This document shows, piece after piece, positions 1-64,000 of a DNA stretch of 64,000 nt. How positions within the stretch are numbered: the stretch's first letter is position 1; each line of letters opens with the position of its first letter. A program made the position numbers and the translations under genes. The stretch spans positions 112,406,001 to 112,470,000 of the forward strand of contig NC_091993.1 in NCBI RefSeq assembly GCF_044704955.1. The letters run 5' to 3'. This DNA is from Pristiophorus japonicus. Taxonomy: Eukaryota. Below the pieces are notes generated by a model that saw nothing but the letters and a program-made list of their open reading frames with translations, made no database searches and was not told where the DNA came from.

Positions 1-1964
1 TGAGTGGATTGAAGGCGGGTTCTGATTTTGAACACTTTAACTTCCCACATGCCCCCAACCCACCCATTTTTTTAGGTTAAAATACCCCCCCCCCCACTCC
101 CCTCCCCACCATCTCTCTGGTCTTTAGCTCCAGTCTCCTGACAATATTACTTCTCTCACGCTTTTCTGTCTCTGGATCTCTTTTGCTTTGTGTCCTCATA
201 CTCTTTGCACCAACTCATATTGTAGATACGTGCTGAGAATATTAGAAATTAGTAAATATCTGTTGGATTGACCAGGTTAATGTTGTGAACCCTGATTAAT
301 TGCCTTGTTCCATTTCCAACCCAATTCTACTCTGATTATCCAATGCTTTTTCTTTTCTCTCTCTCTTTTGCTTATCAGTCTCTTCCTACATTACAAGAGT
401 GACTACACTTCAAAAAGTACTTCATTGGCTGCGAAGCGCTTTGGGATGTCTGGTGGTTGCGAAAGATGCTATATAAATGCAAGTCTTTCTTTCTTTCTCT
501 GTCTGCCTTCTGTTGAACCTTGAACTTTCCATCATGTGACCCAGCCGTCATGGCCATCAAACTTTTGAAAGTTCCTCCACCACCTTGGAGGCCATTTTGA
601 AACTAAACTGGATAAACAACATCCTTAAAGAAAAACTTTGAGCATCTGGGTTTGCTGCTTGGTTACCTATTTTTGCTGCTCACATCTGGATTCCTGTTAA
701 GTACAAGGATCCCTTGTCGACCTGGAAGTGCTTCAAGCTTGGTGAAAGTCAAGTGATCACAAGATTAAGCAGATGCACAAGATGAAGACAAAGGTGGTTC
801 CCAGAATGTTTCAAAGGTTACTCTGACTGTGGTGACAGGAAGTCACTTGCAGCATGGTTCCAAGTCTATTAAAGCATCTAAAAGCTGACTTTGGCATTGG
901 TTGAGCATTAAGGGTATTTGGGCAATTAATCGTGGTGCCAAGCACTAGCGTAAGCTCATTTGCTTTTGCAAGTGCAGTGAAACAACTGGCAGTAAGTTAA
1001 GTCATGCAATTGATTGCAAGATGCAATCAGGCAAATTATCAACTCAACAATTAGAAATGAGCCACTTGACCTTTTCCAAGGAGACCAAATTTGACATTTC
1101 AGTCCAGAGCTTTGTTTAAAAGGAAAGAGGCAGTCAAGGGCTTTGGGTTCCATGTGTTCCTGTCAGCTGGAGCGGTGAAGCCTCTGGAAAAAAAAATTGT
1201 GTGCATGGTAAACAAAGCCTTATTGACAAAAGAGGGAAGCTAAGTACTGTCGGAAGCTGCTTGAGAGCTTAAAATAGTCTGCATGAGAAAATAGGCCGCA
1301 CAATTAACTGAGGAGTGATGGCAAAGGGAGAGCAGCCGGTTCGAAAGTTAACCGGTGGCCAGCTTCAGAAAGGAAGGTGGATTCAAGCTTCCAGATGCCG
1401 TGGGAGGAAGAGACCAAATCTACAGGGCCCTCAGGTTCTGATGAGTAAATATGTTTGCCGAAGTTGCATGCGTATTATGAATGGGTGATTATTTTTGATG
1501 AATTTACTTTATGGCAGTAAGTTATGTAATCTCCTTTGAGATTGTACAATAGCTCCCCTGCTGAGCAAGTACACTGCATGAAGTGTTACTAACCCACACA
1601 GATCCAGGATGCTCAGCTTTCATTCCAGTTTCAATGAGCTGATCTGTGCCAGGGCAGCAGTTGGATCCGGGTTAGGGTCCCCTGTGCTGGGGGAGAGTAA
1701 AGATTAACTTGAGTTCTCGTTGTTGACGGCTATCCATCTGCACTCATTGAAAAGTGCACATGTGGACATTGGGGTAGACAGGCTGGAGTGTGCTGCCTTT
1801 ATGGCCAAATTGCCAAGACCACACATTGCTGTTTAAGCTGACACATGAAGAATGTTCACTTTGGTGAAGTTTTGGAGGACTTTTGATACCTGTAAAGCTA
1901 TATCCTGGCAGGAATTGCTCTTTCAGGAGAGAAGGGATGAAGGGGGGGAAAAAAACTGGCAATA

Positions 1965-2410
1965 AGAAAGACTTGCATTTATATAGCGCCTTTAATGACC
2001 ACCGGACGTCTCAAAGCATTTTACAGCCAATTAAGTATTTTTGGAGTGTAGTCACTGTTGCAATGTAGGAAAAGCAGCAGCCAATGTATGCACATCAAAC
2101 TCCCCTAAACAGCAATGTGATAATACCAGATAATCTGTTTTTGTTATGTTAATTGAGGGATAAATATTGGCCAGGACACTGGGGATAACTCCCCCGCTCT
2201 TCTTTGAAATAGTGCCATTGGATCTTTTACATTCATCTGAGAGAGCAGATGGGGCCTCAGTTTAAGGGCACCTTCAACAGTGCAGCACTCCCTTAGCACT
2301 GTACTGGAGTGTCAGCCTAGATTTACATGCTCAAGTTCCTGGAGTGGGTCTTCAACCCACAACCTTCTGACTCAGAGGTGAGAGTGCTACCCACTGAGCC
2401 ACAGCTGACA
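1965..2410 (-). mobile_element. tRNA-derived SacSINE1/DeuSINE-type SINE, full length
   Basis: A-box (TGGCTCAGTGG) and B-box-like head, central GGCACTATTTCAAAGAAGAG...TATTTATCCCTCAA domain, and tail GGCGCTATATAAATGCAAGTC. Confidence 0.85.
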
Positions 2411-2859
2411 TTGTGGCTTATAAAAAGAGATTCTAAAATAAATAAATGCAGTAATGAGTCATGCTATGTGGTGTTTGATTATACTAAAGGCAACAACCGA
2501 AGGCAATGCTCAATCATTTGTGCCTAAATTTTGTCTGATCCACTCTTGAGAGCACTTTACATGACACCAATCTGAAGAAGAGGAAGACGTTGGTGATACG
2601 GAGAAGGAGGGCATAAATGGTAGCTTATGTAATCATCCAATACCTGAGAGGCTCAGCATGGCCAAGGCAGATAAAAGTGTGTAATGGGCAACTGGTTGCC
2701 TGGGCCTTCTAGCGCCCACCACAAGAAAGGGATAGGGTCCTGTTAAAACATCAGCCGCTATAGTGAGAGCTGACCATCCCCTTGGACACCTCCGGACACT
2801 AGGAGGTGAAGGGTGCTCCGAGTACTTGGATCAACCCAGAGCCACCTTTCCTATTCTAA

Positions 2860-3320
2860 AGAACCAGAGGCGACATGAGGAAAAACTTCTTTGCACAACG
2901 AGTGGTTAGGATTTTGAATGCGCTGCCTGATAGGGTGGTGGCGGATACAGATTCAATAGTAGCCGTCAAAAGGGAATTGGATAAATACTTGGAGGAGAAA
3001 AAAATTGCAGGGATATGGGGAAAAAGCGAGGGAGTGGGACTAACTGGATTGGTCTTCATAAGAGCCAGCGCAGACTCGATGGGCCGAATGGCCTCCTTCA
3101 GTGCTGTACTATTCTATGATTCTATGATCACGCACGACAGGCTACATCCTTCTTCATATTGACCGCACAATGTTCCAACAAGTGGATAATAAGGGAATCA
3201 AGGGATATGGGGATAGTGTAGGAAAGTGGAGTTGAGGTAGAAGATCAGCCAGGATTTTACTGAATGGCGGAGCAGGCTCGAGGGGCCGTAAGGCCTACTC
3301 CTGCTCCTATTTCTTATGTA
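2860..3320 (+). mobile_element. Two CR1 3'-end fragments
   Basis: ORF MRKNFFAQRVVRILNALP, CR1 3' UTR hairpin motif GGGCCGAATGGCCT and a TTCTATGA tail. Confidence 0.85.
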
Positions 3321-3473
3321 TGAGGTAGGTAGCTGGGGACAAGGGACTCGTGCTCGTCTGTTGACCTAACTTTGTCCCCCGCTGCCCAGCTCCTTCCACT
3401 CAGCACAGAGAGGTTTCCCAGCCAGACCTTGTCCGATGCCTGAGCTGGCTCAGTCAGTGGCATGGTTGGATCA

Positions 3474-4057
3474 ACATAGAAACATAGAAACATAGAAAAT
3501 AGGTGCATGAGTAGGCCATTCGGCCCTTCTAGCCTGCACCGCCATTCAATGAGTTCATGTCTGAACATGCAACTTCAGTACCCCATTCCTGCTTTCTCAC
3601 CATGCCCATTGATCCCCCTAGTAGTAAGGACTACATCTAACTCCTTTTTGAATATATTTAGTTAATTGGCCTCAACAACTTTCTGTGGTAGAGAATTCCA
3701 CAGGTTCACCACTCTCTGGGTGAAGAAGTTTCTCCTCATCTCAGTCTTAAATGGCTTACCCCTTATCCTTAGACTGTGACCCCTGGTTCTGGACTTCCCC
3801 AACATTGGGAATATTCTTCCTGCATCTAACCTGTCTAAACCCGTCAGAATTTTAAACGGTTCTATGAGATCCCCTCTCATTCTTCTGAACTTCAGTGAAT
3901 ACAAGCCCAGTTGATCCAGTCTTTCTTGATATGTCAGTCCTGCCATCCCGGGAATCAGTCTGATGAACCTTCGCTGCACTCCCTCAATAGCAAGAATGTC
4001 CTTCCTCAAGATGGGAGACCAAAACTGTACACAATACTCCAGGTGTGGCCTCACCAA
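3474..4057 (-). mobile_element. CR1 3' fragment, same subfamily as 43091-43665
   Basis: ORF VRPHLEYCVQFWSP...FTQRVVNLWNSLP with a (CATAGAAA)n tail. Nearly identical to the 43-kb copy by eye. Confidence 0.95.
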
Positions 4058-4249
4058 GTGGCCTCATCCAATGGTACTGTGGCTGATGTACCACTCCAGC
4101 CAGAAGGTGAGCCAACCGAGGCTGGGATAAATGATGGCTTCAACAGAAGCTCCACCCTGGGCAGTCTGGGTCTGTAACATCACCCAGGCGGCAGTCAGCA
4201 TAATTATTGACCTGTGACCTTACGCCCTCTTATACTTTTTTTTAGATTT

Positions 4250-4900
4250 ATTTCAGCAACATGTTTATTTTCATCACCGGATCGCGAAATAAACTATTTT
4301 TTAATAGTCAGCTTTTCGTTCTGGGTCCTTCGGCTGGATTGCGACTGGGTTTTCGCCATGTTTTGACCATCCGCGGCGAAAAACCAGGCGCTCAGCTGTT
4401 TTTCGCCCGGTCACAATCCCCGGCTCGGTTATGCGGCCGGGGAGAGCTGCTCCGGGGTGTAATGACTCGGATTGCATTACCGTCCGAGTTTCTGGACTCT
4501 CCTGACCCGTACACCATGCCCCGAAGATTGCCAGCAGCCCTGCCAACAGCGGTAAGTTGGAAAAACTGAAAAAAAGCAAGTTGAAGTTTTTATTTTATTA
4601 TATTTTTGCCGCGATTTGTCAGGCAAGGGCATTGGCAATGTTTTTGAATGTTTCTTTGAATTTTTTTTCCCCCCTCCCAAGACCTCTCTCGGGAGCGCTC
4701 CCGGCCCCGCACTAAAGTTAGCGAGGATCCCATTTTTGCGCCCCGAAAAATAATCCAATGCCTCCCTCTGTGCTGCACCCCTGGTACAGACCACAAGTGC
4801 CGAAAGTTAGGCAATTAATCGGTAACGTTAATTGGGCAGTAATTTTCATGCATCGCCTCCGTTTTTGCCCCAAAACGGAGAAAGCCAAAAATCCAGTGCT
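4250..4900. mobile_element. GC-rich non-coding DNA-transposon/MITE remnant
   Basis: CpG-rich, ends in AAAAATCCAGTGC resembling the TIR of the 23540 element, and has no coding motif. Confidence 0.45.
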
Positions 4901-5463
4901 ATGTGTTGACACCCCATTGTTTGAACTTTTTCAGTCAGACTGATCTGTTTTCAGCTGAGTTTGAATGAACCGTGTTCAGCCAAAAAGAGCCTCCATTTTC
5001 AGATACTGTCATCAAATTCAAAGCAGCACTGGTGCAGAACGGCAGAGCAGTATCTGAAAGGAATCGAAAACCAGCACAGAATGAGGTACGGCCATTTGAC
5101 TTCTTCCACAGACTATGTACAATCCACCCTTTCATGGACTTGAACCTCCTGAGGGAAAGCACTATGGTCGCTGCTAAGGTGCACAATTCTCAAAGGGTGT
5201 CCCAACATAGAGTCCAAGAGGTAGAATGGAATTTGAGCCTAAGGAGTTGACCTCTTCGACTTTGGTGCTATCTTAAGACTGCCACTTGAAAATTGCCGAC
5301 AGACTCCATTTGAGAATCACAAATATTGGCGAGACTGGTTCTCCAAATAACTCCCTGGCCCTCCAAAGATTACCAAACAAAAATCCAGGGGATCCAGCCA
5401 TCCCCAAATCTCCATTTATTTCTATCCGGCCTTTTCCAAAGATGGCAGTTCCTTGGATTGCAC

Positions 5464-5624
5464 TGACACAGTTTGACAGAATTAAAAACAGACAATACTG
5501 GAAACACTCAGCGAGAGAAACAGAATCCCCTGAAACACTAACTCTGTTTCCCTCTCTACAGACGTTGCCTGGCCTGCTGAGTATTTCCAGCATTTTCTGT
5601 TTTTAATTCTGTCGAACTGTGTCA
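5464..5624. repeat. Inverted repeat (49-bp arms) built from Penelope termini
   Basis: 5464-5512 and the reverse complement of 5576-5624 differ at 4 of 49 positions. Confidence 0.85.
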
Positions 5625-5876
5625 AAAGATGCCCCCGGGGGTGGGTGGGGGGGGCGATGGTTTGGAAGCCGAACTGAAGGGATGAAAACTCTTGGGTTAT
5701 GCAGCAAGCAGCATCAAATGAAGCCGGGGGGGGAGTGGTGCTTCCCAATCTAAGCAAACCTATTGCATATGCTCAGACCTGGATGTGGTCCATACTAAGG
5801 CATCAACCTTTGGAAGAGAGACAACAAAGAAGCTTGCCCTGCTGTTTTGAGCTTCTTGCAAAGGTACAATTTAATC

Positions 5877-7026
5877 ATGGGGGCAATACTGACAATGCCA
5901 TACTTTGTGCAAGGCTTCTGCATGATGGTGCTGCGGAAGAGACAATTGATTCAACGTCATCACATGAGGAACCTCCGAGCACAAAGGATGATGGGCAAGA
6001 GGCCTTACCCACGTCTGGTATATCAAGACAGGATTTCATACCTGCACCTGAGTGATGCAGACTTTGTGAAAAGGCTGCATTTCTGCAAAGAAGTTGAAGT
6101 TGTAACCAAGATCTGTGAGTTAGTAAAAGCAGACCTGCAACCTCGAAGCATCAGGAGGACTGCTGTGTCAGTTGAAGTGAAGGTTACAGCTGCACTTTCA
6201 TTCTATGCATCTGGATTGTTCCAGACCACAACTGGGGATGTGTGCGTCATTCCTCAACATGCAACACATATCTGCATTTGGCAGGTTACTGCTGCACTAT
6301 ATGCCTGGAGGAATGACTACAAAAAGTTCCCCATGACCATCCAGGCAATGCGTGACAGGGCTGTGGGCTCCTTCAGGATTGTTGGCTTCCCCAAGGTACA
6401 GGGCTGCATTGATTGTACCCACATCGCCTTGCGAGCACCTTTTTGGAGGATTCCGAGATATACAGGAACAGAAAAGGCTTCCACTCTGTTAATGTGCAGC
6501 TCGTGTGTGACGACATGCATCGCATCATGTCAGTTGATGCAAGATACCCTGAGAGCACCCTTGATACGTTCATCCTACATGAGAGTGCTATATCCGCCGT
6601 GTTTCAGCAGAAGCCAGAAGGGCTGGGAGACAAGGGATATGGCCTCGCTACCTGGCCCATGACCCCCTTAAGCGTAACCTGGACGGAAGCTGATGCAGCA
6701 TAATAGAGAGGATCATTGGCATCTTGAAACAGCGTTTCCGATGCCTGGACCATTCCGGAGGCTACTTGCAATACTCCCCTGAGATTGTCGGTCAGTTCAC
6801 TGTTGTGTGCTGCATGCTGCATAACTTAGCCATCATGAGGCAGCAGCAGCTGGTAGTAGAAGACCCACCTGAAGTGAGAGTGACTGATGATGAGGAGGAG
6901 GACGAGGAAGTCATGCAACTACCTGAAACCGGAGCACGACAGTGGAGGTGGGCAGGCTGTCGTGGCCCTTTAACGATTGCTCGAGCCTTGCGCCAGCAGC
7001 TCATCCGTGAACGCTTTGCTGCCTGA
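5877..7026 (+). pseudogene. Harbinger (HARBI1-like) DDE transposase, frameshifted
   Basis: Motifs KVTAALSFYASG, FPKVQGCIDCTHI, YRNRKGFHSVNVQLVCD, LGDKGY and LKQRFRCLD...CCMLHN are spread over three ORFs (5847..6662, 6413..6703, 6724..7026). There is a frameshift near 6445 and a stop at 6701-6703. Confidence 0.9.
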
Positions 7027-7503
7027 AGGCTCAGTGGTAACTATTCCAAATGGACCATGTTTACTGTTTGGACCTGTTCCATAATGTGTTGTGTTAATGG
7101 AAGTAATAATAGAAATGATTCTTCTTTACTTCAAAAAGTTGTGTTAATAATGGAACAAATAATGGAAATGATTCAGTTATAATTTAAAATATATTTTATT
7201 CAAAAGTTTAACAACCATTTGTTTGTACTTAACTTTAATAAAAATATTCTTGTATCAAACTTTAAAGTTTTCAGTTAAGATCACTTACAAACTTTTAAAC
7301 TTGTAAATTTGCAAAAAGCTTTTAAGTTCAGAATAGTTACAACAGTAACAACAATAATAATAATAACAACAACAGCAGCAAAGAAAGGTTACACCCATCT
7401 CTCCTCCACCTTATTCTAAGACCGCCCGCGGCGCTTGGTCTTGGAGACTCCATCCCTGCCCGCAGGCAGTGGCGCAATGTTTCTCGGGTTGCTACTAAGC
7501 TCA

Positions 7504-9057
7504 TTATTTCGAACATCTCGGGTAATGTGCACTTATTGATGGAGGGGGAGGTGGAGGAGGTGGGGGAAGGGGGTGGGGAGGTGGGGGAGGCCCGGTTTGG
7601 GCCCCTTCAGAGGCTGGTGCGAGGTTTGGAGTGGGAGTGGTAGTTGATTCTGTCAATGGGCGCGAGGTCTGGGCGTGTTCCCTTGCAGCAGCTACCTCTG
7701 ACATTCCCTCCCTCATGTGTCCTGACAGTGTCTCAACTACCTCCGACACTCCCTCCCTCATGTTCGCCAACTGTGTCTCAGCTACCTGCGACATTCCCTC
7801 CCTCGTGTTGACCAACAGTGTGTCAGCTGCCTGAGACATTCCCTCCCTCATGTTCCTGGACAGTGTTCCCATTTCTCGTGAGAGTATTGTTACTTCTCCC
7901 GTTAGTCCCGATACCTCATCACCCACCCCACTGATGGTGTCCAGGAGTGATCATGTAAGGTCAATGCTCTCCCCATCATTGGCATCATGTGACCCACATC
8001 TGTTAGACCCATAGCCTCAGACGGTGGGGCCCTGGGTGTGCCTCGCTGCATCCCACTGGGACCCGCAGCCTCGGACGGTGGGAAACTGTGGAATATCCCA
8101 ACCACACTTGTGCCACTCAGGAAAGGGGCTGGCACCTCAATGGGTGACACCTGTACCTCCTCCAGAGTGAGTACAACAGTGGGGGCTTCATCCATCACTT
8201 CCCCCTGCCCCTCCTCCTCACCCCCATGCTCTTGGTCTGGAAGGTGGGATTGGAAGATGTTCTCTTCAGGCTCATCTGCGTCTGAATCTTCTGCATTGCC
8301 AGGGTAGGCCTCAAGTTCTGCAAAATGTGACAGAACAGACAAGTGGTTAGCAGCAGAGGAGGGGGCTGGGTGGGTGGCATGAGTAGGCTCACACAGCGCG
8401 GGCAGCAGGGCTGACTTGAAGGACCACGATGAATGATAGCACATTGCATCAACCGAAGCGTAGCTGACGGAGACATCCCCATGGCTAGCCCGCGCAGTAC
8501 TTAACACTTAGCAAAGCCAGACTGTGGAATTTGCAGGACTTACCCTCACCCTCGAGTGTGGGCCCAGCTTGTGCAGTGCCGGTTGCTTTTCTCCAGGCAG
8601 GACCCATCAAAGCAGCGACCCTGTCTTCCAAGGGTGTCAGTGGGTTCAGATTTGCCAGGCCTCTTCCTGTTTGAGTTCTTTCCCTTTTGTTGTGTGCCAC
8701 TTTCCTCTGTAAAGATGAAAATATAACTTTTTAGAGAGGGTGGCTTTCTGCTGGGTGGGACATATACAGATGGTCACATTTACAATTGCAATTCCAGTGA
8801 ATAAATGAAAATATTACTTACACGAACTACTTGACCAAGGTCCTGCCACTTCTTTTTGCATTGGCCTCCTGACCTCAGGGTGGTCACCATTGCACAGTAA
8901 TCTTCTGCAACTTGGTTCCAGCCTTTCGTCATTTCGTTTGGTGAAACTTTTATGTGACCTCTGCTGGTGTCCAGCTTGTGCCATCTGGCCTCAATTACAG
9001 TAATAATTCCTCCACTTCATCCTGTAACAAATTCTTGATCCTTGAGCCACGTTGCAT
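7504..9057 (-). pseudogene. Harbinger Myb/SANT-like (NAIF1-type) DNA-binding gene, three exons, frameshifted
   Basis: Exon 1 is 9057-8822 (MQRGSRIKNLLQDEVE.../IEARWHKL...WNQVAE...RSGGQCKKKWQDL, gtaagt donor). Exon 2 is 8706-8544 (RKVAHNKRERTQTGRG...). Exon 3 starts at 8317 and encodes an acidic/Pro-rich region. Introns are GT-AG and in phase. Frameshifts occur in exons 1 and 3. Confidence 0.82.
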
Positions 9058-9986
9058 ATTGTACTGCAGCTCCAATTTTTCCAATGAGAATTAAAGTTCT
9101 CACATACAACTGGCTCTTTAAAAATGGCCGAATGCAGACCAGGCGCTGTACTGGACATGTGCGCCCATAGCAATCACATCAAAAACATCCTTTTTTTTTC
9201 CTGCGCATGCGCAAAAGGGGGGAGGGGCATTGTTTTTTCGGCGCAGACATTAGGCTCCATCCCCCGACGCTGAAGGACATGCTGCGCGTCGCCAATTTCA
9301 AAAAATAGAAAGGGGAAACTTGCTAATTTTGTTTTTGCAGTAGTCGGGACCAAAAAAAGGGCGTAACTGTGGCAATATGCCAAAAAATGGCATTGAGGAA
9401 AATTGAGCCCCATGAAACTCCCGAATTGTCGTAAAAATCCATCTGGTTCACTAATGTCCTTTAGGGAAGGAAATCTGCCGTCCTTACCCGGTCTAGCCGA
9501 TATGTGACTCCAGACTCACAACAATGTGGTTGACTCTTAAATGCCCCTCTGAAATGTCCGAGCAAGTCATTCAGTTGTACAAAAATGGTGACAAATGTAT
9601 TTTTGCAAGTGTATAACAAGTGCAGGCAATACACCCTCACCAGTATCTCTGAAGACTGAAACAGCCTTGTAGAGCACTTCTCCCACAGCTCTGGTTAATA
9701 TTGCCCTTAACCACTTTAAAAATTGTGTTGAAAAGACCACTGTTTATAATCCTGCTGTTGAATTCTTGCCTGCTGGTTACTTGGATTAGAGGTGGGTGTT
9801 TTTCATGAAAGGTTTTATGTAATGAGTACAAGAAACATTGTGCTTGTGTAAGCATATTGTTAACATGAGGATTATATTAAAACCAGTTTGTTTCTGTTGA
9901 TGCCAGTTACTGTGAAAAGGCTTTAAGAAAACAACCCAAGTGCCTTTCGGACAGCAGTTCTTGATGATAATTCTGCTTTTCCCATT

Positions 9987-10500
9987 TCATCATCATCATC
10001 ATCATAGGCCGTCCCTCGAAATCGAGGAAGACTTGCTTCCACTCTCAAAGTGAGTTCTTAGGTGGCCGTACAGTCCAATGCAGGAATTTCAGTCTCTGTC
10101 ACAGGTGGGACAGACAGTGGTTGAAGGAAAGGGTGGGTGGAGAGTCTGGTTTTCCGCACGCTCCTTCCGCTGCCTGCGCTTGGTTTCTGCATGCTCTTGG
10201 CGACGAGACTCGAGGTGCTCAGCACCCTCCCGGATGCTCTTTCTCCACTTAAGGTGGTCTTTGGCCAGAGACTCCCAGGTATCGGTGGGATGTTGTATTT
10301 TATCAAGGACGTTTTGAGGGTGTCCTTGAAACGTTTCCTCTGCCCACCTTGGGCTCGCTTGCCGTGTAGGAGTTCCGAGTAGAGCGCTTGCTTTGGGAGT
10401 CTTGTGTCTGGCATGCGAACAATGTGGCCCGCCCAGCGGAGCTGGTTGTGTGTGGTCAGTGCTTTGATGCTGGGGATGTTGGCCTGATCGAGGACACTAA
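9987..10500 (-). mobile_element. RTE-clade LINE 3' end
   Basis: ORF MPDTRLPKQALYSELLHGKRAQGGQRKRFKDTLK, a C-terminal C2H2 (CPTCDR) and a (GAT)n tail. Confidence 0.9.
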
Positions 10501-10539
10501 CGTCTTTACACCTTCTCGAGACCCAAATTCTGTTTCTTT

Positions 10540-10803
10540 ACCTGTCCCATTAACATCTCCTTTTGCCTTGCATCATCATCCCTTTTGTCATTTAATCTCT
10601 CCTGCCTGCCACCTCATCACAGACCTTCCCTTTTGTCCTTTCCTCCCCTCCCACCCCCTTTCCCTGCCCCTGCACTTGCTTAAAACCTGTCACATCTCAA
10701 ACTTCTTCCAATTCTGATGAAAGGTCATCGACCTGAATCGTTAACTCTGTTTCTCTCTCCACAGATGCTGCCCGACCTGTTTCCAGCATTTTCTGTTTTT
10801 TAT
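10540..10803 (+). mobile_element. Penelope pseudo-LTR with a hammerhead-ribozyme motif
   Basis: Homologous to 26430-26720. CTGATGA-AAGGTCATCGACCT-GAAT-CGTT-AACT at 10714-10746. Confidence 0.8.
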
Positions 10804-10948
10804 GCTTTGGCTGTGTGCTGCTCCTGGGTCATATGTCAGGATTCAATCTTTAAAAATCACCAGATCTCTTCCATTTTAGCTACTTAAGGGAAAATTCAGA
10901 AGATAATAATCTTCTAAACCACAACAAATATGCTCCAGCCATTATCTA

Positions 10949-11172
10949 TGTGATGTATATAGCACACAAATCACTGACTCCACACGGTCTGGTGTTGATC
11001 TAACTGCTGTGACCTTAGTCCTTTATTGAACAGCTCCAGAATGGCCTCCAGGTGTGGTGGGCAGCCTTTTATACTGCCTCGTGCAGGTACTTTCAGGTCT
11101 CCCACCACAGCGCCCTCTGTGATACACCATTGTACTTATCATACATTTAATGCACCAGAGCAATACACAACA
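10949..11172 (-). mobile_element. Gypsy solo LTR
   Basis: TG...CA termini with a perfect 5-bp TSD ATCTA (10944-10948, 11173-11177). Similar to the LTRs at 50117-50286 and 51010-51331. Confidence 0.85.
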
Positions 11173-11569
11173 ATCTACTTTAACCCTTTTGAGGATGGCT
11201 TACAGATCATGACCCAACAAAACACCTGATTATAGATTTACAGTATCTTCCCGTGAGACACGTGTCTAAACCCAACGATTGCTATAACTCTGTGGACTGT
11301 TAATAAAGTGAAATTATAAAAAGAAACAATAAATCTTTTCCATGCTGAACTCCAGTCAGCAAAAGATGGGATGTTCTATTCAAGTAAGCTGGTAAAACAA
11401 TTATAATTTTGATGCTGGTCACTTTATACTATAAAAGTTCTCAAAGACCCAGTTTAAACCAAAGCCGCCTGGTGGGGTTTGGGTCATGTGCCCGGTTTAC
11501 ACCCCGTTAAATTTAATGAAGCTGTGTATTGTCAGTGTCTCGTTGGAAATGGCTGAAAGCCAAGTGATC

Positions 11570-12255
11570 ACCTTGGAGAGACGAAAAAACAGATAAAAAC
11601 CCTGGCCCATCGGGGGTGGGGGGGAAATCAGAAAAATTCCTCTCCGTCCCCCTGTTGAAAGGAGTCTGGGAGACCAATCTGGTCCTGCCTCATGTCACAC
11701 AGTACCTACCTTTTGTACGAAGTAATGTCCACCCCAGCCAGAAACAGGCCCGGCTCTTGCTTGAAGGAATTCGGAGAATCGGTGTCCACGATTGTCTGGG
11801 AAAAGAACCACCTAGCCTAGTTCTGGCCTTACATAACTTGTGTTTGTGACTCCTGGTCCTCCTGAACCAACTTAGTTGAAATAAACCGTGATCAGGTGAC
11901 CTCTAAGTCTACGCTTCTCTAAAGTGCAGCATTCCAGGTCTTTGAAACTATCTTGGTAACTAAGATGTTTCAAACTGGCAATTAATCTTGTAATAAAAGT
12001 TAAACCCCATATTTTCAGGATTTTCCCAGTAGGATTTGTAGTTTGAAAGAAACCGCTGCGGTTTACCTCTGAGACACAAAGCTCCATCTAGCTCACACAG
12101 AGGAGCTTAAAGTTTTGTATCTCTAAGAGGTGAGATGAGGAGAATTTTTTTATGCAGCGAGTTGTTGTGATCTGGTATTTGTGGCCTGAAAGGGCGGTGA
12201 GAGCAGATTCAATCGTAACCTTTAAAAGGGATTTGGATAAATTGCAGGGATATGA
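11570..12255. mobile_element. Degenerate CR1 3' fragments in both orientations
   Basis: Translations LEKRRLRGHLITVY (minus) and FFMQRVVVIWYLWPERAV (plus). A 3' UTR-like segment is shared with 60820-60958. Confidence 0.6.
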
Positions 12256-12257
12256 AA

Positions 12258-12700
12258 GAAAGACTTACATTTATATATTGCCTTTCACGACCACTGGACG
12301 TCACCAAGACAATGAAGTACTTTTGGAATGTAGTCACTGTTGTAATGTGGGAAATGCGGCAGCCAATTTGCACACAGCAAGCTCCCACAAACAGCAATGT
12401 GATAATGACCAGATAATCTGTTTTTGTGATGTTGATTGAGGGATAAAAATTGGCCAGGACACCAGGGATAGCTCCCCTGCTCTTCTTCGAAATGGTGCCA
12501 TGGGATCTTTAACATCCTGAGAGAGCAGACGGGCCTCAGTTTAAGTTCTCATCCCAAAGACGGCATCTCCGACAGTGCAGCATTCCCTCAGCACTGCCCT
12601 GGAGTGTCAGCCTAGATTTATGCGCTCGAGTCTCGGGAGTGGGAGTTGAACCCACAACCTTCGGACTCGGAGGCGAGTAAGCTACCCACTGAGCCACTGC
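12258..12700 (-). mobile_element. SacSINE1/DeuSINE-type SINE
   Basis: Same family as 1965-2410, with head and tail present. Confidence 0.85.
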
Positions 12701-13794
12701 CTAACACTCTTGTGGGGAAAAAAGCAGAGGACTGGGACTAATTGGACAGCTCTTTCAAAGAGCCGGCACGGACACGATGGGCCGAATGCCCTCCTTCTGT
12801 ACTGTATCATTCTGTGATTCTCGTGGCTGAGGGCAGGGGGGAGAGTTTTTGTGGCGTTTTCTCGATTGCCTGCTGCTATGTTGGCCTTTTTGCCGTTGCT
12901 CCAGAGTTTCCGCTGATCTTCTTCCAACGTTACGGTGGGAGAGCCAGAGAACCCCTGCGGAAATTCCGGGTGATATCTTGATCCCATCTACCTCGCTGCA
13001 TTTTAATCCAGGCAGTACAGGTTTGTTTAATTTGTTAAACTGTTTCGTTCTGAAAATGTTGGCGATCCTTTCAGGCTCGTCAAGATCAGAATGATGATGC
13101 TGAAGATTTAAATATTTTCTTCTGGTTTTGCATCCGCTGAAAGTATGAGTAGGTCGAGTATAAGAGCTAAATACAGAGCAAAGCTCCCTCCACTCTGCTC
13201 CAAGAAGCTGTCTTAATCCCAGCCTCAGAATGGCACCCTGCTATTTCATTTCAATGCTACAATTCTTGTGGTCTCACTGCCAATTTAGTGCCAAACTACA
13301 GGAATTTCTATGCTGTGGACTCATGCCTACTAGGAACTGGTTGAACCTCCCCAAAATATATCAGCCAACACAGAGAGAGCGAGAGACATTCCTCTTGTTA
13401 GTTTAGGGTTTAATCCAGGGTTGAAAGGGTATTGTTTAAACTCATTGTGCTACTTTTTTTTGCCAACACTGCTTTAAATAGTTTTCAAAACAATAATTTC
13501 AGGTAGCCTTCGAGCTAAAATGAACATGACCTTCAAGCTGATTACCATGTGCAGTTCCAGTCACACACTCAATAGCCTTTTACTGGTCTTTTAGGACCTA
13601 AAAATTCCGAACACCTCGAGGCTCTTCCACCAATTCCTGTTACGTGTGGAATCTGGAGTCAAAAGAGGGCAGAAATAACTGTGCATAAATTACAAGCTGT
13701 AAAACATGGCGTAAAGGTCGCACTTGTTCCGGGCAGCGAAATAGTCTTGCAAGCTGCAATCTCGCTGGATTTGCTGGCCCTAACAATCGATACA

Positions 13795-14150
13795 AATCAT
13801 AGAACAGTACAGCACAGCAGGGGGCCATTCGGCCCATCGAAGCCTGTGCCGGCTCTTTCGAAGAGCAATTCCGTCAATCCCACTCCCCCGCTCTTTCCCC
13901 ACATCCCTTGCAATTTTTTCTCCTTTAGGTATTTGTCCAATTCCCTTTTGAAGGCTGCTATTGAATCTATTTCCACCACCCTTTCACGCAGTGCATTCCA
14001 AATCCGAATCACTCGCTGCGTTAAAAAGGTTTTTTTCCTCATGTCGCCTCTGGTTCTTTTGTCAATCATGTTAAATCTGTGCCTTCTGGTTATGGATCCT
14101 TCAGCCAAAGGAAACAGTTTCTCTATCTGAACCCTTCGTGATTTTAAACA
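13795..14150 (-). mobile_element. CR1 3' fragment
   Basis: ORF 13797..14171: LFPLAEGSITRRH...TQRVIRIWNAL. Confidence 0.9.
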
Positions 14151-14314
14151 AAGATGTGACTTATATGCCAAATTCGAGGCTATTTTAAAACCTTTATATT
14201 TATAGTGTGCATCGCACTTTGCAATTTTAGCCTGTTAGCATAATCTTAAAATTATAACTGAATGCAGATGTAGGTTTGGGTCCCAAGGACTGTTACACCA
14301 TCAATATCCAACTG

Positions 14315-14760
14315 TCCGCTGTGGCTTAGTGGGTAGCACACTCGCCTCTGAGTCAGAAGGTTGTGAATTCAATTCCAGGGACATGAGCATAAAAATCTAG
14401 GCTGACACTTCAGTACAGTGCTGAGGGAGTGCTGCATTGTTCGAGGTGACGTCTTTCAGACGTTAAACCAAGGAGCTGTCTGCGCTCTCCAGTGAATGTA
14501 AAAGATCCCATGGCACTATTTCGAAGAAGAGCAGTGGAGTTATCCCCAGTGTCCTGCGGCCAATAATTATCCCCCAATCAACATCACAGAAACAGATTAT
14601 CTGGTCCTTATCACATTGCTGTTTGTGGGAGCTTGCTGTGTGCAAATTGGCTGCCACATTACAACAGTGACTACACTCCAAAAGTCATTGGCTGTAAAGC
14701 GCTTTGGGGCATCTGGTGGTTGTGAAAGGCACTATAGAAAAAATGCCAATCTCTCTTTTC
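14315..14760 (+). mobile_element. SacSINE1/DeuSINE-type SINE
   Basis: Same family, full length. Confidence 0.85.
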
Positions 14761-15044
14761 TTCTTCTTTCTATTGCTAGTTTATAGCTTTTTCAGTTCTC
14801 ACTTGCTGGATGTGAGGCATCTTATTTTGCTGGAGAAGGGTGCACCAGTTTCTTTCTAATTTTATACTTATTGCCATTTTATTTCCAACTTCACAATATT
14901 TTCAGACTTGTGGCCATTTAGTGAGGGTGACTTTGGTTTTGGGTGCTGGTGCAAAACGGGCGATAGGGCAGCCTGTCCCGAATGGAAAAGAAAATCAGAT
15001 GGAATGTAAAACAGGTTGCCAATTTGTGATCACCATTTTGCGAT

Positions 15045-15950
15045 ACAAAGATGGGAGGAAAAGCAATGTGTGAGGAGACACAAAAAATCTGCAAAAGGAC
15101 ATAGACAGGCTAAGTGCATGGGAAAAAATTTAGCAGATGGAGTATAATGTTGGAAAGTGTGAGGTTATGCTCTTTGGCAGAAAAAAAATCAAAGAGCAAG
15201 TTATTATTTAAATGGAGAAAAATTGCAAAGTGCTGCAGTACAGCGGGACCTGGGGGTACTTGTGTATGAAACACAAAAGGTTAGTATGCAGGTATAGCAA
15301 GTGATCAGGAAGGCCAATGGAATCTTGGCCTTTATTACAAAGGGGATGGAGTATAAAAGCAGGGAAGTCTTGCTACAGCTATACAGGGTATTGTTGAGGC
15401 CACACCTGGAATACTGCGTGCAGTTTTGGTTTCCATATTTATGAAAGGATATACTTGCTTTGGAGGCAGTTCAGAGAAGGTTCACAAGGTTGATTCTGGA
15501 GATGAGGGGGTTGACATGAGGAAAGGTTGAGTAGGTCTACTCATTGGAATTCAGAAGAATGAGAGGTGATCTTATCAAAACGTATAAGATTATGAGGGGG
15601 CTTGACAAGGTGGGTGCAGAGAGAATGTTTTCACTGATGGGGAGACTAGAATTAGGAGGCATAATCCTAGAATAAGGGGCCGCCCATTTAAAACTGAGAT
15701 GAGGAGGACTTTCTTCTCTGAGGGTTGTAAATCTGTGGAATTTGCTGCCTCAGAGAGCTGTGGAAGCTGGGACATTGAATAAATTTAAGACAGAGATAAA
15801 CAGTTTCTTAAACGATAAGGGAATAAGGGGTTATGGTGAGCGGGCAGGGAAGTGGAGCTGAGTCCATGATCAGATCAGCCATGATCGTATTAAATGGCGG
15901 AGCAGGCTCGAGGGGTCGTGTGGCCTACTCCTCCTATTTCTTATGTTCTA
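15045..15950 (+). mobile_element. CR1 RT C-terminus and 3' UTR
   Basis: Encodes LQKDIDRLS, RPHLEYCVQFWFP and RVVNLW with indels, and ends in a TTCTTATG tail. Confidence 0.9.
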
Positions 15951-16239
15951 CTTCCCGAGACTAGTTTCACCCCCAGTAATTCTACCTAGTTAATGTCAAT
16001 TGAAGCAAGCGAACTATATTTAAGGTCCACCCCTGTAACTGAAGTTGAAACCAGCATTTTGAACTCTTGTCTCTCAGGAGATAGGCCAATGCCCCAGTCA
16101 TGTGACTTCTGAGATGCTTTCACCAACCTTCTGTACAGCCTCAAACCCAGGATAGGGAAATTGGCAAGACTATTTGATGTTTGTTTGGCTGCAATATTTA
16201 TCCTTCAGCTAACACCTAAAAACTTAATCTTTTTTGTTT

Positions 16240-16660
16240 TAATTCATTCATGGGGTGAGGACATCGTCGGCAAGGCCAGCATTTATTGCCCATCTCTAAT
16301 TCGAGAAGGTGGTGATGAGCCAGCTTCCTAAATACAACTGACTGGCTTACTAGGCCATTTCAGGGGGCAGTTGAGAGTCAACCACATTGCTGTGGGTCTG
16401 GAGTCACACATAGGCCAGACCGGGTAAGGACGGCAGATTTCCTTCCCTAAAAGACATTAGTGAACCAGACGGGTTTTTTACAACAATCCAGTAGTTTCAT
16501 TGTCACCACTACTGACACTAGCTTTAATTCCAGATTTTATTTAATTATTTTGAATTTAAATTCCCCCTGATGTCGTGGTGGGATTTGAACTCATGTCTCC
16601 GGCTCATTAGTCCTGGCCTCTGGATTACCATTCCAGTAACATAGTCACTCTGCTACAGTA
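16240..16660 (-). mobile_element. Second tRNA-derived SINE family
   Basis: Head GTAGCAGAGTGACTATGTTACTGG...GAGTTCAAATCCCACC and body CCCGTCTGGTTCACTAATGTC. Other copies are at 9411-9575, 33256-33580 and 58995-59575. Confidence 0.75.
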
Positions 16661-18059
16661 CCTCTATCTGGTCATTATCATGTTGCTGTTTGTGGGAGCT
16701 TGCTGTGCACAAATTGGCTGCCACACTTGCTGCATTACAACAGTGACTACACTCCAAATGTACTTCATTGGCTGTAAAGCGCTTTGGGATGTCCTGAGGT
16801 CGTGAAAAGGCGCTGTATAAATGCACGTCTTTCTCGCTTTCTTGATACTGCAGTTAGAAGCACAAATTCCAGTTGTCACACTTTAATGTTGACTAATCTG
16901 CACACTCCTCATTGCCCAAAAATATCTCAATATTGCCGTAGAAGTTGGCCTCAGCAGTTTGTTTGTTTGTTTTGACATGATTTACAAATGGATAAGGTTG
17001 CAAGGCTTTACGGGGAAACCAGTGCAGAGGTTTTAAAACAAATTAATGTTTCACATATTCAGAAAAAGAAACATCAGCTTTTTCCTAATCATGTCTAGAC
17101 TACAAATCCTGCTTCCAGTAACACAGCACCAAATCAACACATCACCTTAACTGCTTTGTATTCTACTTGATAATGAATTTTTATGAATACTAGCCTCCTC
17201 TGTGTCGGTCCTATTTCAGAAACCAATCTGTAATGAAAATAGCCTTATTTCCTTTGCTTTCATTTTTATTATCTCTAGCTCTGTCATTCTCCATCTCCAT
17301 GATCTATGGGCCTTGAGTGAGCACGGCAACATGAGTTATGATGTTACTGTGCGAGTTTTTCCCTGTGTGTTCGGTGTAACAAAGTGATAAATCTGTTCTT
17401 GATGCACTACATCTACGGCAAAGAGGAATATTCTCCCTCACCAATATAGTCCTGCTTTATGTAGATTTTAAATATTTCTCATCTATTTGGCTTCCTTACC
17501 ATTCTTCCCTGCATGTGGTCATTTATGTCTGGGGGTCGCTCCACAGTTGGGGTAGCCACATTATAAAAGTGACTACACTCCAAAAGTACCTCATTGGCTG
17601 TAAAGTGCTATGAGATGTCCGGTGGTCGTGAAAGGCGCTATATAAATCCAAGTCTTTCTTTCTTCTTTTTTTTCCCTTTCTTTTTCTTTCTTTCTTCACC
17701 CAGTTGGCCATTCTCTATTCCCGAGTGGAAAACCCTGCCTGCTTTTTACCCTCCCCAGCATGGAGACCTTGAGGCCAATCTTAGTAGCCCCTCTGCTGGC
17801 CCCATGCTGAAACTGGCTAAGTCGGCACAGGTAAGGAATTAAAGCTGGGATCTTGCTGATCTGAATGGAAAGTAGAGTTGAGGTTGGAGATCAGCCATGA
17901 TCTTACTGAATGGCTGAGCAGACTGGAGAGGCCTTGTGGCCTCCTCCTGCTCCTAATTCTTATGACCACAAATTATATTTACTCAGTCATCAGAAAAGTT
18001 CTATTACACGTCATGGTAATTGTTCTATTCGTCCCTGAGCTGAGCTTCCAACCCCATAT

Positions 18060-18620
18060 CCTCAAAGGTGGCCTATTTCCATCTCCATAACATCCTCCAC
18101 CTCTGCCCCCATCTCAGCCTTTCCGCCAGACTCGACTATTATCAATGGAGATGTTTAATCCACCAGCCTCCTTAAAGTTATGCTCATCAGAAACTCATCA
18201 AATCCCACTCACACATCCTTGTTGACTTATCCTTGGGTCCTTGTTCCCCCAACTCCTCAAATTTAAAATTCTCACCCTTGTGTTTAAATCTCTATCTGTG
18301 TAACCTATTGCCTCATTGTATCTCTGTGACCTTTCCAGCACTACACAACCTCTCTGTTCCTCAGACCCCGGCCTCTTGTGCACTGCCTTCTATCTGACCT
18401 TCCATTGGCCAACCAGGTCCCATAATCTTTGAAATCCCTCCCACAATACCATCCACTTCCACCTTCTCTATTAAGACCGTCCTTCAAAGCCATCTCTTTG
18501 ACCAAGCTTTTATCATCCTTCCACAAATCTCTTTATTTGGCTTGATGTCCAGTTTTTTTCTTATACCACTGTAAAGCACTGTGGGAAAATGTTCTATATT
18601 TAAGGTGCTATATGAATGCA
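18060..18620 (+). mobile_element. Degenerate L2-type 3' fragment
   Basis: Encodes FKILTLVFKSL. The tail TGTAAAGCAC...AGGTGCTATATGAATGCAAG is shared with copies at 29075-29320, 38565-38850 and 60520-60672. Confidence 0.65.
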
Positions 18621-18679
18621 AGTTTTTGGAACTGACAATCTCCAACGGCAATACATTTTTTTGATGCTTTACCCAGGGG

Positions 18680-18815
18680 CTCTGAGGAAGGGCCATTGAC
18701 CTGAAACATTAACCAAACCTTTTTCCTTTCCCCACAGATGCTGCCTGACTTGCTGAGTGTTTCCAGCGTTTTCAGTTTTTAGTTAAGATTTACGGCATCT
18801 GCAGTATTCTGCTTT
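18680..18815 (+). mobile_element. Penelope terminus with a degenerate hammerhead motif
   Basis: CTGAGGA-AGGGCCATTGACCT-GAAA-CATT-AAC followed by CACAGATGCTGCCTGACTTGCTGAG. Confidence 0.7.
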
Positions 18816-19359
18816 CTGACTTTGTGTGATTTGCAAACCAGTTTTTTTTTATGGAGACAATGAAAAAAGGATAAATATTAGCTTGAGTTTCAGCCAGCCG
18901 CCGATAAAATAGAAGTAAAAATATATTCTAACCATTACCTCTTTCAACTGACAATTCTGATGCCCAAACACACCAGGCATTTTATAAGTCAATAATATAT
19001 TCCAATAACGTACTCCAATTAAATTGGGCTAGAATATGCACTAGCAGCACCACAGCATTATACAGCAGAGAACATCACATTAAAATAGAATACATTATAG
19101 GCTTTAAAGAACAGATTGATTCTCTGTCCCTTTATCGACAGTGTGCAGCAGACTAAAATATGCTTCTATTGCTGGCAATGTTTCATACAGTAAGCATTGT
19201 ATCTCTTCATTTAATTAGAGTTATTAAAATCTATAATTTTAGTTGTTGCGATGGTAACCTGCTACCGCTATACCCGGTTCAGTATTCAGATTAGCTTTAG
19301 CTTCCACGATTTTGTTGTTGTCTCTTGGCCCTTCCACTTGAACTTTAGTCAGATTGGAT

Positions 19360-19760
19360 ATGCTGGGGTTGTTTGGAACAGAGGAGGCTGAGGGAAGATC
19401 TTATTAAGGTGTATAAAATTATGAGGAGCCTGGATAGAGTGGATTAGAAGGACCTGTTTTGCTTAGCAGAGGGGTCAACAACCAGGGGGCATAGATTTAA
19501 AGTAATTGGTAGGAGGTTTAGGGGATTTTTGTTCACCCAGAAGGTGCTGGAGTTCTGGAACTCACTGCCTGAAAGGGTGGTAGAGGCAGAAACCCTCACC
19601 ACATTTAAAAAGTACCCGGATATGCACTTGAAGTGCCGTAACCTACAGGGTTACAGACCAAGAGCTTGAAAGTGGGATTAGGCTGGGTAGCTCATTGTAG
19701 GCCGGTGCGGACACGATGGGCCGAAATGGCCTCCTTCCGTGCTGTAAATTTCTGAGATTC
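19360..19760 (+). mobile_element. CR1 3' fragment
   Basis: EQRRLREDLIKVYKIMR...WNSLPERVVEAE followed by a GGGCCGAAATGGCCT 3' UTR. Confidence 0.85.
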
Positions 19761-21676
19761 AATGGGAATCACAGGCCGATACAGGCTGCAGTTACACTGG
19801 CTCTTTTGCATTGCTGTGAAGCGACTTCGATATCAGGTTCGTGATCGTCAAGAGGCTGGTTCATCCAGTTGCACATTTGGTTAGAAATGAAACGCCTGCC
19901 GGCCCAGGATTTCAAAGCTGAGGTTCAGGCCTCGGGCTGTAGTACAAGTCTGATTGCCCGTCGGTAGGTCACACCGAAGGATGTGTGTTGAGTGTGATGA
20001 CTTGGGACTGCTAGAAGCATCGCCCAGTAAGGTACAGCTGGTTGTTTTCCCCTCACATGTCAATTGTAGGCACACACATCTTGGGGCTCAAAAATAACTC
20101 AGCATCTCGAGAAAGAAAATTAGAGTCAGCAGAGCGGCGGTATAACTCCAGTCCATGCAACACCCGTGCACTCAAAAACAATCTCACATAGTTATATACA
20201 GTATAACTGCACCAGTAAAGAACCTTCCTGTGCTAGGGGATGTACAGATTATAATATACTGGAACCCAACTTCTGCAACAGAACTTTTTGAAACAGCATC
20301 TTCTTACTTATGAACTTGTCGAACAACAAGGACAACACTGGCCTATTGAGGACTCATTTTTAGAGTGGAAGCAAGTCTTCCTCGATTCCGAGATACTGCC
20401 GATGATGATGATGATGATTGGGGTAATCCACATTCTTCATATCCTTAACAACAAAAACAACTTGCCTTTATATAGCACTTTAAATTCTCTACCCCAGAGG
20501 GCCGTGGAAGTTCAGTCTGTGACTATGTTCAAGACAGAGATCAATAGATTTTTGGATATTAAGTGAATCAAGGGATACAGGGATGGTGCAGGAAAGTAGA
20601 GTTGAGGCAGATCAGCCATGATCTTATTGAATGGCGGAGCAGGCTCGAGGGGCCAAATGGCCTGCTCCTGCTCCTAATTCTTATGTTTTTAAAGCAGTAA
20701 AATGTTTCAAGGCACCTCACAGGAGTGTTGTCAAACAAAAGTTTGACACCTAGACACATAAGGAGATATTAGGACAGATGACCAAAAAGAGAGAGGTTTT
20801 AAGGAACGTCTTGAAAGAGAGGTGGAGAGGTTTAGGGAGGGTATTCCAGAACTTAGGGCCCAGGCGTCAATGGTGGAGTGATGCAAGATGTCATGAGGAT
20901 CCTATCATAATAAAACCGGGCAATTATTTAGACAGATGACTGAGCATTTCTGCATATTTAATTTGGTTTTATATGTGAAATTACAGTATGGTATTCAACA
21001 GAAAGTAAGCGTAAATGCGATTCAGCTCACCATTGTTTTGTAATGTGCACATTCACATTTTATAATCAGCTTTAGCGTGCAAGTGATACTGTATTTAGCC
21101 ACTAGAGTGCGGTATAAGGTAGTAATATTGTGGAAAAGAGCCACTTTAGGCCCGAGGCTTTCAAACATTTCTAAGTGGGGGAATACGTTGAAAATAGTGA
21201 TACACTCTCAGGGACTGCAGATTGAAAACCGATACCGTACATTATCGGTGTCAGAAAAAGAGTTCAACTCCACAAATGCCAATATAGGAAAAAAATTAAA
21301 TTAAATGAATTCATCCTGCCAATTCTGATTGAACGTATGCCTGGAGGTTTCATCATGTGATCTCCCGCCTCCAAACCTCGCACCCCGTCAAACAGCCTTC
21401 CCACCGCCCCCCCCCACCCCCAATCACCATTATTTTTTATAGCTAATAAATGGAAGTGTTCAACGAAAATTGAAGAGCGCACCATTTATTTTAATGGCCC
21501 CAATGATTTTTCTCACAGATTGCTCGAGATTATTCTTTAATTCCTGGAGTCACCAGGCCAATCCTGGAGGTTTGGAACCCCACTGCCAACACTCATTGTC
21601 TAGGCACATGAAGAACGGCCAATTGAGAGAAGTACTGGAGGGCCGTATTCCAGCAAGGGCTCCGGCTTCAGAGAAG

Positions 21677-23305
21677 TGGCCCAGACCGATGGACACACCC
21701 CCAGTGCCTGGCCCAGACCGAGGGACACACCCCAAGTGCCTGGCCCAGACCGAGGGACACACCCCAAGTGCCTGGCCCAGAAAGAGGGACACACCCCCGG
21801 TGCCTGGTCCAGACCGAGAGACACACCCCCGGTGCCTGGCCCAGACCGAGGGACACACCCCCAGTGCCTGGCCCAGACCGAGGGACACACCCCCGGTGCC
21901 TGGCCCAGACCGAGGGACACACCCCGGTGCCTGGTCCAGACCGAGGGACACACCCCGGTGCCTGGCCCAGACCGAGAGACACACTCCCAGTGCCTGGCCC
22001 AGACCGAGAGACACACCCCCAGTGCTTGGCCCAGACCGAGGGACACACCCCCAGTGCCTTGCCCAGACCGAGGGACACACCCCCAGTGCCTGGCCCAGAC
22101 CGAGAGACACATCCCCGGTGCCTGGCCCAGACAGAGGGACACACCCCCAGTGCCTGGCCCAGACAGAGGGACACACCCCCAGTGCCTGGCCCAGACCGAG
22201 AGACACAGCCCCCAGTGCCTGGCCCAGACTGAGAGACACACCCCCGGTGCCTGGCCCAGACTGAGAGACACACCCCCAGTGCTTGGCCCAGACCGAGGGA
22301 CACACCCCCGGTGCTTGGCCCAGACCGAGAGACACACCCCCGGTGCCTGGCCCAGACCGAGAGACACACCCCCAGTGCTTGGCCCAGACCGAGGGACACA
22401 CCCCCAGTGCTTGGCCCAGACCGAGGGACACACCCCCAGTGCCTGGTCCAGACTGAGGGACACAGCCCCGGTGCTTGGCCCAGACCGAGAGACACAGCCC
22501 CCAGTGCCTGGCCCAGACCGAGAGACACAGCCCCCAGTGCCTGGCCCAGACCGAGAGACACACCCCCGGTGCCTGGCCCAGACCGAGAGACACACCCCCG
22601 GTGCTTGGCCCAGACCGAGAGACACACCCCCGGTGCCTGGCCCAGACCGAGAGACACAGCCCCCAGTGCCTGGCCCAGACCGAGAGACACACCCCCAGTG
22701 CCTGGCCCAGACCGAGGGACACACCCCGGTGCCTGGCCCAGACCGAGGGACACACCCCAAGTGCCTGGCCCAGACCGAGGGACACACCCCGGTGCCTGGC
22801 CCAGACCGAGAGACACACCCCCGGTGCCTGGCCCAGACCGAGAGACACACCCCCGGTGCCTGGCCCAGACCGAGGGACACACTCCCAGTGCCAGGCTCAG
22901 ACCGAGAGACACACCCCCAGTGCCTGGCTCAAACCGAGGGACACATCCCCAGTGCCTGGCCCAGACCGAGAGACACACCCCCGGTGCTTGGCCCAGACCG
23001 AGGGACACACTCCCAGTGCCTGGCCCAGACCGAGGGACACACTCCCAGTGCCAGGCTCAGACCAAGAGAGACAACACCCAGTGCCTGGCTCAAACCGAGG
23101 GACACAGCCCCCAGTGCCAGGCTCAGACCGAGCGACACAGCACCCAGTGCCTGGCCCAGACCGAGAGACACAGCCCCCAGTGCCAGGCTCAGACCGAGCG
23201 ACACAGCACCCAGTGCCTGGCCCAGACCGAGGGACACAGCCCCCAGTGCCTGGCCCAGACCGAGGGACACAGCCCCCAGTGCCTGGCTCAGACCAAGGGA
23301 CACAT
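21677..23305. repeat. GC-rich minisatellite, about 32-bp unit (CCAGACCGAGGGACACACCCCCAGTGCCTGGC), roughly 50 copies
   Basis: Directly visible tandem array with no spacers and 31-33 bp variants. Confidence 0.97.
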
Positions 23306-23539
23306 CCTGGAAAGGTTGCTGTTGCAGTCGCACTCCTGCTCCCCACTTAATCATCTTCCACATCCGATCTGACAGCCCGATCCTTAGGACTGTCGCCCAG
23401 GCTGTCACAGGATCCGCTGTCTAATTCATCACAGTGAGCAGAAGGTTATGGCAGAATGTCACTGAAGAAATAAATCTATGGTGGTTCCAATATCACGCGG
23501 TGACTGAATAAAAGGATGCAAGCAAAGTGCAAATTTAAT

Positions 23540-24246
23540 TGGCCAGAATTTTCACAGGAAAGAACTGGTGCGGGGGGCGGGCAGTAAAAGTGCACAACCC
23601 GCCCACTTTCATCTTTCACTCAGTCGGGGGGCTGGCGGGGGCACGGGGCAGCCAATCCGCTGCCAGGAGGTGGGCTGGCAATTTAAATATTATAATGAGG
23701 CCCTGAAGCCTCTGCTTCAACCTGCTGCACCTATTTTACTGCAGGCGGCCAGGGATCCCAGGGCTCAGGTAGTTGCAACGAGGTGGCCACAGCCTCCAGG
23801 ACCAATCCTTCGGGCCGGGAGGAGCAGGACTGCTTCCTCCCAGCCCCCCCACCATCAGCTTGGCCCACCCTGGGGTCGGGAATCGGACCCCTCCCCTCCC
23901 ACCCCCACCATCAGCTTGGCCCACCCTGGGGTCGGGAATCGGACCCCTCCCCTCCCACCCCCACCATCAGCTTGGCCCACCTTGGGGTCGGGGATCAGAC
24001 CCCACCCCCCCCCAGAGCTCACGACTCAGCCCCGGACCCCACCCCATCCCCCTGCCAGCTTGGAAACGCCCCCTCCACCCAACATCCTGGGCCCAGCACC
24101 TACCTGGTCCTACAGCCTCCTGGTTTGCGTTGCCCAGACGACTGGAAGCCAGCCCATCAATCAGGAACCCTTTCCGAGTTACCCACCCTTTTCCAGGTCC
24201 CCCCGCAACACACACTGTGCAGATGGGAAACTGGAAAATCCAGCCC
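23540..24246. mobile_element. MITE-like element with an internal 56-bp tandem repeat
   Basis: Ends TGGCCAGAATTTTC / GAAAATCCAGCCC. A 56-bp unit recurs at 23851, 23907 and 23963. Confidence 0.6.
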
Positions 24247-24769
24247 ATTATTTCTCAATGGTGGAAGATTCAGATTTATTGCTATTTCTATAGCGTTGCA
24301 ATCAAACCACTGAATGAAGCAATCTTTTGCCAGTCTGGCATTTCGCAGACATCGCTCAAGGAGCATTTGCATAAAATTAAACACAAAAAACGTTATAAAC
24401 AGCACCATATTATTTTGTGGGAATTTAATAAGCATATATTTTTTTATCATATATTTTGAGGCACTGCAGAAGTCAAATATCAGACCATCAAACGTCCAAT
24501 ATAATCTGTATTGATACCATGATGGATTGATCTCATGATGGATTGGAATGTATTTGGTTGTCTTATTACTTCGATACTGTTCTGTGTCCGATGGTTGACC
24601 AATCACAGCTGCCAGAACGGTCAATCACGTGGGCTACTCATGACTGCAAATTACATTCCTCATTGCTCAGTGAGTTGCAGGATGCATTGTTTTATATTGA
24701 CAGGAGCATTATGCAATATAAAAGATATAGCGTTAAGGTATTAGCCATAACTCATTTGGTAATAATCTA

Positions 24770-25170
24770 TGAGTCAGAAGGTTGTGGTTCAAGTCCCACT
24801 CCAGAGACTTGAGCGCATAAATCCAGACTGACACTCCAGTGCCGTGCTGAGGGAGCGCTGCACGGTCGGAGGTGCCGTCTTTCGGATGAGGCGTTAAACC
24901 GAGGCCCCGTCTGCCCTCGCAGGTGGACGTAAAAGATCTTTTGAAGAGCAGGGGAGTTATCCCCGGTGTCCTGGCAAATATTTATCCCTCAATCAACATC
25001 ACTAAAAACAGACTATCTGGTCGTTATCACATTGCTGCTTGTGGGAGCTTGCTGTGCACAAATTGGCTGTAGCGGTTGCCGCGTTATAACAGTGACTACA
25101 CTTCAAAAAGTACTTGAAAAGTGCTTTGGGATGTCCTGAAAAGTACTGTATAAATCTAAGTTCTTTCTTT
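24770..25170 (+). mobile_element. SacSINE1/DeuSINE-type SINE
   Basis: Same family, with B-box GGTTCAAGTCCC. Confidence 0.85.
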
Positions 25171-25578
25171 TCAACACCGACCAAAATAAATTTATTCCTC
25201 CTCCTGTAACTTTCTCATTGCTTTTTCTCCCCAATTCTTTCTGTGTTGTTCTTGCTCATTTCCTGTTCCTCGTCCAACATTTTTCATTCCGTGGATTTTT
25301 CCCTTGGGGTTGTTTGCGTTTCTACATGTTCAGGGAGTAGGCGAGAAGTAGGATGAAGTGGGTAAGAGGCATGCAGAGAATGTTGTGACGATTATTTTAC
25401 ATGGCAAGCAGGCCAGAGGCATTGGAAGAGAGTGACTTAAGCCGGTAAAGTGCTAATGTGAAAGATAAGTCGTCGTGTGTGACGCTTTTAAATGTGACAA
25501 GCAACTTTCAACACACACATACACACACATGAAAAACATAGGCTGGCTGCAGGACAGATAGCTAGATAGATGGGCGTG

Positions 25579-25887
25579 TGTAACATATGCACCTGTGAGT
25601 ATGCTCAGAGGTTTGTAGAGCTGTTGATCTCCCAGATCAGGGGACACTTGATTTAATGTTAATTATGTTTTACTCCAAAAGAGTTGTAGAGCTGTTGAGT
25701 TGTGATGTTCACAAGACTCAATAAAACCCCAGCCAGTTGGGTTGAGGGGATCCACGATGAGGCAGGTGCTTGTGAGCCTGGTGCATGAACTGTAATGTGT
25801 AGTGTGATTTATTAGCAAAGGTTTAACAACCAACTAGTTCTTAATATGAATTCTTCAGCAAAGAATCCATGAATCAAATACATTACA
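25579..25887 (+). mobile_element. Solo LTR of a different family
   Basis: TGTAA...TTACA inverted ends, internal AATAAA, and flanks GCGTG/GCATG (5-bp TSD with one CpG-type change). Confidence 0.75.
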
Positions 25888-26429
25888 GCATGTAAAATGA
25901 ACATTGCCTCAAGTTACACTGGGACCAACCCATAAAGGAAGAGTGCACCATTAAACCCATTTGTCTATTAACTTCATCTAACTCCATACTACATTCATTT
26001 GTGGCCAATGGTATAACCACAAGAAGTTATCTTACTGTTTATGTGAGATACCAGCAAACTTGTGGAATAGATTCCATAGTGTAGCCTTTGCTTATCTATT
26101 GAAGAGGAGTTGATATGTGTGGAACCCTGCATTATATGTTCAGTTTCATGTTTATACCCTGTAGCCAAAATTGACCAAACACATTTTAATATTGGGCATG
26201 ATTTTACATTTCTATAAATGGTGTAGGAACTAATTAAACTTCATGAGTCACTCATTGAGCTGAGGTCTTCATAATAGATCAATGACTAACCAAGTTAATG
26301 CGAAGCATCTCCCAGCATTCCCAATCATTCACCACCTCCTCCTAAACCAATCGTAGCCAGATACCAACTCCGCTCTTTCCCATTATGGGACAGACCGATC
26401 TCATTCTTCCCATAAACAGCAGGATCTAC

Positions 26430-27030
26430 GTTAAAATAAAAACAGAAAATGCTGCATATGCTCAGCAAGTCAGGAAGCATCTGTGGAGAGAGAAACAGAG
26501 TTAACGATTCAGGTCAATGACCTTCTGTCAGAACTAGAAAAAAGTTAAGAGGTGCAACAGGTTTTAAGTAAGGCCAGAGGAAGGGGGGGGGGGGGGGAAA
26601 GAGAAGGAAAGCACAAAAGGGAAGGTCTGTGATAGGGTGGAAGGCAGGAGAGATTAAATGACGAGAGAGATGATGGTGCAATATGAAAGGAAATGGCAAT
26701 GGGACAAGTAAAGAAACAAAAGATGAGTCTAGATAGGGTAAATGGGAATGGCAGAATCAACAGCTGCCGTGTGATATAATAGGGGCAAAGGTAATGGTGT
26801 GAAATTGTTGAACTCTATGTTGAGTCCAGGAGGCTGTAAAGTGCCTAAACGAAAGATGTTCCTCGGCCTGCATTGAGCTTCGTTGGAACAGTGTAAAAGG
26901 CCAAGGACGGAGAGGTCAGAGTGGGGCAGAGAATTAAAGTGACAGGCGACCGGAAGCTCAGGGTCACACTTGTGGAGATGTTCCACAAAGCGGTCACCCA
27001 AACTGCGTTTGGTCTCCCCAATGTAGAGGA
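26430..27030 (-). mobile_element. Penelope-like element 3' end: GIY-YIG endonuclease fragment plus pseudo-LTR
   Basis: LYIGETKRSLGDRFVEHL...PVACHFNS...IFRLGTLQPPGLNIEF, followed by a pLTR with a degenerate hammerhead (26498-26535). Confidence 0.9.
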
Positions 27031-27751
27031 TCTAAATTAAGCTCTCCAAGTTCTCCCCATTTCTCCTGTTACTTACTCTTAAGGGTAAAGATTCCACGTG
27101 ATGATGGCACGCTGTGACCCAATTGTCACCATCAATAGGGTGATGAGCACGGAGACTGGCAAAGAGCAGACGAGGTCCCCAATATGAACTTATGCAGAGT
27201 AAGTCTTTCACAAAACTCATTAGGTCTCAGTAGGTTTAAAAGACATATATGTCTTTGAGAAATGTCAGTGTTGTAAAGTGGCATGCTGGTATAAGATTTT
27301 CTGTCCGTTGACTATGAATGGACAGGAAATATTGTACTTACGATACCTACTTTGCCCACTCTAGTATATTCGTTGGAGCATCACCGTCACCACCATAAGG
27401 ACTACAGCGGTTCAAGAAGGTGGCTCACCACTGCATTGTCAGGGCGGCCAGCATTTACCAGGAACAAAGTGTTTTTTAAAAAGCCTCTGGTACAGGGGTA
27501 CAAGAGCCTGCCCTGGGACAGTGCGGCATATGTTTGACTTCAGAAGACCCGTTTCTGACTGGTTCAGATGACTGCCTTGAGGACAGTAGACTGAGAGGGA
27601 GCTAGACAATGTTTACATCAAATAAACTACTTGAAGGAACATTGGGCCGTGTCCTCCCATTCTACGTGACTTAAGACCAGTTATAAACACTCAGCATGAG
27701 AGATGATGATTCTTAAAGTGCTGGTCTGCCTCAGATATCCAGCTGGTTGCC

Positions 27752-28200
27752 AGCCTTGGCTCAGTGGGTAGCACACTAGCCTCAGAATCAGAAGGTTGAG
27801 GGTTCAAATCCCACTCCAGGGACTTGAGCACTTAAATCTGAGCTGACTCTCCTAGTGCAGTGCTGCACTGACAGTGGGGGTGCCGTCTCTCAGATGAGAT
27901 GTTTAAACCGAGGCCCTCTAGTGGATGTAAAAGATCCCATTGCACTCTTCAAAGAAGAGCGGGGCAGCTATCCTCAGTGTCCTGGCCAATATTTATCCCT
28001 CAATCAACATAACAAAAGCAGATTCTCTCTTCATTATCACACTGCTGTTTGTGGGAGCTTGCTGTGTGAAATTTGGCTGCTGCATTTCCCTCATTACAAT
28101 AGTGACTACACTTCAAAAAAGTACTTCATTTGGCTGTAAAACGCTTGGAGACGTCTGGTAGTCGTGAAAGGCGCTATATAAATGCAAGTCTTTTCTTTTT
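27752..28200 (+). mobile_element. SacSINE1/DeuSINE-type SINE
   Basis: Same family, full length. Confidence 0.85.
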
Positions 28201-28486
28201 TATTTCAAAGAATAAAACAGCCACACAGCTAGGTTCAAAATGTCTGTATTTATTATTTCAATAATTATAACACTGTTTTGGCTAAACTTACAATAGTGTT
28301 ATGGTTCCAGCAGTCTGGCACAAAAGAATGTCCCAGCAAAAAGGGCCTAAATCGGCAGCTTATAATTTGTGTGAATGATTTATAAATATATCCCTTCAGT
28401 GTATGACTGCCCTAAACAAGAGATGCAATCAACAAAATACAATTATAAATATTACTGTGAAAACATCATTGTTAAGAATGTTTCTT

Positions 28487-28935
28487 TGAGTAGACTAGGC
28501 CTAAATATTAAGTAGACTAGGCCCATATCCTCTAGAGTTTGGAAGAATGATCGGTGATCTCATTAAAACATACAAAATTCTTACAGGGCTTGACAGGGTA
28601 GATGCAGGGAGGATGTTTCCCCTGGCTGAGGAGTCTAGACCCAGGGGTCACAGTCTCAGAATAAGAGGTTAGCCATTTAGGACTGAGATGAGGAGAAATT
28701 TCTTCACTCAGAGGGTGGTGAATCTTTGGAATTCTCTACTCCAGAGGTCTGTGGAGGCTCAGTCGTTGAGTATATTCAAGACAGAGATCGATAGGTTTTT
28801 GGATATTAAGGGAATCCAGGGATATGAGGACAGTGCAGGAAAGTGGAGTTGAGGTAGAAGATCAGCCATGATCTTACTGAATGACGGAGCAGGCTCGAGG
28901 GGCCGAATGGCCTGCTCCTATTATGTTCTTATGTT
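28487..28935 (+). mobile_element. CR1 3' fragment
   Basis: Encodes FFTQRVVNLWNSL and has a typical 3' UTR and tail. Confidence 0.9.
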
Positions 28936-29567
28936 TCACTAAATATAAATATGCAGCATTCAAAAAGTGTTTGATAATATTACATGCCAAGCAGATAAAT
29001 CCAGAGGAAATAAGACTACACATTGAATCCTCTAATTCTACCCTCTTGAACATCCTTGATTATAAATCGCTCAACCATTGGTGGCTCTGCTTCTGTTGCC
29101 GAGGCCCCAAGCTCTGGGATTCCCCACCTAAACCTCTCCGCCTCTCTACCTCCCTTTCCTCCTTCAAGACGCTTCTTAAAACCTACCTCTTTCACCTGTC
29201 CTAATTTCTCCTTATGTGACCCGGGGTCAAATTTTGTGTTTCATAATACTCCTGTGAAGCGCCTTGGGACGTTTCACTATGTTAAAGGTGCTATATAAAT
29301 ACAAGGTATTGTTGTTGTTGTCTCTTTGATATAGTGTATTTGAAAAATAATTCATGTAGTCATGTGACTGTGTTGGATAGATCCAGCAGTAATTTACAGG
29401 CATTTCCACGTTTTGAAAAAAAAAGCTTTTCCTTTCAATTGCTCTTCTAATTCTTCTCACTGTACCTCTCACATCATGTCGCACTGTTGCACAGGGAGCT
29501 GCAGTCCCTTCCGTTCTTCTTTTATTAGCCACCTTTAGCCAGCGAGTGTCAGCAGTTTAATTGGTGT

Positions 29568-30020
29568 TAGCTGTGGCTCAGTGGGTAGCACCCTCACCAC
29601 TGAGTCAGAAGGTTGTGGGTTCAAGTCCCACTCGAGGAACTTGAGCACATTAAAAAAAAAACTAGGCTAACACCCCAGTGCAGCGCGCTGCACCGTCAGA
29701 GGTGCTGTCTTTTGGATGAGACGTTAAACCGAGGCCCCATCTGCCCCCTCAGGTGAATGTAAAAGATTCTATGTCACTATTTCGTAGAAGATCAGGGGAG
29801 TTAAGGTATCCCCGGTGTCTCTCAAACAACATAACCAAAAAACAGATTATCTGGTCGTTATCACCTTGCTGTTTGTGGGAGCTTGCTTGTGCAGTTTGGC
29901 TGCCACGTTTCCCACATTACAACAGTGACTACACTTCAAAAGTACTTCATTGGCTGTTAAGCCCTTTGAGACGTCCAGTGGTCGTGAAAGGTGTTATATA
30001 ATTGCAAGTCTTTCTTCTTT
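29568..30020 (+). mobile_element. SacSINE1/DeuSINE-type SINE, about 400 bp downstream of the PM20D1 stop (possibly within its 3' UTR)
   Basis: Same family. A candidate minus-strand AATAAA lies at 29521-29526. Confidence 0.8.
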
Positions 30021-30434
30021 CAATCTTCTCCGCCCGTTATCCACACATGAATATTTCCAGCTCAGGGTAGCTAGCTTGCACTCCGATGGGGTTACCCTGG
30101 CTGATTTCTCTCCCCACCCACCCTAACTGGGCTAAACCAACTCAACATAGACCAGAGATTAACCCTGGTCTATACACAGAGTCACTGGGGTGCTTCTGTA
30201 TTCCTCTGTCTTGTACAAATTATGTTAACTCCCTTCACCCCCTTGAAAAAAAATCTACAAAAGAATGACAGTCAGAATCTCTTAAAAGGACGTAAAAGAG
30301 AAATAACTGTGGCAGAATTTTTCATTTGATTTTACGGGTACGTTATGTGGCTATTCCCACCGTGGGTTATGTTGGAAAATCTCAAGGATAGAGCAGGCAG
30401 TGTCAATCCGGGAACAGTTTGCTGACCCTTTGTC

Positions 30435-30564
30435 CTACAGGTCATGTGAGGTACTGCGAGGATGTGGTAGGCTCAAAAAATCAGAGTTCTGTATCAAATG
30501 AAAGTAAAACTGTACAATTTCTTCATAGTTCCTGACAGATATTCTTTCATTCACACCGTGTATC
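30435..30564 (-). CDS. PM20D1: PM20D1 terminal coding exon including the stop codon
   Basis: (CT)n-cag|GATACACGGT...CTG TAG. It translates (R)[42 protein letters not shown], with the M20 IHGxNE metal-ligand His motif. The four exons total 468 nt = 155 aa plus stop. Confidence 0.95.
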
Positions 30565-30794
30565 CTGAGAGAGAGAGAGAGAGAGAGAAAAAGTATAATT
30601 TAAAAAAAAAATTATTAAATTCTTGAGGAAGACTGTTCAATTTACCGTGCAAGGTCCAATCTTGTGTTATTATTAAATATTATACCACACAATGTTTTAG
30701 TGCATTGGAGCATCAGCAATTTACCACAGGCTACTTTTGAAAGGCTCAGAAATATATTTCTGGCACAATAGCTGTAAAATTGCATTCACCATTT

Positions 30795-31116
30795 CTCTAG
30801 GCAGTCCCTCGGAGTTGAGGATGACTTGTTTCCACACTAATACGAGTTCCAAGGTTACTACTGAGTCTGATGCGGGATTGACAGACTCGGTCACAGGTGG
30901 GACAGGTATGTGGTTAGAGAGGCAGGTGGCTGGGGTGCTTGGTTTGTCATACGTTCCTTCCGCTGTTTGAGCCTCTTCGACAGAAGCCAAATACAAAGTT
31001 TTTGGCGCCTTCCCGGATGCTTCGTCTCCACTTTGAGTGGTCTTGTGCCAGGGATTCCCAAGAGTCAGTAGCGATGTTACATTTCTTTCAAGGAGGCTTT
31101 GAGGGTGTCCTTGCAG
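30795..31116 (-). mobile_element. RTE 3' fragment, degenerate
   Basis: Homologous to 10000-10330. Confidence 0.8.
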
Positions 31117-32574
31117 CATGAAAGGACAAAATTCTTGTCCTTGAAGCACAAGAATTCACCATTTCATTACCCCATGATTCTCATCTCATTGACCAGAATG
31201 TCAACAGTGCTCATTAACTCAGTGGTCACCGCACGAATTGTCGATTGCCTTTATCCTATTACCAAAGGCCGAGGTCGTTACTGAGAGGGTATATCTCTGA
31301 TTCACACGTCAGTTTAAAAAAAAAAGTTTTTTTCCGGGATGTGGGTGTCGTTGGCAAGGCTGGCATTTATTGCCCATCCCTAATTGCCCTCGAGAAGGTG
31401 GTGCTGAACCACCTTCTTGAACCGCTGCAGTCCGTGTGGTGAAGGTATTCCCACCCACAGTGCTGTTAGGGAGTTCCAGGATTTTGACCCAGCGACGATG
31501 AAGGAATGGCCAGTATATTTCCAAGTCAGGATGGCGTGTAGTTCTTTAGGTTCCTGATCCTTTGTAGCTCGACAGCTCGGAGCAGTGAAATCTATCCACA
31601 GCACAGGTGGGTTCTTAGAGCCCAGCGAGTCTTGCCGAATAAAGCATTTACCCAATCGGCAATTCAGACTGGTCAGTCGAGTACAGCTGTGTGAGTGTGT
31701 CACAAAAAATGACTCAACCATCAAGGTCGAGATTGCAAGAAGTGTGGGCTGGAATGGATTGTTTTATTATATCAGGGGAGGCAACTGGCAGAAGCAACAC
31801 GATTGAATATGTGATTAACTCTGTCAGATAGACCATTTGACATTTTTGTTCCAACAGTTAATCCCTTCCCGGAGAACTAACAATATTGAGGTATCAGAAG
31901 AAACAGCTAGAGCACTAGGGAGATTAAGTGGATGGGACCTCACTGAAAAATGATATAAATAAGGGAAATCAAGAATAAGCCAACAAGCCAGGAAAGTTGG
32001 ACCAGGGAACAGACACGGAGACTAGTTAAAGTAAATGTATATCTTTTTTACTCAAAGAGAAACAAATATTTGGAATAATTTACCATACAAGGTTAGAGAG
32101 AGAACAAAGAAACATTAGAATTATTGAAAATACAATTCGATGCCATGATGGGAAAGTTAATGCGCTGGAGAGATAGGCCAATAGTTTTTATTTTTATCCC
32201 TGATTTTTTTCCCCCCCAAGTTCTTTCCATATTCATCAAAGTGAATATTTACCAAGATCCAATTAATCTAGTGAAAGCAAATGATATCCTATTATTGGGC
32301 ATGATGGGAATTATGCTTGGCATAATGCAAACCGCTTCAGTCTGTGTTGTGTGAGGGAGAGATGAGGTGGCAACATTTAATGCAATAGGTCATAATTATA
32401 CTGTTTTCCTTCCGCTGCCTGGGCCATAAGTTCTGGAATTTCCTCCCTAAAACTCTCCGCCTCTCTATCTCTCTCTCTCTGTAGGCCCCGCATTGGACTC
32501 ATCAGTCACCTGAGAACTCCTAATAGTGTGGAAGCAAGTCATCCTCGACTCCGAGGGCCTGCCTAAGAAGTAGT

Positions 32575-33137
32575 AGTATAGTTGCAGCAGGACTTCTCTG
32601 CTTTTATACTCCATCCCCCTTGCAGCAAAGGCCAACATTCCATTTGCCTTCCTGATTACTTGCTGTACCTGCATACTAACTTTGTGTGTTTCATGCACAA
32701 GGACCCCCACATCCCTCTATATCTCAGCATTTTGTAATCTCTCCCCTTTTAAATAATAATTCGTTTTTTTATTTTTGCTACCACAGTGGATAACATTTTC
32801 CCACATTATACTCCATCTGCCAAATTTTTGCCCACTCACTTAGCCTGTCTATATCCCTTTGCAGATTTTTTCCGTCTTCCTCACAATTTGCTCTCCCACC
32901 CATCTTTATCATCAGCAACTTTGGCCAAATTACACTCGGTCCCTTCATCCAAGTCATTATTATAGATTGTAAATAGTTGGGGCCCAGCACTGATCCCTGC
33001 AGCACCCCACTAGTTACTGTTTGCCAATCGGAAAATGACCCGTTTATCCCAACTCTCTGTTTTCTGTTAGTTAGCCAATCCTCTATCATTGCTAATATAT
33101 TACCCCTAACCCCATGTGCTCTCATCTTGTGCCACAA
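32575..33137 (-). mobile_element. CR1 RT fragment in the PM20D1 last intron
   Basis: ORF with WLTNRKQRVGINGSFSDWQTVTSGVLQGSVLGP. Confidence 0.9.
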
Positions 33138-34223
33138 TGTTTAATATTAGCCCTCCTGATGATTCAGCCCCTTTAACCAGTGAGTAATGGAGCCATACAG
33201 ACCATGAACATCTCCCGTCCACTCCCCAGTCTGTGCTAATTTAGCAGATCTCAGACAGTAGCACAATAGTTATGTTACTGGACTAGTAATCCAAAGACCA
33301 GAGTTCAAGTCCCACCAGGGCAGCTGGGTAATTTAAATTCAGTTAATTAATTTAAATAAATCACTAAGTATTAGGTGACCATGTTGTAAAATCCCATCTG
33401 GTTCACTAATGTCCTCCAGGTGGTTGACTCTTGACTGCCGAGCAAGTCACTCAGTTGTACCAAACTGCTACGACAAAGTCACAGTGGGAGTACCTTCACC
33501 ACACGGACTGCAATGGTACACCACAATAAGGGATGGGCAATAAAAATTGACTTTGCCAGTGACGTCCACATTCCGTGAATGAATTGGCTGCAGGGGCACT
33601 ATTGTCAGCCTCATGCACTTGGGTTAGGGAGGGGAAAATTAGCCAGGGCTCCTGCTCCTGATCACTATCTGGTGACCCCTGCTAGGAGTGGGTGTGGGTA
33701 AACAACGGGTGAAAATGAGGTTTCGTCTGTGATGATGCCCTACTGGTCAAATAGTCCATTGACAATTGCTCGGAGGTTCACGCACTGACTGACCCATCCG
33801 CTTGCCCAGTACCTGTGGCTTATACCTCAGAAAAGAATCAACACCTTCAGGAAGGGCAAGGGGAGGAACGTGACAAAGAGAAAAATATTTAACATTACGG
33901 AGCTCCAGAACCTAAAACTCCTTAAATTTAATCGGGGGTATTTTAACCCCCTCGCCCGGCGGGAATGGTGCAGATGGGGAGTGGAGGCAGCAGGCGAGGA
34001 GTTAAGGTGATGAGGGAGGGGGGGGGGGGGAAAAGAGAATTTCTGATCTTACTTAGCTTACCGGAGACTGCGTGGGTCCATGAATTATACCACACAATAT
34101 CCGTGGTGGGATGACCCCACCTCATGAATTTTGACTTCTGTCACCTGACAGTGACGCCTTCCCCGCCAGCTTTGGACGGAAGTCGTCGTGGTGTGCAAAT
34201 TACCGGGTCCTCACGCTCTTCGG

Positions 34224-34800
34224 AGGGGGGGGGGGGGAAAGAGAGGAGCGAGGGGAGGGAGGGAGGAGCAAGGGGAGGGAGGGAGGGAGGGAGGAGCAAG
34301 GGGAGGGAGGGAGGAGCAAGGGGAGGGAGGGAGGAATGGAGGAGCGGAGGGAGGGAGGAATGGAGGAGCGAAGGGAGGGAGGGAGGAATGGAGGAGCGAG
34401 GGGAGGGAGGGAGGAATGGAGGAGTGAGGGGAGGTGGTGGGAGGGAGGAGCGAGGGGAGGTGGTGGGAGGGAGGAGCGAGGGGAGGTGGTGGGAGGGAGG
34501 AGCGAGGGGAGGTGGTGGGAGGGAGGAGCGAGGGGAGGTGGGAGGGGAGAGGGGAGGAAGGGAGGAGCGAGGGGGGGAGGCAGGGGCGAGGGGAGGGAGC
34601 GAGGGGAGGGGGGCAGGGGCGAGGGGTTGGAGGAGCGAGGGGTTGGAGGAGCGGAGGGAGGAGGGGAGCGAGGGGAGGGAGGAGCGAGGGGAGGGAGGAG
34701 CGAGGGGAGAGAGGAGCGAGGGGAGAGAGGAGCGAGGGGAGAGAGGGATGGAGGAGCGAGGGGGGGGAGGGATGGAGGAGCGAGGGGAGGGAGGGGGGAT
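34224..34800. repeat. G/A-rich low-complexity tandem tract (GGAGGAGCGAGGGGAGG variants)
   Basis: Nearly all-purine plus strand with dense GG/GGG/GGGG runs. Confidence 0.95.
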
Positions 34801-35266
34801 TGCAGTGGACAATTCACCAATTCACTGCCCACTTCAGCCCTCTGCACCTCCGATTCCCGCCAGAGTTAAAATCAGGGCAGTAATATGTGATAGAACTAAC
34901 ATGCAGATGCAGGTTAATCAGGTTGCCAATGTTAATAACCAAAAAGACTAAGGTGACATCAAGCTGGGTTATTGAATGAACTGCTTCTGAACCCAAGGTG
35001 GAAAAAATGCATTTAGATACAAGGACCCAATTGGCAATAGTTAAGTTTGCATTAGAGACAAGAAGCGAGCAAGAATAGAAAGACAGATTGGAAGACAAGG
35101 TTTGAAACTGCGATTGCTTGGGATAAGAAGAGTTAATACTGTACAGAAAACAGCTGTTAATGCTTGGAACATAAAAGATGTTGTACATCAAATCTCCCTG
35201 TCCTGCGTTTTCTGTACAAATTTAGAAAATTAATAACTGTAGCAGTTATAATGAATCAGGATCAAC

Positions 35267-35366
35267 TGTTCTGACGAAGGGTCACAAACCTGAAACGTTA
35301 ACTCTGTTACTCTCCACAGATGCTGCCCGACCCGCTGAGATTTACAGCATTTTCTGTTTTTATTTC
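35267..35366 (+). ncRNA. Minimal type I hammerhead-ribozyme motif in a Penelope terminus
   Basis: GTT-CTGACGA-AGGGTCACAAACCT-GAAA-C-GTT-AAC has both conserved cores (CUGANGA, GAAA), a palindromic AACGTT stem III and a GTT/AAC stem I. Stem II is imperfect. Confidence 0.6.
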
Positions 35367-35388
35367 AGGCTCAACTGTGTATCTACTT

Positions 35389-37135
35389 CATAGAATCATA
35401 GAAATTTACAGCACAGAAGGAGACCATTTCGGCCCATCGAGTCTGCGCCGGCCGACCAAGAGCTACCCAGCCTAGTCCCACTTTCCAGCTCTAGGTCCGT
35501 AGCACTGCAGGTTACGGCACTTCTTAAGTACACATCCAAGTATTTTTTTAAATTGGTGAGGGTTTCTGCCTCTACCACCCTTTCAGGCAGAGAGTTCCAG
35601 ACCCCCACAACCCTCTGGGTGAAGAAATTTCCCCTCATATCTCCTCTAAACCTCCCCCCAATGACTTTAAATCTATGTGCCCTGGTTGTTGACCCCTCTG
35701 CCAAGGGAAACAGGTTCTTCCTATCCACTCTATCCAGGCCCCTCATAATTTTATACACCTCAATCAGGTCTCCTCTCAGCCTCCTCTGTTACAAAGAAAA
35801 CAGACCCAGCATCTCCAATCTTTTCTCATAGCCAAAATTCTCCAGTCCAGGCAACATTATTGTAAATCTCCTCTGCACCCTTTCCAGTGCAATCGCATCT
35901 TTCCTGTAATGTGGTGACCAGAACTGCACACCGTACTCCAGCTGCGGCCTAACCAATGTTTTATAAAGTTCAAGCATAACGTCCTTGCTCTTGTATTCCA
36001 TGCCTCGACTTATAAAAGGCAAGTATTCCATAGGCCTTTTTAACCACCTGGCCTGCTACCTTTAGGGATCTGTGGACCTGCACTCCAAGGTCCCTTTGTT
36101 CCTCTACACTTTTCAGTGTTGTACCATTTAATGTGTATTCCCTTGCCTTGTTAGACCTCCCCAATGCATTACCACACACTTATCCGGGTTGAATTCCATT
36201 TGCCACTGTTCTGCCCACCTGACCAGTACATTGATATCTTCCTACAGTCCGCAGCTTTCTTCTTCATTATCAACCACAACCTATTTTAGTGTCATCTGTA
36301 AACTTCTTAATCATAACCCCAACATTCAATCCAAGTCATTGATATATACCACAAAAAGCAAGGGACCCAGCACTGAGCCCTGTAGAACCCCATTGGATAC
36401 AGCCTTTCAGTCACAAAAACATCCATCAACCTTTACTTCCTGCCTCTGAGCCAATTTTGGATCCAACTGGCCACTTTGCCCTGGATCCGATGGGCTTTTA
36501 CTTTCGTGACCAGTCTATCATGTGGGACCTGATCAAAAGCTTTGCTAAAATCTATATACACTACATCATATGCACTGCCCTCATCGATCCTCCTGGTTAC
36601 CTCCTCGAAAAATTCAATCAAGTTAGTCAGACACGACCTTCCCTTAACAAATCCATGCTGACTGTCCTTGATTAATCTACATCTTTCCAAATGAAGATTT
36701 ATCCTGTCCCTCAGAATTTTTTCCAATAATTTTCCCACCACTGAGGTTAGGCTGACTGTAATTACTCAGTCTATCCCTTTCTCCCTTTCTCCCTTTTTAA
36801 ACGAAGGTACACCATCAGCAGTCCTCTGGCACCACACCTGTAGCCAGAGAGGATCGGAAAATGATGGTCAGAGCCTCTGCTATTTCCTCCTTTGCTTCTC
36901 TTAACAGCCTGGGATACATACTGGGCCTGGGGATTTATCCACTTTCAAAGCTGCTAAGCCCCTTAATACTTCCTCTCTCACTGTGGTTATCTTGTCTAGT
37001 ATTTCACACTCCTCCTCCCTCATTGCAAAGTCTGCATCGCCCCTCTCTTTTGTGAAAACAGATGCCAAGTATTCATTAAGAATCATACCCACATCTTCTG
37101 CCTCCACACACACATGTCCTTTGTGGTCTCTAATT
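35389..37135 (-). mobile_element. CR1 LINE 3' 1.7 kb, degenerate
   Basis: ORFs with QHGFVKGRSCLTNLIEFFEE, DFSKAFD and RPQLEYGVQFWSP, plus a CATAGAAT tail. Confidence 0.92.
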
Positions 37136-37317
37136 ACCCTCTTGCTCTTGTCCCAGCTGAACAAAAACACACTCGCTAGGCAACTACATTTAAAATGCCA
37201 GCATCTCTCAACACAAGGCAATGGCCAAGAGTTACCCATGAACAGCCTACCTGGAATTGAGACTTAAAAAAAGAGAATGCTTAAAACTTCAATAATATCC
37301 TTGTGCCAACTTCTTAC

Positions 37318-37417
37318 CGAGACAAGTCCTCTTGCTTCAATATCATTGGTGTAAACCTATAGAGTTCCCTGGTCAAGTTCTGGTAGTGTATGGTATCTGT
37401 GCTTGCAACACAGAGAC
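37318..37417 (-). CDS. PM20D1: PM20D1 penultimate coding exon, 100 bp
   Basis: ttgcttctag|GTCTCTGT...TTGTCTCG|gtaaga. Phase 1 in and phase 2 out, compatible with both neighbours. It translates (G)LCVASTDTIHYQNLTRELYRFTPMILKQEDLS(R) versus human TSIGNTDSRFFTNLTTGIYRFYPIYIQPEDFKR. Confidence 0.93.
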
Positions 37418-37685
37418 CTAGAAGCAAAGAATAGGACAAGAAAGAAAATAATCATCAAGTACCAACCTATGTTGTCCTCATTTTTCTTGACCATCACTGA
37501 ACTATTAATGTTGCTGCTATATTGGACAATAGTTCTAACCTGTTTTGTTAAAGGCAAATTTTGTTTTACAAATGTAAGAGACTTTTTTTTTAAAGTAGTG
37601 AACAATTGGATAGAAGAGAATGCAACAGATTTACCCCTGGAATTTCCATGGGAGTTCTCTCCATCTACTCTGTAACTTTGGTGGG

Positions 37686-38010
37686 AAAGAAAGAACGACT
37701 TGCATTTATATAGCGCCTTTCACGACTATTGGACGTCTCAAAGCGCTTTACAGCCAATGAAGTACTTTTTGGAATGTAGTAATGTAGGAAACGTGGCAGC
37801 CAATTTGTGCACAGCAAGCTCCCACAAGCAGCAATGTGATCATGACTAGATAATCTGTTTTTAGTGACGTTGATTGAGGGATAAATATTGGCCAGGACAC
37901 CGGTGATATCTCCCCTGCTCTTCTTCGAAATAGTGCCGTGGGATCTTTTACATCCACCTGAGAGAGTAGTCGGGTTAACGGTTCATCCAAAAGACGGCAC
38001 CTCCGACTGG
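37686..38010 (-). mobile_element. SacSINE1/DeuSINE-type SINE, 5'-truncated
   Basis: Same family. Further partial copies are at 377-495, 16665-16840, 17555-17665 and 42000-42340. Confidence 0.8.
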
Positions 38011-38302
38011 AGAGCAATGGGTCCCATGGAAAATGGCTAAACATGCCTTTTTTGACGTTTCTCAAAGATTTCCACCAAATTCCAGTCACAGATCAGGAGA
38101 ACCCTGTGGAAATCCCCACCTCCACATATAGATTTTCAGAAGGCGTTCGAATGGTTATCTCACAAGTGGCTTGTTAAAAAAATTCTGGAGTTTGTTATCA
38201 GAGGAGATGTAGTAGCATGGATAGAAAATGGTTGACAGAGGGAAAATAAAAAAGAGTTAGGGCAAATGTGTGCTGATCGAATTGGAGAAGAACTGAAAGG
38301 GA

Positions 38303-38304
<2 letters not shown>

Positions 38305-38349
<45 letters not shown>

Positions 38350-38356
38350 GTATATG
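38305..38356. repeat. (TG)n(TA)n microsatellite
   Basis: Directly visible. Confidence 0.95.
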
Positions 38357-39259
38357 GATGATCTGGACTTGGTCGTAGGGAGCACAATCTCAAAACTTCA
38401 TGATGACAAAAAAGCAGTGGGAATGACTGTAAAAGATTTAAGCGAGACAATTAGGTTAGTGGAATGAGCAGACAGGTGGTGGATGCAATGTAAATAAATG
38501 TGAAGTCATATATTTTAGGAGAATAAACAAGGTAAGAATATACAAAAGCCTGCAACGATATTGTTTACTTAATGTAGAAAAATATCCCAAGGTGTTTCAC
38601 AGAAGTGCAAGGGAAAAAATGAATGCCGAGACAAATAAGGAAATGGTCGGAGAGATGACCAATAGCATTGGTCAAAGAAATTAGTTTTACAGACAGTCTT
38701 AAAGAAGAGGGAGGTGGAAAGGAATTCCAGAATGTGCGGCCAACGGTGAGGCGAATGATCAAGACGCTGAAGTCCTCCGACGAACAGAGAGTACAAATGG
38801 GGGAGTTCAGGGATCTATGGACATGCACTCCATTGTATCGCTGGAGGAGTTTCTGCCAAACTTCCTCAAAGTTACCAACACACAGACACGCGCACAGAAT
38901 TGCTCACTCCCGCTTCTCTGGACTGGATTGACCTTTGTGAGGTAAAACTAAGTTAGATCCGGAATCAGGAATGCCATTTTTCCCACACTTGCTGGCAATT
39001 TGTAGGTTACATTACCACAATGAGAGATAACTATGATGCACAAATCCAGGCTTCAGTCACAAATCCAAACGGCAATGTAAACATTTCTGGTTGTGAAATT
39101 TTGCAGAATTTCTATCTGTTGCCAAAGGGAACCATTCGACATTGCCAGATTGATGGAGAACCAGCGGATCAATATCTCTCGCCTTGTGAGATTCCAACCG
39201 TTACATTGTTCCAATTTCAATGCAATGGAAAGCCTCGAGTTTCGGAATCTCTCCCTTAC

Positions 39260-39425
39260 CTGGAGTGACGACTGCTTCAGGAAATATGTTTCCAATTGTT
39301 GCTTTGATGACCTGATACCCAAATGAGGTGTCATCGTAAGAACTCATTGGAAGTGAGGGATGGTGCTCTAGAACTTCAATCTTCACTCGTTCATCAGAAA
39401 TAATGTACTGAACCTGATGCAGAAG
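39260..39425 (-). CDS. PM20D1: PM20D1 internal coding exon (equivalent to human exon 11), 166 bp
   Basis: tttccag|CTTCTG...ACTCCAG|gtaagg. It translates LLHQVQYIISDERVKIEVLEHHPSLPMSSYDDTSFGYQVIKATIGNIFPEAVVTP(G), similar to human IVADNRVQFHVLSAFDPLPVSPSDDKALGYQLLRQTVQSVFPE. It lies inside ORF 39201..39446. Confidence 0.93.
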
Positions 39426-39701
39426 CTGGAAAGTTAAATGAAACACAATTCAGAGCGGTAACTTTCATTGGCAACTGACGGAAAACATTTTGCGCGAATC
39501 TCTCTCAGATTTGTGTGATCCTCAACCTGTTGCATCATTCTAACAGTGGGGGTGAGCGTAGTGTGCTCGGGAGGATAAAGGTGACTTTGGACCTGTAGTT
39601 CCTAAAGCTCCCTGCCATTGGGAGGTTTCCTCCCTGCATGTCTGAGTCTGTTGTAGACTCATTGTTAGAGATTGATTGCTGTGATCAGTTAAGAGCTCCA
39701 T

Positions 39702-40402
39702 TATAGAATCATAGAAGTTAACAGCACGGAAGGAGGCCATTGCAGCCCATCATGTCCATGCCGGCCAACAAGAGGCTATCCAGCCTAATCCCACTTTCCA
39801 GCTCCCGGTCCGTAACCCTGCAGCTTACGGCACTTCAGCTGCACATCCAAGTACTTTTTAAATGTGATGAGGGTTTCTGCCTCTACCACCCTTTCAGGCA
39901 GTGAGTTCCAGGCCCCCACCACCCTCTGCATGAAGAAATTTCCCCTCAAATCCCCTCTAAACCTTCTACCAATTACTTTAAATTTATGATCACTGGTTAT
40001 TGACCTCTCTGCTAAGGGAAATAGGTCCTTTCTACCCACTATATCTAAGCCCCTTATAATTTTATACACCTCAATGAGGTCTCTCCTCAGCCTCCTCTGT
40101 TCCAATGAAAATAAACCCAGTCCATCTAATCTGTCCTCATAGCTTAGATTCTCCACTCCCGACAACATCTTGTAAATCTCCTCTGTACCCTCTCCAGTGC
40201 AATCACGTCCTTCCTGTAATGCGGTGACCAGAACAGCATGCAGTACTCCAGCTGTGGCCTAACCAGTGTTTTATACAGTTCAAGCTGTATACCCGGCTCT
40301 TGTATTCTATGCCTCGGCTAATAAAGGCAAGCATTCCGTGTGCCTTCTTAACCACCTTATCTACCTGGCCTGCTACCTTCAGGGATCTGTGGACCTGCAC
40401 TC
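39702..40402 (-). mobile_element. CR1 3' fragment
   Basis: ORF 39785..40168: LGLFSLEQRRLRRDLIEVYKI...WNSLPERVV. Confidence 0.9.
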
Positions 40403-41091
40403 CATTGTATCATGCAACTACCAAGGTAACAGAAGTTGGATGAACTTTATTCAGCTAGCAATTACTATGTTCCTATGCGTTGTGCATAGAAAGCTGCAGG
40501 TTAATGCTCTAACACAAACGTGAAGTGCTTGAGGAGAGGGTCACGAATCAATACAATCTCTTCATTGTGAGAAATGAGTTAAGGATGCTTTAGAAAATAA
40601 CAGGAGAGTAGTACTAGCATTTGGTTAATTAGAGGGCAAATAAAGCAGCTATCTGAATCTCATGGGCAGTTTGCTCACTGCGAGCTGTGGTGAATCACAA
40701 GTCAGTCCAGGTAATATCAGAACTCAGAAATGCAGTATGCTAACACTGGAGGTGTGATTTCTGTTAATGGAAAACAATTATATTTTCCTTCGTAAAGTAT
40801 TGATCTGCTTGCAAAAATACAGGCTCAGAAATTGCACATCTCAAAACTGCAGGCTCCTGCAATTTCATTATGGAGTCGTTAATTGCAAAATAGATGTTCT
40901 TCTGTTTTTCATTAATTGAATTCCACCCCTTGCTACTGACACATCCATTCAAGTCCATTTAGCTCATATTATTCCGTGCTGTACGTACAATATGCGGTGC
41001 ATCAGAGCACTGTGCATTCGTGCATAGAGTAGATGGTACTGCCCTCACCCCCTATTCTTTTATCCTTTCCACTCTCTTTCAACTGAAGACA

Positions 41092-41833
41092 GAGTAGAAA
41101 TTGCCCCCCGCCCGAAACGAGGCGCTCCCACCCCGTTTCGATGGTTTTTACTGCAGGTGCGGTCAGGTCACCTCTTGCGCAACATTCGGCTCTTGTTTTT
41201 TCTGGTTTTGATCCGGGAAGTTGGTCATAATAGGGGCGGTGACAACACCTGAGGGGCAAAAACACGGCGACAGCAACTGAGGGGCACGGCGGAGTCACCG
41301 CCGCGATGACATCATCACTTAAAAGGGGAGAGCCTCCGCACTTTTAAAACTTCGGCCCACTGGGCCATAGGGAGGGTTTCGGCCGGGCTAGTGGCCTGGC
41401 ACCCAAGAGGGGGATATTTGTCAGGTCGACATGGCAGTCGGCCGACAAAAAAACCCCACAGGGGCAGGGGCAGGGGCAGTGCACCCTCCCCTTTAAGGGA
41501 AGCCGGACCACCGGTGCAGAAGGCCACAGCCTCACTGGACCACCGGGAAAAAGCTTGTTTTGGCACCGCCGGGCGGGCCGAAGATTTTCCATGGGGAATA
41601 TCGCCGTTGGGTAGTTAGATCGGTGGTGCGCTCGGTGATGACACGCTAACCGCAATTCGGCAGCAGCGGAGCGGTAAGGGGGGGGCGGGGTCGGGGCACC
41701 GCCGGGAAAACTCGAAAGGGCAATTGGGCCACCAGCGGCCATTCCACAAAAAGTCGGCGGCCAATCCACTCCGCAGCATGGCCGCCAATTTGCGGCAGTA
41801 ACAGGCTTTAAGGAGAGGGGCAATTTCGGCCCC
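41092..41833. mobile_element. Non-autonomous DNA transposon (MITE, probably Harbinger-derived)
   Basis: Terminal inverted repeats GAGTAGAAATTGCCCC / GGGGCAATTTCGGCCCC around a GC/CpG-rich non-coding interior. Confidence 0.7.
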
Positions 41834-42503
41834 AGAAACTTGTGTCAGGGTATGGATGTTCAAATTCCTGCAGCATTGGGGTACCTCATGCAAGTGTCTG
41901 CTTTGTGTGCAAGCCCATGTAAGGGAGGGAGCATCCCAACTCCGACTGATCTACACACATCCAATCGGGATCACTGGATATTCATCAGGAGGGGGGAAAC
42001 CAATTTGTGCACAGCAAGGTCCCACAGACAGCAATGGGGTAAATGACCAGATAATCTGCTTTTTTGTTATGTTGATTGAGGGATAAATATTGGCCAGGAC
42101 ACCGGGGATAACTCCCCTACTCTTCTTCGAAATAGTGTCATGGGATCTTTTACGTCCACCAGAGAGCAGACGGGGCCTCGGTTTAATGTCTCATCCAAAA
42201 GATGGCACCTCCAACAGTGCAGCACTCCCTCAGCACTGCACTGGGAGTGTCAGCCTGGATTTTTGTGCTCAAGTCTCTGGAGAGGGACTTCAAACCACAA
42301 CCTTCTGACTCAGGCAAGAATTCTACCCACTGAGCCATGGATGACACTTAAATAATGATATTTGAATTTCTTTGCTACTACCATACGAAAGAAGTAGTAA
42401 TAACAAATCGGTAATTGTTCTGTTTGCTTGGTTGAAATAAAGGGAGCAAATCACTTTACATAGTTCCCATGTATAGTTGTGACTCAGTTAGGATTCAGGT
42501 TAC

Positions 42504-42575
42504 CTCTTCTAGCGTGTGGACTGGATGGAGCCGGAAATTCACCGTTGCTCTTGCCGAAGGAGCAATCACGTTTGC
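42504..42575 (-). CDS. PM20D1: PM20D1 internal coding exon (equivalent to human exon 10), 72 bp
   Basis: Minus strand reads ttcttctgttcag|GCAAAC...GAAGAG|gtaacc. It translates ANVIAPSARATVNFRLHPVHTLEE, matching the PM20D1 segment NVIPPVAQATVNFRIHPGQTVQE. Phase 0/0. Confidence 0.93.
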
Positions 42576-43090
42576 CTGAACAGAAGAAAAAAGAAAAATA
42601 ATTGAAAGAAGATGTAGACACGTTAAATCACCGACATCAACTCTTCCAGTGACCATTCACACAAGGTGTTGCAACCTGGCGACCTGCAAAACAGGATGCA
42701 TTCCAAACCTGCAGCTATTCTGGATCACAATCGATGAGGCAGAGCAAGCGGCGGAAATCAACATCATCCCTGGAGTCGATGGGGGGGAAATACCGTTTGG
42801 GCAAGAATGCAAAACTGGGGGGAATTGCATCTGCGGCCAGTTACACACTCCGCCCGATTCCACTGAAGTCAAACTCCATATCCAGCGGAGCGTGTGATGG
42901 GTGACGGATACATTTTTGGGAACTAAGGGAATCAAAGGATATGGGGACAGTGCGGGAAGGTGGAGTTGAGGTAGAAGATCAGCCATGATCTTATTGAATG
43001 GCAGAGCAGGTTCGAAGGGCCGAATGGCCTACTCCTGATCCTATTTCTTAAGTTCTTATGTTGATGTGATGTGATGCCGCCCGTTTTGCC

Positions 43091-46000
43091 TCCCTGACCA
43101 GGTCGAGTTTCATAGAAACATAGAAACATAGAAAATAGGTGCAGGAGTAGGCCATTCGGCCCTTCTAGCCTGCATCGCCATTCAATGAGTTCATGGCTGA
43201 ACATGCAACTTCAGTATCCCATTCCTGCTTTCTCGCCATACCCCTTGATCCCCCTAGTAGTAAGGACCTCATCTAACTCCTTTTTGAATATATTTAGTGA
43301 ATTGGCCTCAACAACTTTCTGTGGTAGAGAATTCCACAGGTTCACCACTCTCTCGGTCCTAAATGGCTTACCCCTTATCCTTAGACTGTGACCCCTGGTT
43401 CTGGACTTCCCCAACATTGGGAACATTCTTCCTGCATCTAACCTGTCTAAACCCATCAGAATTTTAAACGTTTCTATGAGGTTCTCTCTCATTCTTCTGA
43501 ACTCCAGTGAATACAAGCCCAGTTGATCCAGTCTTTCTTGATAGGTCAGTCCCGCCATCCCAGGAATCAGTCTGGTGAACCTTCGCTGCACTCCCTCAAT
43601 AGCAAGAATGTCCTTCCTCAGGTTAGGAGACCAAAACTGTACACAATACTCCAGGTGTGGCCTCACCAATGCCCTGTACAACTGTAGCAACACCTCCCTG
43701 CCCCTGTACTCAAATCCCCTCGCTATGAAGGCCAACATGCCATTTGCTTTCTTAACCGCCTGCTGTACCTACATGCCAACCTTCAATGACTGATGTACCA
43801 TGACACCCAGGTCTAGTTGCACCTCCCCTTTTCCTAATCTGTCACCATTCAGATAATAGTCTGTCTCTCTGTTTTTACCACCAAAGTGGATAACCACACA
43901 TTTATCCACATTATACTTCATCTGCCATGCATTTGCCCACTCACCTAACCTATCCAAGTCACTCTGCAGCCTCATAGCATCCTCCTCGCAGCTCACACTG
44001 CCACCCAACTTAGTGTCATCCGCAAATTTGGAGATACTACATTTAATCCCCTCGTCTAAATCATTAATGTACAGTGTAAACAGCAGGGGCCCCAGCACAG
44101 AACCTTGCGGTACCCCACTAGTCACTGCCTGCCATTCTTAAAAGTCCCCATTTACTCCTACTCTTTGCTTCCTGTCTGACAACCAGTTCTCAATCCATGT
44201 CAGCACACTACCCCCAATCTCATGTGCTTTAACTTTGCACATTAATCTCTTGTGTGGGACCTTGTCGAAAGCCTTCTGAAAGTCCAAATATACCACATCA
44301 ACTGGTTCTCCCTTGTCCACTCTACTGGAAACATTCTCAAAAAATTCCAGAAGATTTGTCAAGCATGATTTCCCTTTCACAAATCCCTGCTGACTTGGAC
44401 CTATCATGTCACCTCTTTCCAAATGCGCTGCTATGACATCCTTAATAATTGATTCCATCATTTTACCCACTACCGATGTCAGGCTGACCGGTCTATAATT
44501 CCCTGTTTTCTCTCTCCCTCCTTTTTTAAAAAGTGGGGTTACATTAGCTACCCTCCACTCGATAAGAACTGATCCAGAGTCAATGGAATGTTGGAAAATG
44601 ACTGTCAATGCATCTGCTATTTCCAAGGCCACCTCCTTAAGTACTCTGGGATGCAGTCCATCAGGCCCTGGGGATTTATCGGCCTTCAATCCCATCAATT
44701 TCCCCGACACAATTTCCCGACTAATACGGATTTCCCTCAGTTCCTCCTCCTTACTAGACCCTCTGACCCCTTTTATATCCGGAAGGTTGTTTGTGTCCTC
44801 CTTAGTGAATACCGAACCAAAGTACTTGTTCAATTGGTCTGCCATTTCTTTGTTCCCCGTTATGACTTCCCCTGAATCTGACTGCAGGGGACCTATGTTT
44901 GTCTTTACTAACCTTTTTCTCTTTACATATCTATAGAAACTTTTGCAATCCGTCTTAATGTTCCCTGCAAGCTTCTTCTCGTACTCCATTTTCCCTGCCC
45001 TAATCAAACCCTTTGTCCTCCTCTGCTGAGTTCTAAATTTCTCCCAGTCCCCGGGTTCGCTGCTATTTCTGGCCAATTTGTATGCCACTTCCTTGGCTTT
45101 AATACTATCCCTGATTTCCCTTGATAGCCACAGTTGAGCCACCTTCCCTTTTTTATTTTTACGTCAGACAGGAATGTACAATTGTTGTAGTTCATCCATG
45201 CGGTCTCTAAATGTCTGCCATTGCCCATCCACAGTCAACCCCTTATGTATCATTCGCCAATCTATCCTAGCCAATTCACGCCTCATACCTTCAAAGTTAC
45301 CCTTCTTTAAGTTCTGGACCATGGTCTCTGAATTAACTGTTTCATTCTCCATCCTAATGCAGAATTCCACCATATTATGGTCACTCTTCCCCAAGGGGCC
45401 TCGTACAATGAGATTGCTAATTAATCCTCTCTCATTACACAACACCCAGTCTAAGATGGCCTCCCCCCTAGTTGGTTCCTCGACATATTGGTCTAGAAAA
45501 TCATCCCTTATGCACTCCAGGAAATCCTCCTCCACCGTATTGCTTCCAGTTTGGTTAGCCCAATCTATGTGCATATTAAAGTCACCCATTCTAACTGCTG
45601 CACCTTTATTGCATGCACCCCTAATTTCCTGTTTGATGCCCTCCCCAACATCACTACTACTGTTTGGAGGTCTGTACACAACTCCCACTAACGTTTTTGC
45701 CCTTTGGTGTTCTGCAGCTCTACCCATATAGATTCCACATCATCCAAGCTATTGCATTAATCTCCTCCTTAACGAGCAATGCTACCCCACCTCCTTTTCC
45801 TTTTATTCTATCCTTCCTGAATGTTGAATACCCCTGGATGTTGAGTTCCCAGCCCTGATCATCCTGGAGCCACGTCTCTGTAATCCCAATCACATCATAT
45901 TTGTTAACATCTATTTGCACAGTTAATTCATCCACCTTATTACAGATACTCCTTGCATTAAGACACAAAGCCTTCAGGCTTGTTTTTTTAACACCCTTTG

Positions 46001-46320
46001 TCCTTTTAGAATTTTGCTGTACAGTGGCCCTTTTTGTTCTTTGCCTTGGGTTTCTCTGCCCTCCACTTTTCCTCATCTCCTTTCTGTCTTTTGCTTTTGC
46101 CTCCTTTTTGTTTCCCTCTGTCTCCCTGCATTGGTTCCCATCCCCCTGCCATATTAGTTTAACTCCTCCCCAACAGCACTAGCAAACACTCTCCCGAGGA
46201 CATTGGTTCCGGTCCTGCCCAGGTGCAGACCGTCCGGTTTGTACTGGTCCCACCTCCCCCAGAACCAGTTCCAATGCCCCAGGAATTTGAATCCCTCCCT
46301 GCTGCACCACTGCTCAAGTC
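43091..46320 (-). mobile_element. CR1 LINE, 5'-truncated: end of ORF1 plus near-complete but broken ORF2 (APE endonuclease and RT)
   Basis: ORFs carry CLNARSI/ITETW, GDFN, SDHN, NYRPVSLTS, YLDFQKAFDKVPH, GVPQGSVLGP and FADDTK. An SGNH-esterase-like ORF1 end (DGLHL) lies near 46220. The (CATAGAAA)n tail is at 43091-43113. Confidence 0.95.
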
Positions 46321-46849
46321 ATGTATTCATCCCTAAAGAATTTCCCCAGCACTCGAATTCGGTTTATCTACTATAATTATGTGCCAAGTTCCGAGGAGGG
46401 ACAGGGAATAGGATCAAGGCTTGAAGAGCGTTTCTTTTGGGGACCAGAGTCAAAATCCAGATTGTCCGGTTCAAATTCGAGTGGCTTGGGACACGGGCTG
46501 ATTTCCTTCTGTTCCCACCTCGATGCCGCTGACGGAGAAGGGTGGGGGCGGTAGCAGGGTTGTGGTGTGGGAAGGACTGGCTGCGAGGCACGAGATGGTC
46601 AACTCTCCTTTTTCCAACCCTTTGAATACCCGCGCTATGGCCGCTAGCTTCATTCCGAGCCCGTTCAAAATTCAGTGCAGGAAGATTCCGTGAGCTTCCA
46701 CCCAGGAGTTGAGGACTCTCTCTGGAGATACTGCTGCGCACTCACCCTTCCTGCGCAAGTGTCCCGAACTGGAAAGATGGGTCGGGGTCATAATGAAGTC
46801 CTACCTCAGGTCCCGTACCTACCTCGGCGCAGATAAGGCAAAAGTCATC

Positions 46850-47120
46850 GACTTAAAGCCATTTGCAAAAGATCTAGAGGGGAGATGAGGAGCAACGTTT
46901 TCGCTCGGAGTTGTCGGGATCTGGAAAACTCTGCCTGAAAAGATGTTGGAAGCCGATTCCAGCAATAATTTCAAAAGGGAGCTGGACGGGGACTGGAGGA
47001 TGAGAAACTTACAAAAAGTGGGGGTGTGGGACCAAGCAGGACTGCTCTTTCAAAGAGCCGGGGCAAGCTCAACGGGCCGTATGACCTCCTTCTGTGCTGT
47101 AGGTTTCTATGATTCTATGA
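46850..47120 (+). mobile_element. CR1 3' fragment
   Basis: RVVGIWKTLPEK...FKRELD with a TTCTATGA tail. Confidence 0.8.
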
Positions 47121-47324
47121 TATTCTAAATCCCCTCCCTAAAAGTTTCATAATCATTCAATTTGATGTTGATCAAAAGCTGCAGTACCACTATGTTCCTG
47201 TTGGCGGGGCTGCTGAGCTATTAGAAGTCACTGGGTCTTAAATTATTAGCATCTGAAACTTGTATTTATACAGCGTCTTTAGCATAGTAAAACGTCCCAA
47301 GGCGCGCCACAGATGTGTTATAAG

Positions 47325-48056
47325 ACGGCAAGCGATCCCCAGGTGGGCAGAGGAAACGTTTCAAGGACACCCACATCGCTCCTTGATAAAGTGCAACATC
47401 CCCACTGACACCTGGGAGTCCCTGGCCAAAGACCACCCTAAGTGGAGGAAGAGCATCCGGGAGGGCGCTGAGCACCTCGAGTCTCGTCGCCGAGAGCATG
47501 CAGAAAATTTGGCTAAGATCATGCGTAACTGACCTGACAGGGGAGTAACCACCATGACCCCAAAGTGGTTCTCCCTGGATCAGGAAGGTATATGCTTGCT
47601 TTTTGGAAATAGGAGGTGGGTGGGGTGGCTTGACCCATCCACCTCCACGGAGGTGTGTGGGGGGGCCTGACCCATCCACCTCCATGGCACGAACCTGGTA
47701 TTGCAGTACTTCCAGGAACGGTACTTCCAGGAACGGTGCAGTGGCTCTAGGCCTTTTGGCTAAGAGCATTGGCGCAGAGTGATCCTTGATGTGTGCAAGG
47801 TGACCTCTGGCGTTTGTGATGTGACAAAGAATTGGAACGATTGGCTACGAATTTAAAAAAAAATGCAGAAAACAAGCGCAGGCAGCGGAAAGAGTGTGCG
47901 GCAAACCAGTCCCACCCGCTCTTTCCCTCAACCACTGTCTGTCCCACCTGTGACAGAGACTGTAATTCCCGTATTGGACTGTTCAGCCACCTGAGAACGC
48001 ACTTTGAGAGTGGAAGCAAGTCTTCCTAGATTTTGAGGGACTGCCTATGATGATGA
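47325..48056 (+). mobile_element. RTE-clade LINE 3' end, interrupted by the U1/U2 mosaic element
   Basis: KCNIPTDTWESLAKDHPKWRKSIREGAEHLESRRREHAEN resumes after the insertion as ENKRRQRKEC...CPTCDRDCNSRIGLFSHLRTH. It ends in a (TGA)n tail. Confidence 0.92.
47508..47862 (+). mobile_element. U1/U2 snRNA-derived mosaic retroposon (SINEU-like)
   Basis: Flanked by the TSD ATGCAGAAAA (47498-47507 and 47863-47872), with an A-tail at 47855-47862. Contains TTTGGCTAAGATCA (U2 nt 16-29), a U1 5'-like ACTGACCTGACAGGGGAG...GTGGTTCTCCC, U2 3'-like ACCTGGTATTGCAGTACTTCCAGGAACGG and GGCCTTTTGGCTAAGA. Confidence 0.85.
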
Positions 48057-48057
48057 C

Positions 48058-50286
48058 TCACTTTCCTTGTGAGCACTCTCTAGTTTGGGATCCTGGCTGG
48101 TCCAGGTCCCGTTCGGAGGAGCCGCTGTGGGTGACCTTTCGCTCTTGAGCATTGCCGTGGTGGCGAGTGGGTTTGTGGGCTACGCCTTTTCCACCCGGGT
48201 GGTGGCGAGCATAGGCCCAGTTTACTGTTTCTGGCCCGTGGCGGTTCATGCCTGCGAGGTTAATCTGATCCGAGGCAGGGTATCGCTACCGGTGCCTCTG
48301 CTCTCTGGGGATCGTTTACTCTGCGGCTTGTCTACTTCTGTCAGCTGTGGGGACACTTTATGATGCATCGTTCTGGTCCCGGGGATGCAGGCTACAGCAT
48401 TGGGTAGCCCGCTGGACCTGTATACGACCGTTAGGTGCTCGCCTGCTACATTGGCTGATTGCAATTTGCACCCGACATCGCGCAACACCATTTTGCTCGT
48501 TGCAGCTGGACTTTTACATTGGTTACCAATTTCAAGCAGTTCATTCAAAAATGGTGGATGGCTGGCCTCCTTTAAAATGGCCTTACTATTTTTACCCCAA
48601 TCATCTTTCTTGCGTGGAACCACGTGTCGTTGCTCCATTAGCGCTGCACCTCATAGTTTGGACGCCATCTTTTCCCTGTCCATGATGTCAACTGCCGTGA
48701 TCTTCTTTCCCAGGGGATTCTGCCACTAAAACTGGGAAGGTGCATTCGGGTCGTCGTGATGAGCAGTCTGTGCCTCGGGTGTTGCGCGGATCTGCCTGGT
48801 CCAACCGAAGGTGGGGGCTTGCTCTGCCCCGGAGCACGGGGAATGTCGTTTGTTGGAGGGATGAATCTTCCCCATCCATCTTCTTCCAAGTAGCATTGAT
48901 CCATCACCTGAAACAATCCACAATGGTAAATTGTGCACCGCGCCATCATGGGATACACTTACATCCGCACTACCAACAACTGATATCAGTTCCTTGGTGT
49001 AGGTGCGCAGCTTTGCCGGAACCGGGACCAGCTTGGGTCGTTCATCTTGATCATTCCATAGCCTCTCAAAGGTTTCCTGGCTCATTACTGGCCCCCGCGT
49101 CCACGTCCATGAAGACTGGAACGCCATTTATCTTGACTTCCATTATCACTGGAAGACAATCTGTGGTGCAGGTAGATACTCCATACATTTCGCCCTGGGA
49201 CTGAGTTGCCTCGCTAGCCATCTCCTCGTAATCCGCGCTGGATTCACAGCCATCTGCTGACTTCTCTTCCACATGGTGAGTCACAGCTCTTTTGCACATT
49301 CGCTGGGGCTGGCCCTTTGTGCTGCAGCCTTTGCACACATAGTCTCTGAACCGACACTGATGAGCCCTGTGATTACCTCTGCAACGCCAGCATGGTGCTA
49401 CTCGACTTACTTTTGCACCCCTTGGCTGACTCTGAGTTAAAGGACTCGGGGGTCTGTACGCTCTGCCCTGGGCAGATTCAGGTTCAACAGTTCTGCCTGT
49501 GAAAGGCGCCATTCTATTTACAGTACTTTCCGGGTTTGAGTCCCGAGAGTGAATCATCATCTGCTTGGAGCTGCAGCTTGAGGTCATGAACGCCTGGCTG
49601 ATGCTGATGGCTTTCTGCAAGGTGACGGTGGTTTCGGCAGACAGTAGCCTGTGAAGAAGGGCCTCATGACTGATGCCAATTATGAAGAAGTCCCGCAACA
49701 CATTGGCGAGGGATGCACCGAATTCACATGGTCCTGCCAACCTCCTGAGGTCGGCAGCGTACATCTGGCCCTCGGGGGGGCGGTGTGTATAAAATCGATG
49801 CCTGGCCGTGAGGATGCTCTCCTTCGGTTTGAGTTGGTCCTGAATTGGCACTTTCAGCTCCTCGATTAACTTGGTCGTTGTTGTCTCTGGTGCAAGCAAG
49901 TCCCTGACGAGGCCGTAGACCGCGGGCCCACAACTTGTCAACAGGATAGCTCTGCGCTTATCTGCCAGCGTGGCCAGATCATCGCCTACCAGGTCGTTTG
50001 CTAAGAAATTTTGGTCGAGCCGCTCCGGAAAGGCTTCCCAATCTTCACCCTGAGAACTTTTCTAATGCACCAATGTTAGTCATTTTTACGTGAAAGTTTG
50101 TAATCTCGTCGCCAGTTGTTATGTCTTTAATACTATTATAAATAACTCCACGAGCTTGGTGGGCAGCCTGTTATGCTGGTCCCTGCACACCTATGCAGGT
50201 GATCCTCAAGTCTCCCACCACAGTGCCCTCTGGCGGCACATCTTATGTGACTATACAGTTAGTATACATGGTCTACATACATGACA
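48058..50286 (-). mobile_element. Truncated Gypsy LTR retrotransposon (5' LTR, PBS, gag, protease)
   Basis: LTR TG...CA at 50286-50117. PBS TGGCGACGAG at 50114-50105 is complementary to a tRNA-Ser 3' end. gag ORF 49066..49941 has the knuckle CWRCRGNHRAHQC, and the protease reads VKINGVPVFMDVDAGAS. No RT, integrase or 3' LTR is visible. Confidence 0.9.
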
Positions 50287-50716
50287 GTGACCAACAGCTT
50301 TGTCAAAGAGTTATTTTTTAAGGAGCGTCTTGAAGGCAGAGAGAGAGGTAGAGAGGCGGAGAGGTTTAGGCAGGGAATTCCAGAGCTTGGGGCCCAGGCA
50401 GCTGAAGGCACGGCCACCAATGGTTGAGCGATTATAATCAGGGATGCTCAAGAAGGCAGAATTAGAGGAGCGCAGACATCTGGGGGGTTGTGGGGCTGGA
50501 GGAGATTATGAGATAGGGAGGGGTGAGACCATGGAAGGATTTGAAAACAAGGATGAGAATTTTGAAATTGAGGTATTGCTTAACCAGGAGCCAATGTAGG
50601 TCAGCGAGCACAGGGGTGATGGGTGAGAGGGACGGTGTGAGTTAGGATACGGGCAGCCAAGTTTTGGATCACCTCTAGTTTACGCAGGGTAGAATGTGGG
50701 AGGCCGGCCAGGAGCA
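50287..50716 (-). mobile_element. L2-type LINE 3' fragment; its extreme 3' end lies at 47258-47324
   Basis: LLAGLPHSTLRKLEVIQNLAARILT and a GRAFSCLGPKLWNSLP-type end. The two pieces are collinear with the L2 tail at 20690-20880. Confidence 0.8.
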
Positions 50717-51009
50717 TGATCCATGCTCGCACACCGCCAGACCAGAGCGGCCCGAGGCCTGTCCTAAATTGGTCCTTCGGTGCGATCATCATCATTATAG
50801 CAGCAAGCTGCAGGAGCCAATCAGGCGCAGTGATGCAGCTCGCTGGTCGAGGCCTCCATTTTCACCAATTCAGGCGCCGGCTGAGGCAAACAGGTGATTC
50901 TAGGGGTGAGGCGATCAGGAGAGGGAATGGAGGGGGGTGGGGGGAGGGTTGGTGTGAGCATCGGCTGACAGCAGCCGCAGTCTTAATGTACTTATGAATG
51001 CTGTCAATG

Positions 51010-51331
51010 CGTTGTACTCAAACTATAGTGATCGTGGTCCTTTATTCGTAACTCCAGAGTGAGGCACAAGCATGGTGGGCAGCCTTTTATACTGGGCCCT
51101 GCACACCTATGCAGGTGACCCTCAGGTTTCCCACCGCAGTGCCCTCTGGTGGACAGCCTCTGCCACAGGGGCAGGAAACCCCGGTCTCCACCAGTTGCAC
51201 CCTCTAGTGGTACCAGCATAGTATATACACAGTGTAAACCTTATTGATAGTACATCAGGTAACAAATCTCCATCTTATGCAACTATATAGTAACTTCAGA
51301 GAGAGTATATCTATAGTCTGCATGTATAACA
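51010..51331 (-). mobile_element. Gypsy solo LTR
   Basis: Homologous to the LTR at 50117-50286, with TATAAAA and AATAAA on the minus strand. Confidence 0.8.
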
Positions 51332-53170
51332 CACTCCTCTTCCTCCTCTCATTGGCTCCGCATTAAGGCAGGTTCCGCTGTGGAGCCTGAAATAATAGTC
51401 GGAGCTGTGGTAAAGCAAACTTTGCCTACTTTTAACCAATTTCATGAATGGGTCCGGAATTCGACTCGTTTCAATCTTGAAATGAGGCCTGTGCTCATTT
51501 CAGGCATCTGCTGTGGCCACCTAAAAAAAAAAAGGCCCTGCCGAATTTAGCAGTGGCCTGGGTCCTCATGAGTCTTGAGCCTTTCCAATGCTAAATTGGG
51601 AGAATTTAGGACCCGCTGTTCGCAGAGACCACTAAAAAGTGCTGCATCCTGGAGAAAATCTTCAAAATAGGCAGGCAGCTGACCCAGACAGCAGTCATTT
51701 CCTGCATATTTTCCATTCCTCGGAAATCCCTCACCACCTCCCCCGCTGATGATTTCCTGACCTGTTTCTCTCAAAAATGTTCACCCCCCCACTTGCTCCT
51801 TCCTTCCCTTCCATTGTTACTGCTTCTCATCCAGAGGTGGGTACGCCCAATTTTATTGGAGCAAAATTCAGAACCTCAAAGAAAATGATTTTACTGTTGG
51901 TTTTTGCATCAGGTTCGCTCACACGACAAGTCCATCGTTGGCAGTAAATTAATGTTACTTTCTCTGTCCCTGTGGGTTTGTGTCTGCAGTTCTCCCTCTC
52001 TGTCCTTGTGTATCGGTGGTTCTCCCTCTCTCTGTCCGGGTGTCTGTGGTTCTTTCTCGGTCCTTTTGTGTGTGTGTGTTTTCTCTCTCTCTGTTCCTGT
52101 ATGTGTCCATGGTTTTCTCCATCCTAATCGGCTAGACTTTCCACTTGAGATCGCTAGGCTATCGCCCATTTATCGCCCAAAAAGGCAGGCTATTGTCCAT
52201 TTCGCTTGAAAAGTGGAAGGTTGGGCCGGAACATCGGCCAAACATTGCCTGACCAACTTTCTGTAGTTTTATTTCTGTGTGTGTGTGTGTAATTTGGTTC
52301 TCTCTCTCTCTGGCCATGTGTGTATATATAAGTTCACAGTTCTCTCTCTATTACTGTTTACATCTCCCTCCACCCGCTCACGTCCCTGTCCCTTATATAG
52401 CTGTGGTTCTCCCGCCACATGCCTGTGGTTTTCTCGGCTCTGCTGTGTCAGGGGTCAATTGCCTGCCTTAAATGGCCGTAATTACCTCCTCAAAATGGGG
52501 TTGGGGCCATCCAATGGTGGCCCGAAGTGCCCGCCTGTCTCAGGTGGTAGGCCTCATTTAATATGCAAATTAAAGACCTATCGATTTCAAAGCCAAAATC
52601 GATCACTTAGTGTTTTTGTCCCTTTAATTTCAATTGCTGGCAAAGCACACAGATTGGATGAAAGTTGTCAAGTTATTTGGGGGGGGGATATCATATTTTA
52701 CAGAGCTATATAAAATTGCACCACTATATCCCCGATGCATTATTGTAATCACTTGTACAAATCTGAATGGTTCTGGAATGTTTTCTTGTGAAGTCCCTAT
52801 CTGATCTCATTAAAGTTACAGCAATTATAATCTTTTTGGCATTCAACTGTTGCTTCTATGTGGCAATAATCTGTGCTTACATTAAAGAAAAAACACTAGA
52901 AAAACTCAAAACACTTTAAATAAACATAACAGAGAAAGCAGAACCTATCCTACAGAAAGGAGGAGGTGGTTGTTTAGTTAACCCTGGGTAAATCTTACAC
53001 ATAGTGGCAAATTCAAAGCATATGAACAAAGTAAAACGGACATCAGAAGACACCAATTTGCAGAGTGTTGTCCTAACCCTTCCTGTCTGCCTCCAATCCA
53101 CTCTCTTCTGGCTTCTTACCTACCCCTGACCCACTCTCCTCCGCGGGGCGAGAGCGAGAAAGGAGAGGGG

Positions 53171-56100
53171 GCGAGAGCGAGAGTAATGAGAGCGAGCGAG
53201 CGAGAGTAATGAGAGCGAGCGAGCGAGAGTAATGAGAGCGAGCGAGCGAGAGTAATGAGAGCGAGCGAGCGAGAGTAATGAGAGCGAGCGAGCGAGAGTA
53301 ATGAGAGCGAGCGAGCGAGAGTAATGAGAGCGAGCGAGCGAGAGTAATGAGAGCGAGCGAGCGAGAGTAATGAGAGCGAGCGAGAGTAATGAGAGCGAGC
53401 GAGAGTAATGAGAGCGAGCGAGAGTAATGCGAGCGAGCGAGAGTAATGAGAGCGAGCGAGCGAGAGTAATGAGAGCGAGCGAGCGAGAGTAATGAGAGCG
53501 AGCGAGCGAGAGTAATGAGAGCGAGCGAGAGTAATGAGAGCGAGCGAGCGAGTAATGAGAGAGAGCGAGAGTAATGAGAGAGAGCGAGCGAGAGTAATGA
53601 GAGAGAGCGAGCGAGAGTAATGAGAGAGAGCGAGCGAGAGTAATGAGAGAGAGCGAGCGAGAGTAATGAGAGAGAGCGAGCGAGAGTAATGAGAGAGAGC
53701 GAGCGAGAGTAATGAGAGAGAGCGAGCGAGAGTAATGAGAGAGAGCGAGCGAGAGTAATGAGAGAGAGCGAGCGAGAGAGCGAGCGAGAGTAATGAGAGA
53801 GAGCGAGCGAGAGTAATGAGAGAGAGCGAGCGAGAGAGCGAGCGAGAGTAATGAGAGAGCGCGAGTAATGAGAGCGAGCGCGAGTAATGAGAGAGCGCGA
53901 GCGAGAGTAATGAGAGAGAGCGAGCGAGAGTAATGAGAGAGAGCGAGCGAGAGTAATGAGAGAGAGCGAGCGAGAGTAATGAGAGAGAGCGAGCGAGAGT
54001 AATGAGAGAGAGCGAGCGAGAGTAATGAGAGAGAGCGAGCGAGAGTAATGAGAGAGAGCGAGCGAGAGTAATGAGAGAGAGCGAGCGAGAGTAATGAGAG
54101 AGAGCGAGCGAGAGTAATGAGAGAGAGCGAGCGAGAGTAGTGAGAGAGAGCGAGCGAGAGTAGTGAGAGAGAGCGAGCGAGAGTAGTGAGAGAGAGCGAG
54201 CGAGAGTAGTGAGAGAGAGCGAGCGAGAGTAGTGAGAGAGAGCGAGCGAGAGTAGAGAGAGAGAGCGAGCGAGAGTAGTGAGAGAGAGCGAGCGAGAGTA
54301 GTGAGAGAGAGCGAGCGAGAGTAATGAGAGAGAGCGAGCGAGAGTAATGAGAGAGAGCGAGCGAGAGTAATGAGAGAGCGAGCGAGAGTAATGAGAGCGA
54401 GCGAGCGTAATGAGAGCGAGCGAGCGAGAGTAATGAGAGCGAGCGAGCGAGAGTAATGAGAGCGAGCGAGCGAGAGTAATGCGAGCGAGCGAGAGTAATG
54501 AGAGCGAGCGAGAGTAATGAGAGAGCGAGCGAGAGTAATGAGAGAGCGAGCGAGAGTAATGAGAGAGAGCGAGCGAGAGTAATGAGAGAGAGCGAGCGAG
54601 AGTAATGAGAGCGAGCGAGCGAGAGTAATTAGAGCGAGCGAGCGAGAGTAATGAGAGAGCGAGCGAGAGTAATGAGAGAGCGAGCGAGAGTAATGAGAGA
54701 GCGAGCGAGAGTAATGAGAGAGAGCGAGCGAGAGTAATGAGAGAGAGCGAGCGAGTGTAATGAGAGAGAGCGAGCGAGAGTAATGAGAGAGAGCGAGCGA
54801 GAGTAATGAGAGAGCGAGCGAGAGTAATGAGAGAGAGCGAGCGAGAGTAATGAGAGAGAGCGAGCGAGAGTAATGAGAGAGAGCGAGCGAGAGTAATGAG
54901 AGAGAGCGAGCGAGAGTAATGAGAGAGAGCGAGCGAGAGTAATGAGAGAGAGCGAGCGAGAGTAATGAGAGAGAGCGAGCGAGAGTAATGAGAGAGAGCG
55001 AGCGAGAGTAATGAGAGAGAGCGAGCGAGAGTAATGAGAGCGAGCGAGAGTAATGAGAGCGAGCGAGAGTAATGAGAGCGAGCGAGCGAGAGTAATGAGA
55101 GAGAGCGAGCGAGAGTAATGAGAGAGAGCGAGCGAGAGTAATGAGAGAGAGCGAGCGAGAGTAATGAGAGCGAGCGAGAGTAATGAGAGAGAGCGAGCGA
55201 GAGTAATGAGAGAGCGCGAGCGAGAGTAATGAGAGAGAGCGAGAGTAATGAGAGAGAGCGAGCGAGAGTAATGAGAGAGAGCGAGCGAGAGTAATGAGAG
55301 AGCGCGAGCGAGAGTAATGAGAGAGAGCGAGCGAGAGTAATGAGAGCGAGCGAGCGAGAGTAATGAGAGCGAGCGAGCGAGAGTAGTGAGAGAGAGCGAG
55401 CGAGAGTAGTGAGAGAGAGCGAGCGAGAGTAGTGAGAGAGAGCGAGCGAGAGTAGTGAGAGAGAGCGAGCGAGAGTAGTGAGAGAGAGCGAGCGAGAGTA
55501 GTGAGAGAGAGCGAGCGAGAGTAGTGAGAGAGCGAGCGAGAGTAGTGAGAGAGCGAGCGAGAGTAGTGAGAGAGAGCGAGCGAGAGTAATGAGAGAGAGC
55601 GAGCGAGAGTAGTGAGAGAGAGCGAGCGAGAGTAATGAGCGAGCGCGAGCGAGAGTAATGAGCGAGCGCGAGCGAGAGTAATGAGCGAGAGCGAGCGAGA
55701 GTAATGAGAGAGCGCGAGCGAGAGTAATGAGAGAGCGCGAGCGAGAGTAATGAGAGAGCGCGAGCGAGAGTAATGAGAGAGCGCGAGCGAGAGTAATGAG
55801 AGAGCGCGAGCGAGAGTAATGAGAGAGCGCGAGCGAGAGTAATGAGAGAGCGCGAGCGAGAGTAATGAGAGAGCGCGAGCGAGAGTAATGAGAGAGCGCG
55901 AGCGAGAGTAATGAGAGAGCGCGAGCGAGAGTAATGAGAGAGCGCGAGCGAGAGTAATGAGAGAGCGCGAGCGAGAGTAATGAGAGAGCGCGAGCGAGAG
56001 TAATGAGAGAGCGCGAGCGAGAGTAATGAGAGAGCGCGAGCGAGAGTAATGAGAGAGCGCGAGCGAGAGTAATGAGAGAGCGCGAGCGAGAGTAATGAGA

Positions 56101-58437
56101 GAGCGCGAGCGAGAGTAATGAGAGAGCGCGAGCGAGAGTAATGAGAGAGAGCGAGCGAGAGTAATGAGAGAGCGCGAGCGAGAGTAATGAGAGAGCGCGA
56201 GCGAGAGTAATGAGCGAGCGCGAGCGAGAGTAATGAGAGAGAGCGAGCGAGAGTAATGAGAGAGAGCGAGCGAGAGTAATGAGAGAGAGCGAGCGAGAGT
56301 AATGAGAGAGCGAGCGAGAGTAATGAGAGAGAGCGAGCGAGAGTAATGAGAGAGAGCGAGCGAGAGTAATGAGAGCGAGCGAGTGTAATGAGAGAGAGCG
56401 AGCGAGAGTAATGAGAGAGCGCGAGCGAGAGTAATGAGAGAGAGCGAGAGTAATGAGAGAGAGCGAGCGAGAGTAATGAGCGAGCGCGAGCGAGAGTAAT
56501 GAGAGAGCGCGAGCGAGTGTAATGAGAGAGAGCGAGCGAGAGTAATGAGAGAGCGAGCGAGAGTAATGAGAGAGAGCGAGCGAGAGTAATGAGAGAGAGC
56601 GAGCGAGAGTAATGAGAGAGAGCGAGCGAGAGTAATGAGAGAGAGCGAGCGAGAGTAATGAGAGAGAGCGAGCGAGAGTAATGAGAGAGAGCGAGCGAGA
56701 GTAATGAGAGAGAGCGAGCGAGAGTAATGAGAGAGAGCGAGCGAGAGTAATGAGAGAGAGCGAGCGAGAGTAATGAGAGAGAGCGAGCGAGAGTAATGAG
56801 AGAGAGCGAGCGAGAGTAATGAGAGAGAGCGAGCGAGAGTAATGAGAGAGAGCGAGCGAGAGTAATGAGAGAGAGCGAGCGAGAGTAGTGAGAGAGAGCG
56901 AGCGAGAGTAGTGAGAGCGAGCGAGAGTAGTGAGAGAGAGCGAGCGAGAGTAGTGAGAGAGAGCGAGCGAGAGTAGTGAGAGAGAGCGAGCGAGAGTAGT
57001 GAGAGAGAGCGAGCGAGAGTAGTGAGAGAGAGCGAGCGAGAGTAGTGAGAGAGAGCGAGCGAGAGTAGTGAGAGAGAGCGAGCGAGAGTAGTGAGAGAGA
57101 GCGAGCGAGAGTAGTGAGAGAGAGCGAGCGAGAGTAGTGAGAGAGAGCGAGCGAGAGTAATGAGAGCGAGCGAGAGTAGTGAGAGAGAGCGAGCGAGAGT
57201 AGTGAGAGAGAGCGAGCGAGAGTAGTGAGAGAGAGCGAGCGAGAGTAGTGAGAGAGAGCGAGCGAGAGTAGTGAGAGAGAGCGAGCGAGAGTAATGAGAG
57301 AGAGCGAGCGAGAGTAATGAGAGAGAGCGAGCGAGAGTAGTGAGAGAGAGCGAGCGAGAGTAATGAGAGAGAGCGAGCGAGAGTAGTGAGAGAGAGCGAG
57401 CGAGAGTAGTGAGAGAGAGCGAGCGAGAGTAGTGAGAGAGAGCGAGCGAGAGTAATGAGAGAGAGCGAGCGAGAGTAATGAGAGAGAGCGAGCGAGAGTA
57501 ATGAGAGAGCGAGCGAGCGAGAGTAATGAGAGAGCGAGCGAGAGTAATGAGAGAGAGCGAGCGAGAGTAATGAGAGAGAGCGAGCGAGAGTAGTGAGAGA
57601 GAGCGAGCGAGAGTAGTGAGAGAGCGAGCGAGAGTAATGAGAGCGAGCGAGAGTAATGAGAGAGCGCGAGCGAGAGTAATGAGAGAGAGCGAGCGAGAGT
57701 AGTGAGAGAGCGCGAGCGAGAGTAATGAGAGAGAGAGCGAGCGAGAGTAATGAGAGAGAGCGAGCGAGAGTAATGAGAGAGAGCGAGCGAGAGTAGTGAG
57801 AGAGAGCGAGCGAGAGTAGTGAGAGAGAGCGAGCGAGAGTAGTGAGAGAGAGCGAGCGAGAGTAATGAGAGAGCGAGCGAGAGTAATGAGAGAGAGCGAG
57901 CGAGAGTAATGAGAGAGAGCGAGCGAGAGTAATGAGAGAGAGCGAGCGAGAGTAATGAGAGAGAGCGAGCGAGAGTAATGAGAGAGAGCGAGCGAGAGTA
58001 ATGAGAGAGAGCGAGCGAGAGTAATGAGAGAGAGCGAGCGAGAGTAATGAGAGAGAGCGAGCGAGAGTAATGAGAGAGAGCGAGCGAGAGTAATGAGAGA
58101 GAGCGAGCGAGAGTAATGAGAGAGAGCGAGCGAGAGTAATGAGAGAGAGCGAGCGAGAGTAATGAGAGAGAGCGAGCGAGAGTAATGAGAGAGAGCGAGC
58201 GAGAGTAATGAGAGAGAGCGAGCGAGAGTAATGAGAGAGAGCGAGCGAGAGTAATGAGAGAGAGCGAGCGAGAGTAATGAGAGAGAGCGAGCGAGAGTAA
58301 TGAGAGAGAGCGAGCGAGAGTAATGAGAGAGAGCGAGCGAGAGTAATGAGAGAGAGCGAGCGAGAGTAATGAGAGAGCGCGAGCGAGAGTAATGAGAGAG
58401 AGCGAGCGAGCGAGAGTAATGAGAGAGAGCGAGCGCG
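53171..58437. repeat. 5.3-kb satellite, 23-bp unit GAGAGAGAGCGAGCGAGAGTAAT with 19/21/25-bp and GTAGT/GCGC variants
   Basis: Directly visible. It explains the 1804-aa and 1310-aa spurious ORFs. Confidence 0.98.
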
Positions 58438-59290
58438 AAAACGAGAGAGCATCGTGTTTAGTTTGTGTGTTGACACAAAACTGACAACGTCTGCAAGCTT
58501 GAACAAAGCCCTGTACAACACAAAAATCACAATGTGGAGTAATGGCAGTCACCTGCAACAAACTGATGCTGATCAGCCAATCTGGTTTTGTAATGAGTCA
58601 ATATTTAAATACCTTGTTCACTTTCTGGTTGAGTGAGAATGGCTCAGGCATCTTAATCTGATCTTGCTGCATTGCACAACGCTTGCCTTGGCACTGGCAG
58701 ATGCTTTGGATTTTGTTATGAAAACGATTCATAAATCTGCTCCTCCAATAAACAATAACCTGATGCTGACAATCCCAATGATCGGCACCACCTGCAGAAA
58801 TCGAATTCTTCCCAGGTCAACGCTGAGCTTCACATTGTTTGCAAATCTTTTGAAAAATGTCCAACACAGAGCTCTCAGCTGCTCTGAACTGACGCGAGCC
58901 GTCATTTAAGGCGACTGAAAGCTTGGAAGGGGGGAATGATTTTTTGGTCCGCGTTCCTCCTCTTTTGCAGAAGTAAATGTAAACGTTTTTAAAAATTCAT
59001 TCACAGGATGTGGGCGTCGTTGGCAAGCCCAACATTTATTGCCCATCCCTAACCGCTTTTCAGAAGGTGGTGGTGAGCTGCCATTTCAGAGGGTGTGGGT
59101 CTGGAGTCACATATAGGCCAGACCGGGTAAGGACGGCAGATTTCCTTCTCTAAAGGGCATTAGTCAAGCAGATGGGTTTTTAACGGCAATCCGGTAGTTT
59201 CATGGTCACCGTTACTGATACCAGCTTTTTAATTCCAGATTTATTTAATCGGACTTAAATTCCCCAGCTGCCGTGGGGGTGTTAGAACTC

Positions 59291-59508
59291 ATAGAATCAT
59301 AGAAATTTACAGCACAGAAGGAGGCCATTTTGGCCCATCGTATCCGTGCCGGCCGACAAAGAGCTATCCAGCCTAATCCCACTTTCCAGCTCTTGGTCCG
59401 TAGCCCTGTGGGCTACGGCACTTCAAGTGCACATCCAAGTACTTTTTAAATGCGATGAGGGTTTCTGCCTCTACCACCCTTTCAGTGAGTTCCAGACCCC
59501 CACCACCC
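59291..59508 (-). mobile_element. CR1 3' fragment inserted into a SINE
   Basis: CATAGAAT tail and 3' UTR matching the 35389-35610 family. It interrupts the SINE at 58995-59575. Confidence 0.85.
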
Positions 59509-60958
59509 TTGTGTCTCCAGATAATTAGTCTCGACCTCTGGATTACTAGTCCAGCAACATAACCACGATGCTATCCTATCCCTCGTACATTCTGATCTTA
59601 ATTTCAGTTTTTAAAGAGATACTCGTTTCACTGCCGTGGGGTAGGATTTGTCCTCTGCTTCAGCTTGCTCATCCGTCAGGATTGTCCCGGTGTCCCCGGG
59701 AATTAAAGATTCATCCAAAGGCGGATGCTGGAAATCGGAAATATAAAACAGAAAGCGCTGGAATGCTGATCCGAGGACTTCCAGCAATTTAAGTTTATAT
59801 CAAAGATTCAGTTCCTGGAACAATCCAGGATAACAATTTTAAAGCAATTTTTAAAGAAATATGTTTTTTTTTTCCATTTTTTGTGAACATTTTTATTAGT
59901 AATAAAAATGCCGTTGCCAGCACGGACACGATGGGCCAAATGGCCTCCTCCCGTGTCATAATTCTTTAATGATTCTATGAAAAATATTGGAAATAGGGGG
60001 AGAAAAGGCTTTGACCGTGCGGGACAGTTGGAGGCGAGTGTCACGTGACGAAACCTCCAGGGGTGCGTCTGTCTCGAGGTGACAATCCTAGCCTTGCTCG
60101 GCCTTGAGTGTCGTTGAGATAGAGGATCAGCCATGATCAGATTGAATGGCGGTGCAGGCTCGAAGGGCCGAATGGCCTACTACTGCTCCTATTTTTCTAT
60201 GTTTCCCAGAAGTGGCTCCCGTGCCAATAGCTGGTGCCCGTGTCTTTAATGTCGTCTGACACAAGCTCCAGAGCTACACATTTGCCAATCAGTAGTGTGG
60301 TTTCTTGGGGTGTGGTGGGGCGGAGAGTTTGGTGTCTCGGCATCGAATCTCAGCCCGGGCCTCTCACACTCGACAACACCGGAGGAAGCCAGCAAGGAGA
60401 GAGACCGTTCTCAAAGGTCTCCACGGTAGGGTCTTTAAACAAAGAAACCGAAGGAAAGAATGTGAAATATCGGAAAAACATACATCAGCTAAACAACTGC
60501 TGGTCCGTTTAGCCTGCCTCAAAACCGACCTCTTTAGCCAAGCCTTTGGTCATCTGCCGTAATTTCTTCTTTATGTGGCTTGGTATCAAATGTATCTGTT
60601 TTGTCTCGTAAAATTTCTGTGAAGCGACTTGGGACGTTTTACGGGTGCTATATAAATAAAAGTTGTTGTTGTTGCCTTATACAACTATGATGCCTTGTAT
60701 ATCATGTCAAGCGACTTCTCACCACACCCCCCACCAAAGTTCCCTCGAATTTTGTTTGGCGCTGCACGGAGCATTCAAAATAGAGTGCATGTGTGGTTTC
60801 TGTATTGAAAAGCCGCCAAAAGCTGGCTGCGTGGGTTCCCTGGAGTAGCACCAGGCGCCCTGCAGTCTCCCAGAAGAAACCCAAGACCAATTAGGGGCAA
60901 AAAAAAAAAACCTGGAAAATTCCTCTCCGAACCCTCTCGCCGATCAAAACTTAGTCCG

Positions 60959-61176
60959 GGTTGGCACACTCGCAATAAAGTATGAAACTGAGTACTGTGT
61001 ACAATGAGCAAGTGTGACCTTAGCTCCTTTAATAAGACTCCAGAGTGCAGGTACCACGTGGGTGGCCTGCTTATATACCGTGCTCCCAAGGGATGCTGGG
61101 ATCCCTTGGGACTCCAACAGGTGGGCCCTCTGGTGGTCAAGTGTCATGCAGGTTACAAAGGGTTAAATACATAACA
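60959..61176 (-). mobile_element. Gypsy solo LTR inserted into a CR1-like 3' UTR
   Basis: TGTTATGTAT start, TATATAA box and GACCACCAGAGGGC on the minus strand. Similar to the other LTRs. Confidence 0.75.
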
Positions 61177-61719
61177 TGGGAGATCACGCCAACCATGACT
61201 TAATTCATTTTAAAAAATCTACTTCTTGCATGGTGGGAGCTCCGCCCCAGCCAGGAACCGGTCCAACGCTCTCTCTCGGAGATACAGAGTGAGTCAGCGC
61301 TCACTACATGCACTGGCAACTTGTTCCGTGGAATATCAACAAGGCCGGGGCAACACCAGAACAAAAAGTATGCTCGCACGCATTCCGAAACGAGATTCAT
61401 CAGAGCTGTATCCATTCTGTTCCCTGCAGGCTTTGGGCAGGGATCCAGGGCGACTAAACTCTGTGGAGGCAGCATTGAAGAGACATTGACCTCAATCTCA
61501 ACTGAGCTAATGAGCAAAAAGGAAAGTCAGCCAAGGTGCTTGTGCACGGCTGTCAGGTGGGGATGGGGTGGGACTTCCATTCAATACATTTCATCGTCAG
61601 ATATCAGGTCAATGGGGTGGGGGTTCCACTTGGTTTTTTGGACACTATGGGGATAGGGCACGAAAGTGGAGTTGAGGTCGAAGATCAGCCATGCTCCGTT
61701 GATGTCCAGCTGAATTCTA

Positions 61720-62290
61720 CAAATGGAATTATCACCGGTACACTTTGATCGACACCGACACCTTGGGCCCCTGTGCTTGCAAACATCGCACCACCGCACT
61801 TACACCGCGAATACAGAGTCTGCAGAGAGTACAACCGCTACACCAGCAAAGACATGCCGATCCAGGCTGACTTGAGCAACCTACCACCAACCCGTCTCAA
61901 ATCCGGTAGGCCATTTTGCACAGTGATCTCCCCTCAGCCTTGATGACCGATGGCGAAATGTTTGGAAGAACTGTTGACATACGGAATGGATTCGTTGTGG
62001 AGGACCCCACAGTGCAACCTGAAGGATCAAACCTTCCTCGCAAACAGTGGACAACCATCGACCATCTCAGAACTGGTCACGATAGATGCTGCCACCTTCT
62101 CCATAGGTGGAAGATTAAAGCTTCCCATCATGTGACTGTGGTGCTCCTAATCAGACCCTGGAACACATCACTGAGCACTGCCCTCAGAGGAAATTCACAG
62201 GCAGCCTACAAGGAATCCACGCTGTTACATCAGAAGCTTTGGCCTGGATATCTGACTTCGATATTGACATTTGATTTGCTACTAGCATAG
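61720..62290 (+). mobile_element. Vingi/Ingi-like LINE C-terminal fragment
   Basis: LPRKQWTTIDHLRTGHDRC...W, then a frameshifted CDCG...QTLEHI.EHCP CCHC motif typical of I-group/Vingi ORF ends. Confidence 0.65.
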
Positions 62291-63346
62291 GAAAGCAGTA
62301 GCCATAATCTTTTTGGATGGCGGAGCAGGCTCAGGGAGGCCCCGTGGCCTACTCCTGCTCCTATTTTTTAATGATCTTATTATGCTACAAGGAGCCGCCA
62401 CAAACCTCAGCCAATTTTCAGGGTCAGGGCAATTTGCATTAGTTAAGCGCACTCCTCGGTCTCAGTCAGGGAGCTTGCCTGGCAGGGAGGGTGGGGGAAC
62501 AGGAGGGCTTTTGGGAGACCACTATAGTTATTGCTGTATGGCCTGGGATCGACTGGCCCCAAATCCCTTTTACCCCCTCTCCTGCCCCTGCCACCCCCCC
62601 CCCCCGCCCTCCGCCAATAGGATCGCTGGATTTCAGGCATGCACAGGTGTCCAGTGCACCCAGTGTTGCAAAGGTGCAAATGTTGGAAATGATGTCATCA
62701 GACTAGATCTACACACATTAGGGTGCATTAATAAGCACCCAGCCATACTTCTGGTGGAAAAAGGTAGAAGTGGTAGTGTTGGGGGCGGAAGGGGGGGACT
62801 GGGTACCAGACAGTTTCAAGTGGAGTTATACTGTTAAAATCTGGGCTGCTAAATGGCCACTGGGGCAAAGTACAGGAGGGCAGTCAGCATCTTCGGAAAC
62901 AGACTCCAGCTTGAGTAGCAGAGGGGAGCGAAGAGGTTCAAATCAAATCTTTGTGAAGACATCAATTTAAGCAAATGAAATGGTTGTGCAGATCTCACAA
63001 AAGGTTCACTCCTCGAATACTAATAACCCAGTACAGAAGAGATATTGCATCTTCTCTGCTTTTGTCCTTGGTAATTAATTGATTATATTTCATTCAAATT
63101 ATTTGACCACTGAAGTTCAGAACTGTCAAATTCTTCCGACAAATGATCAAATCAAATGACTCGGGGACAAATTCGAGAGCGTCCCGTTTGAGGCGGTAAT
63201 TTTTAGATGTTGGAAAAATTAGTGCCAGGCGCTAATGGTTTCGAAATTCAAAATAATGCAGCATTTGTGCTCCAGGAAGGAAGTGGAGCACTAAATCAAA
63301 CACTGCACTTCCTTCCTGGAGCACGAGGCAGCAGGTGGGGCAGCAG

Positions 63347-64000
63347 GCACACCATCCTCAATCGAGTGTTCTCGACTCCATCCCGCAGCATGCGACCCGC
63401 CACCACCTCAGCGAAACCCCAACGTTGCACGAGGCAGGCAAAGCCATAGGACAGCTCAAGAAGAACAAGGCTGCGGGAGCGGATGGAATCCCTGCTGAGG
63501 CGCTAAAATATGGCGGAGAGGCACGGATACATGACCTCGTCTCTCTCATCTGGAGGGAGGAGAGCATGCCGGCAGATCTCAGAGATGCAGTGACCGTGAC
63601 CATCTTTAAAAAAGGGGACAAGTCTGACTGCGGCAACGACAGGGGAATCTCCCTGCTATCAGCCACTGGGAAAGTTGTCGCTAGCGTTCTCCTCAACCAT
63701 CTTCTCCCTGTGGCCGAGGAGCTCCTCCCGGAATCACAGTGTGGATCTCTTCCCCTACGGGGTACAACGGACATGATCTTTGCAGCGTGACAACCGCAAG
63801 AAAAATGCAGAGAGCAGCGCCAGCCCTTATACATGGCCTTTTTCGATCTTACAAAGGCCTTTGACACTGTCAACCGTGAGGGTCTATGGAGCGTCCTCCT
63901 CCGTTTCGGATGCCCCCAAAAATTTGTCAACATCCTCCGCCCGCTCCACGACGACATGCAGGCCGTGATCCTTACCAACGGATCCATTACAGACCCAATC
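63347..64000 (+). mobile_element. RTE-clade LINE RT fragment, running off the window
   Basis: KAAGADGIPAEALK, FKKGDKSDCGNDRGISLLS, PESQCG, RGTTDMIF and AFFDLTKAFDTV, with an in-frame stop at 63788-63790. Confidence 0.92.

Follow-up and report, generated by a model that had tools for sequence, protein, structure and literature searches.

A young U2/U1-derived SINE family in Pristiophorus japonicus that shares its U2 target site with a Keno-like LINE and is probably expressed from copies in U2 genes

The window, a stretch of 64,000 nucleotides of Pristiophorus japonicus DNA, carries at 47508-47862 a retroposon assembled from pieces of the U2 and U1 small nuclear RNAs. The element belongs to a young U2/U1 SINE family whose U2 insertion site is also that of an intact Keno-like LINE. 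From the genomic sequences we consider it probable that this LINE copies the family and that transcription starts from copies residing in U2 genes. The U2-gene-resident copies would then be the sources, using the U2 promoter. This part of the reading we hold with similar, fairly good confidence, and it provides a candidate answer to the question how SINEU-type elements are transcribed.

An earlier sequence-only reading had described a 355-bp insert with a perfect 10-bp target-site duplication (TSD) and an A-tail that splits an RTE open reading frame, and each of these features was found at 47508-47862, with the TSD at 47498-47507 and 47863-47872. The RTE-like frame of the host resumes beyond the insert; we take the host LINE to be an RTE from its motifs. 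The features are as follows.

47325..48056, + strand: host, the 3' part of an RTE-like LINE that lacks its 5' portion, interrupted by the insert
47498..47507, + strand: 5' TSD, 10 bp (direct repeat match)
47508..47527, + strand: U2 head, U2 nt 16-35 (18/20 against the genome's own U2 gene)
47528..47584, + strand: U1 nt 3-57, 5' end and stem-loop I (44/57 against the genome's U1 gene)
47596..47608, + strand: Sm-site-like T tract, U2 nt 96-108 (12/13, p 0.025)
47612..47646, + strand: hairpin 1 from U2 stem-loop III (28/38 against U2 112-147; perfect 13-bp stem)
47649..47683, + strand: hairpin 2, duplicate of stem-loop III (18/23 against U2 124-145)
47693..47741, + strand: U2 stem-loop IV region (U2 153-186), including 15 bp duplicated in tandem (33/39)
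47746..47768, + strand: second U2 stem-loop I, U2 7-29 (21/23 against the genome's U2)
47767..47854, + strand: unique tail, homologous to the tail of family X, an older relative (33/44, p 0.001)
47855..47862, + strand: A-tail
47863..47872, + strand: 3' TSD, copy of 47498-47507

Because matches of the insert to the Rfam covariance models, which the sequence-only reading had proposed as a check, stayed below threshold (U2 20.2 and 17.8 bits, U1 17.0 bits, E 0.12-0.68), the modules were aligned to this genome's own U1 and U2 genes, and these alignments were significant. Their p values come from shuffle tests on segments picked after inspection and lie at 0.001-0.005 unless noted otherwise. A test of the whole element, performed on the family majority, gave scores of 104 for U2 (element 1-234), 64 for U1 3-57 and 38 for the second U2 7-29, with null maxima of 36 (U2) and 41 (U1) in 2,000 simulated sequences each. 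A Prion_pknot match in Rfam on the G-rich hairpins was rejected as chance.

Most of the modules named in the sequence-only reading were thus recovered, including the U1 5' end with stem-loop I, the Sm-site-like segment, both stem-loop III-like hairpins and the second U2 stem-loop I. The start at U2 nt 16-29 was correct in that the element does open with a U2 head, but the true start of the element is U2 nt 1, and the first 15 nt are missing in this copy. Stem-loop IV was equally present, but its 15-bp duplication is private to the locus, occurring in 2 of 30 copies, both with the flanks of the window locus. A supposed U1 stem-loop II-like segment proved to be a chance resemblance (p 0.70-0.82), and the modules are not randomly shuffled and interleaved: the 5' two-thirds are colinear with U2, with U1 standing in for U2 ~36-87. 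Bases that pair with the branch point are altered in the U2 head of this copy, as are the loop and the splice-site-pairing bases of its U1 module, the stem of which is intact in the predicted fold. The leading A of the Sm-like tract is gone in the subfamily of the window copy (A) and present in subfamily B and family X. The unique tail matched neither U1, U2 nor the Keno ends (p 0.14-0.77); a 12-nt stretch of it may resemble U6.

The element is far from single-copy, since a 28-mer from the A-type tail has 2,402 exact matches genome-wide (control 0). Exact tail matches also numbered 200 for subfamily B, 557 for family X and 220 for Keno, again with controls of 0. A DNA search with the element returned 2,147 candidates; 40 of these were scored, and the 30 copies retrieved, including one duplicate of the window locus, are 92.3-99.7% identical to their majority. 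That duplicate, at G000:C1765:23549-23922 on a small contig, is near-identical to the window locus and shares its flanks and 15-bp duplication; it probably represents the second haplotype of the locus or a duplication made in assembly. The window element, which has lost a little of its 5' end, belongs to a young, dispersed, non-coding retroposon family with a unit of ~345 nt plus A-tail. Full-length copies begin at U2 nt 1 and consist of U2 1-35 (1-29 identical to U2), U1 3-57, U2 ~96-186 with doubled stem-loop III, U2 7-29, the unique tail and poly(A).

In four SINE samples, 18/29, 28/49 (A), 20/29 (B) and 9/30 (X) copies had recognizable TSDs, with medians of 13-16 bp (13-18 bp for the family). 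As to target preference, which the sequence-only reading had proposed to check, the host RTE position was hit in 4 of 29 distinct loci among the best-scoring matches. Of 49 position-ordered A copies, 30 begin at U2 nt 1-15 and the other 19 within the body; 25 of 29 B copies start at U2 nt 1-15. Copies also cluster: 7 close pairs (<500 bp) occur among the first 100 matches listed, where 0.04 are expected.

The heads define subfamilies A, B and C as well as mixtures. Subfamily C retains an intact U2 1-38 head and makes up 10 of 105 near-full copies. Subfamily A is about ten times the size of B and is also young, its best copies being 99.7% identical to the majority. The A-tails of B are longer than those of A (19.5 vs 11, p 2e-8), which makes B the likely younger wave. 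Family X consists of U2 1-190, U2 7-30/38 and a tail homologous to that of the window element, and it lacks U1. Its old copies are 94-97% identical to the genome's own U2. The second U2 7-29 of the window element is the head of the ancestral 3' module, which in X reaches U2 nt 30-38. From these sequences, X would account for the 3' two-thirds of the element, A and B having exchanged U2 ~36-87 for U1 3-57 and doubled stem-loop III. The history may have been that U2 joined with a U2 head and tail to give X, after which capture of the U1 5' end and stem-loop III doubling gave A/B. A stand-alone short element (U2 head plus tail) was not found in 30 X loci.

Thousands of copies, their common structure, TSDs, subfamilies and a relative without U1 support the earlier suggestion of an snRNA-derived SINE family that grew by repeated U1/U2 capture. 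The opposite reading, in which the copies are independent chimeric U1/U2 retrocopies or a LINE 3' UTR and no self-propagating unit exists, carries a negligible probability. Heads do vary among copies, as repeated template switching would yield, but the internal junctions, the duplication and the tail are identical in thousands of copies, and the subfamilies have diagnostic haplotypes. The 3' UTR option, left open in the sequence-only reading, is unsupported: none of 49 position-ordered copies has a LINE upstream, and comparison of the tail with the 3' end of Keno gave no match (p 0.14).

A gap in a U2 tandem array holds a 5.7-kb LINE with an ORF1 of 581 aa (CCHC) and an ORF2 of 1,147 aa in which Pfam identifies APE, RT and zf-RVT domains. 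Its poly(A) joins U2 nt 38. The published Keno site likewise lies 37 nt into U2 with the same 3' flank (PMC6136364, PMC4640811). ORF2 homologs are Tx1-type, the closest being amphibian (46-49%), followed by fish (38-39%), and proteins of Heterodontus and Scyliorhinus contain fragments homologous to the LINE. The LINE thus appears to be a Keno-like Tx1 element, an assignment based on its site and its Tx1-type homologs. Fifteen full copies of ORF2 in the C19 cluster differ by 0-4 aa. This Keno carries its own U2 1-44-like head and is mostly dispersed, with 0 of the first 30 tails listed adjoining an intact U2 gene.

Insertions almost fill the edge of the U2 array at G000:C19:69.62-69.73 Mb (L281-L289, L101, L059): among its 16 promoter units and the final unit, nearly all contain full-length Keno, often in tandem, or B. 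A second class of U2 genes at G000:C9:111.0-113.8 Mb (L061-L070, L251-L270) is 96% identical to the first and has a different promoter; it is organized in duplicated units of 18-21 kb, and downstream of each unit come a Keno 3' remnant and a copy of U2 38-191.

Comparison of insertion sites indicates that Keno is very probably the partner and mobiliser of the SINE family. Exact junctions of poly(A) to U2 nt 38 in true U2 sequence number 57: 29 of Keno, 20 of B, 6 of X, 1 of A type and 1 at a contig end. Thirteen of the 29 Keno junctions are old remnants in duplicated units, where the 6 X junctions also lie. Tail-A-U2 junctions with a more extensive overlap number 22 (control 0), and A-type copies also target the same U2 site inside X copies. 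Keno has also inserted into Keno heads and into a B head, in each case at position 37/38, although the bases of the B head differ from U2 there; the cut may therefore be guided by the U2 1-28 head. The nick motif RRY|A was present at 23/46 A, 10/20 B, 3/9 X and 3/5 Keno sites vs 17% in a control matched for the -1 and +1 bases, which are partly fixed by the method; five Keno TSDs were within reach.

Away from U2, a Keno tail is followed by a family member or a U2-like head in 9 of 29 cases (control 1/138), and of 20 other Keno sites, 5 are also SINE sites (control 11/1,500). The strongest hotspot, antisense in Gypsy pol, received 7/30 B, 5/78 A, 1/30 X and 1/30 Keno insertions by the strict motif, and further hotspots were found in CR1, RTE and U2. 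Taken together, the common U2 site, nick motif, TSD length and off-target hotspots make Keno the likely mobiliser. The Tx1/Keno lead of the sequence-only reading thus failed for the element's own LINE and survives for the enzyme that likely moves it. An additional recurrent insertion site, in a repeat, accounts for 6 of 90 SINE sites (L096, L106, L109, L110, L232, L246).

It is improbable that the enzyme instead comes from another A-tailed LINE, such as a second Tx1 family, L1 or Utopia. Such a source would fit the absence of tail homology with Keno, and candidates exist: the genome contains a U2-headed Keno relative (81%) in L126 and a Tx1-type ORF in L187, and Utopia has the same U2 3' junction (PMC4640811). 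Against this, no LINE other than Keno occurs among the 56 resolved U2-site junctions, Keno and the SINE have off-target sites in common, Keno is intact and nearly invariant, and no shark is among the chordate hosts listed for Utopia. The LINE of L126 lies downstream, from ~1810 in element orientation, and that of L187 is another Tx1-type ORF2 end in the first 560 bases; both are possible other partners.

Eighteen copies, all of subfamily B, begin exactly at U2 +1 behind either of two U2 promoter classes. They merge with nt 1-28 of the host gene and are followed by poly(A) and U2 38 onward (17/18 with the tail end visible). In C1832, 5/5 B units have exactly the same 250 nt upstream as 23 empty units. 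The main promoter class comprises 255 intact U2 units, ~6% of which carry B. Fifteen of the 18 promoter-linked copies carry the same haplotype, a derived one when compared with A. Across the genome, this haplotype was found 16/18 times in arrays and twice dispersed, with one further truncated dispersed copy. All 30 dispersed B copies examined are 0-7 changes away from promoter-linked ones, and none of them showed 3' transduction of U2 38-191. The A-runs of the three dispersed copies with array haplotypes measure 27, 45 and 75, vs a median of 19 and a maximum of 29 in the other 27 (p 0.003). Since array haplotypes appear in a few long-tailed dispersed copies, we read the array copies as seeding dispersed ones. 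The 20 array B copies may descend from a few insertions spread by array recombination.

Alternatively, the copies in U2 genes could be only a sink, with Keno as mobiliser and the source RNA produced from dispersed copies by neighbouring promoters, introns or an internal promoter. We regard this as unlikely, though well ahead of the other rival readings. No promoter-linked A copy was found among the 18 in the two promoter classes searched, in arrays that are incompletely assembled, and the single A-type copy in U2 sequence (1/57 junctions) has no promoter upstream. Most dispersed B copies have a haplotype rare in arrays: 24 of 25 near-full ones differ from the array majority, and the commonest dispersed haplotype has only one match in U2 genes, with a private change. 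The crocodile SINEU-2 is described with 5' extensions (Kojima 2015, PMC4494074). On the other hand, a sink does not explain why near-full copies of A and B pile up at U2 nt 1-15, why the 5' flanks examined have no common extension outside the hotspots, or why the newest haplotype is almost confined to arrays, with 5'-clipped and long-tailed dispersed copies. An internal Pol III promoter is further disfavoured by the T4-T6 tracts, which would terminate Pol III. The shorter A tails would fit an earlier A wave whose sources are lost or unassembled.

If the U2-gene copies are indeed the sources, Pol II would start at U2 +1 and read through the SINE. Keno ORF2p would prime on the A-tract and nick at RRY|A sites; a relaxed, poly(A)-based recognition is proposed because SINE and LINE have no tail in common. 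Reverse transcription would stop at or near +1, giving daughters without promoter. Most daughters would land off target, a few would return to U2 genes as new sources, and array turnover would clear old source copies. The U2-derived heads of A, C, the inner module of X and Keno all end at U2 nt 29-44, near the Keno cut and the stretch duplicated there, which is what head capture from host genes would predict; the heads could be the footprints of such insertions.

Folding was far better than in shuffled sequences for both a truncated A copy (z -5.4) and a full B copy (z -6.2), and the stem-loop III copies retain perfect or near-perfect 12-13-bp stems despite sequence drift from U2. Among truncated A and B copies, 20/23 begin at nt 116-132 (p 5e-22, for a range chosen after data inspection), shortly after the Sm-like tract, within or immediately before the first arm of hairpin 1. 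Possible causes are a reverse transcriptase halted by an Sm ring, cleavage of the RNA in its U tract, and fold-back of the cDNA on the hairpin. A broader view, which we advance tentatively and rate somewhat below even, is that snRNA-headed SINEs are parasites of U2 arrays, with sources in ~6% of U2 units. They would make snRNA-like RNAs, perhaps with an Sm/snRNP route, as hinted by the point at which most truncated copies end, and would obtain heads by Keno-guided insertion, not template switching. The same rule might hold for crocodilian SINEU heads, making a convergent class.

SINEU elements have been reported only from crocodilians, mostly as old copies, and were tied to Tx1-Mar by common targets, Mariner-N4 (Kojima 2015, PMC4494074). 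How they are transcribed was left open there, flanking promoters being suggested as for R2; reviews repeat this picture (PMC5381603, PMC5786205), and transcription is called 'not yet demonstrated' in PMC5786205. Like the family described here, SINEU-1, -2 and -3 have U1/U2-derived heads, recurrent U1/U2 additions, partial duplications and poly(A), as well as tandem insertions around a TSD, a Tx1 partner deduced from common targets and no internal promoter. In SINEU-2, a U1 5' part is joined to a U2 3' part, and the head of SINEU-3 is 32 bp of U2 (PMC4494074). The shark family has an snRNA head, a unit of <500 bp with poly(A), and recurrent U1/U2 additions when X is compared with A/B/C; no LINE with the same tail was found in the comparison with Keno, and common targets indicate a Tx1 partner.

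The differences concern location and partner. Copies in U2 genes are not described in the available account of SINEU, whereas the shark family sits in U2 genes behind the promoter; the partner is Tx1-Mar for SINEU and a U2-targeting Keno-like LINE here; and in place of Mariner-N4 the identified hotspots are Gypsy, CR1, RTE and U2. As judged by the published descriptions, the family works like SINEU but is probably not a member of SINEU-1/2/3. Since its modules match the genome's own U1 and U2, its origin is likely independent of crocodilian SINEU. The literature searched contained no shark SINEU, no U2-promoter source model and no Keno-dependent SINE in U2 genes; Repbase and Dfam lay outside the search, so a catalogued shark entry is possible.

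Published Keno elements have the same APE-type ORF2, insertion 37 nt into U2 and 3' flank (PMC4640811, PMC6136364). The shark Keno differs from the published description in having its own U2 head, a mostly dispersed distribution and non-autonomous passengers. The closest mechanistic analogue is the R2 SIDE of Drosophila, a non-autonomous element that occupies the target of its LINE within tandemly repeated RNA genes; R2 SIDE and R2/R1 SIDE are co-transcripts of the host rRNA-gene array (Eickbush and Eickbush 2012, PMC3414825). For the shark SINE, a comparable position behind the U2 promoter is seen in the DNA. R2 SIDEs are internal deletions of the LINE with its ribozyme and 3' end and are confined to rDNA, whereas the shark family consists of snRNA pieces, lacks a LINE tail, would use a Pol II snRNA gene and is dispersed throughout the genome; it has only the U2 head in common with Keno, unlike an internal-deletion derivative.

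The genome thus offers a very young SINEU-like family together with an intact partner LINE and candidate sources with known variants, so transcription, partner and source are directly testable. SINE and LINE compete for U2 gene units. Genome annotation needs care with family X, of which there are at least 557 copies: with 140 bits for U2 in Rfam (L242:1287-1465 and further X loci), they would be taken for U2 genes.

Ordinary repeats flank the insert in the window. A broken LINE at 43769-46178 (- strand), in which an RT domain was found, is presumably of CR1/L2 type, and the gag/protease fragments at 48726-50061 (- strand) on the other side we take to be Gypsy-like.
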